Shown: positions 1-64,000, numbered from the stretch's first letter. The stretch: 64,000 nt of DNA from a virus (IMGVR_UViG_3300045988_129927), one strand, 5' to 3'. Numbers and translations: made by a program. The notes: generated by a model from the letters alone, not told the origin.

Positions 1-7
1 ATTTGCC

Positions 8-928
8 ATGCCTAAAAATATACCAGATAAATTCGTATCTGCCTATGTTTATAATAACGATAAGGCATGGTATCATGCAAATGCATTAGGTTTATCTTCA
101 GACCGAAGTATTGGTAAATTACACTATGGTAACTTCTACGGTCCCACTACTACAGAAATCATTACACAAGTAGATAACTATTGGGATTGGGAATATGTAA
201 AAGAAAACTGGCAAGACTTAGTGCCTGTTACTGTTTTACGTCATGACCAAAACCATATCAGTTATAACTTAATGACCAGTAAAAACTATGTAGATAGACC
301 TGGATTTGCTATTATTCAAATTGACATCAATTTATTGCATTTACAGTATGCTGCGTGGTTAAGACACCATAGAGAAATAAAGTTGGTTAATCCTGACCAT
401 AAATTACCTAATACAGGATATTTCTTAGGAATGTGTGTTTTACCTAATATGTTACCTAGCCACATTAACCAAGTAATTATCAATAAGAATATCTTATTGA
501 CAGATGACTCTATGGCTAAGACTATTGATTATGCTGGTACTTCTTTTTACATAAACAATAATAGTAAAGAGTTAGATAAAGATATTGAAGATATTTGGAT
601 AATGGCTAGAAAGGGTAACTACCCTATTGAGAAGATAGCTGCTAATATTCATGGTGTAGGTGATATAAGGGCATTAGAGTTTATGGATACACCTAAGATA
701 TTGTTAACCAGACAAAATAAATGGATATATGTATTGGCTATGAGTAGGTTCTTAAAGCATTGTCTATTAACACCTGCTATTACTGATAAAAACGTTAATA
801 GTGGTTATTTAACACGCTTAAGACAGGAATTGATTTCTCTTAATGGTGGGCGTGTATTTAAGGACAGTAGGATTTCTGATTTACATGATTTATATGTTGA
901 AGAAATTGAATGGTTATTTAAACTATAA
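8..928 (+). CDS. hypothetical protein (start may lie upstream of window)
   Basis: 306-codon ORF from the track. The frame stays open to nt 2, so the true start may be outside the window. It ends just before a convergent hairpin at 952-981. No motif recognised. Confidence 0.6.
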   Translation: MPKNIPDKFVSAYVYNNDKAWYHANALGLSSDRSIGKLHYGNFYGPTTTEIITQVDNYWDWEYVKENWQDLVPVTVLRHDQNHISYNLMTSKNYVDRPGFAIIQIDINLLHLQYAAWLRHHREIKLVNPDHKLPNTGYFLGMCVLPNMLPSHINQVIINKNILLTDDSMAKTIDYAGTSFYINNNSKELDKDIEDIWIMARKGNYPIEKIAANIHGVGDIRALEFMDTPKILLTRQNKWIYVLAMSRFLKHCLLTPAITDKNVNSGYLTRLRQELISLNGGRVFKDSRISDLHDLYVEEIEWLFKL

Positions 929-951
929 AAAATAAGATATAGATAAGTATA

Positions 952-981
952 CTCTACTCTACCTTAATAGGTAGAGTAGAG
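952..981. terminator. bidirectional hairpin between convergent genes
   Basis: Perfect 12-bp stem CTCTACTCTACC/GGTAGAGTAGAG with a 6-nt loop, between 8..928(+) and 988..1377(-). Confidence 0.6.
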
Positions 982-987
982 ATATAT

Positions 988-1377
988 TTACTTACTTTCT
1001 TTAAGTTTGTAATCTTTATCGATTGAATGAATGGCTTTATTAACAGTATCAGAATCAAGAGCATGACCTACAGCTTCTGAAGCAACCATAGCGTACATGG
1101 TTTCTTTATTTGGAATAACGATATTGAGAAGAATAGTGAATACTACAAATCCACCTAATACACCCCAAAATTTCTTATTTAGGTTTTTCCAAAACTCATT
1201 GATTTCTTCTTTATTAAGATATTCGTTTTCTTTAACGTATCCATCTTTATCGATGTAAATAAAGTATAATACCTTAACAGCAAATGCTATAGCAATAGCT
1301 ACAGTAATACCACCAAATACTTCACGTATTCTATTTACTACATAGACAATATAAATCCATAAAGTCAAATCATTCAT
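988..1377 (-). CDS. small membrane protein, tandem paralog 1
   Basis: 129 aa with two hydrophobic segments (ITVAIAIAFAVKVLYFIYI, WGVLGGFVVFTILLNIVI). Shares the block NIV[IV]P[NS]K[EQ]T[MI]Y with the adjacent ORF and overlaps it by 8 nt. Confidence 0.7.
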   Translation of the reverse strand: MNDLTLWIYIVYVVNRIREVFGGITVAIAIAFAVKVLYFIYIDKDGYVKENEYLNKEEINEFWKNLNKKFWGVLGGFVVFTILLNIVIPNKETMYAMVASEAVGHALDSDTVNKAIHSIDKDYKLKESK

Positions 1378-1720
1378 TTTTGGTTTCCTTTTTAATATCT
1401 TTTAACTCTTTATCAATCTTCAATTCTAGAAGTTCGATGGTTTTTTGAGCAATAGGTTGGTCTAAGATAACATCAGTGGTTTTAACACCTAACATGATAT
1501 AAATCGTTTGTTTACTAGGTACAACGATATTAATAATAACAGAAACTACCAATACGATACTAGCTGTTATAAATTGCCATCTAGGTGCATGTATGTTATC
1601 TGTCTTCAAACCTATTAATAGCCACAGAATAAGTGTAGATACACATATCAATACAAAAGCGGTAACTTTTATTGTACCTACGATATCTGCTAGGTATACA
1701 CCCCAGAATATACTATTCAT
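1370..1720 (-). CDS. small membrane protein, tandem paralog 2
   Basis: 116 aa with hydrophobic segments (VTAFVLICVSTLILWLLIGL, FITASIVLVVSVIINIVV). Same NIVVPSKQTIY block as 988..1377. GGAAA RBS. Confidence 0.7.
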   Translation of the reverse strand: MNSIFWGVYLADIVGTIKVTAFVLICVSTLILWLLIGLKTDNIHAPRWQFITASIVLVVSVIINIVVPSKQTIYIMLGVKTTDVILDQPIAQKTIELLELKIDKELKDIKKETKNE

Positions 1721-1732
1721 TTTGATTTCCTA

Positions 1733-3919
1733 TTAATAATAATCAGAAATTAGTTTAGTTACATTCTTATCCAAGAAGAACATACCTACTGCTTCTAATG
1801 CGATATAGTAAGGGCTACAAATATTTGCTACCAATTCTCGCTTAGCTACATAAGGGATAATCTCTTTTGGAATAGACTTACCTACGAATACTTCATACGG
1901 GATATTGATGGTACCTAATACATCTTTACCACGTCTTTGCATATTCTTCCTAATCTTATCTGCTAATTCTTGATTTTCAAATGAGTCTAAGAACTCTTTC
2001 ATTTTAGTCTTATTGTTAATACTTAGTTTTACATCAAATGCACTATAAGGTGGAGGTGCTGTAAAACCGTAATAATGACCAAATGTTTCATTCCAGAAGG
2101 TATAGTGAGCATAAGGTGAATTCTCACCATCATTCTTATACGCTTCCTCGTCTTTAATCTGTTTAGACCGATAATATTCTACATCACCTTGGTCTACAAT
2201 TCTGAAAATCTTTCTTTCTTCATCAGCAATTTCTTTAAGAATGCTGGTTAATTTAATAGAATAATTGTCTAGCTTTCTTTCTGCTCTCTCTTTAATACTA
2301 TAAAGACGAAGCATAATATCTTCAGCATGGTTAATAATTTCTTGAGGTGAGTTAGAGTTCTTTAAGTGAACACCTTTCTTCTCAATAGAAATCTTACTAT
2401 ATACGTTGCCTTCTTGATAGTTAATCGAAGCAATATAGTGTTTGGTTTTACCCATGGAAGCGAATGTATCAAAACTAAACTCATTCTTCATGGAGATTAA
2501 AGACCATTTCTTCTTAGAGACACCTAAGTTAAAAGACATAATAGCCAAATGATGTTTTAAAGTAGCATCTACTAAACCTACAATATTTGCAAATACAGGG
2601 AAACGCAAGGTTTCGTCATTGGTTTCATCTACAATCCAGTTTGTCCAACCTTGTGTGGTAAACATAGAGGAATCTGTATCTGACATCAATACTACTTTCC
2701 TTAAGCTATTTGGGAACATAGCAAGAGATGGTGGGATATGATTACTTCTTAAGAATGTCGTAATATAATCACTGTATAATTCAAAAGTTTGGTAGATATT
2801 AACAATACAGCTACTGATTTTTAAAATAGTATCTGTATCTACGTATTGGTCTTCTTTCAAACCTTTTACTAAATCAGCATTAATCTGGATACCAATATTA
2901 CGAATAGATTCTTTTGCTTTACTGAAGATGGTTTTAGCATCAGCAATAGTCATGTCAGAATCAGGTACTTTATTGGTCGCTAAACGAATAATAAACTTTT
3001 TCATGAATTCTGGATTATACTTACGCATTAAATACATGTCGTAAGTAAATGCAATAGAAGCTCTTTGTTCTCGATTACATTTCTTTAAGAATTCTAAAAT
3101 TATTTGTTCTTTTTCAGACCATCTCCAATATAGACGTGTAGAGTTTAATATGTCTTCAAATAACTCTTCAGCTGTAGGGACATAAAGGTTATTATCATTA
3201 AGAAACTTCTCAATCTTATCTTCATCAATTCGATAAGTTAGTACACAAAGGTTATTAATGGTAATGTCTGGATTATGATAATGGCGATTACCACCCAATA
3301 GCTTCTCATTATTGGCATTAGCGTAACCTGAAGTCATCCGACAAGTAGAAGTAAGGATAGGGTGCATAGAGGCCATGTAGATAGGCGTAGAAACGATAGA
3401 AGAAGCACCAGAGATGGAGTTAATAGAACGTTTAATATTGTTCTGCCCGTTATTAGCAAATGCTTCACCTACTTTATCACCTTCTTGTTTCTTTTGAAAC
3501 TGGAGTTTCTTTAATTTTTTACGCTTAGGGATTTGGTGGTCTACATATTCCGAAATATAAGATAATTTTTTATCTTGACTAACAAATGTCGTAAATGTCG
3601 CTGTTAATACTTCATTCTCTTTTAAAGTAGAGTTAATATAAGTTAATAAACTAGTTCTGTCTTTAACTCGGTCACCATATTCATCTTTACGAACATAAGT
3701 TACCATTGGGTTTCTAATAGGATATTTACCTTCTTTACCAATGGTTTTCTTAACAAATGTTTCTGCTTCTTCTATAGAGATATCTTCCATGATGTGTAAG
3801 AATTGAACTTGTTGCTCGATATACTGACCAATTGGGTCAATATCTCGTTTATATTCATCTACTGGAAGAATGAATAAATCTCTATCAAAATCTATATTTA
3901 TTCTATCTAGATAAGACAT
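1733..3919 (-). CDS. DNA polymerase, family-B-like catalytic protein (tentative)
   Basis: 728 aa with an AGGAG RBS. Ordered motifs are K163-RSI-NS-I-SG (cf. KxxxNSxYG), VLMS-DTDS (cf. YGDTDS) and GKTKHY (cf. KKRY). No ExoI-III motifs were seen and the motif spacing is atypical. Confidence 0.5.
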   Translation of the reverse strand: MSYLDRINIDFDRDLFILPVDEYKRDIDPIGQYIEQQVQFLHIMEDISIEEAETFVKKTIGKEGKYPIRNPMVTYVRKDEYGDRVKDRTSLLTYINSTLKENEVLTATFTTFVSQDKKLSYISEYVDHQIPKRKKLKKLQFQKKQEGDKVGEAFANNGQNNIKRSINSISGASSIVSTPIYMASMHPILTSTCRMTSGYANANNEKLLGGNRHYHNPDITINNLCVLTYRIDEDKIEKFLNDNNLYVPTAEELFEDILNSTRLYWRWSEKEQIILEFLKKCNREQRASIAFTYDMYLMRKYNPEFMKKFIIRLATNKVPDSDMTIADAKTIFSKAKESIRNIGIQINADLVKGLKEDQYVDTDTILKISSCIVNIYQTFELYSDYITTFLRSNHIPPSLAMFPNSLRKVVLMSDTDSSMFTTQGWTNWIVDETNDETLRFPVFANIVGLVDATLKHHLAIMSFNLGVSKKKWSLISMKNEFSFDTFASMGKTKHYIASINYQEGNVYSKISIEKKGVHLKNSNSPQEIINHAEDIMLRLYSIKERAERKLDNYSIKLTSILKEIADEERKIFRIVDQGDVEYYRSKQIKDEEAYKNDGENSPYAHYTFWNETFGHYYGFTAPPPYSAFDVKLSINNKTKMKEFLDSFENQELADKIRKNMQRRGKDVLGTINIPYEVFVGKSIPKEIIPYVAKRELVANICSPYYIALEAVGMFFLDKNVTKLISDYY

Positions 3920-3979
3920 AGTTAGAACTCCTGTTAATATTAATCACTATCAAAAAAGATAAGATACCAATAATATTTA

Positions 3980-4009
3980 CTATACACCAACCATAAGGTC
4001 GGCGTATAG
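3980..4009 (-). terminator. hairpin terminator of 4024..4389
   Basis: The minus-strand RNA folds CUAUACGCCGACC-UUAU-GGUUGGUGUAUAG (13 bp). Two of the pairs are G-U, which would be A-C mismatches on the plus strand. Lies 14 nt after the stop codon. Confidence 0.65.
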
Positions 4010-4023
4010 TAAGTTAGTTTAAA

Positions 4024-4389
4024 TTAAACTTCAGTGGCACTACCTGAGCGAGCATTACGGCGAGATTCCTCACCAGTTACAGCATCACCGGCACCTGCGC
4101 GACCTGCTTCGGCATTTACTGGAGGTACGAAGTTAGCGCGGTTGGTAGCTGCATCACTACCAGTTTCTTCTTTACCAGCTTTACCATCAGCTTTTTCTTC
4201 TTTAGCTGGTGGTAATTCACCACGATACATTGCTTTACGGTTTTTCACCAATTGGTCATTGTGTTCGTCTTTAGGCAAAGTCTCATCATTGTAAACAACT
4301 TTCAGACCAGCAATCAAAGTAGAATCAGATTCCAAAGGTTTCTCAGTAGGTTCTAGCTCAATAGGGAGCTTAGGGAATTTTTTAGACAT
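4024..4389 (-). CDS. low-complexity Ala/Gly/Glu/Lys-rich protein
   Basis: 121 aa with an AAAGGA RBS and no hydrophobic core. Visibly G+C-richer than its flanks, which produces the 86-aa antisense ORF 4034..4294. Confidence 0.7.
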   Translation of the reverse strand: MSKKFPKLPIELEPTEKPLESDSTLIAGLKVVYNDETLPKDEHNDQLVKNRKAMYRGELPPAKEEKADGKAGKEETGSDAATNRANFVPPVNAEAGRAGAGDAVTGEESRRNARSGSATEV

Positions 4390-4443
4390 TATAATATCCT
4401 TTTTTCAATTTAAAGATTAACATTAATCGAGTATCCATCGACC

Positions 4444-4498
4444 TCATAAAAACATAATAAACTATTTCCCTCTAGAGTAGGATATCCTACTCTAGAGG
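4444..4498 (-). promoter_or_regulatory. hairpin + TTATGTT box module upstream of 4389
   Basis: Perfect palindrome CCTCTAGAGTAGGATATCCTACTCTAGAGG (4468-4498), followed on the minus strand by GAAATAGTTTATTATGTTTTTATG. The same module recurs at 28660, 30076, 35393, 35758, 40749, 59572, 62641 and 19391(-). Confidence 0.45.
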
Positions 4499-4499
4499 T

Positions 4500-4890
4500 A
4501 CTATAGCTTTTCTTTTCATCAACTTCTCTTAAAAGGAAACCAAAACGATTCAGTGATTACCGTCCCTGTTTAATACACTGATTGAGGTGGTCGTTAGGTC
4601 ATTATCCACCTATGGAAATTTTCGGTACTTGTATTCGCTTCCATGTGTAGCCTAATTCCAGCGGAGAGTGAACGAGGAGTGGCCGGATGTGACTAGTTAT
4701 AGAATTTCTATCTATCGTAAAACTTTGTTTAGAAGTGTACCGAGGGATTACCCTTACAATAGATATTCAGCCTTATTGTTTCTTCAACTATCAAAGGCAA
4801 ACGAATAAAATCAACTTTAAATAAACAAACTAGGAAAATACGAACGAAGCAATTAGTCTTAAAAATCACTTTATTCATATATAGTGTAAA
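4500..4890 (-). ncRNA. candidate structured noncoding RNA / long 3' UTR
   Basis: About 390 nt with no ORF, between the stop of 4891..5334 and the hairpin at 4468-4498. Has locally G+C-rich blocks (CACATCCGGCCACTCCTCGTTCACTCTCCGCTGG; CCATAGGTGGATAATGACCTAACGACCACC). Strand is assumed from the flanking genes. Confidence 0.3.
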
Positions 4891-5334
4891 TTAACGTTCT
4901 GATAATACGATTGAAATATCAGTATATCCTTGCATGGTTAATGCCTTACGAATAATTTCAACGTCATTATTAGACACACCATTAATAGTCACTGTAATCT
5001 TATTAGGAGACGTTTCTTGAATAGTAGAACGATTAATCCAATCCATTGCATAGATTGTTTCTTTACCGTCTACACTCACTAGCTTGACATAAGTCATGTC
5101 AAATGGATTATTATTATAACCTGGTGGTAGGTGTGGTTTCATTCTTTCATGGAATGACTTAATGTCTAGACCTGAAGAAATGGCTGTTTGTGCATTCATT
5201 ACTGCTAGACACTCTACGTTAATTAAGCGAGTACCTAGTACTTCTGGTGAATAGGTATCAAATGAATAGACTTTACCTACTTCTAGTTGTCGAATAGTCT
5301 TAGTTGTATTTGTCGGATTTGCTGTATTTGTCAT
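4891..5334 (-). CDS. hypothetical protein
   Basis: 147-aa ORF in a co-directional block, starting 5 nt after the upstream stop. Confidence 0.7.
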   Translation of the reverse strand: MTNTANPTNTTKTIRQLEVGKVYSFDTYSPEVLGTRLINVECLAVMNAQTAISSGLDIKSFHERMKPHLPPGYNNNPFDMTYVKLVSVDGKETIYAMDWINRSTIQETSPNKITVTINGVSNNDVEIIRKALTMQGYTDISIVLSER

Positions 5335-5338
5335 GATT

Positions 5339-5860
5339 TTATATCCATGGGTTATATTTAATTAAAGTAATTGAAAATTGATCCCAGTTACGAATGCGAT
5401 AACACATTATTAACTGGCCATTAATTTCAATATAGAGCTTTTCATTAATAATGGTGTTAATAATGGTAATAAAAATATTGACACTGATTTCTTTCAATGT
5501 TTCTACTTCACCGCTGTTTTTACTAAATTCAAACATTTTATCGTAAGGTGCTTCGTATATAGTACGATAGATGTTTTCTTTATTGTAGAAATATTGAAAA
5601 GGGAAGCTATTAAGTAGAGTATTAAAATACATCATGTAATCAAAAAACTCTTGAACATTAAATCTGATTTGCTGATTTATCATTCTAAAGCATTTTAAAA
5701 TAGCATTCCCATCAGTTAGGATAAACTCATCTGGTAAATTAATAAATCTATCTACTATTTCACTTTCGAGTTTTTGGTTCCTTTTTTCAATTTCATTATT
5801 AATTAAATTGCCAAGATTATTACTTCTAAAGTGATTGATGTCGTAGGTTCGATTACTCAT
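5339..5860 (-). CDS. hypothetical protein
   Basis: 173-aa ORF with an 8-nt overlap with the upstream gene, suggesting translational coupling. Confidence 0.7.
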   Translation of the reverse strand: MSNRTYDINHFRSNNLGNLINNEIEKRNQKLESEIVDRFINLPDEFILTDGNAILKCFRMINQQIRFNVQEFFDYMMYFNTLLNSFPFQYFYNKENIYRTIYEAPYDKMFEFSKNSGEVETLKEISVNIFITIINTIINEKLYIEINGQLIMCYRIRNWDQFSITLIKYNPWI

Positions 5861-6263
5861 GGATTATCTCTAGTATAGTTAAGTCAAACACTGATACGAC
5901 TTTATTATCTTCTAGATAACTGCTTCGATAATGACTCTTTTCTAAATACTCAAATAAACAACTAACAATATCTATTAAACAAGATTTTATTCGTAGGTAA
6001 GCAGATGATACTATTGGTGTGTTTTGATAAAGAGGTAAACTTACTGAGAATGCTTCTGTAAACAAAATAACTTCAGCGATTTCTGCAGCGATTTGTTTAA
6101 TATCTAAATCTTCATGTAATTTAGAAATTGCTTGGCGTATGATGAAATCAATAACTGCCAGTTTGTTAATAGATTCCTGTACAATGTTTTCAATAATATT
6201 GCACACTGTATCTAGACTATCTGGAATTTCTACTTTATTGATTTTAAAACTTCCTAATGACAT
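5853..6263 (-). CDS. hypothetical protein
   Basis: 136-aa ORF. AAGAGGTAAACCATT precedes the ATG. Confidence 0.7.
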   Translation of the reverse strand: MSLGSFKINKVEIPDSLDTVCNIIENIVQESINKLAVIDFIIRQAISKLHEDLDIKQIAAEIAEVILFTEAFSVSLPLYQNTPIVSSAYLRIKSCLIDIVSCLFEYLEKSHYRSSYLEDNKVVSVFDLTILEIIHE

Positions 6264-6301
6264 AATGGTTTACCTCTTATAATGAATAAAAGTTAAGTTG
6301 G

Positions 6302-6739
6302 TTAAGTGGTGTTCAAGTAACTGATTCGCATAGTCGGGATTAAATCTTTCTCATTTGACGAAATAGAAGCAAAGAACTTTGTCTTATCGTCAAAAATTAC
6401 TTGGTTAAAAATAGGTGTAGTTACGCCAATTAAAATATCTACAGCCGTATCGATTTCAGATAGTGAGAGACCCATATTGACTAACACATCTGCAAAGTCA
6501 GTATAAGCATTACTATCTTTATCTAAAAAAACTTCATCGAATAATCTAGGTACAAACTCTCTAATTAAACTATCTAAAGATTCGTACCCTAATTCTCTTA
6601 AAAAAAAAGAACCTTGCTTAAGTTCTCTATTAGAAAGAGAACGGTGTAAGTGTAAGTATAAGTCCATTACAGAGACGTCTACTACACCTACTACCGTATT
6701 CTTTTCAAATGAATCCAGATAAGGGATATCGGTTTTCAT
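6302..6739 (-). CDS. hypothetical acidic protein
   Basis: 145-aa ORF with a GAGAAGGAA RBS directly upstream. Confidence 0.7.
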   Translation of the reverse strand: MKTDIPYLDSFEKNTVVGVVDVSVMDLYLHLHRSLSNRELKQGSFFLRELGYESLDSLIREFVPRLFDEVFLDKDSNAYTDFADVLVNMGLSLSEIDTAVDILIGVTTPIFNQVIFDDKTKFFASISSNEKDLIPTMRISYLNTT

Positions 6740-6760
6740 TTCCTTCTCGTTTTGAAATAG

Positions 6761-7681
6761 TTACATTAAAGTTAAAAGTAAGCTCTCGTATTTAACTAAG
6801 CATTCTTTCTTTGTCATCTCTAAATAACTATCCAAAATATTTAAAGTAATCGGTTGTGGCATGGCTGAAATCATACTAGTATTAGAAGCATTAAATGAAT
6901 CATCTTGACCGACGCTAGTCGCTCTGTCTACATTCATCATCTTCATGAGTTCCCATTCCACAATACGGAAGTCACCGTAATTAATTACCAAAAGATACCC
7001 ACGATAGTGCATACACTGACACAATAAACGTGGTGTCTTATCTTTAAGAATGGCGACGAAATCATTAATATCATCAATAATTTCCATAAGTAATCTATAT
7101 ACAGGATGTGTATTTAAACCAACTGGAATATTTAGACTAGAAATGATTTCTTTGACTTTAGAGAATTCAGCCATTACGGGTTGGAAATATTCTCGAATAA
7201 TGTCTGTAATTAAACGATACTTGTTTGTCCCACCGTATTGTTCTGGTAGATGAGATGTTGTAACATGTTGACAAATCTTATTGATAATAGAAATACTACA
7301 ATACCGATGGTTTGTAGCAATCGTAATATTACGGTTGTCTTTTTTACGATGAATCAACTTATCTTTAATTCTACCATCAGTCAATTGGTAGACATTATTA
7401 CGATAGAATTGATTAATCATTTGTTCATTTTGTTCAAAGACAACGACTTCATTATCTGATTCTAAATAATAAGATTTGCCTTCTTCTATTAGTTTCTCAC
7501 CTGTAATAGGATTATAGAAACCATATCCACCATATGCTGTTCCACTGTGGATTTCATTACCATGATTAATCAGTAAAATATCCAATGCATCTAGGATATG
7601 GGAAATATTGTGTACTGAAACAGTAGGACTAACATCAATGTAATGCCCATTTTCTTCCAGTAATTGTTTTTCAAAATCCAT
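6761..7681 (-). CDS. hypothetical protein
   Basis: 306-aa ORF. The antisense ORFs 7050..7253 and 7250..7459 are AT-rich artefacts. Confidence 0.75.
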   Translation of the reverse strand: MDFEKQLLEENGHYIDVSPTVSVHNISHILDALDILLINHGNEIHSGTAYGGYGFYNPITGEKLIEEGKSYYLESDNEVVVFEQNEQMINQFYRNNVYQLTDGRIKDKLIHRKKDNRNITIATNHRYCSISIINKICQHVTTSHLPEQYGGTNKYRLITDIIREYFQPVMAEFSKVKEIISSLNIPVGLNTHPVYRLLMEIIDDINDFVAILKDKTPRLLCQCMHYRGYLLVINYGDFRIVEWELMKMMNVDRATSVGQDDSFNASNTSMISAMPQPITLNILDSYLEMTKKECLVKYESLLLTLM

Positions 7682-7692
7682 TGTTCTCTCGC

Positions 7693-8370
7693 TTAGTGAG
7701 CAAATATAATACTAAGATAGATTGGGTCTATCACGAAGGTAATAGGAATAACCAATCCGTTTTTATCGATGTTTCTTTCATCTAAGAAATACGTAGATGT
7801 ATCAGACATTTCATAAGCATCATTCAGTGCTTTAATGGTTTCTGGAAATACTTCTTCCAGAGTATTGGTGAGTGCCAATTCTTCTAAACCACCTAATGTA
7901 ACTTTATAGCTGATTTCATCTTTTTCATCTTCTTGATAATGCTTAATCTCATCCATTAGTTTATTGGCATTAAGTGGATATCGACCTAAGTTATTAAATA
8001 CCCACATTTGGCGGTATTTAGTTAACCAATAACCAACAATCATTTCCAAAACTTTAAGATAATTCCACCGACTAAGGTAGATATCTAGTTTCAATAATTC
8101 TTCATGGTAAACATGATTAATACCCAGATTAGTAAACCAATTAACAGAAGTTAGTTTATATTGGTGGTCTTTAATATTAGAAGCAATAGCAGCAATAACT
8201 TCATTCTTTCTTGCTTCTTTAGGTTCAGTATTAAGTCCTGCTTTTTTCAAATCTTCTTCAAATCCTTCTGGATAATCTAATAGTACAGTAGCATATTGCA
8301 TAATACGTTTGACTTCTTCCAATGGATTTGGCCATTTAATAATTTCTTGGGAGGGTAAAATATCGGACAT
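7693..8370 (-). CDS. hypothetical protein
   Basis: 225-aa ORF with the consensus initiation region TATAAAAAGGAAATAGA-ATG. First gene of the minus block, lying on a divergent spacer. Confidence 0.75.
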   Translation of the reverse strand: MSDILPSQEIIKWPNPLEEVKRIMQYATVLLDYPEGFEEDLKKAGLNTEPKEARKNEVIAAIASNIKDHQYKLTSVNWFTNLGINHVYHEELLKLDIYLSRWNYLKVLEMIVGYWLTKYRQMWVFNNLGRYPLNANKLMDEIKHYQEDEKDEISYKVTLGGLEELALTNTLEEVFPETIKALNDAYEMSDTSTYFLDERNIDKNGLVIPITFVIDPIYLSIIFAH

Positions 8371-8518
8371 TCTATTTCCTTTTTATAAATAATTACTCTT
8401 CATAATTTTCTTTTCCCGTAAATATTTCTACGAAAAAACCGTCTTCAAGTTAATAATATATACGAGAATAAAAATAGAGTAACGTATGAATATTACACAG
8501 TTTTATAAGGAGTTTGTG

Positions 8519-9334
8519 ATGAGTATGTTATCACTTTCAATTAACAATATCTATAATGAAATACCTGATGAGATTATCGAAGAGGCATTTGTTATTCCTT
8601 TTCGTAAAAATAGATTTGCACCTGTTAGTGCAGATGCAATGATTATACAGGAAGTTATCAATAAACGAGTTATGCCTGACTTGAATATTGAGTATGCTAC
8701 CAAACTTAATGTCCCTATGCGTGACTGTAAAGTAGAAATGGTCACACCTACAGACTGGATTGTTACTGTTCCTGATGAAGTAACCAATAATCGAAAAATC
8801 ATTACTGTTTTGGGTGTTAACCTATTAGACTTATATGCAGAAACAGGCGGTATTGGTACAGGTGGTTTAAGTATGCCTACTTCTAGTGGTGGTGCTATCT
8901 TAACAGGTGCACAAAAGATGGCAAACAATACTGCTGGTATACCTCTGAACTACGAAGTTAAAGTAGACATGATTTCAGGTAACTCTTTTAGAATCAGACG
9001 TACCAGTTATATTACTACAAACTGTTATATTGAGTTAATTATTGAAAATGACCCTCAGTTAAATAATATTCCTATTACTGCTGCTGACTATATTAAGAAA
9101 TTAGTATTGTTAGCTACTAAGGCTTATATTTACCGTAAGTTAAAAATCAGAATTGGTCAAGCTAAACTAGACGGTGGTGCAGAACTGGGTGAATTTATGC
9201 AATTTATTGATAGCTATGCTGACGCTAATGAATTGTATTTGGAAGAATTAAAATATGCTTCTCGTATCCAGTGGTTGGGTAATGAGGAAATGAAATATGA
9301 CTTCATGCAAATGTTAGTCCCTAATAATATTTAA
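8519..9334 (+). CDS. hypothetical protein (possible virion protein, Gly-rich internal segment)
   Basis: The in-frame ATG at 8519 has TAAGGAG 7 nt upstream, whereas the track start 8486 has no RBS. Contains ETGGIGTGGLSMPTSSGG. Confidence 0.7.
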   Translation: MSMLSLSINNIYNEIPDEIIEEAFVIPFRKNRFAPVSADAMIIQEVINKRVMPDLNIEYATKLNVPMRDCKVEMVTPTDWIVTVPDEVTNNRKIITVLGVNLLDLYAETGGIGTGGLSMPTSSGGAILTGAQKMANNTAGIPLNYEVKVDMISGNSFRIRRTSYITTNCYIELIIENDPQLNNIPITAADYIKKLVLLATKAYIYRKLKIRIGQAKLDGGAELGEFMQFIDSYADANELYLEELKYASRIQWLGNEEMKYDFMQMLVPNNI

Positions 9335-9346
9335 AAGGAATTTGAA

Positions 9347-9943
9347 ATGTCCATTCATGTATTTGGTAAAATGAAATATATCGGTGATTTGAGTTTAGAA
9401 AGCATTAACTCCGATATTGAAAAAAATAATTACGATGTACCTGTCTACGGTGATTTTGCAACATCTGTGGCTAAGAAGCTAAATGACATGTATGCAAAAG
9501 ACGGTAAAGAGGAAATGGTAGAATCATTAGGTCGTGATTTAGATGGTAGTTCTGCTGATTTTAACTATAAACTAGGTCGCAATGATGTAGTTACTGGTAT
9601 TGCTGATACACCTGCTTTTGTACAAGATACGCATTTGTCTGTTGAGAGTGTCAATCCAATGGGTATCGGTATTTACAACATTATCCACGAAGTAGCTGGT
9701 TTAGCTAAAGGCGTACCACATCCTGTTATCTTTACCATGGAACACCATTTGGTAAAAGATGAAGATATAGAATTAATTAAAGACTTGATTGTACGTGGTA
9801 ATAAACATGTTATTTTGATTCTGTTTATTCATGGTAATCTTGGTGTAGACCAAGTGAAGATTAATGCACCTGCTCTTTACGAACTTATGGAATCTACCAA
9901 CCATCTAACTGTATTCTTAACTTACAAAGTAGATAAAAAATAA
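9347..9943 (+). CDS. hypothetical protein
   Basis: 198-aa ORF, 12 nt after the previous stop, with an AAAGGAA RBS. Confidence 0.75.
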   Translation: MSIHVFGKMKYIGDLSLESINSDIEKNNYDVPVYGDFATSVAKKLNDMYAKDGKEEMVESLGRDLDGSSADFNYKLGRNDVVTGIADTPAFVQDTHLSVESVNPMGIGIYNIIHEVAGLAKGVPHPVIFTMEHHLVKDEDIELIKDLIVRGNKHVILILFIHGNLGVDQVKINAPALYELMESTNHLTVFLTYKVDKK

Positions 9944-9960
9944 AAGATTAAAAGATAGCT

Positions 9961-9988
9961 ATAGTAGAGAGGATATCCTCTCTACTAT
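9961..9988. terminator. bidirectional hairpin between convergent genes
   Basis: ATAGTAGAGAGG-ATAT-CCTCTCTACTAT, a perfect 12-bp stem. Confidence 0.6.
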
Positions 9989-9996
9989 AGTGTCTA

Positions 9997-10767
9997 TCAA
10001 TTAACATACTTTTTATCTTTTCCGTTATATAGTTTATCTTTAACGTATGTTTGCCAGTGTACAATTTCAAAATCAATGAATGTTTGATTATACAGTTTAT
10101 ATCCTGGATTATCTATACATTCTTCATCTGAAACTTCAGGTACGTTAAGATAGTTGTCTATAACTATATTGTGTTCTTCATTTTCTTCACATATCCATTG
10201 AACAGGTTCTTGTGGTAACATGTAGAAATACGTATTAGATGCTGTTGCTAACAATGATTTATCGTAAGCCAATGGTAAAGTAAGGAATACAAAGCCATAT
10301 CTTGTATTACGTTCCTCGTCTTTAACAACGATTACACGTCTACAAAAGTCTAAGACTTTTAATTCCTTACCATTACTGTACTCTTCAGATAGGTGATAGA
10401 AATTGGATTTAACAGAATGCATCCATCTAGCATACGTTATATTGACGTGTTCTGTTTTCCAATTAATGGTTTCACCACCTGATAATTTGTTTAACAATGT
10501 ATCTATTGTTTGTTTTTCAAATGAAAACAACGTGCGTGAATAAGCTATAGACATCATTCCTAATGGGAAGTAATACTTAGTAATATTAAGCTTACCTTCA
10601 TTTTCGTAGTCTATCACTCGAACATCTTTTCCTCTTTTGGTAAAAGCTTCAAGTGATTCGACCATTACGTTTTCAATATCGATAAGATGTCTATCTAGTT
10701 TGATGACTTCTTCTACTTCTTGGTTTTCACTAGATGTAAAAGTATATTTCTCCGTTTTATTCATCAT
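9997..10767 (-). CDS. hypothetical protein
   Basis: The ORF track starts at GTG 10773. The ATG at 10767 sits downstream of TAAGGTG and is the more likely start. Confidence 0.7.
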   Translation of the reverse strand: MMNKTEKYTFTSSENQEVEEVIKLDRHLIDIENVMVESLEAFTKRGKDVRVIDYENEGKLNITKYYFPLGMMSIAYSRTLFSFEKQTIDTLLNKLSGGETINWKTEHVNITYARWMHSVKSNFYHLSEEYSNGKELKVLDFCRRVIVVKDEERNTRYGFVFLTLPLAYDKSLLATASNTYFYMLPQEPVQWICEENEEHNIVIDNYLNVPEVSDEECIDNPGYKLYNQTFIDFEIVHWQTYVKDKLYNGKDKKYVN

Positions 10768-10774
10768 AAGCACC

Positions 10775-11482
10775 TTATAGGATGTATTCTGAAATTGAAG
10801 AAATCGATACCTTATTTAACAATCGTTTCATTTTATTACCTAAGCGTTTACCACATTTGCTGGTAATAAACTCAATTGATTCTTTGGTAAGATAACAATT
10901 ACTAAAACAATGATTGATTGCTTCTTTAAATGCTAGGTTTACCTCACGTTGTCCCAATGGTGAATCCAAGCCCTCAGCTACGCAGTAAACACTGATAGAG
11001 GAAATAATAATCAAGAGATTTTCTTCATCTTCATTCAGTGGTTTCTTACGTGCGTTAAGATTATTAATCTCACGGTCAAGGGTTTCATTCAAAAGACCTT
11101 GGAAGATATCCAGAATCTTAGAGTCTTGCCAAGAAGAGGAACTGGATTCTTCTTTCAAGAAAATACGGATAATAAACAAAGTAGAAACTACCCAGTCTTT
11201 GGTAGTTACTTTGATTTTATCATCGCTAATTAATTCTGAGTAATCTGTATCTAACAAAAAAGTAGGAAGATATTCCTTATTTTTGTATTCTTCTACAAAT
11301 TTACTGAATCGATTGGACAACTCGTCTAATCGGTTATGGTATAATACGTAAAATGATGTATTCATCACTTTAATAATATCGGTGATGACACTATTTTCAA
11401 TGTAAATATCTCGATAAAGTGTATCACTGGTTTTAGCAATGTACTCTTTAAACAAAGACATTAACTCTTGCTGCTTATTCAT
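10775..11482 (-). CDS. hypothetical protein
   Basis: 235-aa ORF with the consensus TATAAAAGGAAACTAAC-ATG. Confidence 0.75.
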   Translation of the reverse strand: MNKQQELMSLFKEYIAKTSDTLYRDIYIENSVITDIIKVMNTSFYVLYHNRLDELSNRFSKFVEEYKNKEYLPTFLLDTDYSELISDDKIKVTTKDWVVSTLFIIRIFLKEESSSSSWQDSKILDIFQGLLNETLDREINNLNARKKPLNEDEENLLIIISSISVYCVAEGLDSPLGQREVNLAFKEAINHCFSNCYLTKESIEFITSKCGKRLGNKMKRLLNKVSISSISEYIL

Positions 11483-11500
11483 GTTAGTTTCCTTTTATAA

Positions 11501-11526
11501 AAAAGAGAGGATCGCTCCTCTCTTTT
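11501..11526 (-). terminator. hairpin after 11529..12347
   Basis: AAAAGAGAGGA-TCGC-TCCTCTCTTTT, an 11-bp stem lying 2 nt beyond the stop codon. Confidence 0.6.
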
Positions 11527-11528
11527 AA

Positions 11529-12347
11529 TTAAGACTTAGATTCTTCCAACTCTTCAATAGCTTTAAGAAGAGAAGTAAGTTTATCTTTAATCTTTTCTAA
11601 GTTAGTTACTTTAGCTTCAGCTTTAGTCAGTTTAACAGATTGAGTATCAAACTGGTTTTTGGTTTGAGTGAGAAGGAAATTTAATTTAACATTTTCTTCT
11701 TGCAACTCATTCACTTTGTCATTGACATCGGTTTTTGATTTGTAAATTGGATTTACAATTTCAGCTTCTGGGAGTACAGAACTGATGTTAACACCAATTA
11801 CGCTACAAACAGCGTATGCGATATCAAGTACAACAACTGCATCGTTACCACCTTCTGCTTTCTTGTTCATTTTTAATACATTGAACAAGTAGTGTGGAAG
11901 AACACCCATTTCACGTGCAACTTTAGCGATTGTATAACCTTTATCGTAAATCAAATTACGCAGGTTAATGCGAAGCTCATTGTTGTATTTACGGAACTTA
12001 GAAGTATCCGTTTTGAATGAACGTGGTTTACGTTGCTTTTTAGGTTTAGCTTCTACTGGTTTTGCTTTCACTTCTGTTTTAACAGGTGCTTTTACAGGAG
12101 TTTTAGCTACTGCTTTACTAACTGTTTTAGCAGTAGCCTTAACAGTAGGAGTACTTGCAGGTTTTGTAGCTGGTTTTACTGCTTTTGGTTTAGCAGTACG
12201 TGGTGTACGTGTAGTTTTAGCTGGAGTTTTAACAGCAGGCTTAGTAGTTACTTTAGCTGTTGTTTTAGGGGTAGTTTTAGGTTTAGCTACAGGTTCTTTT
12301 TTGCCTTTAGTTACTGCAGCTACAGTAGATTTAGTGAGTTTAGCCAT
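11529..12347 (-). CDS. histone-H1-like Lys/Ala/Pro/Thr-rich DNA-binding protein with HTH and coiled coil
   Basis: Start reassigned to the ATG at 12347 (TATATAAAGGAAACTTTAAA-ATG). The N-terminal ~110 aa consists of KPK/TAK/PAK repeats. This is followed by the HTH-like YTIAKVAREMGVLPHYLFNVLK and then a C-terminal heptad region. The gene is G+C-rich, which gives two long antisense ORFs. Confidence 0.65.
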   Translation of the reverse strand: MAKLTKSTVAAVTKGKKEPVAKPKTTPKTTAKVTTKPAVKTPAKTTRTPRTAKPKAVKPATKPASTPTVKATAKTVSKAVAKTPVKAPVKTEVKAKPVEAKPKKQRKPRSFKTDTSKFRKYNNELRINLRNLIYDKGYTIAKVAREMGVLPHYLFNVLKMNKKAEGGNDAVVVLDIAYAVCSVIGVNISSVLPEAEIVNPIYKSKTDVNDKVNELQEENVKLNFLLTQTKNQFDTQSVKLTKAEAKVTNLEKIKDKLTSLLKAIEELEESKS

Positions 12348-12394
12348 TTTAAAGTTTCCTTTATATAAGAATGCAAACATTTTAATTAAAAAAT

Positions 12395-12426
12395 ATTCTA
12401 GGTAGGGTTTGCTTCCTACCTAGAAT
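12395..12426 (-). terminator. hairpin after 12447..12944
   Basis: ATTCTAGGTAGG-N8-CCTACCTAGAAT, a perfect 12-bp stem. Confidence 0.6.
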
Positions 12427-12446
12427 ACAAGACAGATAAGTAATGA

Positions 12447-12944
12447 TTACTTACCCAGTTTCTCTTCACCTTGGGCATACAGATGATCGCGAACTGCTGC
12501 CAGGTTAGCAGAAGAACGAGCTTTTACAGAACCTACTTCCAGCTTGGTATCAAGACGACCATGTTTGGTAACAGGTTCAGCTTTCTCACCATTACGTGGA
12601 ATAGGTGTGATTTCATAATCACGTGACACAGTGTGTTTCACTTTCACTTGCTTGGTCACACCGAATTCAGCAGTCAGGGCATCCAGAGATTTATCTTTCT
12701 TCATCTCTTTGATACCAGCTTCACCGGTAGCCAAGCCAGTACCTGCAGTAAACAGGCTCAAGGCGGTGAAGGTATTCTTGATTTGTTTTTCATCCAAACC
12801 AAGTTTTTCTTCTTCATTGATTACTGCCAGTGCACTTTCCATTGCATTGCCAGTGGTTTTCAATGTGCGAGTCTCTGCGTCGAATGAGAGGTGTTTTTCC
12901 GCTACTACGTCAGCGATTTTCTTTACAGTTTCATTAATAGCCAT
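12447..12944 (-). CDS. hypothetical protein, probably highly expressed
   Basis: 165 aa with the consensus AAAAAGGAAACCTTAAA-ATG. Codon usage is G+C-richer than the flanks. Driven by the 26-nt box that recurs identically at 15167. Confidence 0.75.
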   Translation of the reverse strand: MAINETVKKIADVVAEKHLSFDAETRTLKTTGNAMESALAVINEEEKLGLDEKQIKNTFTALSLFTAGTGLATGEAGIKEMKKDKSLDALTAEFGVTKQVKVKHTVSRDYEITPIPRNGEKAEPVTKHGRLDTKLEVGSVKARSSANLAAVRDHLYAQGEEKLGK

Positions 12945-12984
12945 TTTAAGGTTTCCTTTTTAAAGATTAAGTTTAAATAAAATA

Positions 12985-13042
12985 CTGAAGGAAACAGGAT
13001 TAGTCCCCTTCAGTAAAATAGTATAGGTTTGAAAATATTTTA
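12985..13042 (-). promoter_or_regulatory. promoter-like box plus 5' leader hairpin
   Basis: On the minus strand, TAAAATATTTTCAAACCTATACTATT (13042-13017) is followed by the hairpin CTGAAGG-N15-CCTTCAG (13013-12985) and then the RBS. The 26-nt box is identical to 15167-15192. Confidence 0.45.
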
Positions 13043-13058
13043 TCTACTGCTTGATGGT

Positions 13059-14903
13059 TTAAGAAATATACTTAATAAAGTTTTTCTCACCATTTTGGTC
13101 AAAAGCGTAGTCTAAATAGTTGTGATTGTACTCCATATAGAGTTTACCATTGACTTCTACCACATTACTAAAGCTAATCACATCTTCTACAATGCAATAG
13201 TGTAATGGGTTTTTAGTAGCATCAACAAATGCTTGCGCTTCTTCTTCTGTTTTGAATGCAATCACATAGAGTGAATCAAAACTCTGCGTAGCATTAAGGT
13301 CACGAATCACATTACTGTTATCAATACCATATTTTACAGCAGTTACTGGGTTAATAGTATAAACACAATAAAGACTAGTATCACGTTGGGTATCAGAAGG
13401 TTCAGTGTTATGTAATTCTACCGCTGGTACACTTTCCAAATAGAGGTCAGTTAAGATACTACCACCAAAACCTACGTACTCTTCGTGTAGTGAATCATGG
13501 AAGCGATACATTAAGTCTTCTCTGATGTCAGTTAACTTAGTACCTGGTTTCAATACTGGCAACATACGAATCAAATCAATGATTTTATCACTGTTTTGTT
13601 CTACCAGATTTTCAATCAGACAATGACAATGGATTGGTTCAAGAATACCTGATACCATATCGTGTGTCATGCTGATATGTGGGACGAATTCTTTAACATA
13701 TGGTTGGATAATATAGAATACATTACCACCACCTACTGGGTTAAGAATTTCAGATTTAACCAAACCTTTTTCTTTTGGAAGCATTTTATAGACATGCTCT
13801 GTAACTCTACTAAATGCATCTGCAAAGTTACCTGGATTCATCTTGACAATATCATTACCTTCTGTATCAGTTACTTCAACGACAAATACATCGTAGTCGG
13901 TATGGGTGTCATGTTTGACAGTGGATTTAAGAGATAGTTTCTTAGCGACTTTGGCAGTCACATTACCTTCTGTAAATAAAACATCTTCTAAATCTTCACC
14001 TTCTAGATTTTCCATACCTACAGTGATGTAATTATCACCATTTGGGAAATGACGCAAACTATCTGCTTCAACAGAGAAGATTTTAATTTCGTCGTTATAC
14101 CAATAATTAGATTCCAATGTATCGATGTCTACTGGTACAATTGCCCAATCTGGTTGAATCACTTCACCAGAAGCATTAACTTTTTCCATTAATTTCTGGA
14201 GATATTTGATAATACCAAAAGCATAATTGATGTCAGTATACAAAGACACCATACCAGTATATTCAACCAAACTGATATCTTTTGCTTTACGCGTTGGATA
14301 GAAATCATAATCGCCTTTCATGAGTACGTAATCTGTTAAATCGTATTTAATAGGTTCCCATTCAGCTTTGTCATTGGTTAAGAAAATAGCATAAGCCAAT
14401 GGGTGAGCAGACTTATAATCTACTGGACGGTCATACGTTTTTTGGTCACGGAAGAGCGCTACTGGACGCAATGTTTTCGCATCAGCCAAATAATAGCTAC
14501 TACGATCTTCTGAAAGCAAAGTAGTATAACCATTATCACTTACTACTTTGAATACTTTCTTCAAAATAGCATCGATAAACACATTTGGTTGATAGAGAGC
14601 ATAAAGTTCTTTATACTTGTCTTTCAACTCTGTGTCTTTAGGATTAGCAATAGCCGCATTAATGGCACTGAAGATTGTAGAAATATCTACTTTAGCCACA
14701 TCTTTATTTGTTTCTGCCAAATGACGGATGTTCTCTTCGTAGGTTTTATTAACACCAGAACTATTAACGATATCAGTAGTAATGGTTTCTACGATTTCAT
14801 TAAAGAGTTTTTCATGAACTGGATTAGGAGTTACTTTGGGTTGCTTTTGTTTATTTCCGTATTGCTCGATTTGTTTCATTTTAGATGGGTTAATTTGTTT
14901 CAT
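13059..14903 (-). CDS. hypothetical 614-aa protein
   Basis: Long ORF with the consensus AATAAAGGAAATCAAA-ATG. No motif recognised. Confidence 0.8.
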   Translation of the reverse strand: MKQINPSKMKQIEQYGNKQKQPKVTPNPVHEKLFNEIVETITTDIVNSSGVNKTYEENIRHLAETNKDVAKVDISTIFSAINAAIANPKDTELKDKYKELYALYQPNVFIDAILKKVFKVVSDNGYTTLLSEDRSSYYLADAKTLRPVALFRDQKTYDRPVDYKSAHPLAYAIFLTNDKAEWEPIKYDLTDYVLMKGDYDFYPTRKAKDISLVEYTGMVSLYTDINYAFGIIKYLQKLMEKVNASGEVIQPDWAIVPVDIDTLESNYWYNDEIKIFSVEADSLRHFPNGDNYITVGMENLEGEDLEDVLFTEGNVTAKVAKKLSLKSTVKHDTHTDYDVFVVEVTDTEGNDIVKMNPGNFADAFSRVTEHVYKMLPKEKGLVKSEILNPVGGGNVFYIIQPYVKEFVPHISMTHDMVSGILEPIHCHCLIENLVEQNSDKIIDLIRMLPVLKPGTKLTDIREDLMYRFHDSLHEEYVGFGGSILTDLYLESVPAVELHNTEPSDTQRDTSLYCVYTINPVTAVKYGIDNSNVIRDLNATQSFDSLYVIAFKTEEEAQAFVDATKNPLHYCIVEDVISFSNVVEVNGKLYMEYNHNYLDYAFDQNGEKNFIKYIS

Positions 14904-14937
14904 TTTGATTTCCTTTATTTAAAAAATAAGATTAAGA

Positions 14938-14964
14938 TTACCCTATGGTTTTTCCATAGGGTAA
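14938..14964 (-). terminator. hairpin between small lipoprotein gene and 14903
   Basis: TTACCCTATGG-TTTTT-CCATAGGGTAA, an 11-bp stem. Confidence 0.5.
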
Positions 14965-14977
14965 TCAGATAGCTAAA

Positions 14978-15106
14978 TTACTTTTTGTTTTGTTCAAAGA
15001 ACTTTTTGTATTTCTCGTAATTTGTTGATACTTTATAAATACCAATACATGCGAGAAGTGAGAAAATAAATAATGCGATAACGATTGCAAAAATCAGTTT
15101 AATCAT
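14978..15106 (-). CDS. small putative lipoprotein (42 aa, not in ORF track)
   Basis: Sequence MIKLIFAIVIALFIFSLLAC|IGIYKVSTNYEKYKKFFEQNKK. It has a hydrophobic signal with an LLAC lipobox-like motif and the consensus TATAAAGGAAATTAAAA-ATG. Confidence 0.5.
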   Translation of the reverse strand: MIKLIFAIVIALFIFSLLACIGIYKVSTNYEKYKKFFEQNKK

Positions 15107-15143
15107 TTTTAATTTCCTTTATAAAAAGTTAATAAATAAGGTA

Positions 15144-15192
15144 GAAAGATTCGACTCTTTCATGTGAATAGTATAGGTTTGAAAATATTTTA
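15144..15192 (-). promoter_or_regulatory. promoter-like box plus leader hairpin
   Basis: AATAGTATAGGTTTGAAAATATTTTA (15167-15192, plus strand as written) is identical to 13017-13042. The hairpin GAAAG-N8-CTTTC lies at 15144-15161. Confidence 0.45.
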
Positions 15193-15252
15193 AAAAGTTA
15201 TGAATGACTAATTTATTTTACTATTTAATACATTTAACATAAAGGACAGAAA

Positions 15253-16503
15253 ATGGATAAACATGTAAAAGATGTATTTAATGATTTGTGCGGGGAATTG
15301 TCCTTCGATAACAAATTAGGTGATAAAATTATTCGTTACATGAATAGTTTTATTTCCAAGAATGTAGAACATGCTTCTTTCTTTGGTGGTAATTTAACAG
15401 GTGTTTATGTGGTTAAATTTACTAATTCAGACCGAAGTGTTTGGTTTGATGAAATTCTTAATATTAACGAAGAAGAACTCTTACCTAGACTCAATGAGAT
15501 TATTAATCCAGTTTACTACGTAGTAGCGGGTGATGCATTTAATCTGAGTTGTGTCTGGTTAAGCCATATGTTCTACAAATCTTCTAAAATCAATGAAAAG
15601 CGTAAAAATGAGATAATGTCGGCTATTTATAATGTCTTACAATTTCGTTTTATCACTTCTCGTCTACAGAGACACTGGCCTTATCCTTGCTCTAAAGAAG
15701 TTGCCGAAGCAACATTAGCTGCGATGAGTAATAAATACGCCATTAAACAAAAAGGCACTTGGATAAAAGTAGTACAAGACAGAAGTGACGATATTATTGA
15801 CATGAAACACTCTATTCATCGACTAACGATTCAACGAATGGAACACGATATTCGTAATACGGGTGAATCAGTAGGTTATTTGTTAACAGATACACAAGGT
15901 CGGAATAAGGCATTACTTAAAAACATTTACGGTTTACAAAAACAAGTCCAAGAGTCTGGGATGAGGGTGAACAGTACTTCTTCTACATTTATCGAGATGG
16001 ATGGTGAAGCTGTTCTTAAGGATAAGGCAAATGCTTTGGAAACTTATCGTAATTACCTAGCTGGTGTTATACCTGATAAACCGAGTTTTATTAAACTGGA
16101 TTTGATTTCTATTATTGAAAGTTCTAATAAGACAATGCCTGTTTCTATGTTCAGAAGTACACTAAGTTGGATTAGTGATTCGTATGGTAAAGGTGATAAA
16201 GGTAAATTAGAGATTGATGAAGTGGTTAATAAAATCATGACACATCTATTAACTTACTTAAACCAAAATAGAAATGCGATGAAAAATAAATCTGACATTA
16301 GTGGTTTAATCAGTAAAATGAAAGGTGTTTATACATCTTCTCGTAGTACTGATGAGTTGTTATTATCCATCCGTGATGATGTGGAAGATATCGTTAAGAA
16401 AGCGACTAAGATTAAATCTGGTCCATCAATAGCAGCCACACGCACAGGGGTAATGTTATATATAGTACTGAGAGCCTTTACAATGCGTTATTATTCCAGC
16501 TAA
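15253..16503 (+). CDS. hypothetical protein
   Basis: 416-aa ORF with an AAAGGA RBS. First gene of a plus-strand block. Confidence 0.8.
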   Translation: MDKHVKDVFNDLCGELSFDNKLGDKIIRYMNSFISKNVEHASFFGGNLTGVYVVKFTNSDRSVWFDEILNINEEELLPRLNEIINPVYYVVAGDAFNLSCVWLSHMFYKSSKINEKRKNEIMSAIYNVLQFRFITSRLQRHWPYPCSKEVAEATLAAMSNKYAIKQKGTWIKVVQDRSDDIIDMKHSIHRLTIQRMEHDIRNTGESVGYLLTDTQGRNKALLKNIYGLQKQVQESGMRVNSTSSTFIEMDGEAVLKDKANALETYRNYLAGVIPDKPSFIKLDLISIIESSNKTMPVSMFRSTLSWISDSYGKGDKGKLEIDEVVNKIMTHLLTYLNQNRNAMKNKSDISGLISKMKGVYTSSRSTDELLLSIRDDVEDIVKKATKIKSGPSIAATRTGVMLYIVLRAFTMRYYSS

Positions 16504-16527
16504 GGGAACACATTCGAAAGGCGAATT

Positions 16528-16917
16528 ATGTGTCTAATAGAAAAACTACTCTCAAAAAGTTTTAGTATAATGGATTACTTCTCTGGTAATAAAATATACT
16601 CAGAGGTAGATGAGCCTAATTGTGAAACCAATGTAAGAATTATTAATTACGAAGGTTTTCCTTTAGAGATTCATGTTACTAAGAAACATTTTGTATTAGA
16701 GAGAACTGGTTGGTGGTTCTTTAAAAAGAAACATCTTATTCTTTATAGAGTTGATTGTGTTAAATCTTGGGATTTACCTATTACTTCTACTGTCTTAAAA
16801 CAACCTGTCTATATACCTCGTTTGTTATCAAGACTATTAGGTGAAGAAAAACAAATTAATGCGGTAATTTCAGCTTATTTAGATATTCAAATAACCAGAA
16901 TCAAAAACAATAAATAA
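16528..16917 (+). CDS. hypothetical protein
   Basis: 129-aa ORF with GAAAGG upstream. Confidence 0.65.
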   Translation: MCLIEKLLSKSFSIMDYFSGNKIYSEVDEPNCETNVRIINYEGFPLEIHVTKKHFVLERTGWWFFKKKHLILYRVDCVKSWDLPITSTVLKQPVYIPRLLSRLLGEEKQINAVISAYLDIQITRIKNNK

Positions 16918-16926
16918 AAAAAAAAT

Positions 16927-16964
16927 AATAATACTATCGGGGTCAACACCTCGATAGTATTATT
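16927..16964 (+). terminator. hairpin terminator
   Basis: AATAATACTATCG-N12-CGATAGTATTATT, a 13-bp stem followed by a T-rich run. Confidence 0.6.
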
Positions 16965-17036
16965 CCTATTTTATACGTAAATACGACGATTTGGTTATAT
17001 TTTTGAAATGTGCTTTTATACTTAAAGGATAATATC

Positions 17037-19373
17037 ATGATATTATTTTTACAAGACTGGATTAAATATCCTAATGCTATTGTCCATACTTCGACTAAAA
17101 ACCAGTCGTTTATTGATTTAGCAAACATTTATAAAAAGATGGGGATTAAGAACTACTACTTCCATTTACAATTACACGATAGACGTTTAGAGTTTGTAGA
17201 CCCTTACGACCCTAATTTAACACAAGAACAAAAGATTTGGATTGCTGCTGAATGTGCGATTAATCCATTTTATTATTTTAGAGAAATTGCGCCTACTCCT
17301 GAGGGTAATCTTAAAAATAGATTTAGGGCTAATAGGGCGAATATCTCTTTATTTTGGTCATTCTTTAATAACTGCCAATATCTATTAATTCAACCACGTC
17401 AGACTGGTAAGTCTTATTCGACAGACGTACTCATGACTTATCTTCTAAACTTCAGTACTGGTTTACGTATGTTACTGTATACAAAAGATAGACCTCTGGC
17501 TGTTAAGAACGTGATTCGTTTACGTAAGCTATTTGAGCGTATGCCTAAATGGTTAAATCGAATGACTAAAAAAGACAGTAATAACCAAGAAACCATTACT
17601 GTATTAGATAGACGTAATTACTACAATACTATTGTGGCACAAGACTCTGTAGAAGATGCGGATAAAAAAGGTCGTGGTGATACTGTAGAAATTCGACATT
17701 GTGACGAGATTGCGTATTGTAAGAATAACTTTATTACCATTCCTACCATGGGTTCTGCGATGAACGCGGCAAAAGATGATGCGATGCGCGAAGGTAAGTT
17801 TACTGGTTCTATCTTTACTACAACTGCTGGTAAGAAGGACTCACCTGAAGGTAAATGGGCATATGAACTATTCATGGAATCTGCACAATGGGATGAAAAA
17901 TATCTTGATTGTAAAGATGTGGTTGAATTTGAGAAAATGGTTCGTAAAGACTCTAACCCACAATCTGAAATTGCTAAGATTACAGGTACGTTCAGTATCC
18001 AAGGAACATTCTCTCATCGTCAAATGGGTTATACGGATGAATGGTTGATTAATAAGATTGTAGAGAACAGGGTTTCTCCTGAAGCAGCTCTTCGAGATTA
18101 TTATAACGTTTGGACTTCTGGTAACGAAGTTTCTCCATTTACCACAAAACAATTACAAATGATGACCAACAGTAAGATGGAACCTGTATATCGTGATATT
18201 GGTACCAATGGCTTAACTGTTAAATGGTATTATAGTCAAGATGAAATTAGCCATATGATGAATACTGTTCCTGTTATTGTAGGTATGGATAGTAGTTCTA
18301 ATGTAGGTAGAGACTCTACGACATTGACTTTCGTTAATGCGATTAATCTTGAAATTATTGGATGTGCTGATTGTAATAATGTTAACTTATATAATTACGC
18401 TCAATGGTTAGCTGACTTAATGATACGTTATCCTAAGATACTTATTGTTCCAGAGAATAAGTCTTCAGCACAAGGTATTATCGATTACTTAATCGAGGTG
18501 TTACCTAGTTACAATATTGACCCATTTAAACGTGTGTTTAATATTGTGGTCAATGAACGTGATTCTAATCCACGTCGATTTGATACCATGGATTCACATC
18601 CTAGCCGTATGTCTATTGCTAACCAATACAGACCTTTATTTGGTTACATGACTACAGGTACAGGTCGTTATACTCGTAATAACTTGTATAATGAAACATT
18701 GTATCGTGCTGTCGATATTGTTGCAGATAAGATTAAAGATGCTAGATTGGTAGATGAACTATTAGGTCTTGTCGTAATGGATGGTCGCATTGACCACTTG
18801 AAAGGTAAACATGATGACCAAGTAATTAGTTGGTTATTGGCTTGTTGGTTTATCTTCAATGCTCGTAATGTATTCTATTACGATATCATCAAGCAAAGAT
18901 TCTTATCTGATGTAGTTGAAGCAGGTACTGCTGTAGACCCAGCTAAACTAGCATACAATCGTGAACAAGAAAATATTCGTAATAAGATTGAATCTCTTTA
19001 TAATGATTTAAATAACACTGATGATTATTTTGAATTTAGTAAGATTGAGAAATCTATTCGATTATTGGAACAACGATTAAATCCAGAAGAACGTAATAAG
19101 ATTATTGGTATGTCCGATATGATTAACGAATTGAAAGAAAACCGTAAGATTAACATGATGAAACAATCACCTGTTATTGTGGATAATATCTTAGGTAGTT
19201 TAGATTCTATTCGTACTGAAGCGATGTTAAGCAATAAAGCCAATTACTTTGGTAGAAATGATATGTTCGGATTTGGTAGTTATAATGGTAATATTAATAC
19301 TACTTATAATGCCAATGTTAACACTACGTATTCTTCTGATATCGATAGCTTAGATTATTGGAATTCTTTATAA
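17037..19373 (+). CDS. terL: terminase large subunit
   Basis: Walker A-like IQPRQTGKSY, Walker B-like VEIRHCDEIAY, and nuclease-domain acidic motifs VIVGMDSS and GKHDDQVISW. Start moved to the ATG at 17037 (TAAAGGATAATATC-ATG) from the track's GTG at 17010. Confidence 0.85.
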   Translation: MILFLQDWIKYPNAIVHTSTKNQSFIDLANIYKKMGIKNYYFHLQLHDRRLEFVDPYDPNLTQEQKIWIAAECAINPFYYFREIAPTPEGNLKNRFRANRANISLFWSFFNNCQYLLIQPRQTGKSYSTDVLMTYLLNFSTGLRMLLYTKDRPLAVKNVIRLRKLFERMPKWLNRMTKKDSNNQETITVLDRRNYYNTIVAQDSVEDADKKGRGDTVEIRHCDEIAYCKNNFITIPTMGSAMNAAKDDAMREGKFTGSIFTTTAGKKDSPEGKWAYELFMESAQWDEKYLDCKDVVEFEKMVRKDSNPQSEIAKITGTFSIQGTFSHRQMGYTDEWLINKIVENRVSPEAALRDYYNVWTSGNEVSPFTTKQLQMMTNSKMEPVYRDIGTNGLTVKWYYSQDEISHMMNTVPVIVGMDSSSNVGRDSTTLTFVNAINLEIIGCADCNNVNLYNYAQWLADLMIRYPKILIVPENKSSAQGIIDYLIEVLPSYNIDPFKRVFNIVVNERDSNPRRFDTMDSHPSRMSIANQYRPLFGYMTTGTGRYTRNNLYNETLYRAVDIVADKIKDARLVDELLGLVVMDGRIDHLKGKHDDQVISWLLACWFIFNARNVFYYDIIKQRFLSDVVEAGTAVDPAKLAYNREQENIRNKIESLYNDLNNTDDYFEFSKIEKSIRLLEQRLNPEERNKIIGMSDMINELKENRKINMMKQSPVIVDNILGSLDSIRTEAMLSNKANYFGRNDMFGFGSYNGNINTTYNANVNTTYSSDIDSLDYWNSL

Positions 19374-19390
19374 AACATAAAACCCTAGTC

Positions 19391-19418
19391 CCTCTAGTAC
19401 TCTTAGGAGTACTAGAGG
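19391..19418. terminator. hairpin in convergent gap; T-rich tail on the minus strand
   Basis: CCTCTAGTACTC-TTAG-GAGTACTAGAGG. On the minus strand it is followed by GACTAGGGTTTTATGTTTTATAAAG; on the plus strand by the non-T-rich CTATAGGCTTGG. Confidence 0.6.
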
Positions 19419-19668
19419 CTATAGGCTTGGAGAGAAATCATGTATTTCAAACGATAAGTGGATCAAGTTTATTCAAATTGACCCGCGCCATCTTAACTAG
19501 CACGATGCTTTCTCAACCCCACACTTATCCCGAAGTTACGTGTAAGATATCAAAAACACAGATGGCTGCATTATGCTAATCGGAGTTCCTCTATATGCTA
19601 TCCTAATCCTCGGGAAAGAAAGATATATACAGAGCACGAAATAGGAGAGCTACTTTCTATTTCATATA
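19419..19668 (-). ncRNA. candidate ~250-nt noncoding RNA
   Basis: ORF-free convergent gap. On the minus strand a TATATG sits in a hairpin loop (19650-19675), followed by locally G+C-rich sequence (GGGATAAGTGTGGGGTTGAGAAAGC...GATGGCGCGGGTCAA), ending at the 19391-19418 hairpin and its T-tract. Confidence 0.3.
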
Positions 19669-19742
19669 AAAGTAGTTTCTAATAAAATAATTTAAGTAAC
19701 TTACGATACAGAGTATCTAAGTCGCTTGAATTATAAAATAAT

Positions 19743-21494
19743 TCAAGTAATAATCACAGGCATTGGTGCAATAGAATAGTAGACATCATTGTCTTGGGTT
19801 CTACTGAAGAACAATACCTTAACCACATCTGTTGCAGTTACTTGAGCATTAACTTGTAATTCTGTATTCCATTTACGAATTGGGAATTCATACTCATTGT
19901 TTTTAATGATTAACTTAAACATATTTGGTTTTGGTGCATTAGGTTCACGACTGGTACGATATTGTGGTTTGGTAGTGTAATACACTTTCTCTAACCATTC
20001 TTCTAGTACAGTTTGACCACAAGAAATATTATATCTATAATCAGTAGCAGAAGCAATACGTACTTGACAGATGATGTTCTCACCATAAGCTGGATTCTGA
20101 TAAGCGTCAAAACCTAATAGGAATCGATCACCTGAAGCATCAGATGCAGGTCTTAACAAACGAATATCAACTGTTTGTGGGTGGATATGTTCTCTAAATG
20201 TATTGTTAATTACACCTAAATCAATCGCAACATCTAATTGTTGCAATGGGCCAAATAGTTTACCATTTAGGCTTCTATTTGGACTATTCTGGGTAATGTA
20301 TACACTATTGGTTACATCCAACCATTGGTTTCTATCTAATGTAAATAAGTACCAGTCAAGCTGATAACCAATATCGTTATTAATCCACTTAGGTACAGGA
20401 TAGAGCTTAACAGAATAAGCGCCATCTCGCTCAACGATTGTATAGTTAAACGAACGTACAATTAAGTGTCGGTTATTGTTATTAATAACATGCACTGATT
20501 TCTCATTATCTGCTAAGTAGTATACTAAAGATAAAGAACCTTTAGTAGAAGCTACAGATTCAGCAGCTTTATCCAAATACAGTAATTCAAACTTATTACC
20601 ATCTACTGGATAAGTAATGGTAGAACCATCTGAGTAATGTACTTTACCCATTAAGTTAATAGAGTTTTTCAATACTTGTTCTGGAATCAGAAGATTAGAA
20701 TCATCTGTAGAATCGATATAGAATGACTCAAGAGAAATGTTATTAATAAACTTATCTGCATCTGATACATCGCGCAGTAATGCCGAATACTCAACAATCC
20801 AGTTAGTACGTGAACACAAACCACCACGGTCATCGTAAATCAAGATAAGAATCATCTCACCTTCTTCTAACTCATGTGTACAGTAGAAATCTGGGATATA
20901 CCACTGAGTGTGATTATTAGAATCACGTTGTGCAACAGGCATTAATGGGATTTCGTTACCAATAAAGTTAAAGCTTTGGTCGTATCGAGCTGAAATAGCT
21001 AAACCACCTTGACCAGCAATAGTTCCCTTATAAGCAACTGCGTGGTGAGGCGTTGTACCTTGAATGTGGAATTGAGATGGAATCTTTAGTGTAGGACGTG
21101 CGACAGAATTATCGTAGAAAATCTGACGTGAGCAAGGTGTAGCTAATGTACCACCTGCAAAGAATCGCCCTTCTTCAGAAGTCATTTCATCAACCGCAAT
21201 TTTATTGGATTGAATCAATCGTAATTCAGGTACTTGTGTGGTTGGGTCAATAGACATTACTTTATAAACTTTAGGTGGTTCTAAGCTAATGTCTTCAACA
21301 TAATCATTTACTTTAGGAATCCATTTACGGTGGCCTTCTCGACCTAAATAGATATCGTGCATTGCCCAGCGTCGCCATGTCTGGGTATCATCGTAAATAG
21401 GCGGTTCACCGTCAATACCTACGATTGATGTATCCACAGCATGGTTTCTGGCATACACAGGTAGATTAGTTGGAATGTCCGTTGGACTAGGCAT
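19743..21494 (-). CDS. hypothetical protein (probable virion/tail module)
   Basis: 583-aa ORF with an 8-nt overlap with the upstream 913-aa ORF. Lies beside the sheath/tube-like genes. No motif recognised. Confidence 0.75.
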   Translation of the reverse strand: MPSPTDIPTNLPVYARNHAVDTSIVGIDGEPPIYDDTQTWRRWAMHDIYLGREGHRKWIPKVNDYVEDISLEPPKVYKVMSIDPTTQVPELRLIQSNKIAVDEMTSEEGRFFAGGTLATPCSRQIFYDNSVARPTLKIPSQFHIQGTTPHHAVAYKGTIAGQGGLAISARYDQSFNFIGNEIPLMPVAQRDSNNHTQWYIPDFYCTHELEEGEMILILIYDDRGGLCSRTNWIVEYSALLRDVSDADKFINNISLESFYIDSTDDSNLLIPEQVLKNSINLMGKVHYSDGSTITYPVDGNKFELLYLDKAAESVASTKGSLSLVYYLADNEKSVHVINNNNRHLIVRSFNYTIVERDGAYSVKLYPVPKWINNDIGYQLDWYLFTLDRNQWLDVTNSVYITQNSPNRSLNGKLFGPLQQLDVAIDLGVINNTFREHIHPQTVDIRLLRPASDASGDRFLLGFDAYQNPAYGENIICQVRIASATDYRYNISCGQTVLEEWLEKVYYTTKPQYRTSREPNAPKPNMFKLIIKNNEYEFPIRKWNTELQVNAQVTATDVVKVLFFSRTQDNDVYYSIAPMPVIIT

Positions 21495-24228
21495 GTTGTT
21501 CTCCTATTCTTACAAAATGAGATAATTCAATACTGTTTCGATAATAGATACGAACGACTTGTTTTAACCATCTCATCTGGTGATAAGTAATGTCTGTAAT
21601 CGTATTCTTATAAACCGGATGGATAGTTACGTGTTTCAAACTAATTGCATCCAGTTTAAATGATGGTTCAATTTTAAAGAACTCTTGATAATTAGCTTCC
21701 ATGTAATCAATGATTTCTTGGTCTAAGTATCTAGATTCCATATTAGGGAAGTCAACCAGATTCTCCGATAAATCGTAAATCAAACGACTTAATAGTGGAG
21801 AGAACAATTTATACAATCCATGAATTGGTGGATTGGTGGTTGTCCTTTGTTCTGGTAATAACATAGTCATGTAATCAGAAATCTTCTTATCTAATACTTC
21901 AGCTTCTTTCTTAAACTGATAAGCATCTTTAGGATAAGTATCTCGTTTACCAGAAATCACGTCAACAATTTCGTATGGTTTACCTTCTAATACATCTCTT
22001 CGTTTAGGAATCACCAAACCATCTTCAGAGAAACCTAAGTCCTCTTTTGCAATAATACCATTACCTACTTTAATTAAAAGATTCTTTTCTTCCAAAATAT
22101 CCCATCTATTATTCTTCGACAGCATACCATTGTTTACATAACCGACTTGTCTGTTGGCATTTAAAATACCAGTCAGTTGAGTAATGGTACGTTTATCTAC
22201 TGTAGTATGGTTTTTCGTATCAGGGAAACCATACATTCTAAATGTAATCTTTTGTTTTTCTAAACTAAAGTCAATACAGCCTTTACTGATAATATGGACT
22301 TTAGGAAAGTCTACGAAGTAATCAATACCTTCAATTAAAGCATAACCATTTAAGAATACGTCTAAATACCCGTAGGGTACTTTAACAGGTTGTTCTTTTA
22401 ACTTCTCTTCGTCAATATCTTGATAAACTTGAGTAAGTGTGAAAGATAAGTTATTCTTCACTACTCTTGCTTCTACATCTCGACACAAAAAGTCATCGTC
22501 TGTACGATAAATAAAGTATTTATCTACTGTATTGTACATAGGTTCACGAGAAGACGGTGTTTCGTATTTATCACTTAACCAAATCTTAGTTTCATCTGTT
22601 TGTTCGTCGTATGATTTATTTAACATTACTTTATCAGTAATGTCTTCCCAAACAGTATAGTCATTTTGGTTTTCGTTCAATAACTCTTTCTTACATCCGT
22701 AGAATCGATATTCTGAATCTTTACTAGCAATAGTAAACTTATTCTTACCTTCACCAAAGTAATGGTATGGTTGTCGTGTACCTACACCACCAATAAATTC
22801 AACATATCGTGTACGTGAATCTTCAACTGGATATTGATTATAATTACCTAGTCGAGACCATTTCAATAGTTTACCATTTTCATCGTATTCGAAAATAGTA
22901 GATTTGTGCCTAAAGGTATAAGGCACATTAACTACTTTACCACCTAAACCATCATCAACAAAATCTTTATAAGGATGTACTGATTTTGCAGTATACCAAG
23001 TAACAGCATTGTAACCATAAGCATTTTGAATACGTTCAAGATCGCAAATAGGTTTATCCAAAGAGACTAACTTCATTAAATCAGAATTCTCTAATACATC
23101 AGCACGCCATTCTTGGATATTTGAATTTACACCTAATAAAGCAGCTGTACGATTACGGTAAGGTAGTTTATTTAACTCGTGTAATCGATGTGCATTGTAA
23201 GGGAATCTGATGTTACGATATTGTTTACGGTAATGTACTTGGAATACAATTCTACCTTGTGCTTGGTCAATAAACTCATGGTCATGAATTAACTCTTTAA
23301 CCAAGTTAGTGCTGATTGAGAAATCGCAATTAGTTACTTGACGTACATTGGATATATTGTTACGATGTAGTAATACGCCTTTGAACATCTTAGGAGTGTT
23401 ATTGTGGTAGAATGATAAGTAGAAATCACAATCGTCAAAATATTCAAATGTATTAGAACGATAAGATTTATCATGGGTAAATAAATACTTACGAATACCG
23501 TCTAATAAAGATTTAAATGTAGGTGTTTGATTTATGTTAATTTCTACTGTTTTGTAAATAGTCGAATCGTAAATAATCTCAACCACATCGCCTTCCAAGA
23601 TAGGATAAGAAATAGGATTATCTACAATATAGCCGTTAATATACGTAAACATCTTACCTGGTTTTCTTTCGTACTTACGATAGAAATCGCTAATAATAGT
23701 ACGTTGAGACATCCTGATTAATTTAAGATATAAGATATCTGTTTTATCAGCTGGTTGGTTTGGACCAGGTGTTGTATGTAATGCATTTCGATAAGTTCGA
23801 AATGTAATGTCTTCTTTATCCATATCCCAAGGGATTTTTGTTTCTTCTCGGATAATAATAACAATATTCTTCTCTACTGTAGTCGTAAAGTAAATATGTG
23901 TTAAAGGAATCATAATGCCTTTTACTGTATAGAACTGGAACAACACATTGGTTTCTTTACAGTATTCTGCCATGTTCACCCATTCTGAACGTTCTGGGTA
24001 TTCTATAAAAGGCAGATTAACAATAGGTTCAAATACTTGTCCTAATACATAAGCATGATATCTATCGTATTTAGTAGGTAAGTTATAGTCTTCCGAGAAA
24101 ATTTGGACGTGGTTACGCGCACCGCCAAATGGCGTAATTCTAGCAGGTCGAATAATCGATTGATTATCTTGGTGAGGCGCACCCCAAAGGTTATAGATAA
24201 AATGACCGATAAGATAAGGTACCTTCAT
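21487..24228 (-). CDS. hypothetical large protein (probable virion/tail module)
   Basis: 913-aa ORF with a GAAAGGATAAAAGAAG-ATG RBS. Confidence 0.8.
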   Translation of the reverse strand: MKVPYLIGHFIYNLWGAPHQDNQSIIRPARITPFGGARNHVQIFSEDYNLPTKYDRYHAYVLGQVFEPIVNLPFIEYPERSEWVNMAEYCKETNVLFQFYTVKGIMIPLTHIYFTTTVEKNIVIIIREETKIPWDMDKEDITFRTYRNALHTTPGPNQPADKTDILYLKLIRMSQRTIISDFYRKYERKPGKMFTYINGYIVDNPISYPILEGDVVEIIYDSTIYKTVEININQTPTFKSLLDGIRKYLFTHDKSYRSNTFEYFDDCDFYLSFYHNNTPKMFKGVLLHRNNISNVRQVTNCDFSISTNLVKELIHDHEFIDQAQGRIVFQVHYRKQYRNIRFPYNAHRLHELNKLPYRNRTAALLGVNSNIQEWRADVLENSDLMKLVSLDKPICDLERIQNAYGYNAVTWYTAKSVHPYKDFVDDGLGGKVVNVPYTFRHKSTIFEYDENGKLLKWSRLGNYNQYPVEDSRTRYVEFIGGVGTRQPYHYFGEGKNKFTIASKDSEYRFYGCKKELLNENQNDYTVWEDITDKVMLNKSYDEQTDETKIWLSDKYETPSSREPMYNTVDKYFIYRTDDDFLCRDVEARVVKNNLSFTLTQVYQDIDEEKLKEQPVKVPYGYLDVFLNGYALIEGIDYFVDFPKVHIISKGCIDFSLEKQKITFRMYGFPDTKNHTTVDKRTITQLTGILNANRQVGYVNNGMLSKNNRWDILEEKNLLIKVGNGIIAKEDLGFSEDGLVIPKRRDVLEGKPYEIVDVISGKRDTYPKDAYQFKKEAEVLDKKISDYMTMLLPEQRTTTNPPIHGLYKLFSPLLSRLIYDLSENLVDFPNMESRYLDQEIIDYMEANYQEFFKIEPSFKLDAISLKHVTIHPVYKNTITDITYHQMRWLKQVVRIYYRNSIELSHFVRIGEQHA

Positions 24229-24250
24229 CTTCTTTTATCCTTTCAGTATC

Positions 24251-25156
24251 TTATCGTCCAGTTACAATACCATTGACACCTAGGACGAATTGTTGTTTAT
24301 CTCTTGAGAAATTTCTTAATGCGATTTTAGTCAAACCAGCATTCTTAAATGGTTGCTCTGTCAAGCACATTGCTAAAACAGCAATAAATGTAGGAATGTG
24401 TTCCATGGAGATGGAGAGTAATTCCATCTTATCTAAACCTACCCAAACTGCACTATTTAAATTCTTAGCAATTGTAGTGTAGAACATACCGATATTCAAA
24501 CCTTTTAATGTAGGGTTATCAATCTTCTCATGTACATCTTTAATAAAATCATCTACAGATTTATAAACCAAACCATTTACATATCGTGTAATATAAGTCG
24601 CAGGGATATTAATATCACGAGAGAGTTTAGCAATCACTGCTTGAAGTTCTAAGTCACCAATAACTTCTTGTTCGCTAAGCATAGAGTAATATAACCATGC
24701 GCCTAATACACGCAGTGTAACAATATCATCTGGACCACAATGAAACGCCATAGAGATAGCATTGGTAATCAAATCGGAATAAGTCTTCATGGCATTTTGA
24801 GACAATGATTTAATAGCACGTGGACCATTCTCTACTAAATCTGAAGTCAAACCACTACGCAGTGTTTGTAAGGTATAAAGACTACGGTTACCTACAGTGT
24901 ATTCACCAGGTTGCATTTCACGTACAAATGCTGTTAAGTCTGTTGCAACATATTTTAAATTACGACCTAAGTCAACCACTACAGGATGGTCAAATTTAGG
25001 GATGATGTCATTTGGGTAAATTAAAATAATACGGTTATTTTCATCTACTTTAATCCAAGGGTAGTTCTGTGCTAAAGCAGTACGAATCTTTTCTTCTACA
25101 CCTTTAATATTTAATACTTTACCAATGGTGGTTTCGTAAGGAGATTGATAAATCAT
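24251..25156 (-). CDS. hypothetical protein
   Basis: 301-aa ORF with TTTAAAGGATACTGAAA-ATG. Confidence 0.75.
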   Translation of the reverse strand: MIYQSPYETTIGKVLNIKGVEEKIRTALAQNYPWIKVDENNRIILIYPNDIIPKFDHPVVVDLGRNLKYVATDLTAFVREMQPGEYTVGNRSLYTLQTLRSGLTSDLVENGPRAIKSLSQNAMKTYSDLITNAISMAFHCGPDDIVTLRVLGAWLYYSMLSEQEVIGDLELQAVIAKLSRDINIPATYITRYVNGLVYKSVDDFIKDVHEKIDNPTLKGLNIGMFYTTIAKNLNSAVWVGLDKMELLSISMEHIPTFIAVLAMCLTEQPFKNAGLTKIALRNFSRDKQQFVLGVNGIVTGR

Positions 25157-25449
25157 TTTCAGTATCCTTTAAAATTAAAAAAATAATGTTTATTTTAGCT
25201 AAAATACCTACTGTTTCAAATAGGCTACATTCATACTTTCTACTTTTATTTATTGCAATTTAATTATAAATAAATTTAATACTGTTTATATATATCAGTA
25301 TTTCATTTTGATTATTATGAATGTCGAACTGCTCGTTTGATTTCAAATACCATTTAAAAGGATTGTGTGCACACACTCTTTACTATTCAGTTTAAAATGG
25401 TAAAACGACTTTTACACTAAATTATAAACCAAAATATGGAGACTCTGAA

Positions 25450-27609
25450 ATGAGTAAAGTTGATATTTACGTATCCAATGCTACCCCTTATAGCTTCCAT
25501 CTTGGTACTGATGATAAATCAGGAAAAGTGCAAACTCTAAAAACATTGCCTCGCCCAATGCATTTGCCTTTCTTCCTGTTCTATGGTCAAAAAGGTACTC
25601 TAGATGAAGTCATGGTAGATGGTGCTGCTTTTGCTAAAATTTACGGTACTGAAACGCTTCGTGAAAATAGTCCCTACTTTAACCACGTATCCCCTTTTAT
25701 TAAAGGTGTGCTTGAAGATGGTGGTACTATTCTTGCTAAACGTATTGTACCAAAAGGTGCTGAAAAACTGGCCTCTGTACGTGTTTCTTTAGAATACGTA
25801 GAAACTACTGTTGATGAATACCAACGCGACCGTGAAGGTAACTTTGTTAAAGACAGCCGTGGTGGCTTTACTACTACAGGTAAACAAATCCCTGGCGTAC
25901 TTTATCGTTTCGTAACAGATGAAATCCCTACTACTGAAGTAACTGCTGGTACTAATACTTACAAAAACTTTGAATTTGGTATTGGTTCAGAATCTGTTGG
26001 TGACTTGACCGATGGTCAAGGTGCAACTTCAAAACGTGTTCCGTTGTTTGACTTTGTAACTAACTCACCAGGTGCACATGGTAATCTGTCTGGTATCTCT
26101 ATTTGGAGTCCTACTAGCAAAGACGCTTCACCTATCAACCACATTGCATTCTCTGATACTGGAAGCTATCCTTTCCGTATGCAATTGGTTACTAAAGAAA
26201 CTCCTACCTCTAACCCTGTTGTGGCTACTACTGTATCTGGTGCTCGTGAGATTGACTTCTCCCTGAAACCAGAAGCTGTTTCTAAATCTGGCTTGCATTA
26301 TCACTTAGGTGAAACCTTTGTTGAATTGTATAATGACTTGACTCCAGCTAATCCATTGTTGCCACCTACATTTGGTCCATTTACTCGTCTGTATGTTTAC
26401 CAAAATAACATCGACTCTGTACTGGAACTCTTTACTACTAAAGAGATTTCTGCTGAACAACGTGGTGATTTCTCAGGTGTAACCAGTACTGATGTAAGTG
26501 CTAAAAAATATTTGTTTAACCTATTTGGTGGCCGCCATTCTGATGGTGATCCTTATCAAACTTACCGTCAAGGTGAGTTAGGTACCAATGGTGTTATTCT
26601 AGGTAGCAACAGCGTGATGTGGGCTAAAGGTGGTACCGATGGCGACATGAATGATGATGACTTTGCTAAAGCTGTAGAAGCTTGGTTGGAAGAAGTAGCT
26701 GACCCTAATGGTAAGTACATGGACAATGTATCTTACAATGACTCTACTTTCTGGGATACTGGTTTCCCTCTGGAAACTAAGTTGAAACTGGGTAAATACA
26801 TTGCTACTCGTAAAGACCGTTGGGTATGTGTTAGCACCCATGTGGCTGGTGAGGAACAACCTATCAGCATCGCTGAAGAAAATACCCGTGTAGCAGCTAT
26901 TCGCTCTGCTGTACGTTTGTTTGCTGACTCTTCTATTTACGGTACTGGTGCTTATCGTGCTGTAATCGTAGCGGGTTCTGGTCGAATCGATAAAACCGTT
27001 TCTTCTTATAAGAAACGTGTTCCTAAGTCTTACGAACTATGCCGTATCGTTAGCAAATACTGGGGTGCTGGTATCGGTCGTGCTAATAGCACTTACGATT
27101 ATACTGAAGGCGACAATAACTACTTCAAGTATCTGGTTGATGTGACTAACTCTTGGGCACCTTACCAAGTACGTAATGAAACTTGGGCTTCAGGTGGTAT
27201 GTGGTCTGAACGTTCTGACCGTAAAGTTGACTTCTTCCCAGCATTCCGTACTGTATACGACAATGACAGCTCTACACTTACTACACTTCGCCCTATGTTG
27301 GTTCACGTAGAACTGAACAAAATTGGTTACGAAGGTCATCGTGCATTCAGTGGTAAAGATTGGCCAGAAGAACGCTTCTTACAAGAAGCTACTGATTGGT
27401 ATTACGACCAAATTAAAGACTACAAGTTCGGTGGTAAAGTCGAAGTAGAATGGAGTATTGAAATTACTAAACTTGATAAAGAAAAAGGCTATATGTGGCA
27501 TACTGAAGGTATTGTATACGCAGATGGTCAACGCACTGTTCAAGTATTCAATACTACTAATATGCGTCGTTCTGACAAACCTGAGAACTCACCTGCTATT
27601 GTAGCGTAA
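25450..27609 (+). CDS. major virion protein, tail-sheath-like (by size, position, codon bias)
   Basis: 719 aa with strongly biased, G+C-richer codon usage. It is followed immediately by a ~290-aa gene, which matches the sheath-then-tube order and the sizes seen in large myoviruses. No diagnostic motif could be verified by eye. Confidence 0.45.
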   Translation: MSKVDIYVSNATPYSFHLGTDDKSGKVQTLKTLPRPMHLPFFLFYGQKGTLDEVMVDGAAFAKIYGTETLRENSPYFNHVSPFIKGVLEDGGTILAKRIVPKGAEKLASVRVSLEYVETTVDEYQRDREGNFVKDSRGGFTTTGKQIPGVLYRFVTDEIPTTEVTAGTNTYKNFEFGIGSESVGDLTDGQGATSKRVPLFDFVTNSPGAHGNLSGISIWSPTSKDASPINHIAFSDTGSYPFRMQLVTKETPTSNPVVATTVSGAREIDFSLKPEAVSKSGLHYHLGETFVELYNDLTPANPLLPPTFGPFTRLYVYQNNIDSVLELFTTKEISAEQRGDFSGVTSTDVSAKKYLFNLFGGRHSDGDPYQTYRQGELGTNGVILGSNSVMWAKGGTDGDMNDDDFAKAVEAWLEEVADPNGKYMDNVSYNDSTFWDTGFPLETKLKLGKYIATRKDRWVCVSTHVAGEEQPISIAEENTRVAAIRSAVRLFADSSIYGTGAYRAVIVAGSGRIDKTVSSYKKRVPKSYELCRIVSKYWGAGIGRANSTYDYTEGDNNYFKYLVDVTNSWAPYQVRNETWASGGMWSERSDRKVDFFPAFRTVYDNDSSTLTTLRPMLVHVELNKIGYEGHRAFSGKDWPEERFLQEATDWYYDQIKDYKFGGKVEVEWSIEITKLDKEKGYMWHTEGIVYADGQRTVQVFNTTNMRRSDKPENSPAIVA

Positions 27610-27685
27610 GGATGATAGTAGGGTAATCTAATTTAAGTTACCCTACTTATTGATTTTTTAATTAATGTACAAAAGGATTACAATA

Positions 27686-28555
27686 ATGGCTCGCGTACAA
27701 CCCGTCTTTATGGCGAAAGGCAATGGTGGATTTGCCGATGGTATCCAAACCAATGTATCCCACTTAATTGAAGGTGGTAACTTTGGTTATGCTAAACAAT
27801 GGCATTCTTGGGTCAATAACCACCAATATACTTCACGTCCTCTTTTGACATTCTTGTTAGAACCACCTATTGGTTTTAAATTGCTACCTAATAAAGAAGA
27901 CCACATTGGTGCACTTCGTTCTCTAGTAGAAACTGTGCGTCACCGCTGGACTGGTTTGCAACACAAACTGACTGTTAACGTGGAATCTTCTCAATCATTC
28001 GGTGGTAGTGGACAAAAATACGAAGTATTCACTAACGTAACTGAAGAACAATCTAGCGTTTCTCTATCTGTATGGGAACGTCCAGGTTTGGCTATCGGTC
28101 GTTTCTTTAAATTCTGGATTAACATGTTGATGATGAATCCAGAAACTAAATATGCTTCTATCTCTACTGTAGCTGGTACCGAAAAATACGACTCTATGCC
28201 AGACATGTACGCCATGTCTATGTTGTTTATCGAACCTGATACCAACCACCGCCATGTTGTTCAATCTTGGATTGGTATTAACATGTGGCCTAAAGACTCT
28301 GGCGATAACGAAGCTAAACACGATAAAGATAACCCATCTGAAGTACGTGAATTGACTATTGGTTTCACTGGCATCTTCCAATATGGCCCTGGTGTAGACT
28401 ACTTCGCACAGAAATACCTGAATAACATTAACTTGATTGGTGCAAATGAATTCCATCAAAAAGCTGCTATCCAAGGTATTGATGCAATGGTAGCTAACGC
28501 CCGTACGAGCTACGTTGACACTGTACGTGCGGTGAGTAAAGCGCAATATAAGTAG
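27686..28555 (+). CDS. major virion protein, tail-tube-like (tentative)
   Basis: Start reassigned to the ATG at 27686 (AAAAGGATTACAATA-ATG). 289 aa with the same codon bias as the upstream gene. Confidence 0.4.
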   Translation: MARVQPVFMAKGNGGFADGIQTNVSHLIEGGNFGYAKQWHSWVNNHQYTSRPLLTFLLEPPIGFKLLPNKEDHIGALRSLVETVRHRWTGLQHKLTVNVESSQSFGGSGQKYEVFTNVTEEQSSVSLSVWERPGLAIGRFFKFWINMLMMNPETKYASISTVAGTEKYDSMPDMYAMSMLFIEPDTNHRHVVQSWIGINMWPKDSGDNEAKHDKDNPSEVRELTIGFTGIFQYGPGVDYFAQKYLNNINLIGANEFHQKAAIQGIDAMVANARTSYVDTVRAVSKAQYK

Positions 28556-28659
28556 CAGGTTTTGACGATTTTGCATAACCTCTACGACTACAATGGGTAC
28601 AGTATTTATATTCATATTACCATTATATGAGTAAGTATTAAAACATAGTAAATGATTAT

Positions 28660-28703
28660 CCTTGCTCTCCTTAGTGGGAGCAAGGGTGATTATCTATTAT
28701 GTT
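28660..28703 (+). promoter_or_regulatory. hairpin + TTATGTT box module
   Basis: CCTTGCTC-N10-GAGCAAGG, then 11 nt, then TTATGTTTATGCTTTTT. Lies between the tube-like gene and the HNH gene. Confidence 0.45.
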
Positions 28704-28744
28704 TATGCTTTTTATATTAACTTCCACTTAAAAGGAATATTGGT

Positions 28745-30028
28745 ATGTCTGAAAGTTTTGGATATAAAGAAATTAAGGGTTTTGAGAACTATTTGATTTA
28801 CGATGATGGTAGTGTTTTTAATAAGAATACTGAAAAAGAATTAACTGGTGAGAAGATTGTCTTATATAACAACGGTAAGACTAAATGGTTTACTAAATCT
28901 GCTTTAATGAAAGAATACTTTCCTACTGTTGACTTAAAAGGATTTAAAACTATCCCTGGTTTCTCTGATTACATGGTAAATAGGGAAGGAGTAGTATATA
29001 GTAAAGTATATAGAAAAATACTTAATTTAACTAAAGATTGTAATGGGTACCATGTTATTTCAGTTTTTAATGATAACAGGGTTAGAAAGACTAAGAAAGT
29101 ACATCATTTAGTATTAATGGCTTTTAAACCAGATGATTATAAGTTAATCACTACTGATTATAAAAATAACCATAATGCTGATGGTAAGATTTATACTACT
29201 AATCACATCGATGGTGTAAAAACAAATAATCGTTTAGATAATTTAGAAGTCATTGAGCATAAAGATAATGTACAACATGCTATGGATACTGGGTTAGTTT
29301 CTACTGTTAAACCGGTTAAGATTAAGTTTCATGATACTGGTGATATAAAACATTACCCGAGTATGATTGCTGCTTCTAGGGCCTTAGGAATGCAGGAAGA
29401 CGGTGTGTTACAAAGACTAGAGCATCCTAACTATAAGTGGGTTTTATGGAGTGATGGTACGCAGATTATTCTTGAGAGTGATGGTGAATTTGAAGATATA
29501 AGATACATTCCTCGTGAAGGTGGTGGTATGTATCAAAATATTGTCGCCATTGACTATAAGAAGAATGCATTTGAAGAGATTATCTATCCTAGTATTAACG
29601 AATATTGTAGGGTTAATGGTATTACTCCTTCTACAGTTAAGAAAGCATTTGAACATACTGGTCATCCTATTATGCGGAATTTACATAGGATTAAGAAAAT
29701 GGATGATCCTAATAACTGGGGCTTGCCTGTTAAGTTAGATCCGATATTTGAATTGGCTACGAGTAGTTACAATAAAGGAAGAATCTATGTATTCTTGAAA
29801 GAAGGAAATGTACCTATTATTAAATTACCTAATGAAGACTTTAAAATAGAAAGTGATAGTAGGTTCTCTAATACGAATATAAATAAGATTAGAGAAAAGT
29901 TAAGATGTAGAGATAGATATAATCTAGATGATGGTTATAGTGTAATGTATTATGAAGATTTTATTAAAACTGAGGAATATAGAAAATGGAGAGGATTATT
30001 TAATCAATTTGAATATCTAGGTGTATAA
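28745..30028 (+). CDS. free-standing HNH homing endonuclease with NUMOD4-like repeats
   Basis: HNH motif TTNHIDGVKTNNRLDNLEVIEHKDNVQHA. Two N-terminal repeats, EIKGFENYLIYDDGSVFN and FKTIPGFSDYMVNREGVVYS, resemble NUMOD4. Confidence 0.85.
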   Translation: MSESFGYKEIKGFENYLIYDDGSVFNKNTEKELTGEKIVLYNNGKTKWFTKSALMKEYFPTVDLKGFKTIPGFSDYMVNREGVVYSKVYRKILNLTKDCNGYHVISVFNDNRVRKTKKVHHLVLMAFKPDDYKLITTDYKNNHNADGKIYTTNHIDGVKTNNRLDNLEVIEHKDNVQHAMDTGLVSTVKPVKIKFHDTGDIKHYPSMIAASRALGMQEDGVLQRLEHPNYKWVLWSDGTQIILESDGEFEDIRYIPREGGGMYQNIVAIDYKKNAFEEIIYPSINEYCRVNGITPSTVKKAFEHTGHPIMRNLHRIKKMDDPNNWGLPVKLDPIFELATSSYNKGRIYVFLKEGNVPIIKLPNEDFKIESDSRFSNTNINKIREKLRCRDRYNLDDGYSVMYYEDFIKTEEYRKWRGLFNQFEYLGV

Positions 30029-30075
30029 TGATTGATTATTACCAATATAAAAAAATAAGGTTATATAGGAAATAT

Positions 30076-30116
30076 ACTACTCTACCTCTTTAGGTAGAGT
30101 AGTATATTCTTATGTT
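30076..30116 (+). terminator. hairpin + TTATGTT box after HNH gene
   Basis: ACTACTCTACC-TCTTTA-GGTAGAGTAGT, followed by ATATTCTTATGTTCTTCTT. No plus-strand gene follows. Confidence 0.55.
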
Positions 30117-30120
30117 CTTC

Positions 30121-30324
30121 TTATTCTTGGCGAACTTTTGCTGTCTTCTCAATACCAAATATTAATGCATTTACAAAATCTAAATGCATTTCGTATTCGG
30201 TATAGGTGTAACTATGCATATCTAGATATTGATATTCCTCTAGAAGATCCATTAAATTACAATTAGCGGTATTGACTATATCTCTCATTACCTCTATATG
30301 CAACAAATTTTCATTTATAACCAT
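30121..30324 (-). CDS. hypothetical small protein
   Basis: 67-aa ORF with AAAGGGAAGACGATA-ATG. Confidence 0.55.
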   Translation of the reverse strand: MVINENLLHIEVMRDIVNTANCNLMDLLEEYQYLDMHSYTYTEYEMHLDFVNALIFGIEKTAKVRQE

Positions 30325-30353
30325 TATCGTCTTCCCTTTCTTTGGTTAATTAA

Positions 30354-31997
30354 CTAACTGTTAGTAGGATTTTCACCTTTAATCCAATCATAGAGTTCCT
30401 TATCATTCAAAACAACGATAGCCGAATCTCGTACTAATCCTTTAATAAGTTTATTACGGGATTCTTTAAGGCTTGCTTTAACCTCATCTGCTACTCTATA
30501 ATAAGAATGTCTAAACAAGTATTGACTGGGAGTTTCGCGTAGATTGGGAGTTCCAAGTACTTGATTAACATCGATATCCTCTGGTGCAATAGAGTAACCA
30601 TATTTACTATTAACAGCATCGAGTATAACATAAGGGTTATCAAAATATTCATCGACATACTCTTCAACAGCATCTTCGTTTACTTTAATAGTAATTTTAG
30701 TTGAGGTAAACAGACCAAAGTTTTCACTAATCATTCGAATAGTGCCCAATGGTTTACTTCTATTCCATGGTTGTACAGAACTATCATTAATACGATACAG
30801 ACGATCACCATCCACACGAACAAATGAGAATAATCCTTTAAAGTCACTTGGATTTTTAAAGTTACCTGTATTTAAAGAATCTTTACACAAGTTTGTAGAC
30901 GGATAGATTTCTATACTGCGAGAAATCATCGCTTCTTCTTCTGTACGGTTACGTAATGCTGTATCGAATAAGTGTTGAGTAGAATGACGAATTGAATATT
31001 CGGATAACTTACCTACCTTTTCGTTAGCGATTTTATCGTAGCGTGATTTGAAATCAAATTGATTACCTAAGATTTCACGTTGGTGCTGACGTTGTTCCTC
31101 AGTAAACTTCACTGGTTCAAACGCAGCTGGTGACTCTTGAGCTTTTTGAACATTATCCCAATTAATATTAGGTTGTTCTTTAGGCTCTTGAGGTTCTTTA
31201 GGTTGTTCTTTCTCTTTAAATTGATCATAGCCTAATTTTGCAATAAGCCTATCACGAAATCCAATAAGGTTATCTATCACTTGGTTGATTTCATCAATCT
31301 CATTGACAATATGTTTAGATGAAAAAGGATTAAACCCAGGGGTAAAATCAGGACGCGTTTGTCGATTACCTTGTGAAAAAGGACGACTATAAAACTGGCG
31401 GTTGTAAACATTTTCATGTTTGCTAAAACGAGCACTTCCGTTGATTCTAGCCATTGTTTCTTCAAACATTTCTTTACGGCGTTCTTCATCGAGACGTTCT
31501 TTTTCAAGATTCTCTCGCTTCTGAAGTTCTTTCTCAACGCGCTCTTTAATAATCGCTTCCAAACGTTTTTCGCCGAACTTTTTAATCAGAGCTTCATCGG
31601 AAAGATATTCTTCTTCGTTAACTAATTTAGGTTTATCTTCAGGTTTCTTGATGAAGTTGCTGAATTTAAATGGTGAGTATTGGTATACAGACGCAGTTGG
31701 TTTTAAGTTAACTGATTCTGTCACAGTTGATTTATTTATAATCAACTCAATCACCATCTGGATTCGTTCAACCAGGTTAAATGGCTCAACCAAATCTTTT
31801 ACTTCACCTTTATGTTCTACACGCACAATCTTGTCAAGCGGTTCTGTCAAGATTTTGTGGAATTCATTAACTTCACCGTTTTGTTTCAACATACCTGCGG
31901 TGATGAATTTGATTTCTTCTTTAGAATAGCCCATAGAGGCTGCAATGTAAGATACAATTGCCAAAGAACGACGGGTACTTAATACAAATTTTTCCAT
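30354..31997 (-). CDS. hypothetical protein with central charged coiled-coil/low-complexity region
   Basis: 547 aa with the consensus TATATAAAGGAATCTTAAA-ATG. Contains the E/K/R-rich segment ERVEKELQKRENLEKERLDEERRKEMFEE. Confidence 0.8.
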   Translation of the reverse strand: MEKFVLSTRRSLAIVSYIAASMGYSKEEIKFITAGMLKQNGEVNEFHKILTEPLDKIVRVEHKGEVKDLVEPFNLVERIQMVIELIINKSTVTESVNLKPTASVYQYSPFKFSNFIKKPEDKPKLVNEEEYLSDEALIKKFGEKRLEAIIKERVEKELQKRENLEKERLDEERRKEMFEETMARINGSARFSKHENVYNRQFYSRPFSQGNRQTRPDFTPGFNPFSSKHIVNEIDEINQVIDNLIGFRDRLIAKLGYDQFKEKEQPKEPQEPKEQPNINWDNVQKAQESPAAFEPVKFTEEQRQHQREILGNQFDFKSRYDKIANEKVGKLSEYSIRHSTQHLFDTALRNRTEEEAMISRSIEIYPSTNLCKDSLNTGNFKNPSDFKGLFSFVRVDGDRLYRINDSSVQPWNRSKPLGTIRMISENFGLFTSTKITIKVNEDAVEEYVDEYFDNPYVILDAVNSKYGYSIAPEDIDVNQVLGTPNLRETPSQYLFRHSYYRVADEVKASLKESRNKLIKGLVRDSAIVVLNDKELYDWIKGENPTNS

Positions 31998-32036
31998 TTT
32001 AAGATTCCTTTATATAAAGTTAATAATAGATAAAAG

Positions 32037-32078
32037 AAAGATTGAGATTAATCTTTCACTATAATAGTATATTTTTAT
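32037..32078 (-). promoter_or_regulatory. promoter-like box plus 5' leader hairpin
   Basis: On the minus strand, AAAAATATACTATTATAGTG runs directly into the hairpin GAAAGATT-N6-AATCTTTC. No co-directional gene lies upstream, so the hairpin is a leader rather than a terminator. Confidence 0.45.
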
Positions 32079-32211
32079 ATAAAAATAAAATGTAACACCA
32101 CTATTGTAAATAGTTAAAATTTATATATTCAATAGACAAAAATATGAACTAATTTATTTCGAATGACTTTAAATTAGCACTGCTTTACTTAGTAATTAAC
32201 TGGAGTTTATC

Positions 32212-32685
32212 ATGGAAAAACAATTGACAGAAGATTGGAAAGAAGAGCTACAAAATGCTTCTAATGAAGAGCAATTAGAGATAATAAAAAAATGTCTTAT
32301 AACTGTAAGAGATAGTTTAAAAATCTCTACTGAAGATACTATTTCTTTACTACTTTATATCGATCCCTATAACATCAATGCACCTATGGGAATTGATAAA
32401 GAAGTCGTAAGTGAAGTATTTAGAAATACAATGAAGTTTAACTACTTTATTAAACATTATGTATTTAATAATGATAATTTTGGTTATCGTCTAGACGGTA
32501 AAAAAGTTTCATTTAGTTATTTACGTAATTATCTAAGTGAAGATGATTCATTTGGTTGGTTGAAATTCGTAACACGACGTAATTGGGGTGACAACCATTT
32601 ATATCTTCGTTGTGTGAAGAAAAATATCGCTAAAATAAGAGCTGCAATCACTGAAGCTTTTATTGATTTACTTAATTTAAATTAA
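32212..32685 (+). CDS. hypothetical protein
   Basis: 157-aa ORF with CTGGAG upstream. Confidence 0.7.
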   Translation: MEKQLTEDWKEELQNASNEEQLEIIKKCLITVRDSLKISTEDTISLLLYIDPYNINAPMGIDKEVVSEVFRNTMKFNYFIKHYVFNNDNFGYRLDGKKVSFSYLRNYLSEDDSFGWLKFVTRRNWGDNHLYLRCVKKNIAKIRAAITEAFIDLLNLN

Positions 32686-32700
32686 AAAGGAATTAGAAAA

Positions 32701-33585
32701 ATGACGTCAGAAATGATTAAAGTCACTAAACGAGACGGACGTCTAGAGAGTTTAGATATTGAGAAAATTCACCGAGTGGTGACGTGGGCTGCCGAAGGAT
32801 TGGATGTCTCTCCATCTGAAGTAGAATTAAAAGCCCAAATTCAGTTATACAATGGTATTCGTACTGAAGATATCCACGCTACTTTAATTAAGTCAGCTGC
32901 AGACTTAATTAGTTTAGAGAATCCTGATTATCAATACATGGCTGCTCGATTGGCTGTATTTAATATTCGTAAAATCGCCTATGGTGAATATACACCTCCT
33001 AGACTTTATACACATATTCATTCGATGATTGAAAAAGGCATTTACGATAAAGAGATTTTAGAGAAATATACTGAAGAAGAAATCGATTTAATTGAATCTT
33101 TTGTAGACCATAATCGCGATATGAATTTTGCTTATGCTGGTATTAAGCAAATGGAAAGTAAATACTTGGTACAAAACCGAGTAACTAAACGAGTATACGA
33201 ATCTCCACAAGTTGCTTTTATTCTAATTCCTACTTATTTATTTGCAGAATATCCTAAAGAAACTCGTTTAGATTATATTAAGAAATTCTATAATGCATTG
33301 TCATTGTTTAAGATTTCATTACCTACCCCTATCATGGCAGGCGTACGTACTCCTACCAAGCAATTCTCAAGCTGTACCGTCGTTCCATGTGGTGATAGCT
33401 TAGATAGCATTAATGCAGCTAATTCTGCTATTGTTAAATATATCTCTCAACGAGCAGGTATTGGTATCGAAGGTGGTCGTATTCGTGCATTGGGTAGTGA
33501 AATTCGTAAAGGTGAAGCTATCCATACTGGTGTTATTCCATTTTGGAAGATGTTCCAAGCAGCTGTAAAATCATGTTCTCAGGGT
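32701..33585 (+). CDS. nrdA: ribonucleotide reductase class Ia alpha subunit, exon 1
   Basis: ATP-cone VTKRDGRLESLDIEKI, FSSCTVVPCGDSLDSI, and the ending ...AVKSCSQG. The track's tail KLFCPAL* is read-through into the intron. Confidence 0.9.
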
Positions 33586-33943
33586 AAACTATTCTGCCCA
33601 GCTCTGTAGAAATATAGAGTTAAAAACATCACTCTTAATTGCTGGGAAATCTATACAAAGTATAGACAATCAGCAGCCAATACCTAATTGTATTTATATA
33701 CATTTAGGGAAGGTTCAACGACTAGTCGAAAGACGTACCACTCAAGTGAGGTCTCTGTAACGGAGTTTGGGGAAATAGAGTGACTACCGCAGTGGATTAA
33801 TGTAATCCTCTATGTGGTTTCCTTATATTAGGAATCTTACCAGGTAATGCTGGAGAAGAAGATATAGTCTCAACGTCTATGGTAACATAGAGCTGTCTAT
33901 AATAGACAGGATACGGATTAACGACCCGTATTGAAGATATTTG
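33586..33943 (+). ncRNA. group I intron (ORF-less, T4 td/IA2-like)
   Basis: Starts AAAC after the exon U. GCCC lies 10 nt inside and can pair with the exon GGGU (P1 with a U-G pair). Contains GATATAGTCT and GATTAACGACC, with the terminal G 17 nt after the latter. Removing it restores SCSQG-GIRGGAATL. Confidence 0.8.
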
Positions 33944-35335
33944 GGAATTCGTGGTGGAGCTGCTACTTTATCTTATCCTATTTGGCATTTGGAAGTTGAG
34001 TCGTTATTAGTATTAAAAAATAACCGTGGTGTAGAAGACAACCGTATTCGTCAGTTAGACTACAGTGTGCAGATTAATAAACTAATGTATCAGCGTTTGA
34101 TTGAGGATAAAGACATTACATTACTGTCTCCTCATTCTGTAGAAGGTCTATACGATGCTTACTTTAACGATCAAGAGCTATTTGAGAAATTGTATTTAGA
34201 AGCTGAAAATAATCCTCTGATTCCTAAGAAGACTATTAAAGCTACTGAATTGTTTACACTGTTGATGTCAGAACGTGCAAACACTGGTCGTATTTACATC
34301 ATGAACGTAGACCACTCAAACACACATTCTTCATTCATTGAAAAAGAAGCTACAGTCTATATTAGCAACTTATGTCAAGAAATTACGCTACCTACTAAAC
34401 CTTTAAATAATATCCTAGATGAAGAAGGTGAGATTGCTTTATGTACACTAGGTGCTTTAAACCTAGGTACTGTAGATAAAGATAAGTTAGAAGATATTGA
34501 AGAGTCTATGGACTTAATTGTACGTGCTCTTGATTCTGTATTAGATTATCAAAACTATCCTGTTAAAGCAGCTCGTAATTCTGTAGATAAATATCGTCCA
34601 TTAGGTATTGGTGTAATTAACTATGCTTATTACTTAGCTAAAAATGGTGCTCGTTATAGTAATGCTAGTGGGCATAAGCTAACTCACGAATTGTTTGAAG
34701 CTATTCAGTATTATGCTTTAAAATCATCAGTGCAATTAGCTAAAGAAAAAGGTAAGTGTGGTGCATTTAAAAACACTAAATACTCTAAAGGTATTTTACC
34801 AATCGATACTTATAAAAAGTCTATTGACGAATTTGCTTCATTTGACTATAAACTAGATTGGGAAAGCCTTCGTAAAGATATTGTAGAGTATGGTTTACGT
34901 AATGCTACACTGACTAGTTTAATGCCATCAGAGAGCAGTAGTCAAGTAAGTAATGCGACTAATGGTATTGATTTACCTCGTGGTCCTATTACTGTTAAGG
35001 CTTCTAAAGACGGTATTTTAAAACAAGTCGTTCCGGAATATGAAAAATTAGCTTATGATTACGAATACTTGTGGTACGATAGTAATAATATGGGTATGTT
35101 GAAACTTGTAGCCATTATGCAAAAGTTTGTAGACCAATCTATTTCTACTAATACTCGTTATAATCCAGCTAATTATCCTAATGGTAAAGTACCCATGAAA
35201 GAGATGTTAAAAGAGCTATTGCTTGCGTATAAGTATGGTGTTAAGACTTTGTACTATCACCACACTAACGATGGTTCTGATGACACTCAGGATAGCTTAG
35301 ATGACGGTTGTGCAGGTGGTGCTTGTAAAATCTAA
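33944..35335 (+). CDS. nrdA: ribonucleotide reductase class Ia alpha subunit, exon 2
   Basis: GIRGGAATLSYPIWHLEVESLLVLKNNRG, SNLCQEITLP, LMPSESSSQVSNATNG, and C-terminal DDGCAGGACKI. The spliced product is 758 aa. Confidence 0.9.
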   Translation, partial: GIRGGAATLSYPIWHLEVESLLVLKNNRGVEDNRIRQLDYSVQINKLMYQRLIEDKDITLLSPHSVEGLYDAYFNDQELFEKLYLEAENNPLIPKKTIKATELFTLLMSERANTGRIYIMNVDHSNTHSSFIEKEATVYISNLCQEITLPTKPLNNILDEEGEIALCTLGALNLGTVDKDKLEDIEESMDLIVRALDSVLDYQNYPVKAARNSVDKYRPLGIGVINYAYYLAKNGARYSNASGHKLTHELFEAIQYYALKSSVQLAKEKGKCGAFKNTKYSKGILPIDTYKKSIDEFASFDYKLDWESLRKDIVEYGLRNATLTSLMPSESSSQVSNATNGIDLPRGPITVKASKDGILKQVVPEYEKLAYDYEYLWYDSNNMGMLKLVAIMQKFVDQSISTNTRYNPANYPNGKVPMKEMLKELLLAYKYGVKTLYYHHTNDGSDDTQDSLDDGCAGGACKI

Positions 35336-35392
35336 CTAAAAAAGAATGGGCTAGGGATAATTCCTTAGTCCTTTCTTTATATGAAAGGAAAA

Positions 35393-35428
35393 AAGAAGAA
35401 CTAAGTTTCCTTAATTCTTCTTTATGTT
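35393..35428 (+). terminator. hairpin + TTATGTT after nrdA
   Basis: AAGAAGAA-N14-TTCTTCTT runs directly into TTATGTTTATT. Confidence 0.5.
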
Positions 35429-35443
35429 TATTAATGGTGGTTT

Positions 35444-35593
35444 TTAATAACCGTGGTGGTGGTTTTCTAACCAAGAATCTAATGTTTGGTTTTCAGCAGT
35501 TAACGCTGTTTCTAACCACTCATTTTCTTCTTTAGTTATTGTACCCATCATCTTCTTAATTTGAAGAGTTTGGATAAGATAACTTGAATCCAT
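35444..35593 (-). CDS. small helical protein, paralog A (49 aa, not in ORF track)
   Basis: Sequence MDSSYLIQTLQIKKMMGTITKEENEWLETALTAENQTLDSWLENHHHGY, preceded by CAGAAAGGAGGTAAAATA-ATG. Paralog of 40578..40718. Confidence 0.55.
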   Translation of the reverse strand: MDSSYLIQTLQIKKMMGTITKEENEWLETALTAENQTLDSWLENHHHGY

Positions 35594-35757
35594 TATTTTA
35601 CCTCCTTTCTGTTGTAGTTTGTTAAAAGATGGAAGGAAAAGAAAGACAATGCTGGTTACATTGCCTTTCTTCGATTTGTGTTAGTAATAATTGCTATTTA
35701 TCCATGAGTCTAGTGAATGATTTTCTGCACAAATAACCTACTTTCTGTAACGTGATT

Positions 35758-35807
35758 TACTCTATACTCCTGCGCTAACAGGAGTATAGAGTAGTCGCTT
35801 TTATGTT
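35758..35807. promoter_or_regulatory. hairpin + TTATGTT box module
   Basis: TACTCTATACTCCTG-N6-CAGGAGTATAGAGTA, then GTCGCTTTTATGTTTTATGCTTTT on the plus strand. Confidence 0.4.
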
Positions 35808-35830
35808 TTATGCTTTTATATTACTTTATA

Positions 35831-36052
35831 TTACACACGGTGTATATTTTTAGCCAACTCTTTATTATAGAGTTTACGTGCTCTTCTCTCAAGCTCTGGG
35901 AGCATTGCGTCACACAGGTCTTCAACATCTGACCTAGTAATTTTAGGCTGTGGAGCTTCTTTAAAATTACTTTTAAAGTTGCTCTTTAAACCATTATTTT
36001 TAAACCCTACCATAAAGGTTCCTGGCTTTTTACAGGTTTTCTTTCGTTTCAT
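35831..36052 (-). CDS. hypothetical basic small protein
   Basis: 73-aa ORF with GAAAGGACAGTAGA-ATG. Confidence 0.55.
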   Translation of the reverse strand: MKRKKTCKKPGTFMVGFKNNGLKSNFKSNFKEAPQPKITRSDVEDLCDAMLPELERRARKLYNKELAKNIHRV

Positions 36053-36073
36053 TCTACTGTCCTTTCTTTGATT

Positions 36074-36529
36074 TTAATCTACTTTAATAGGTGTAAGATA
36101 TTTAGGATCTACTTCTGTCCGATATTTAAATACCCTACGGTCATGGTGTTTATATGCTTCATTAATAAATTCACCATAATTGGTATCATCCAAATTATAA
36201 AAGAAACAAAGGAATTTCTTCAATTCTTTTTGTTCTTCTGTAACTGGAATATCTACTTCATCTAATACTTCCTTTAAATACGAAAGGGGTTTATTTTCTG
36301 TTAAATCACGAAGTATTTTTAAACTAAAGTGTTTATTAGACTTCATGGTTTTTAACCGAGTTAGCCACTGTTGCGAAATCTTTTCCGTAGAATAATATGG
36401 TTTCACCATTTTATCTGGTGAAACATATAATCTACTAAGAGAGCGATCTCGCATATCCACAATCGTCTCAATCAATGCCATGGCATCGCCTAGAACGTAT
36501 GCTTTATCCAATAAAATTGTCTTTAACAT
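36074..36529 (-). CDS. paralog-family protein (short member)
   Basis: 151 aa. KMVKPYYSTEKISQQWLTRLKTMKSNK and FLCFFYNLDDTNYGEF align with blocks in 36544..37464. Confidence 0.7.
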   Translation of the reverse strand: MLKTILLDKAYVLGDAMALIETIVDMRDRSLSRLYVSPDKMVKPYYSTEKISQQWLTRLKTMKSNKHFSLKILRDLTENKPLSYLKEVLDEVDIPVTEEQKELKKFLCFFYNLDDTNYGEFINEAYKHHDRRVFKYRTEVDPKYLTPIKVD

Positions 36530-36543
36530 TATCTTACTCTTTC

Positions 36544-37464
36544 TTAAACAATTTTCAGAATAAACACTACTTTAGTCTTAAGGTCTTTAAAGATACTTAA
36601 AGATACAAAAGGATGAGACAAAGTATCATCATCAATAAACACTGGATGAAGTACGTAGTCTTCCTTGTTTGCTCTGTAGATATAACTTTCTAGTTTACCC
36701 TTACCATACTCACCAGTTAATTCTATACCACGTGCTTTCAATGTAGGTTTACCTGCTACGATATCTTCTAAGAAATAATTTACATGACCAATAACCATAC
36801 TATCAATTTCACTTAATTTGATTTCGTTTCTATCAAATTTATCGAGATCAGGTTTAATGATTACAGGTATTTTTGCTTCCTTAGGTTTACGCATATTGCT
36901 ATCAGCAACATCAGTAATCAATGTATCAGTATCTGAATTAGTAATACAATGTTTATAGATATTATCTACAGCTTCTCTATTATATTTATCACTAAACATA
37001 ATTTCGATAACATCATGCTTACCCTTAGCAGTATCTCTCTGTTCAATTAAATTTGAAGAGGTATTAGAACGTGCGTAATAACGATAATAATAAGTCATGA
37101 ACCTATTGAATTTATCTTCTGTATCTAGGTTGTAGATAAACTTAATAAAGTCAGCAATCATGACAGTATCATCGTGTTCATTAAACATAATGTTCGAAAT
37201 AGTGGATGCAAGAGAATAAACAGATGTGCCGTAGAAGTATCGTTTCAATCTAGATACATCTAATTCTTTAGATTTCTTCATCTCACCTAATCGACTAAGC
37301 CATTCTTGAGAAATTCGCTCCAATCTAGTGTATGGTTTAATCATCTTCTCTACTGGTTTGTAAATTGAAACCATAGTGTCTTTGTAACTATGGTAAGAAT
37401 TTTTGTTCTTTAATTCGGCCATTGCCAAAGCCAATTTACATGCTCTATCTTCAATACGATCCAT
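36544..37464 (-). CDS. paralog-family protein
   Basis: 306 aa. Contains KMIKPYTRLERISQEWLSRLGEMKKSK and FIKFIYNLDTEDKFNRF, and ends in KTKVVFILKIV. Confidence 0.75.
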   Translation of the reverse strand: MDRIEDRACKLALAMAELKNKNSYHSYKDTMVSIYKPVEKMIKPYTRLERISQEWLSRLGEMKKSKELDVSRLKRYFYGTSVYSLASTISNIMFNEHDDTVMIADFIKFIYNLDTEDKFNRFMTYYYRYYARSNTSSNLIEQRDTAKGKHDVIEIMFSDKYNREAVDNIYKHCITNSDTDTLITDVADSNMRKPKEAKIPVIIKPDLDKFDRNEIKLSEIDSMVIGHVNYFLEDIVAGKPTLKARGIELTGEYGKGKLESYIYRANKEDYVLHPVFIDDDTLSHPFVSLSIFKDLKTKVVFILKIV

Positions 37465-37476
37465 TTTTAATTTCCT

Positions 37477-38355
37477 TTATAAAATATCTGATTTTTTAAC
37501 CATTTTAAAACAAATAATCTTAACCACATCTTCACCTTTAGGGTCTTTATCACCTGCTGAGTGAATATAAACTGGAGTTAAAATTACATCATCGAAATTA
37601 CCGTAATTACGGTGGTTAATAAGAGAGTTAATCACACCACGTTCAATATCGTTAAAGAAACCTAGTTGGGTTTGTTCGATAGTAGCACGTAGTTCACCAT
37701 AATCCATAAAGATGGTTTTAATTTGATAAGCTGTAGACTTAGCGATGTCTTCTTCTAATTGAGCCAATGGTTGATTAAGGTCTGGATTTACTACTACAGG
37801 AATACCATCTAGATTTCTTTTTAACTTCCATGAACTGCTTATCATGGGGTCGTTAAACAAAAGTGGTTCAACAATGTTAAAACCATCTGCAATTAAGAAA
37901 TCTTTTCTACGTTTATCGATAATAGCATTATTTAAAGTCTCACGTTTAAGTGTAGTACTTGTGTAGTTAAATACTACCGCACGTACAAAATCGTCCATTT
38001 CATTATCTTCTACACTATATAGAGATTTAATAAGGCGATACATATCGCACTTACCAATCAATGAATTGATGATAATGTATGGTAAATCTGTAATCTTATT
38101 TGAAAACAGATTTTGTTTATACACTTCGTTTTCTGAATAATGCCACATACAGTGTTCTACCAGTTTCTTACAAAATGGTGCTAGCTCATTATGGTAGATG
38201 TCATCTGAACCAAATGAAAGAGAATATACAGTATGTTTAACCAGTGTATCTTTACGTAATGTAATGGAACCTAAAAATATACTCAACTCACGAACACTTT
38301 CGTTGTGTTTATTATTTAGAGTTACATATGCTGCCAAACTGTTTACTTTGTTCAT
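37477..38355 (-). CDS. paralog-family protein
   Basis: Start reassigned to the ATG at 38355 (TATAAAGGAAATTAAA-ATG). C-terminus is VVKIICFKMVKK. Same length class and C-terminal strand as its neighbours. Confidence 0.7.
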   Translation of the reverse strand: MNKVNSLAAYVTLNNKHNESVRELSIFLGSITLRKDTLVKHTVYSLSFGSDDIYHNELAPFCKKLVEHCMWHYSENEVYKQNLFSNKITDLPYIIINSLIGKCDMYRLIKSLYSVEDNEMDDFVRAVVFNYTSTTLKRETLNNAIIDKRRKDFLIADGFNIVEPLLFNDPMISSSWKLKRNLDGIPVVVNPDLNQPLAQLEEDIAKSTAYQIKTIFMDYGELRATIEQTQLGFFNDIERGVINSLINHRNYGNFDDVILTPVYIHSAGDKDPKGEDVVKIICFKMVKKSDIL

Positions 38356-38425
38356 TTTAATTTCCTTTATAAAAAATAAGATTACACTACGGTTTCCCAT
38401 AGTGTAATCCTAGCTATTAAATAAA

Positions 38426-39022
38426 TTATTCTTTACGATACATGCCCACGCCTGTGGGTTCACTATTAAAGAATGGTATAATGTTTTCAGTAAGATAACG
38501 TAAGTTAATTCCACCTTGATTCTCACCATTTCTAATCCACAATAGATTCATTGCTTTCATGAAATCTCTATCGTCATCGATGATAAGATATTGTGTCTCA
38601 CTACCTTCTGGTTGATCCATTAACCATTTCCATACTTCATGACCACGACATAGTTTAGGAATTTCTTCCTTATCCACTCCTTCTACAATATCTAAATTAT
38701 ACTGAATATAATCACGATTAACCTTATATCGAGTATCTTCATCAATGTAGACAGGAGTGCGCCAGCGCTCATGGATAGGTAATTTAAAACCAGAATTCTC
38801 AAACACTTTTGATATATCTTCGACTTTATTACAACGTCGCCATGATGAAGAGATTACAAACTTGATATCTGGGTGTTGTCTGAGTAAGTCTTTAAGAATA
38901 ATCAGGTTAGATGGGTCTACTTTATCATGAAAATAAGTTCCTAACATATTACAAGCACCACGAAATGCTGTATGATTAAGAACACCATCAATATCTAGAA
39001 AGATTATTTTTTCTTTAAGCAT
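38426..39022 (-). CDS. HAD-superfamily phosphatase / nucleotidase-like
   Basis: HAD motif I IIFLDIDGVLNH, motif II FVISSSWR, and an acidic motif YLIIDDDRDF. Confidence 0.7.
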   Translation of the reverse strand: MLKEKIIFLDIDGVLNHTAFRGACNMLGTYFHDKVDPSNLIILKDLLRQHPDIKFVISSSWRRCNKVEDISKVFENSGFKLPIHERWRTPVYIDEDTRYKVNRDYIQYNLDIVEGVDKEEIPKLCRGHEVWKWLMDQPEGSETQYLIIDDDRDFMKAMNLLWIRNGENQGGINLRYLTENIIPFFNSEPTGVGMYRKE

Positions 39023-39411
39023 ATTACATTACCTCGTTTAACTGCGTACATAAATTTATTGTTTAAATCACGATTGTAGGTTGAAAAGAAATACACTTTC
39101 TTACCGTCTGAATAAATAGTAAAGTATTCAGCTTCTGCAATAATGATGTCTTTATTTGAGTATTTCTCAGTGAAATCCAAGTCGATGTGGTGTACATCAA
39201 CATTGGTTTTAATATAGAATGCAAAATCATCAGAATTACCGGCTCGGCGAACATTAACTTCTTTAATAAAGTCAATCTTAGCTAAATCTCTTTTGAGCTT
39301 TTCTATATGCTTACTATACTCACTAGAAGCATAATCGCCTATATCCAAGTGATTTTTATAATGTACTTCTTTAGGTTTTTTGAATAACAACAAATACGAT
39401 AAAATACTCAT
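39004..39411 (-). CDS. hypothetical protein
   Basis: 135-aa ORF with TTAAAGGAAATTAAAA-ATG and a 19-nt overlap with the HAD gene. Confidence 0.7.
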   Translation of the reverse strand: MSILSYLLLFKKPKEVHYKNHLDIGDYASSEYSKHIEKLKRDLAKIDFIKEVNVRRAGNSDDFAFYIKTNVDVHHIDLDFTEKYSNKDIIIAEAEYFTIYSDGKKVYFFSTYNRDLNNKFMYAVKRGNVICLKKK

Positions 39412-39454
39412 TTTTAATTTCCTTTAATAAACATACCCATGATAATATTCCTTC

Positions 39455-40486
39455 CTATCGATTAACGATGTACACTGTGCGATCATTGGAGATAATGTGG
39501 GTAAATATTGTATTATACTTACCATTCGGCATGTATACTTTACCAATATCACTTTCGATCACTTTCCATGCTTTACGGATATTATCCTTAGTGGATTTAG
39601 CAGTAACCTCATCCACTATGGTAATGTTACTGAAAAGATAGTCCAGACCCATCCTAACCAATACTGTTTTGATGAGTTTCTTGGTGAGTTTCTTATTCAA
39701 ACCATGTTCTTCGACAAACTTTTCAGTGTGATTTTGCAACTTAGCCCACATTTGTAAAGGCAAGGTATACTTGAATTTGTATTTAGCATAACCAAACTTT
39801 ACAGTAAACCACAAACAAGGTACAGTGTCTTCTTGATAAGGACCGTCACCATAACGCCACTTATACGTAATGCCACTGTACTTCCAAGCGACATCATCCA
39901 AAGCTTTCATTACCTTCTCACAGTACTTACCGACAGTAGCGTCAGTGACTTCTACTTCTTTAGACTTTTCAGGCTCGTCCTCTTTATTCACTTTAGGTGT
40001 GTGAATATCTGGGTAAGGATTGCTGAGGCCAGGAATAATATCCATAAAACGCTTAGGGTGAGTGATCTCAGTTTCAGTCTCATTCAAGAACTTCTCGCCT
40101 TCTTCAATGAGTTCCTCGTCTGAGTACACAGGTATATTACGAGAAGTAGGATGCTTACGCAGATAATCGACCATCTTCACGTACAGACCAAATCCACGAT
40201 GTGCCTTATCCTTAACCGCATTAGTAATATCGTCTTTTAGATAGATAACAGCGTTCATGGAAGTCATCATCATGGCGATATTTTGGCGATAATACAGGCT
40301 ATCAGTAGCTGCATCCACCAACTCTTTCGGTGCTGTACTCTTCGTATTGACTTCTACTACTTTCTCATTACCACGGTTGATAGTGAGTTTGCTGGGCATC
40401 AGCATCACTTCGAAACCGGAGTCTTTTAATACAGACACCATATCCTGACGGATACTCTCTACTTGTTTCCAAACATAATTACTCAT
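39455..40486 (-). CDS. hypothetical protein
   Basis: 343-aa ORF with TATATAAAGGAAATCGAA-ATG. Confidence 0.8.
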   Translation of the reverse strand: MSNYVWKQVESIRQDMVSVLKDSGFEVMLMPSKLTINRGNEKVVEVNTKSTAPKELVDAATDSLYYRQNIAMMMTSMNAVIYLKDDITNAVKDKAHRGFGLYVKMVDYLRKHPTSRNIPVYSDEELIEEGEKFLNETETEITHPKRFMDIIPGLSNPYPDIHTPKVNKEDEPEKSKEVEVTDATVGKYCEKVMKALDDVAWKYSGITYKWRYGDGPYQEDTVPCLWFTVKFGYAKYKFKYTLPLQMWAKLQNHTEKFVEEHGLNKKLTKKLIKTVLVRMGLDYLFSNITIVDEVTAKSTKDNIRKAWKVIESDIGKVYMPNGKYNTIFTHIISNDRTVYIVNR

Positions 40487-40577
40487 TTCGATTTCCTTTA
40501 TATAAAATATTTTCTATCCCTTATATGAAGGGAAAAAGAAAGACAGTGTTACTAGCATTGTCTTTCTTTTGGTGAGG

Positions 40578-40718
40578 TTAGCGAATAATCGCTAACCAAT
40601 TATCGAATACGTCGTTTTTCGACTGTTCGAATTTTTTAAGTATAGCTTTTTCAGTTTCTGAAAGTTCTATACCGCACAGAACTTTGTTCTGTAGAACTTG
40701 AATTAAACGCATATCCAT
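40578..40718 (-). CDS. small helical protein, paralog B (46 aa, not in ORF track)
   Basis: Sequence MDMRLIQVLQNKVLCGIELSETEKAILKKFEQSKNDVFDNWLAIIR, preceded by CAGAAAGGAGGTGAAAAA-ATG. Shares the pattern MD..(.)LIQ.LQ.K...E.E...L...D.WL with 35444..35593. Confidence 0.55.
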   Translation of the reverse strand: MDMRLIQVLQNKVLCGIELSETEKAILKKFEQSKNDVFDNWLAIIR

Positions 40719-40748
40719 TTTTTCACCTCCTTTCTGCGACATGACTAA

Positions 40749-40795
40749 CCCTCTATTCCTGTTGCTGCAGGAATAGAGGATTGTCGTTTTATGTT
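40749..40795. promoter_or_regulatory. hairpin + TTATGTT box module
   Basis: CCTCTATTCCTG-N6-CAGGAATAGAGG, then ATTGTCGTTTTATGTTAATT on the plus strand. Confidence 0.4.
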
Positions 40796-40924
40796 AATTA
40801 ATAAAATCAAATAGAGAAAGAGTTTAACTCTTTCTCTATTATCACTTAAATAGTATATGTTTAAATTAAACTAAGTAATTTGTTTTATTCATGATGGCTA
40901 TCGATAGCTTCCTCAATAGCCTTT

Positions 40925-41389
40925 TCAATATTCATATTCACGATGATCCTCAATAGCTTTTTTAATGTCGTTTCTACTTATCATTGTACCTGTATTAATT
41001 TTATCTAATACTTCTCTAAGTGCTGTAACACTTTCCTCAGGAATACCTTTTACTTCCATGGATAAAGGTTCTGAACTACCTGGTATATTGTCTAAAAAGA
41101 TATATCTATACTGAGCATCGTTTTTAAACATCTCTAACCACTTATCAAAACAACTACTAATTCTTGGGTTAGGTTTGAAATAAAGTTCTTCTGGTAATAC
41201 CGAAATCATTATCTTATCAATATCGATATCGTCTCCAAATAAATATCGCGTAATAAAACAAGCTTTCCAATAATCAATTAAAAGTTTACCATCTTGTTCT
41301 TTCGGGAACTTCTTAACTAGAAATTTACTAATTGGATTTAATACAAAGATTTCTTCTCGGGTGGGTTCACATAAAATAGTTTTAAACAT
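40925..41389 (-). CDS. hypothetical protein
   Basis: 154-aa ORF with TATAAAGGAAACCAT-ATG. Confidence 0.7.
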   Translation of the reverse strand: MFKTILCEPTREEIFVLNPISKFLVKKFPKEQDGKLLIDYWKACFITRYLFGDDIDIDKIMISVLPEELYFKPNPRISSCFDKWLEMFKNDAQYRYIFLDNIPGSSEPLSMEVKGIPEESVTALREVLDKINTGTMISRNDIKKAIEDHREYEY

Positions 41390-41497
41390 ATGGTTTCCTT
41401 TATAAAAAATAATTAATATACCAACGATTTTTTATAGTAGCTCATTACCTACTTTAATTAGGATAGGGAAAATATCCCTATCCTAATATATCGTATA

Positions 41498-42427
41498 CTA
41501 TACTACCAATTTAAACACCAACATTTTCAAAACCTTTTTACCTTCTTTAGTTTCAAAAATTGGAGTGAGTACCACAACACTGTCTTTATGTGTAAATGTT
41601 GTAGTATTCTTTCTAGAGTACATTTTAACCTTACCAAGCTTTTCAAGTTCATTGTAATGATTCTTGAAAATCAGATATGCTAAACTCTCAGTGTCTGGTT
41701 TAAATTTAGCACCTATATACACATCATCCCGAACCACAGTCATTGAAACAAAACCTTTAGATACCCCGATCTTATGTTTACTTAACTCTTCTTCATGTAA
41801 GTGAGTAAATGTATCAACATCACCTAAATGTTCCATATAGTAATATACAGGTACTTTTTTATTTAGTGTATCTACATCTTCATTATAGAAGAAATGGTTA
41901 AAACCATCTACATCTTCAACTGGGATATTTTCAAGATGTTGTCTATCAATAATACCTTTAGTAGAGTGAAGTGACTTCATTGTGTAGTTATAGGTTTCTC
42001 TGAAAACATTGTTTAAGAATACAATGAATTCCTCTTCTGTTTCAATTTCGTAAAAACTACGTAAGAAATCCTTAAGAGCAACTACGTCATCGTAATATTG
42101 AGGGTGGATTTTACTTGGATTCTGAATATACCAGAAGAATAAAGGGATATATGTAATACTCTGCTTTTTAAAAAGTGTACCTACATTTTTTACCCAATCC
42201 TTATTTTCTGTTTCTTTTACTTGCTCTAAGTAATTAATCCAATCTATCGTTAGTTTAGTAAGGGTACTTAATAACGGTACGCCATTAATACCTTTCACAA
42301 GATTTGGTAATTCATCTTTATGGATGTAATTATCATATAGCGTTGATGCTATAGCTTTTCTTCTTGTGATTTCTGATAATACAATAGCGACACGTTTATA
42401 TCCTAACTCTTTAGTAGTTTTAGCCAT
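41498..42427 (-). CDS. paralog-family protein (fourth member)
   Basis: 309 aa. Contains LTKLTIDWINYLEQVKETENK and LKDFLRSFYEIETEEEF, and ends in KVLKMLVFKLVV, matching the 36074-38355 family. Confidence 0.7.
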   Translation of the reverse strand: MAKTTKELGYKRVAIVLSEITRRKAIASTLYDNYIHKDELPNLVKGINGVPLLSTLTKLTIDWINYLEQVKETENKDWVKNVGTLFKKQSITYIPLFFWYIQNPSKIHPQYYDDVVALKDFLRSFYEIETEEEFIVFLNNVFRETYNYTMKSLHSTKGIIDRQHLENIPVEDVDGFNHFFYNEDVDTLNKKVPVYYYMEHLGDVDTFTHLHEEELSKHKIGVSKGFVSMTVVRDDVYIGAKFKPDTESLAYLIFKNHYNELEKLGKVKMYSRKNTTTFTHKDSVVVLTPIFETKEGKKVLKMLVFKLVV

Positions 42428-42521
42428 TTTAATTTCCTTTTCGGTTAAATATAAAATAAGAAGTTTATTTAAAGTAGCCTTCTTTCACTACTTCATTTAA
42501 ATAATATATGTTTAATAAAAA

Positions 42522-42553
42522 TTAAGATAGAGGTAATTATCCCTCTATCTTAA
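42522..42553 (-). terminator. hairpin after nrdB
   Basis: TTAAGATAGAGG-N8-CCTCTATCTTAA, a 12-bp stem. Confidence 0.6.
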
Positions 42554-42563
42554 TTACCTTACA

Positions 42564-42983
42564 TTAAAGTTCCATATCTAAATCACCATCTTGGATTTGA
42601 GTGTCCACTTGGCTTACAAGATAGGAAGAGATTTCCACTTCTTGTGGTGCTACTTGAACATTGTCTGAAGTCAACCAGGCATTAATCCAAGGAATAGGAT
42701 TACTTTTCACTTCTGGGAAGAGTGGCTCTAATCCTATTGCTTTCATGCGGTGATTGGTAATATACTCAACATATTGACAAAGAATAGCTTCATTCAAGCC
42801 AATCATGCTACCATCTTTAAATAGATACTTAGCCCAATCTTTTTCTTGTTGAGCTGCTTCTTTAAAGATGTTAATACATTCTTCTCTGGTTTCTTCAGCG
42901 ATTTCTTTCCACTCTTTGCCTTCAGCACCAGATGCCAACGTATTGATGATATGTTGAGTAGTAGTTAGGTGAAGTGCTTCATC
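42564..42983 (-). CDS. nrdB: ribonucleotide reductase beta subunit, exon 3
   Basis: Extending the track ORF upstream by 15 codons gives [22 protein letters not shown]...[11 protein letters not shown]...[11 protein letters not shown]...[11 protein letters not shown]. Confidence 0.88.
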
Positions 42984-43296
42984 CGAAGCTGTCCACTACG
43001 GTCGTTAATCGTAGCCGGTGTGCTCAAGACACCCGCCCAATATCACTATTGGGGTCAGACTATATCACGATCTATTATTAAAATAGACCCTCTGCGTTTG
43101 GCGGACTAAACGATTGTCCACTACTCTACTTTCTCTAATAAATAATTAGGATTTCGATAGTCGTTAGAGTTTGTCAGTTTAAATAGCATAATTTAAACGT
43201 CTTTACTACGGGATTGTCTATAATAAATATAATAGAGTTTCCCCGTTTAGCAGAGTTATTCGACTACCATCACTGATAGAAGCCGCAATGAAGTTT
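42984..43296 (-). ncRNA. group I intron 2 of nrdB (ORF-less, T4 td-like core)
   Basis: On the minus strand it starts AAACTTCATTGCGG after the exon ...CCGU (P1 is CCGU/GCGG). Contains CTAAACGGGGAAAC...AGACAATCCCGT, CTAACGACTATCG, GATATAGTCTG and GATTAACGACC, and ends in G 16 nt after the last. Confidence 0.8.
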
Positions 43297-43364
43297 ACGG
43301 GAAATTAATTTAATGATTTTAGCATTACCTTCCATGAGTTTACGTTCGGCAAAACTAAAGCTAC
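43297..43364 (-). CDS. nrdB: ribonucleotide reductase beta subunit, exon 2 (68-nt mini-exon)
   Basis: Encodes (C)SFSFAERKLMEGNAKIIKLISR, exactly the R2 segment missing between ...RFYVSFA and DEALHL. Confidence 0.85.
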
Positions 43365-43757
43365 CGTTACATTTAATATGGGTCGTTAGGCCATACAATA
43401 CCTACTTTGAGATATTCCCTATCTTTCAATAGGATACTAGACTATATCACCATCTCCGACATTACTCGGTAAGACTCCCTACTAATTAGTAAGAAGGATA
43501 CATAGAGGTTTTTCAACCACTGTATCTGCTCTCTATTTGGAACTCACTTGAGTCCTACGTCTTTCGACTAGTCGTTGAAGTTTCTACTTTTATTATACAA
43601 AAGTAGCTTACCTGCTGATTACCCAATCTTATTTATTTTCAAACATTCACGCCTGTCGTCACCGACTACGTTGTAGTTAAATAAGCTCTAAGGGATTCCC
43701 AGCAATTAAGAGAGTTTTTTATCTTATTATTTCTAATAAGTTGCGCATAAATTGTTT
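43365..43757 (-). ncRNA. group I intron 1 of nrdB (ORF-less)
   Basis: On the minus strand it starts AAACAATTTATGCGC after the exon ...GCGU (P1 is GCGU/GCGC). Shares long blocks with the nrdA intron (CTCTTAATTGCTGGGAA, TTCAACGACTAGTCGAAAGACGTA, GATATAGTCT, CTAACGACCC). Ends in G 16 nt after TAACGACC. Confidence 0.8.
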
Positions 43758-44448
43758 ACGCAAAAGATACATAGAAACGAATGGCTTCAAGTACATTCAC
43801 CACAAACATACAAAGATAAATCTTCTTCATCAGTTCACGTTTGCTAATTTCAATACGATGGTAAGATTCCATCAGACCATCTTTTGATTGTTTCTTAATT
43901 TCAAAAACACCTTCTCCTAGAAGATTATAATATTGAGAATATTCAATCAAATCATCGTAGTATTGAGAAATTGCACTTGCGCGTTTCTTAATTTCTTCGT
44001 TTACTACAATACTATCAAACTCTTCACTAGGGTCAATCAATACATTACGCATGATGTACGTATAAGAGTAAGAATGGATGCCTTCGAAGGCGGTCCAGAA
44101 TATCGTCCAGTGTTCTAATTCAGGGATAGAAATCAAGGGAAGGAATGCAATGGATGGACTTCTTCCCTGAATTGCATCCAAAAGTGACTGATAATCCAGA
44201 TTACGCAAGAAAATATGCTTCTCATGCTCTGGTAAACCTTCAAAATCGATACGGTCTTTGGACAAATCTATTTCTTCAGGGCGCCAGAAGAACGACTTTT
44301 GCTTTTCTGTTAAATCATTGTATACCTGATACTTAGCTTTATCGTATCGTTGTAAGTTAATAGATTGACCTAAGAACATTGCTTCTTTAGTAGCATCATT
44401 AGGTGTTTGATTAAATACTGAAAATCGTTGTTTTATTTGTTCACTCAT
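43758..44448 (-). CDS. nrdB: ribonucleotide reductase beta subunit, exon 1
   Basis: [15 protein letters not shown] (cf. the iron-ligand EAIHSRSY motif), ending ...[10 protein letters not shown] plus the first base of a Cys codon. The track's stop codon lies in the intron. Confidence 0.9.
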
Positions 44449-44451
44449 TGT

Positions 44452-44535
44452 TTATTCCTTTTCATCAGTTTGTTGTTGATTTTGTTCGGCTTCTTCACCA
44501 AAACGAGGTAATACTTCTTCTACAACTGTACCCAT
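44452..44535 (-). CDS. small acidic peptide (27 aa, not in ORF track)
   Basis: Sequence MGTVVEEVLPRFGEEAEQNQQQTDEKE with the consensus TTAAAGGAAATTATA-ATG. Its stop lies 3 nt before the nrdB ATG. Confidence 0.4.
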   Translation of the reverse strand: MGTVVEEVLPRFGEEAEQNQQQTDEKE

Positions 44536-44555
44536 TATAATTTCCTTTAATTTGT

Positions 44556-45341
44556 TTATTTAAAGATACAACTATGTTTAGCTGTAATCTGACCTTTTTT
44601 AACTTCTATATTTTTATATACTCCCTCTGGGAGTTCTGTACTAGTTAAATAGAAGCTAACTTCATTATCAGATTTATCGTCTTTTAAAAATATAGTAATA
44701 TACGTATAAGGTATTACTCTTTCAATTTTATTTTCATCTAAATTGTAAAGTAACTTAGGTGGACTAAACTTTAAATCATTTACTCTCACCATTGGTGGTT
44801 TGTATTTATAACCAGATACTTTACATATATCAATAAGATTACTTGTATCAAATTCTTGTAAAAACGCCATTTGGTGAATAAAACCCATGTATATGGAATA
44901 ATCATCCGATGGAGGAATATATTCGCTAACATGAACTTTCTCTACTAAATCCATTAGTATTGTAGTATTATAGATAGCTTCTGTATTACTTGATAAAATA
45001 ATATCGTTTTTTACTTTACGTAATCTTTTCATTAAACCAGTAGATAATAAATTATTAAAGTGTATTTTAGATAATAAGTTACCGAGTTTGGAATTAAATG
45101 CTAACTTATTACTGATTAAATAATCACCTTTAATTACTTCATCTAACCCAGGTATAATAAAAGAATAATTGATTTTATTCAAATCTTCTGTATATGGTGA
45201 TTGTTCTATTTTTAAATTATAAGGTTGTTCAGTTAATTCTTTTAAAATATTATCTGACATCCCAGTATAATAACTAACCATTAACTTGTATTTAGACACA
45301 TTTCCTATATCTAAATAAATTTCATTCAGTAAATCGCTCAT
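44556..45341 (-). CDS. hypothetical protein
   Basis: 261-aa ORF with CGAAAGGAATACCAAG-ATG. Confidence 0.75.
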   Translation of the reverse strand: MSDLLNEIYLDIGNVSKYKLMVSYYTGMSDNILKELTEQPYNLKIEQSPYTEDLNKINYSFIIPGLDEVIKGDYLISNKLAFNSKLGNLLSKIHFNNLLSTGLMKRLRKVKNDIILSSNTEAIYNTTILMDLVEKVHVSEYIPPSDDYSIYMGFIHQMAFLQEFDTSNLIDICKVSGYKYKPPMVRVNDLKFSPPKLLYNLDENKIERVIPYTYITIFLKDDKSDNEVSFYLTSTELPEGVYKNIEVKKGQITAKHSCIFK

Positions 45342-45359
45342 CTTGGTATTCCTTTCGTT

Positions 45360-46481
45360 TTATCTAATAAAATCATTAATTACACTGTGTTTAATAACCA
45401 ACTCAATTTCGATGATTCTATCACCAATTACATATTCGATAACTACTCTAGGAACAACTCTAATCTTACCAAAATTATCTATTCCAGTTTTACAACAGAT
45501 AATATTAACTATATTAGATTTACTGATACGTGTTGTCTTCTCGGCCAATCCACTTGAAGATGTTGTAGTCACCCACAATACTGTACCATTACGTTCATGA
45601 CTTAACAATGTTTTAATTGAACCATTATATTTATCAATTAGGTTATCCGATAGTTTAACTGGCACTATATTGTTATCTACTACTTTATCTACAACGTTCA
45701 TTAATTCTTTTAAGCTATGGTTTATTGTATAAAAGCAATCAAACTTAGTCCCTGTAAGCTTTTGTACAGATGGACTGTTTAAATACTTATTAATTTCATC
45801 ACTATTAATCTGTAAAATATAATCACCTAAATATACAAAACTGGATGATTTACAATCGAGGCTAAGTTTATTGAACTTAGTTTCTTCTTTAGAGAATTTC
45901 TTTATCTCTGAAATTTTATTATTACCAATACCCAAAAGACTACCAATAGTATCTACTTGGTTATTCTTTAAGATATGTCTAATCCTTTGATCCCATGTTT
46001 TACATGTTGTATCAGCAATGCTGAAAACAATATTATCAGTAATCCATTTTAAGAGTGAATCAATCTTTTCAGAAATCCCATTGCGATGCAAATCACGAAT
46101 TAAATATTTTAGACTCTCTAATTCTTTAATAAAAATAAAAATACCAGAGAATTCACCAAATACATTATCTACTTCAACAAGATAATCATCTGTATAAGTA
46201 AATTCGTTTTCTTTACCTAGTAATTTATTTAATTTAACTGTAGGAATATTAAAACCTGGGTTTTCTTCAATAACGATGTCTGATGCAACATCTTGATTAG
46301 GGTCGGTATTTGCATTTAAATACTCAATTAAATCTTTTAATTCATGTAGCATTTTAGTATTGTAGTCTGATATATCAGATTCTGTAAATTCGACTAATTT
46401 ACCTTCTACTATACTTTTCTCAATTGACATAAGTTTGAATAACTTAGTGTTATTTAATTTTTCTAAGAAAGTATTTTCCAT
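45360..46481 (-). CDS. hypothetical protein
   Basis: 373-aa ORF. The plus-strand ORF 45343..45600 is antisense noise. Confidence 0.75.
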   Translation of the reverse strand: MENTFLEKLNNTKLFKLMSIEKSIVEGKLVEFTESDISDYNTKMLHELKDLIEYLNANTDPNQDVASDIVIEENPGFNIPTVKLNKLLGKENEFTYTDDYLVEVDNVFGEFSGIFIFIKELESLKYLIRDLHRNGISEKIDSLLKWITDNIVFSIADTTCKTWDQRIRHILKNNQVDTIGSLLGIGNNKISEIKKFSKEETKFNKLSLDCKSSSFVYLGDYILQINSDEINKYLNSPSVQKLTGTKFDCFYTINHSLKELMNVVDKVVDNNIVPVKLSDNLIDKYNGSIKTLLSHERNGTVLWVTTTSSSGLAEKTTRISKSNIVNIICCKTGIDNFGKIRVVPRVVIEYVIGDRIIEIELVIKHSVINDFIR

Positions 46482-46579
46482 TTCGTTACTCCATTTAAAA
46501 TAAAAAATAAAGGTAAGTATACACTGGATTAATCCAGTGTATACTCACTTAATCCATAATATTTTCAACTACTATATTT

Positions 46580-47605
46580 TTAATCAGCGAGAGCTAATTC
46601 GTATACAGTACACGGTAATTCGATATTATCTTCACCTTTTATCTCAACTACAGTAAGTGGTAAATGGCCATAAAAAGTATTTTCTTTCTCACTGTATGCT
46701 TTTATAAGATTAGATGGGATAAAATGATACAACACACCGTCAGAGTGATTAAAAGTAATTTCGATACCGTGTTTCTTTTTACTGTATTTAATAACAATTG
46801 CTCGTTCGTTATTATTCAGTAAGAAATCACGTACATTAGTATCAAAACCAATCAGTGTATTAGTAATACCTTTTTCTTTATCTCCTATTTGTTTAAGTAC
46901 CATTGTTGCTAAAATAGGCATAATTCGATTATCTTCTTTTTTATCTTGGAACGATACAACGAATGTCAAATTACCTTTAATAGTATCGATAATAAATGCA
47001 AGTGTTTTATATTGGTCATCATTTAAATCTAATTTAATAAATTCACCTAGACCAGAAGGAATATATGTTCCGAATAGATTCCTGAGTTTATAGCCACTAT
47101 TACTATCAACATCGTCGATATTAGCTAGTTTTAACTCCTTAGTAGTAAGATAGAACATAGTACAAATATTAACGAACTTCTTATAGTATTCTAAGCGTTC
47201 TAATTTATCTCCCTCGTATAACAGAGCATCTACGATATCTTCTCTAGATGAGCCTTGGTATTCTCTATGTAAACACATAGCGTATATGAATACTTTTCTA
47301 AAGACTTCGTAGTCAATTTTCTCAATACCTAATTTATCAAATGAATTCAATAATTCCATTCCTACTTCGGTATAAGCAAAATGATCGTATTTAGATTTAG
47401 TACTAAACATACCGCCATCTGTAAGGAATCCGGTTCTATCCGATAATTTACTAATGTAAATACGAACCCTATCTTTAAAGTAATAATCGAATTCTAATTT
47501 AAAATCTTTAGAATCAGAAATCTTTTTATAATCTTTAAAAAACTCATTGTACATTTCTTTAATGATTTCAATCATTTCATCGCGTTGTTTTGTATAAATA
47601 ATCAT
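46580..47605 (-). CDS. hypothetical protein
   Basis: 341-aa ORF with TTAAAAGGAAACTAAA-ATG. Confidence 0.75.
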   Translation of the reverse strand: MIIYTKQRDEMIEIIKEMYNEFFKDYKKISDSKDFKLEFDYYFKDRVRIYISKLSDRTGFLTDGGMFSTKSKYDHFAYTEVGMELLNSFDKLGIEKIDYEVFRKVFIYAMCLHREYQGSSREDIVDALLYEGDKLERLEYYKKFVNICTMFYLTTKELKLANIDDVDSNSGYKLRNLFGTYIPSGLGEFIKLDLNDDQYKTLAFIIDTIKGNLTFVVSFQDKKEDNRIMPILATMVLKQIGDKEKGITNTLIGFDTNVRDFLLNNNERAIVIKYSKKKHGIEITFNHSDGVLYHFIPSNLIKAYSEKENTFYGHLPLTVVEIKGEDNIELPCTVYELALAD

Positions 47606-47678
47606 TTTAGTTTCCTTTTAATAAGTGTTAAGAAATAGTGAGAGATATTTAAATATCTCTCACTGTAATGATATATGT

Positions 47679-48716
47679 TTATTCAATATTTAAAAAAGGA
47701 ACATCGGACATTCTACACATTAATTTAATTCCTTGATTATAAGAAAAGTTTTTAATAATGGTATAAGTAATTCCATTTTCCTTTATTTCTGTTGCTTCTA
47801 TATTGTTATCTGGTATACAATATATTCTAGGATTTACTGGGTCATTTACTTTAATAAACCAACTATCTCCTTTACAATCAAACTCTATATAAGCATCAGG
47901 TTTATGTTGAAATAATAAATTTCTAATATCTGTATTTAAATTATATTCTTCATTAACAATTCCTATCTTAGGATTAAGTTTATTTCTGTTTTTAACCCTA
48001 CTTTTTAATTTATTGAGAAAGATAGTTTCTTTATTACTATCTAAGTTTAACTCAATTTCAAATGCTTTTTCTTTATCTGGAAAACCATAATTAGATAATA
48101 TAAATTTACCATTTAACTTATTATCCATCATGCTATCAATATGGAATTTTAACCTATAGCAGCCTTCAAATTTTTCTACATCAAAGTAACCTAAACACAA
48201 TAAGTCTTTAATAAAGTATTCACCACTATGTTCATCTTGCACTAGTTCTCTTTTACGTGAAAAACAATATAAGAAACAGTTTAATTTAAACTCTGCGATT
48301 TCATTAAAATAATTATCTATAACTCTATCACGCAATGCTGTAGGGCTATCGTATTTCGATTCTAAGATTAATAAGAATCCTAAGTTTAATAGTAATTCCT
48401 CTCTATATTGTTCCAGTTCACCATTATGTGTAGTTAATTCTTTCATTAATTTACTTAAACCAATATTAACCATATTGACATATCTTTTATAGGTACTTGG
48501 TTTAATAAAAGAGAATATTCTAGAGAGTTTAGTTTTAATATTTTCGTCAATATAGTCACGATACATCTCTATATGGTACACACCAGGATAATTAGGTGCT
48601 TCCATTAACTTTAGGTAACTATTATATTCTTTTAAATAGTTATCTCTAATTTTAGTAATTACTTCTGAACTATTTACTAAGTCCTCTAATATATTTGTGC
48701 TTTCTTTAAATATCAT
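47679..48716 (-). CDS. hypothetical protein
   Basis: 345-aa ORF with TTTAAGGAGCACGAA-ATG. Confidence 0.75.
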   Translation of the reverse strand: MIFKESTNILEDLVNSSEVITKIRDNYLKEYNSYLKLMEAPNYPGVYHIEMYRDYIDENIKTKLSRIFSFIKPSTYKRYVNMVNIGLSKLMKELTTHNGELEQYREELLLNLGFLLILESKYDSPTALRDRVIDNYFNEIAEFKLNCFLYCFSRKRELVQDEHSGEYFIKDLLCLGYFDVEKFEGCYRLKFHIDSMMDNKLNGKFILSNYGFPDKEKAFEIELNLDSNKETIFLNKLKSRVKNRNKLNPKIGIVNEEYNLNTDIRNLLFQHKPDAYIEFDCKGDSWFIKVNDPVNPRIYCIPDNNIEATEIKENGITYTIIKNFSYNQGIKLMCRMSDVPFLNIE

Positions 48717-48804
48717 TTCGTGCTCCTTAAAAATAAGTTAATATAAAAAGTAATATAAAGAGATATGGTGTAACCCATATCTCTTTATTAACTGTAAAAT
48801 TATA

Positions 48805-48891
48805 CTAAAGATCGATAACACATGTACCGATAAATGCTACAAAAGTCAGTACCAGTGAAGATACTAACGTAATGTTTGCTATTAATTCCAT
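48805..48891 (-). CDS. small hydrophobic peptide (28 aa, not in ORF track)
   Basis: Sequence MELIANITLVSSLVLTFVAFIGTCVIDL, a single TM-like segment, with TAAAGGATTTTTTAAG-ATG. Confidence 0.45.
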   Translation of the reverse strand: MELIANITLVSSLVLTFVAFIGTCVIDL

Positions 48892-48904
48892 CTTAAAAAA
48901 TCCT

Positions 48905-48982
48905 TTATGGTAATTTACACAAAATAGTCCAAATAACACCTATGGCTAAAACCAACAGGATACTGATGATAAAATTAAACAT
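48905..48982 (-). CDS. small hydrophobic peptide (25 aa, not in ORF track)
   Basis: Sequence MFNFIISILLVLAIGVIWTILCKLP, a single TM-like segment. The RBS is weak (GGAACACAGTATA-ATG). Starts 29 nt after the upstream stop. Confidence 0.35.
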   Translation of the reverse strand: MFNFIISILLVLAIGVIWTILCKLP

Positions 48983-49011
48983 TATACTGTGTTCCAATTT
49001 ATTGTCCTTTT

Positions 49012-57408: not shown

Positions 57409-58152
57409 TTAACGACCGAAGTAAGCCAGTAGACGATTACGAGCCATTTCGCTAAAACCATATTGCAGTGCACGACCCATGTCAATTTCTTTATTGATTT
57501 TGCTACTACGAGTAGTAGGGTCAGCCAATACAGACAACATAGTCATTAAGTTAGGATAGCATTGCTGTTCTACTAAGTCAAGACGAATGTTCTCTTGGAA
57601 GCGCATGAGAGAGAAGATATTAAGTGGTTGACCTTCTTTACCGTGTTTTACGAACAACTGCATCAGTAAGTCCATAGAGTAACGGAAATCTAAGTCTGAA
57701 GTCTTAGTGATAATATCCATAATGTTACGGAAGAGTTCTGCTTGCATGATAGGGCCTTGATTAGTCACAAAGCCTTTATCGTTCATTAGAACACGGATAA
57801 CGCCTTTGAAAGATTCCATCTTCTCAACATAGTCGATAATACCAAGCAAAGACATACGAGCAGTAAGGCTTACTAAACCTAGTACTTCATCTACATCTAA
57901 TTCACCTGCTACATGACGACGACGGTCTGCTTCTTGCTCTTGTTCTAAGTCTACAGAAGGATTGTGGATTTCCTCTGTAGCATCAGGAAGCAGAATGTCA
58001 TCAGTAGTATATTCACGACCTTCTTCGATAGAAGGGGAATCTTCGTTAGAGACTTCTTTAATTTCTTCAGCTTCTTCTAAGAGGATAGGTTCTGCATTAG
58101 CAGGATTCATACCATTGCGGTTATTACCGCGTTGTTTTTGACGATTAGACAT
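57409..58152 (-). CDS. hypothetical protein with acidic disordered N-terminal third
   Basis: 247-aa ORF with G+C-richer codon usage. First gene on the minus side of the 1.5-kb divergent noncoding region. Confidence 0.75.
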   Translation of the reverse strand: MSNRQKQRGNNRNGMNPANAEPILLEEAEEIKEVSNEDSPSIEEGREYTTDDILLPDATEEIHNPSVDLEQEQEADRRRHVAGELDVDEVLGLVSLTARMSLLGIIDYVEKMESFKGVIRVLMNDKGFVTNQGPIMQAELFRNIMDIITKTSDLDFRYSMDLLMQLFVKHGKEGQPLNIFSLMRFQENIRLDLVEQQCYPNLMTMLSVLADPTTRSSKINKEIDMGRALQYGFSEMARNRLLAYFGR

Positions 58153-58245
58153 TGTTAATATTCCTTATAGGGTTAAATGTACATTAGAACGACTATAAAG
58201 TAATCATTCATAAGCTTAGCTAGAATGGATAATAGGGGTAAATAT

Positions 58246-58308
58246 ACCCTACGGTGTAGCGTGTACTAAGGGGTATGAAAAGGGTAGGTAAACCCTACGC
58301 TGTAGCGT
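58246..58308. repeat. 17-nt direct repeat pair (iteron-like)
   Basis: ACCCTACGGTGTAGCGT (58246-58262) and ACCCTACGCTGTAGCGT (58292-58308) match at 16 of 17 positions and lie 46 bp apart. They are interspersed with (A)GGGTA motifs. Confidence 0.6.
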
Positions 58309-58331
58309 ATGGTTTTATGTTAAATTTTAAA

Positions 58332-58398
58332 GGGGGGTTTTCCCCCCTCTCCTCCTCCTCCCTAACAACCCTCCTCCTCCTCACCCCCCTTTCCCCCC
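58332..58398. repeat. G6T4C6 palindrome plus ~60-nt C-rich polypyrimidine tract (G-quadruplex/i-motif potential)
   Basis: GGGGGGTTTTCCCCCCTCTCCTCCTCCTCCCTAACAACCCTCCTCCTCCTCACCCCCCTTTCCCCCC. The complementary strand carries G6, G7, (GGA)n and several G3 runs. This is extreme for an AT-rich genome. Confidence 0.7.
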
Positions 58399-58414
58399 AA
58401 AAAAGAAAGAAAAA

Positions 58415-58504
58415 GACTACTATATTATTCCACTCGTCACTCCCCACCTCGTTCCGTTATCACTTCACTCGAAAGGTCATTCCTCGTTTCATAATATAGT
58501 AGTC
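58415..58504. repeat. 14-bp perfect inverted repeat with 62-nt spacer, flanked by purine tracts
   Basis: GACTACTATATTAT (58415-58428) pairs with ATAATATAGTAGTC (58491-58504). AAAAAAGAAAGAAAAAG lies to the left and a 48-nt A-rich run (58505-58552) to the right. Confidence 0.7.
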
Positions 58505-58700
58505 TAAAAAGAAAGAAAAAAAATAAAAAATAAAAACAAATAAAAAAACAAATAGAGAGAAAGCTTATGCTTTCTCTTTGTAACTACGTTGCTTAAACAA
58601 GAAGGTATAAAAGGGAATAAAAGACAAATGAAGCAACGCACGTTACTAACGTCTTTGGATAAACCAAAGACTATTTGTAATAGGTTTTCAACCCTTACAC

Positions 58701-58782
58701 AAATCCCACTACTCGAATAGATGGTATATCCAAGAAGGTATACCTCTATTCGCCTGTGGCACTAGTATCCGTAGTGGGATTT
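58701..58782. ncRNA. structured element 1 of a tandem pair (82 nt)
   Basis: A 12-bp closing stem AAATCCCACTAC/GTAGTGGGATTT encloses a 14-bp bulged hairpin CGAATAGA(T)GGTATA/TATACCTCTATTCG and an 18-nt single-stranded segment ending in TAGTATCC. Confidence 0.45.
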
Positions 58783-58810
58783 GCTTTATTGAGTTATTCA
58801 ACTATTCCTA

Positions 58811-58890
58811 TACTCACTCACTCGAATAAATGGATTACAAGTGGTAGTATCCATTATTCTGTCTACGACGTTAGTATCCGTGAGTGAGTA
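58811..58890. ncRNA. structured element 2 of a tandem pair (80 nt)
   Basis: An 11-bp closing stem TACTCACTCAC/GTGAGTGAGTA encloses the inner bulged hairpin GAATA(A)ATGGAT/ATCCATTATTC. Shares ACTCGAATA.ATGG and TAGTATCCGT with element 1, while the stems covary. Confidence 0.45.
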
Positions 58891-58924
58891 TGGGTTTTTA
58901 AATATCTTCTAATCCTCTTAACCC

Positions 58925-58968
58925 TATCCTCTTTAGCATACGCCTAAAGAGGCGATAAAGAGGATAGT
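58925..58968. other. hairpin with alternative pairing registers
   Basis: CTATCCTCTTTA...TAAAGAGGATAG forms a 12-bp outer stem. The inner CGCC-TAAAGA-GGCG supplies a second TAAAGAGG copy that could pair with CCTCTTTA instead. Confidence 0.4.
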
Positions 58969-59037
58969 GTTATTCGTACTTAGAAGATGGTTGCAGAAGC
59001 AACAGATAGGGATAGAGAAATAAGGATAAGGATAAAT

Positions 59038-59077
59038 CCAACAAGCTCTCGCTTAAAGGTCAACAAGATCCAACAAG
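59038..59077. repeat. three (C/T)CAACAAG repeats
   Basis: CCAACAAG at 59038, TCAACAAG at 59060 and CCAACAAG at 59070, followed by the G+C-rich GGTATCCACCATGACAGGTGGCGCTCTGGTCTCGCGC. Confidence 0.5.
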
Positions 59078-59571
59078 TCTGGTATCCACCATGACAGGTG
59101 GCGCTCTGGTCTCGCGCTACCCCAAGTATGTTTCGCGCGATTTTAAGTTTTTTTATAAGTCTATATATATGCTGAAATATATTTTTGAACAATGTAAACT
59201 AAAAACTAAGTAATGAAATCGAAAAACCACTTCCTATGAAATCTATTGAAAGTTTAGTACCTTTACTAACCTAGACGTAAAGATAACGATTAAGCTATTG
59301 TTTGGATAAGGCTCGTTATAAGGTGATTAGGGTTTAAACCACAAGGATGCAAAACAAATTGAATCAGTGTCCTTTTGTGGTTAATATAACTCAGGTTAAG
59401 AACCTTGTAAATACTGGTCTTGAGAATAATGACTTAGTTGTTTGTAATGCACGTTATGTGGAAAATGTTTCTGAAAACTTATAATGGGATAAAACGTGCT
59501 TAGTAAAGTATTGAATGAGTATTTATTTCTTTTGTTAATCCTAAAGTTGATTTTATATTGATTTTTATAAA

Positions 59572-59617
59572 CACTATACTCAGGCGAATACCTGAGTATA
59601 GTGTATTTTTTTATGTA
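59572..59617 (+). promoter_or_regulatory. hairpin + TTATGT box module upstream of 59662
   Basis: CACTATACTCAGG-CGAATA-CCTGAGTATAGTG, then TATTTTTTTATGTACTTTTG. Confidence 0.45.
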
Positions 59618-59661
59618 CTTTTGAATATCAATGAAAATATAGCTTAAAAAGGTAGATTGAG

Positions 59662-60687
59662 ATGTCCGTCCGATTTATAGAACGAAGTTTATTCGATTGT
59701 GATATTAGTTTAACAAACTTAGCAGTACCGGTATGTTACGAAGGATTACCTGATAAAGATTCGGTAAGAATTACAGAAGTCTTTAAAGAAACGTATCCTC
59801 TTTGGTATGGTATGTTTAAAGAACTAGAAGATGATTACTTTAGTGAAAATGGTTATTGGTGTTTTAGTACCGAGAATGTGAACTTAGTAAGTATCCCTTA
59901 TGCTATTCTCGATAAACCATTTGAGTTTAACATGGATGTGTTTATCCATGCTTTAAAGAAATTTGAAAAAGGTTATTTTGAAGACAATGGTATTGGACAT
60001 TGTATTGACGAATTAAGAATACCTGTGGTTCAATATTTCTCAACAGAAGAATCTTGGTTAGATTTCCAAGAAAAGATAGAAAAAGAGTTATTCAACACTC
60101 GTGTATTGTTTACATTCTGTATTGATTCTAATAAGTGTCCTAATCGATTTAACGCTATGTTTACAGAAGATAAGGTTCACGGCAATACCTATTGGTTTAA
60201 AGGTTCTAGTCCATTAGGTATTGTAGGTAATAGGCCTGTGTTTATAAACTCTCCTACAGGTGAGTTAAAGCAGTATAACAATATACTCGAAGCCATTTAC
60301 GATTATGTGGATTTTAATCTGATGAGTGATACAGTAAGACCAAAAGACCATAGTGGTTTTATTGAATCAACTAAAAAAGATTTGATAGAGTATATTACTA
60401 CTAAACGTACTAACATCTTACCTAGTGGTAAAAAACTATTTGATATTGTTTCTTATGTCGTAAAAACAGGCATTGCTTCTCGTTATAATCAAGACGAGAA
60501 GTTTAAAGAACAAATCGAAGAATTAAAAAGACAAAGAGTCAACCAAATCTATTATTGTGGATATGAATTTCCTAGACTACTAGGTGTTGATTTGGATATG
60601 TCTGAATTAAGTTACGATGTAAGTAATATAGAGATTAAATGTCGTAATCTACTAGGTAATATTTTAACAGAATACTTATACTCTTAA
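59662..60687 (+). CDS. hypothetical protein
   Basis: 341-aa ORF with AAAAAGGTAGATTGAG-ATG. No motif recognised. Confidence 0.8.
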   Translation: MSVRFIERSLFDCDISLTNLAVPVCYEGLPDKDSVRITEVFKETYPLWYGMFKELEDDYFSENGYWCFSTENVNLVSIPYAILDKPFEFNMDVFIHALKKFEKGYFEDNGIGHCIDELRIPVVQYFSTEESWLDFQEKIEKELFNTRVLFTFCIDSNKCPNRFNAMFTEDKVHGNTYWFKGSSPLGIVGNRPVFINSPTGELKQYNNILEAIYDYVDFNLMSDTVRPKDHSGFIESTKKDLIEYITTKRTNILPSGKKLFDIVSYVVKTGIASRYNQDEKFKEQIEELKRQRVNQIYYCGYEFPRLLGVDLDMSELSYDVSNIEIKCRNLLGNILTEYLYS

Positions 60688-60713
60688 ACGTATACTTAAA
60701 AAGGAAAAGATAA

Positions 60714-61343
60714 ATGTATTTGAATAGTAACGAGATTAAGGCATTAGCTCATGCTGATGTTCCTGTGATTACTGACTTTGTTAGTAAAAAAGTAAGTATG
60801 GTAGATGGCCGTATTGTTGCTTCTTACGGATTAGCTGAAAATTGTTACGATGTTCGTATTGCTGAAACACCATTGGAATTGGTTGTTCCTACTTCTAGTA
60901 TTACCCCTAATAAGGATAATCATGCTCATGCGGTATTGGATATCAAGAAAGACTTGGGTGAACAAAAAGAGTTAACTCGTCTTTTCATTGAACCTATTCG
61001 AGAAAGAGACGGTACAGTCTATTTTCTAATCCCACCTAAAACCATGGTATTGGCACACACTGTTGAGCGATTCAATATCCCTAATGACATCAGTGGTGTT
61101 CTTTACTGTAAGTCTTCTTATGCTCGTGTAGGCATGAATATGGCACCTACTACACTGAAGTCAGGTTGGTCGGGACAATTGGTGCTAGAGATTTATAATC
61201 AAACCAATATTCACATGCGTGTATATGCTAATGAAGGTATTGGTACGATTTATTTCTCAAGACATACTCCCAGTAACGATAATGTAGGATACAATGGTGT
61301 ATACCAAGACCAGACAGGTATTACACACGCTAAAACAAAATAG
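60714..61343 (+). CDS. dcd: dCTP deaminase (dUTPase-superfamily)
   Basis: YCKSSYARVGM, GWSGQLVLEIYN and EGIGTIYF match the Dcd signature blocks (SS.aR.G; G..G.l.LE..N). AAAAAGGAAAAGATAA-ATG. Confidence 0.82.
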   Translation: MYLNSNEIKALAHADVPVITDFVSKKVSMVDGRIVASYGLAENCYDVRIAETPLELVVPTSSITPNKDNHAHAVLDIKKDLGEQKELTRLFIEPIRERDGTVYFLIPPKTMVLAHTVERFNIPNDISGVLYCKSSYARVGMNMAPTTLKSGWSGQLVLEIYNQTNIHMRVYANEGIGTIYFSRHTPSNDNVGYNGVYQDQTGITHAKTK

Positions 61344-61431
61344 TTTTAGTTGTACCTAATAAGTGAAATGTAACACATTTCCTCTCTCTCTTTAAAGTTT
61401 AAATTTCATCAATTTCAAAAAGGAAATCAAA

Positions 61432-62070
61432 ATGACTACAATGTCTATTACCCGTGCCCTTACTCGTGTTAAAACTATTGAAAAACAATTGAATCAATTG
61501 GTAGATAAAGAATTTGTGACTACTTTAGCTAAACGTGAAGTAGATAACGTAACAGATACTTACAAAGAAGTTCTGAATAAAACCAAATCTAACTTCGACC
61601 AATTCAATGATTTGTTTGCTGAATTGAACCGTATTAAAGCAGCAGTGCGTAAATCTAACGAAATAACTAAAGTCACTATTGGTGGTGATGAACTGTCTGT
61701 AGCAGATGCTTTGGTTTACAAAAACACTATTGTTTATCGTAGTAACTTCTTAGAAAAGATTGCTCGTGAAAATCGTACTGCCGATTCTCGTGTAGAACAA
61801 AGTAAAATCAATGCAGACAATAAGTTTGCTACTGTACGTGAAAACTTTATTAAAAGTTCACAAGGTCAAGACGTTAATGAAGACTACATGAATACAGTAC
61901 TGACTGAAGAAGAGCGTCGTCTGAAAGCAGCTCTTGTTGAAATTAAAGTATCTGGTATTAAAGATGTAAGTGAATTCATTGAAGCAGAACGTAAACGTAT
62001 TGATACTTTCATTGAAGAAGTAGACTACGTTTTGTCTGAATCTAATGTCACTACCATGATTGAATTCTAA
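61432..62070 (+). CDS. hypothetical helical/coiled-coil protein
   Basis: 212-aa ORF with AAAAAGGAAATCAAA-ATG. Confidence 0.75.
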   Translation: MTTMSITRALTRVKTIEKQLNQLVDKEFVTTLAKREVDNVTDTYKEVLNKTKSNFDQFNDLFAELNRIKAAVRKSNEITKVTIGGDELSVADALVYKNTIVYRSNFLEKIARENRTADSRVEQSKINADNKFATVRENFIKSSQGQDVNEDYMNTVLTEEERRLKAALVEIKVSGIKDVSEFIEAERKRIDTFIEEVDYVLSESNVTTMIEF

Positions 62071-62140
62071 TCTAATCGATTAGTATTCTGTAAAGAATAA
62101 GGAGCTACTTTTGAATTTGAAATAAAATTTAGAAGTAGTT

Positions 62141-62191
62141 CTTTATATGAAAGAAGTATAGTTTTTAGTTCGATTTTCCTATTCTTCTTTC
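62141..62191 (+). promoter_or_regulatory. TATATG box plus leader hairpin upstream of tRNA-Ile
   Basis: CTTTATATGAAAGAAGTATA closely matches (about 18 of 20) the minus-strand sequence at 56446-56427. GAAAGAAGTATAG pairs with CTATTCTTCTTTC (62179-62191) at 12 of 13 positions. Confidence 0.4.
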
Positions 62192-62332
62192 TTGTCTTTA
62201 AAAAGATAGATTTGAGAAATAAGTGCTTTGTTTTAAAGAAACAAAACCATTGGTTATCGAATAATGATAAATCCAATACACTCCGTCTTAGATTCGGAAT
62301 AATCTAAATGCTTACAATCAATTAGCATACGA

Positions 62333-62405
62333 TCCCTTATAGCTCAGTGGGTAGAGCGTCTGCCTTATACGCAGGTTGTCGGGTGTTCGAATCATCCTAA
62401 GGAAA
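62333..62405 (+). tRNA. tRNA-Ile (anticodon UAU)
   Basis: Cloverleaf read by eye: acceptor TCCCTTA/TAAGGAA (one C-A mismatch at 2:71), D arm GCTC-AGTGGGTA-GAGC, anticodon arm TCTGC-CTTATAC-GCAGG, T arm GGGTG-TTCGAAT-CATCC. No encoded CCA. Confidence 0.75.
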
Positions 62406-62446
62406 TATATATCTGGGTAACTATAATACTGCCCATAGCCGATTGA

Positions 62447-62555
62447 TAAAAGCTAAAAGTTTAAAGTTCGAAAGATACTAAAGCTTAAAGATTATTTATA
62501 CGAATTAAAGATAGAAAGTTGAAAGACTAAAGTTAGTTCAAATCCTCTACTAAAG
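62447..62555 (+). repeat. AAAG-unit array (11 copies in ~110 nt)
   Basis: TAAAAG C TAAAAG TT TAAAG TTCG AAAG ATAC TAAAG CT TAAAG ... TAAAG ATAG AAAG TT GAAAG AC TAAAG ... TAAAG. Lies downstream of tRNA-Ile. Confidence 0.5.
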
Positions 62556-62640
62556 GTTATTTAGGATAGTAGTGTATATCCTTTCATTTCCTAGAGGCTG
62601 GTACCTCGGTGGTTTTGTTTCACCCCTATTCTTAAGTATT

Positions 62641-62686
62641 ACTCTCTACTCCAAAATAGGAGTAGAGAGTAGTATTTCCTTATGTT
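62641..62686 (+). promoter_or_regulatory. hairpin + TTATGTT box module upstream of 62745
   Basis: ACTCTCTACTCC-AAAATA-GGAGTAGAGAGT, then AGTATTTCCTTATGTTTCTTTTTT. Confidence 0.45.
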
Positions 62687-62744
62687 TCTTTTTTAATTTG
62701 TATGATTATTCACAGTATTTATTAACAGTTAAGAAAGACAAAAA

Positions 62745-63305
62745 ATGAATCACATTTATTTTAAACTCATTAAGAATCTTGTTCTTTTTATTCCTTTGTT
62801 TATTATTTCTACAGTAGTAAGTCTACTCTCTTATCCATTAGGACCTATTATTGCTTTATTTAGTTTAACTAATAAAGAAGGGAATGTACCTAAAGTATTT
62901 ACACCTTGGTTAACGCATGATAACCCCATAGACGGAGACCAGTGGCATTTAGAGAGATGGCCTGGTGATACTACTCTTATTAAGTTTAAACGTCGTACAG
63001 CATGGTTATGGCGCAATAAAGGCTATTGGTTTGACTATTATTACTTAGGTAGACCAATTGGTAAGTGTTTAATTAACCATGGTAATCCAGATACCTCAGA
63101 CCAGGGTTGTGAAGGTGTATTATTCCAGTATAATGAGAATGGTGTTTGGGAATTCTACTTAATCTATCGTTATCCATTTAAAAAGGATAAATGCCTTAGA
63201 ATTAGATTAGGTTGGAAGTTAGATGATACTGTAATAGGTTCTGACAAGATGATGATGATTGCAACATCTATCGGGATTTGGAAATCGTTTGAAGAAAAGA
63301 AATAA
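62745..63305 (+). CDS. membrane-anchored hypothetical protein
   Basis: 186 aa with an N-terminal hydrophobic segment (LVLFIPLFIISTVVSLLSYPLGPIIALF) followed by a Trp/Arg-rich domain. Confidence 0.75.
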   Translation: MNHIYFKLIKNLVLFIPLFIISTVVSLLSYPLGPIIALFSLTNKEGNVPKVFTPWLTHDNPIDGDQWHLERWPGDTTLIKFKRRTAWLWRNKGYWFDYYYLGRPIGKCLINHGNPDTSDQGCEGVLFQYNENGVWEFYLIYRYPFKKDKCLRIRLGWKLDDTVIGSDKMMMIATSIGIWKSFEEKK

Positions 63306-63315
63306 AAAGCAAAAA

Positions 63316-63343
63316 AAAGAAATCCCGATTAAGGGATTTCTTT
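63316..63343. terminator. bidirectional hairpin between convergent genes
   Basis: AAAGAAATCCC-GATTAA-GGGATTTCTTT, flanked by A- and T-runs. Confidence 0.65.
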
Positions 63344-63355
63344 TTAATCTTCACC

Positions 63356-63685
63356 TTACCAATTGTGTGGCAGAGCGAAGATTACTTTTTCATGTGCACG
63401 TAATTTTTGTGCAACAGATTTCATACGGTTCACTTTACGTTCACCAGATTCAATACTGCTATCGATGGTAGCGATATCGTTCTCGTATTTAGCAAATAAA
63501 GAATTGTATTCACTAGGAGAACCAACGAATAATTTCAGTTCTTGGTGGAAGTTGTACTCCACACATTCTTTATGTGCTTTGTTTTTAGCTAATGTGTTTT
63601 CCAAAGCTTCAATAGCTTTAGCAAAACGGATTTCGCGGCCTTGGTTACGGATAATCCAAGCTGATTTTTGTTTAAAAGTTAACAT
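63356..63685 (-). CDS. hypothetical protein
   Basis: 109-aa ORF with TATATAAAGAAAGATTACT-ATG. The plus-strand ORF 63363..63710 is antisense noise. Confidence 0.7.
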   Translation of the reverse strand: MLTFKQKSAWIIRNQGREIRFAKAIEALENTLAKNKAHKECVEYNFHQELKLFVGSPSEYNSLFAKYENDIATIDSSIESGERKVNRMKSVAQKLRAHEKVIFALPHNW

Positions 63686-63745
63686 AGTAATCTTTCTTTA
63701 TATAAGTTAGTAAATATAGTTAATGAGAAGATTCTTCTTCTCTTT

Positions 63746-63770
63746 CACTATAGTAGTATATATCTGAAAT
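63746..63770 (-). promoter_or_regulatory. promoter-like box (TATACTACTATAGTG)
   Basis: The minus strand reads ...TCAGATATATACTACTATAGTGAAAG, upstream of 63685. Same family as 13017, 15167, 32059 and 52201. Confidence 0.4.
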
Positions 63771-63830
63771 AATCTAGAATATATGTTGAAGAGCTATTTA
63801 ATTAAATTAAATAATATTTTCTATATCTTC

Positions 63831-63840
63831 TTTATATATG
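63831..63840 (+). promoter_or_regulatory. TATATG box 8 nt upstream of tRNA-like gene
   Basis: CTTCTTTATATATG AAAATGA then GCGTGAG. Same TATATG core as at 62144 and 56443(-). Confidence 0.35.
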
Positions 63841-63847
63841 AAAATGA

Positions 63848-64000: not shown

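Follow-up and report, generated by a model that had tools for sequence, protein, structure and literature searches.

A gene-free 1.5-kb island with conserved hairpins, twin three-helix elements and a unique C/G tract in a phiKZ-related jumbo phage

A non-coding island between divergent gene blocks

The DNA analysed here, which we call the window, is a 64,000-nt stretch of the viral sequence IMGVR_UViG_3300045988_129927, and its source is an uncultivated phiKZ-related jumbo phage. To our knowledge, the non-coding DNA of phiKZ-type giant phages is almost unexplored, intensively as these phages have been studied. In the window, a 22-kb block of leftward genes diverges from a rightward block, and between the two lies a gene-free stretch of 1,509 nt (the island). 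Genes nearby include an endolysin-like gene, several unknowns and a dCTP deaminase; no replication gene adjoins.

A first-pass annotation, made from the sequence alone, had found no credible ORF in the island, and this was borne out. The longest stop-free frames span 87, 85 and 79 codons, frameshifting indels are numerous throughout the island in relatives, and the gene callers placed no gene there in four other assemblies. Taken together, these data show that the island is non-coding. Variable sites in the island had no 3-periodicity. A recoded-stop coding frame was rejected because reading through any one stop yields a frame of at most 138 codons, and a pseudogene was rejected when ORFs of the corresponding region of a sister lineage gave no tblastn match to the window's region. 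The island is the largest gap between ORFs of at least 100 aa in the window, as well as its largest divergent junction, and in this sense it is as exceptional as first described. However, the accompanying statement that spacers are typically under 120 nt was overstated, since 16 gaps in the window exceed 150 nt (e.g., 1038, 817, 738 and 674 nt).

Nucleotide searches of GenBank phages, near and distant, returned no match to the island. Rfam 15 gave no match to 58153-59661 at the gathering score, and at E<=10 the interval 57900-59900 returned only noise of 13-21 bits, far under the thresholds. The right gene is a lineage-specific orphan; tblastn against phages found nothing, and only its own cluster was matched in a set of 5.8 billion proteins. 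Searching the PDB by sequence with the two flanking proteins gave nothing informative; the one SDR match (27 bits) was judged spurious. RP12, the nearest cultured relative for the left gene, has no comparable gap beside the left-gene homolog. Neither PHROG scans of about 28 proteins nor tblastn with the RP12 beta' subunit found a phage RNA-polymerase gene in the 64-kb window.

Features of the island and its flanks (strand as assigned; empty where none was assigned)
Feature	Position	Strand	Remarks
Left gene	57409-58152	-	flank of the island
Left-gene leader with probable promoter	58153-58228	-	pi 0.016 (17 sequences)
Two 46-nt units	58229-58321	both strands terminator-like	direct repeat
G6T4C6 hairpin, then C-rich tract of about 55 nt	58332-58398		unique in 64 kb; pi 0.019
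A/G tract, 15-bp inverted repeat, A/G tract again	58399-58505		repeat scan
A-rich run, 47 nt	58506-58552	T-rich on minus	TRF
Hairpin S7	58554-58579		bidirectional terminator candidate
Hairpins S8 (with ACGTTACTAACGT palindrome) and S9	58580-58646 and 58651-58671	+ (tentative)	z -7.3
Twin element A	58700-58783	+ (tentative)	z -7.7; pi 0.041
Twin element B	58807-58894	+	paralog of A; three-helix element of about 85 nt
Hairpin S12	58919-58972		17-bp stem, inner 4-5-bp hairpin; z -5; pi 0.011
Fast-evolving spacer	58981-59565		pi 0.08-0.13; many indels
Terminal hairpin and ATTTTTTTATG	59571-59615	+	intrinsic terminator type
Right-gene leader with ribosome-binding site AAAAAGG	59616-59661	+	direct reading; gene at 59662-60687

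Selection and the edges of the island

We profiled conservation over 17 distinct relatives, using third codon positions (pi 0.134-0.140) as the neutral benchmark. About 650 of the 1,509 nt (roughly 40%) are under purifying selection as strong as that on first and second codon positions. Along with the left-gene leader, pi was low in the G6T4C6 hairpin and C-rich tract (0.019 over 58321-58413, equal to the constraint on second codon positions) and in the hairpin chain (0.011-0.041 over 58586-58980). Third codon positions change 4-12 times faster than the constrained blocks. Near-neutral parts comprise the 46-nt hairpin units, the A-run, hairpin S7 and the whole right 580 nt; these also vary through copy-number changes and a natural 378-nt deletion, with one relative (L031) lacking 58902-59279. 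Thus, the island is several elements rather than one, constrained blocks lying amid fast-evolving spacer, and only about 650 nt need explaining. The features listed in the first-pass annotation were all found at, or within a few bases of, where it had placed them, but some do not exceed chance.

At the left edge, the leader contains cTTATGaatga on the minus strand, whose TATG (58212 to 58209) precedes the ATG by 57 nt. By likeness to the phiKZ TATG promoter (PMC4666361), this leader probably holds a promoter. Next to it, the GGGTA motifs and direct repeat noted earlier proved to be a real 46-nt repeat in which each unit forms two short hairpins (GGGTA..TACCC and TACGC..GCGTA; repeat arms 58229-58262 and 58275-58308), but the unit occurs in one to three copies among relatives and is near neutral (pi 0.11). 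The second unit ends in TGGTTTTATGTT, which creates a plus-strand hairpin with TTATGT. The TTTTATGTT box at 58312, singled out in the first pass, is part of a genome-wide module and is not special to the island. In several relatives, the G of its TATG (58316-58319) is changed to A or another base.

The right part of the island contains three CAACAAG repeats (59039-45, 59061-67 and 59071-77), GC palindromes, an AT-rich stretch and an imperfect stem at 59338-59383. Structure over 58980-59480 is unremarkable (z about +1 to -2). Two features listed there do not exceed chance: the CAACAAG block evolves at the neutral rate (pi 0.13) and is deleted in L031, and the pairs of the CCACC..GGTGG palindrome are broken in 10 of 15 relatives. 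The spacer is followed by the terminal hairpin (59571-59604), which has 14 bp, a 6-nt loop and then T7, and which exceeds chance. Relatives differ in the loop but retain the stem, apart from L004 and L029, in which the 5' arm is deleted. With a stable stem and a T-run, this hairpin has the sequence features of an intrinsic terminator and is putatively active as one. The following TATG (59612-59615), 47 nt before the right-gene ATG, is invariant in 15 relatives.

Hairpins followed by TTATGTT, the terminal one among them, are a genome-wide type, present at no fewer than ten intergenic sites. Three of these lie at convergent junctions (19376 on the minus strand, 30114 and 35805 on the plus strand), where only a terminator makes sense; we therefore read the module as a terminator. 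Hairpin, T-run and ribosome-binding site modules precede most genes of the phage, and hairpin-trailing TTATG lies 31-64 nt upstream of several window genes, among them both genes that flank the island, the left one on the minus strand. Between 57300 and 60800 we counted 9 terminator-like sites against 1.4 expected, about a six-fold enrichment. The late promoter of phiKZ is TATG, with the G as +1 and each base essential (PMC4666361; also PMC12809450). The TTATG that follows hairpins upstream of window genes resembles it, but the motif occurs here at convergent junctions as well and must at least in part be a terminator; moreover, the TATG at 58316-58319 is mutated in relatives and no phage polymerase gene was found in the 64 kb.

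The hairpin chain, the twin elements and the C/G-tract block

Significant structure is confined to 58480-58975 of the island. The first-pass annotation had described an uninterrupted chain of hairpins, and this chain is indeed beyond chance, with z of -4 to -8 over 58553-58972 on both strands. The two strands fold equally well, G-U and A-C changes show no strand bias, and the stems are almost perfectly Watson-Crick, which fits DNA-level palindromes too. To the right of 58580, T-rich tails occur on the plus strand at 58672, 58784, 58895 and 59605.

Behind hairpin S7 comes a long T-rich run when the minus strand is read, and TTTGTAAC when the plus strand is read. Relatives carry one or two hairpins of this type, in which loops and stems differ and pairing is kept; for the edge hairpins and S7 together (pi 0.08-0.11), structure is maintained while sequence and copy number are free. 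S8 and S9 (pi 0.030) have invariant stems and variable loops, and S9, which runs into TATTTGTAAT, was flagged as terminator-like on the plus strand. Loops and junctions, as well as stems, are conserved across A, B, S8/S9 and S12. The high conservation of S12 contrasts with its absence from L031, where it falls within the missing 378 nt.

Twin element A is closed by a helix of 13 bp and also has a long hairpin, a mini-hairpin of 3 bp and a single-stranded stretch of 10 nt that ends in UAGUAUCCG; it folds equally well on the minus strand. It served as the seed of covariance model R1, and a model built from A alone found B with 36-44 bits (E 1e-9 to 1e-7). The helix sequences of B differ from those of A, 10 of 13 P1 pairs being different, while the interior junction motifs ACUCGAAUAnAUGG and UAGUAUCCGU are shared; TTTTTAAAT follows B. 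In a MAFFT alignment, 7 of 15 P1 pairs were changed on both sides. Of the 31 pairs in a structural alignment of A and B, 14 had changed on both sides (reached by 0 of 500 shuffles); pairing over the 31 was 95.4%, where slid controls gave 32-42%. These figures come from effectively two paralogs in an alignment fitted to the model, and a DNA hairpin would produce them equally. Among relatives, element B carries an AT to GC change at 58825:58858 and a GC to GU change at 58824:58859. On these sequence comparisons, A and B appear to be a structured family whose common fold is kept by compensatory changes. Most of the covariation comes from one A/B duplication and two linked haplotypes, and thus from few independent events; A, B and S12 are near-invariant within the lineage and therefore offer little covariation.

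We found no homologs of the twin elements outside the lineage, and neither the window nor the loci nor IMG/VR yielded another copy. With covariance models R1 and R2, the sister lineage gave only generic hairpins (at most 22 bits). The twin elements and their neighboring hairpins are conserved as strongly as protein-coding positions and match no known RNA family.

To the left of the chain, the G6T4C6 palindrome and C-rich tract listed in the first pass were also found to exceed chance, by a composition unique in 64 kb. The tract is the window's sole 40-nt stretch with at least 60% C. It carries six overlapping CCTCC (6 of the 9 on the plus strand of the window), its minus strand reads as G-runs with GGAGG repeats, and together with the hairpin it contains four of the window's five G/C homopolymers of 5 nt or longer. 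The inverted repeat between purine tracts is real and perfect, with arms of 15 bp (58414-58428 and 58491-58505) rather than the 14 first noted, enclosing a pyrimidine-rich loop of 62 nt. Its arms occur as two haplotypes with 7 differing positions, all compensated; these changes are linked and hence represent few independent events. The A/G tract, AAAAAAGAAAGAAAAAG, flanks the inverted repeat on both sides as a direct repeat. The adjoining A-run, likewise listed in the first pass, is the only 40-nt window in 64 kb with at least 80% A, and in relatives it is length-variable (pi 0.115). Read on the minus strand, three elements run into T-rich tails, namely S7, the inverted repeat and the G6A4C6 hairpin.

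Part of this layout recurs in the sister lineage, whose proteins are only about 47-53% identical. The L015/L016 subgroup has a like G-run arrangement (G5-6, AAA, G5-6, 11-13 nt with AGGAG, G-run, TTsTTA, G-run), and L016 has an A-run, a 12-bp inverted repeat with a long loop and another A-run next to a C/G tract. The G-run layout survives only in degraded form in the L019 group, and the stretch read upstream for L010 did not show it.

Small RNAs, an origin and other readings

The reading we favor, tentatively and with somewhat less than even confidence, is that the island combines modular small structured RNAs and transcription boundaries with a single-copy C/G-tract cis element. The chain at 58586-58980 would encode one or several small, stable structured RNAs, most likely transcribed rightward and stopped by hairpins with U-rich tails, the last and strongest being the hairpin with UUAUGU at 59571-59615. 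The small edge hairpins may insulate the divergent operons from each other, as terminators or as promoters. The right boundary is a good candidate for a plus-strand terminator, which would imply rightward transcription inside the island. No promoter for the putative RNAs was identified, and scanning for recurring 11-mers gave too much noise, in a genome this AT-rich, to single out promoter motifs.

Support comes from the sister lineage, which has at the same locus and in the same orientation a strongly supported candidate for an ornate RNA of about 800 nt, closed in L016 by a similar hairpin and T-run. This candidate has no Rfam match at E<=1, and a profile built from it had no match in the window. 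Short RNAs from intergenic regions and 5'UTRs, with sequence-conserved terminator motifs, are described for phiKZ and 201phi2-1 (PMC10914365, PMC11512511). As in those phages, we see a giant phiKZ-related genome in which hairpin terminators share a genome-wide motif and terminator-bounded, structured short RNAs may lie upstream of genes; some of the described sRNAs are conserved between genera (PMC10914365, PMC11512511). Those RNAs, however, are about 70-250 nt long and sit in ordinary short leaders, whereas here a 1.5-kb island holds about six modules, including two paralogous three-helix elements, with no sequence or Rfam relation to them. The twin elements, the C/G tract and the sister RNA are candidates that can be tested.

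In the favored reading, the A-run, inverted repeat and C/G tract would form a separate single-copy cis element that works either at the DNA level or through a regulatory RNA, which would be C-rich or, if read from the opposite strand, G-rich. RsaE/RoxS-type regulatory sRNAs are C-rich and pair with Shine-Dalgarno sequences. The island resembles them in its six anti-Shine-Dalgarno-like CCUCC within an unstructured tract between hairpins, one such tract per window, but the genes of this phage avoid GGAGG, which precedes the start in 0 of 54 (AAGGA does so in 32 of 54). The targets of the tract, if any, would therefore be non-phage, and pairing of a C-rich RNA with Shine-Dalgarno sequences is purely hypothetical, by analogy.

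An unlikely alternative is a replication origin, in which the DNA would unwind at the A-run, between its flanking inverted repeats. A leftward transcript over the G-rich minus-strand tract would form an R-loop or G-quadruplex, end at the G6A4C6 hairpin and serve as primer. For the DNA-level element offered as one of the two first-pass readings, the terminus version is rejected, and the single-copy A-run, inverted repeat and G/C tract form a combination that resembles an origin. The adjoining C/G tract and A-run, each unique in 64 kb, the constraint on the former, the T-rich tails on the minus strand, the partial recurrence of the layout at such protein divergence and the position at the largest divergent junction all speak for an origin. 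Against it, conserved iterons are absent: the only repeats are the 46-nt unit and CAACAAG, and no initiator gene adjoins. The A-run is near-neutral, none of the nearest genes is a replication gene, part of the sister lineage has lost the G-runs, and RP12 lacks such a region. GC skew was rejected as an argument, since it tracks gene orientation (+0.105, -0.086) and the cumulative minimum at 59 kb is therefore not independent evidence.

Origins that are primed by transcription or structurally complex include those of ColE1, T4 (oriF/oriG), mitochondria (CSBII) and herpesviruses (oriLyt). The island shares with them an ORF-free, divergent junction, an oligopyrimidine or G-run tract beside an AT-rich tract and inverted repeats, and a strong hairpin at which a putative G-rich transcript would stop. 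It differs in having no initiator-binding repeats or adjoining replication genes, and in G-runs that not all relatives possess. That 58330-58580 is a lytic replication origin, primed through an R-loop or G-quadruplex and sharing its control region with hairpin RNAs, is rather unlikely; if true, it would be the bacterial-virus counterpart of oriLyt or CSBII. No mapped origin for phiKZ-type jumbo phages appeared among the titles and abstracts that a full-text literature search on phiKZ and replication origins returned.

It is also rather improbable that the island is purely a transcription boundary, a stack of terminators, promoters and leaders in which any RNA has no function of its own. The six-fold enrichment of terminator-like sites, the modules before most phage genes and the terminator-like, freely varying edge hairpins and S7 would fit. 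However, terminators between divergent operons serve no purpose unless transcription occurs there, the conserved loops and junctions of A, B, S8/S9 and S12 (pi 0.011-0.041) go far beyond the needs of a terminator and are unlike the other terminators of the phage, and terminators are not built as three-helix junctions with conserved single-stranded motifs.

The other first-pass reading, a single plus-strand structured RNA of about 1.3 kb that would start at the TATG of 58316-58319 and stop at the terminator of 59571-59612, is in our judgment very unlikely. Hairpins with TTATGT at both ends, the TATG late promoters of phiKZ (PMC4666361) and the sister RNA in the same orientation suggested it, and its right boundary is a good terminator candidate. 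But its left TATG is not conserved, the module's presence at convergent junctions marks a terminator and not necessarily a promoter, several internal hairpins have T-rich tails, and the right 580 nt, part of which L031 lacks, are near-neutral, rich in indels and without structure. The sister RNA resembles GOLLD and ROOL (PMC12286853) in being about 800 nt long, GC-rich in an AT-rich genome and near the tRNA-bearing part of the genome, with many helices and GNRA loops. The window has no counterpart: what is structured there is a chain of individual hairpins, its GC is not raised (0.32-0.39 over 58500-59100) and the right half of the island is unstructured, so that the GOLLD/ROOL-type traits are found in the sister lineage only. 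Several short modules therefore fit better than one large structured RNA.

Highly improbable is selfish or decaying DNA, i.e., functionless MITE-like palindromic insertions and duplications in a tolerant gap. Modular indels and copy-number variation (46-nt units, S7, the 378-nt deletion), the near-neutral right half and the inverted repeat 58414/58491 within a direct repeat, which resembles a target duplication, fit such an account. The slow evolution of the constrained blocks does not, nor does the lack of dispersed copies, and the differing arms and retained interior motifs of A and B are the opposite of transposon terminal repeats.

Finally, the idea of a physical genome terminus or packaging (pac/cos) site, prompted by the single-copy, compositionally extreme sequence and by contigs that end inside the island (L001 at about 58500; L025, L030, L033 and L035 at about 58357-58386), has next to no chance of being right and can be dropped: at least 12 near-full-length contigs (228-244 kb) carry the island internally at scattered positions, the terminase gene is 39 kb distant, and the clustered contig ends are explained by ordinary causes of assembly breaks, namely G/C homopolymers and, in the sister lineage, an inverted repeat of 77-78 nt.

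A noncoding, functional mosaic

The region between the divergent gene pair (58153-59661) was described in the first-pass annotation as lacking any credible ORF, and five separate lines of support bear this out. Its reading frames are short, even with read-through of one stop codon. Variable sites lack codon periodicity, frameshifting indels between relatives are numerous, no trace of the sister-lineage ORFs was detected in the window's region, and gene callers in four independent assemblies called no gene there. The listed features are all present in the sequence, and the observation was largely right. The gap is the largest between ORFs of at least 100 aa but has company, as the window holds sixteen gaps longer than 150 nt. 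The second-largest, a gene-poor gap of 1,038 nt (55451-56488), has small ORFs on its minus strand, a stretch of 42% GC at 56100-56400, and, again on the minus strand, an A-rich run of ~90 nt (56080-55990) followed by a 16-bp GC-rich hairpin (55965-55931), an A-run-then-hairpin style that also occurs at 58506-58579.

Within its 64 kb, the window carries tRNAs and genes for DNA polymerase, large terminase, tail sheath, and dCTP deaminase, and its ribonucleotide reductase genes are interrupted by group I introns. The tail sheath is ~30% identical to its counterparts in Ralstonia RP12/RSL2 and Burkholderia FLC9, and the rest of the 257 matching records include phages whose listed hosts are Pseudomonas, Erwinia, and others. 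We regard the phage as a jumbo myovirus distantly related to phiKZ. A phage protein at 53137-54546(-) combines the head, stalk, and membrane-anchor domains of YadA, as in trimeric autotransporter adhesins, and suggests that the host is Gram-negative. A tRNA cluster begins 2.7 kb right of the region (window 62333-62405 and 63942-64000; 8652-10277 in the related contig L003); the window itself has tRNA-Ile(TAT), and relatives have five tRNAs together with a group I intron. The region had no DNA-level match among GenBank phages. Two related lineages were found in IMG/VR and ENA/JGI metagenomes: lineage 1, the window's own (contigs of 228 to 244 kb, matching the window at ~87 to 97% identity over the region), and lineage 2, a sister lineage (247 to 260 kb, with a left-gene homolog 47 to 53% identical).

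Using 17 distinct lineage-1 sequences, we compared diversity in each block with that at codon positions of the flanking genes, where pi was 0.134 to 0.140 at third, 0.038 to 0.047 at first, and 0.016 to 0.023 at second positions. The value for the inverted repeat reflects the existence of two haplotypes. Copy number in relatives ranges from one to three for the 46-nt unit and from one to two for S7-type hairpins; a region made up of selfish repeats is nonetheless very improbable. In two relatives (L004/L029), the terminal hairpin is without its 5' arm, and the CCACC..GGTGG palindrome is disrupted in 10 of 15. One relative, L031 (QWCI01004100.1), is without window 58902-59279, a natural 378-nt deletion that takes out the highly conserved S12 as well as the block of CAACAAG repeats and palindromes; the variant may be viable, or the assembly may be at fault. 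Taken together, the block-wise diversity and this variation place the signal in ~650 nt and leave the right 580 nt essentially as spacer. Fold-stability z-scores are -4 to -8 at 58480-58975 and in the terminal hairpin and ordinary at 58980-59480. The region is functional, and its mosaic comprises the leader of a gene, terminator-type hairpins that vary in copy number, a unique cis element (the C/G tract), a 400-nt chain of structured modules under tight conservation, and a dispensable spacer of ~580 nt closed by a standard terminator-type hairpin.

Blocks of the region and associated loci (window coordinates unless a lineage-2 contig is named; pi, diversity in lineage 1)
Feature	Location	pi	Remark
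Left gene leader	58153-58228	0.016	constrained
G6T4C6 hairpin and C tract	58321-58413	0.019	constrained
Hairpins S8 and S9	58586-58680	0.030	constrained
Element A	58700-58783	0.041	constrained
Element B	58807-58894	0.032	constrained
Hairpin S12		0.011	constrained
46-nt double-hairpin units		0.11	near-neutral
15-bp inverted repeat, including loop		0.12	grouped with near-neutral blocks
A-run		0.115	near-neutral
Hairpin S7		0.08	grouped with near-neutral blocks
CAACAAG/GC-palindrome block		0.13	near-neutral
Rest of right part as far as terminator		0.08-0.09	grouped with near-neutral blocks
Hairpin + TTATG(T) modules	4453(-), 8401(-), 19376(-), 28701(+), 30114(+), 35805(+), 40793(+), 47677(+), 59615(+), 62684(+)		convergent gene junctions: 19376(-), 30114(+), 35805(+)
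~800-nt RNA candidate, lineage 2	L016:1880-2760 (minus strand); L010:2421-3280; L020:1544-2420		also L013, L039, L043, L044, L054, L058
Inverted-repeat arms, lineage 2	L010 3619-3695 / 4796-4872; L016 3105-3182 / 4436-4513; L020 2764-2841 / 4117-4194		enclose 1.1-1.3 kb of ORF-free DNA
Group I intron	33576-33892(+)		splits ribonucleotide reductase large-subunit gene (32701-33609 / 33941-35335)
Group I introns (two)	43036-43306(-), 43417-43767(-)		within 817-nt gap adjoining small-subunit gene (43756-44448)

Twin elements and transcription boundaries

We tentatively favor reading the region as an island of small RNAs and transcription boundaries. Elements A and B adopt the same three-helix fold (a closing helix of 13 to 15 bp, one long hairpin and one mini-hairpin, and 10 nt of single strand) and share the junction motifs ACUCGAAUAnAUGG and UAGUAUCCGU, while their helix sequences differ. 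When the two were simply aligned with MAFFT, both bases differed in 7 of the 15 pairs of the closing helix, with 93% of cells paired compared to 27 to 50% in slid controls. Trained on A only, a covariance model detected B (36 to 44 bits, E of 1e-9 to 1e-7). The structural alignment, itself fitted to the model and reflecting mostly a single ancient duplication, had 31 pairs, 95.4% paired versus 32 to 42% in slid controls, and 14 pairs changed on both sides, which none of 500 shuffles matched. Within lineage 1, element B had one compensated pair (AT to GC) and one GC pair changed to GU. The fold is equally good on both strands, and since the helices are almost purely Watson-Crick, a DNA hairpin is also possible. 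No further copy of the motif pair was found in the window, fetched loci, or IMG/VR, and no convincing homolog in lineage 2.

By direct reading, hairpins right of ~58580 (S9, A, B, S12, and the terminal hairpin) carry plus-strand T-rich tails, and S7, the inverted repeat, and the G6T4C6 hairpin carry minus-strand ones. The strong plus-strand terminator-type hairpin at 59571-59612 has no plus-strand gene upstream, which implies rightward transcription within the region. Modules of a 12- to 19-bp hairpin, 3 to 9 nt, and TTATG(T)/TTATGTT recur between genes at no fewer than 10 sites of the window. At the three convergent junctions only a terminator role makes sense, and other modules lie 31 to 64 nt 5' of genes; the motif is probably this phage's terminator. 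The terminators of phiKZ carry a common sequence motif (PMC10914365), and its late promoters consist of TATG, whose G is +1 (PMC4666361). By analogy, the module may be a terminator-promoter cassette, its TATG possibly serving also as a promoter of the phiKZ kind. The 64 kb yielded no phage RNA-polymerase gene, and the analogy therefore serves as a lead only. A 438-nt gap in a leftward gene block (40487-40924) has plus-strand hairpin-TATG modules at 40793 and 40859 that could be antisense or small-RNA units.

Origin, terminator stack, long RNA, or terminus

The main rival, although unlikely, is an R-loop-type origin in the left third. The A/T run, the inverted repeat, and the strongly constrained minus-strand G-run tract, which terminates in a G6A4C6 hairpin with a T-rich tail, form an origin-like arrangement. 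The C-rich tract and A-run are each single-copy in the 64 kb, and four of the window's five G/C homopolymers of at least 5 nt fall in 58332-58398. Part of lineage 2 repeats the layout (G5-6 AAA G5-6, 11 to 13 nt including AGGAG, G-run, TTsTTA, G-run), with a long-loop inverted repeat, itself set between A/T runs, ahead of it. However, this layout has decayed in L019-type contigs and did not appear in the part of L010 that was read upstream, the region has neither conserved iterons nor a replication gene as neighbor, and GC skew tracks gene strand (+0.105 versus -0.086). Six of the nine plus-strand CCTCC motifs in the window also lie in the C tract (58338-58401). GGAGG lies within 20 nt of the start in 0 of 54 phage genes, AAGGA in 32 of 54. 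Only as a hypothesis, a C-rich RNA could thus pair with non-phage GGAGG-type ribosome-binding sites, sparing phage messages.

Ranked after the origin, a pure stack of terminators is also unlikely. The single ~1.3-kb plus-strand RNA proposed between two TTATGT boxes is quite improbable: TATG 59612-59615 is invariant in relatives, but TATG 58316-58319 is mutated in several, which argues against a promoter of a long RNA there.

Least probable is the genome terminus or packaging end, which we do not support, since at least 12 near-full-length contigs of lineage 1 have the region in their interior, at coordinates scattered along them, and breaks fall at homopolymers or repeats. Contig ends within it lie at G/C homopolymers (~58357-58386) or the A-run (L001, a related contig). 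In lineage 2, about ten near-full-length contig ends cluster within a few hundred bases at the right arm of a 77- to 78-nt inverted repeat, 96% complementary. De Bruijn assemblers cannot traverse such repeats. The cluster reflects either this assembler limit or an invertible segment; the orientation was the same in all four full contigs examined.

A large RNA candidate in the sister lineage

In lineage 2, 3.8 to 4.2 kb 5' of the left-gene homolog lack credible genes. Within this, a stretch of ~800 nt has 50% G+C against a 33% background and lacks a notable ORF, with a single 77-aa frame starting at TTG. It is 85 to 97% conserved between subgroups whose genes are ~75% identical, outdoing its neighboring genes. 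The consensus fold of nine sequences has 290 pairs at -330 kcal/mol, with ~55 one-sided G-U-compatible changes, 4 doubly compensated, and ~9 broken, and loops show GAAA/GCAA/GUAA (GNRA) swaps. It had no Rfam match at E of ≤1 and no counterpart in the window, and a conserved 31-mer had no exact match in lineage-1 IMG/VR contigs. We consider it a candidate new large ornate phage RNA. Its presence at the same locus suggests a home for noncoding RNA in this phage group and makes an RNA function of the window's region more likely a priori, though the contents differ. Its orientation corresponds to the window's plus strand, and its 3' end is a hairpin and T-run resembling 59571-59604.
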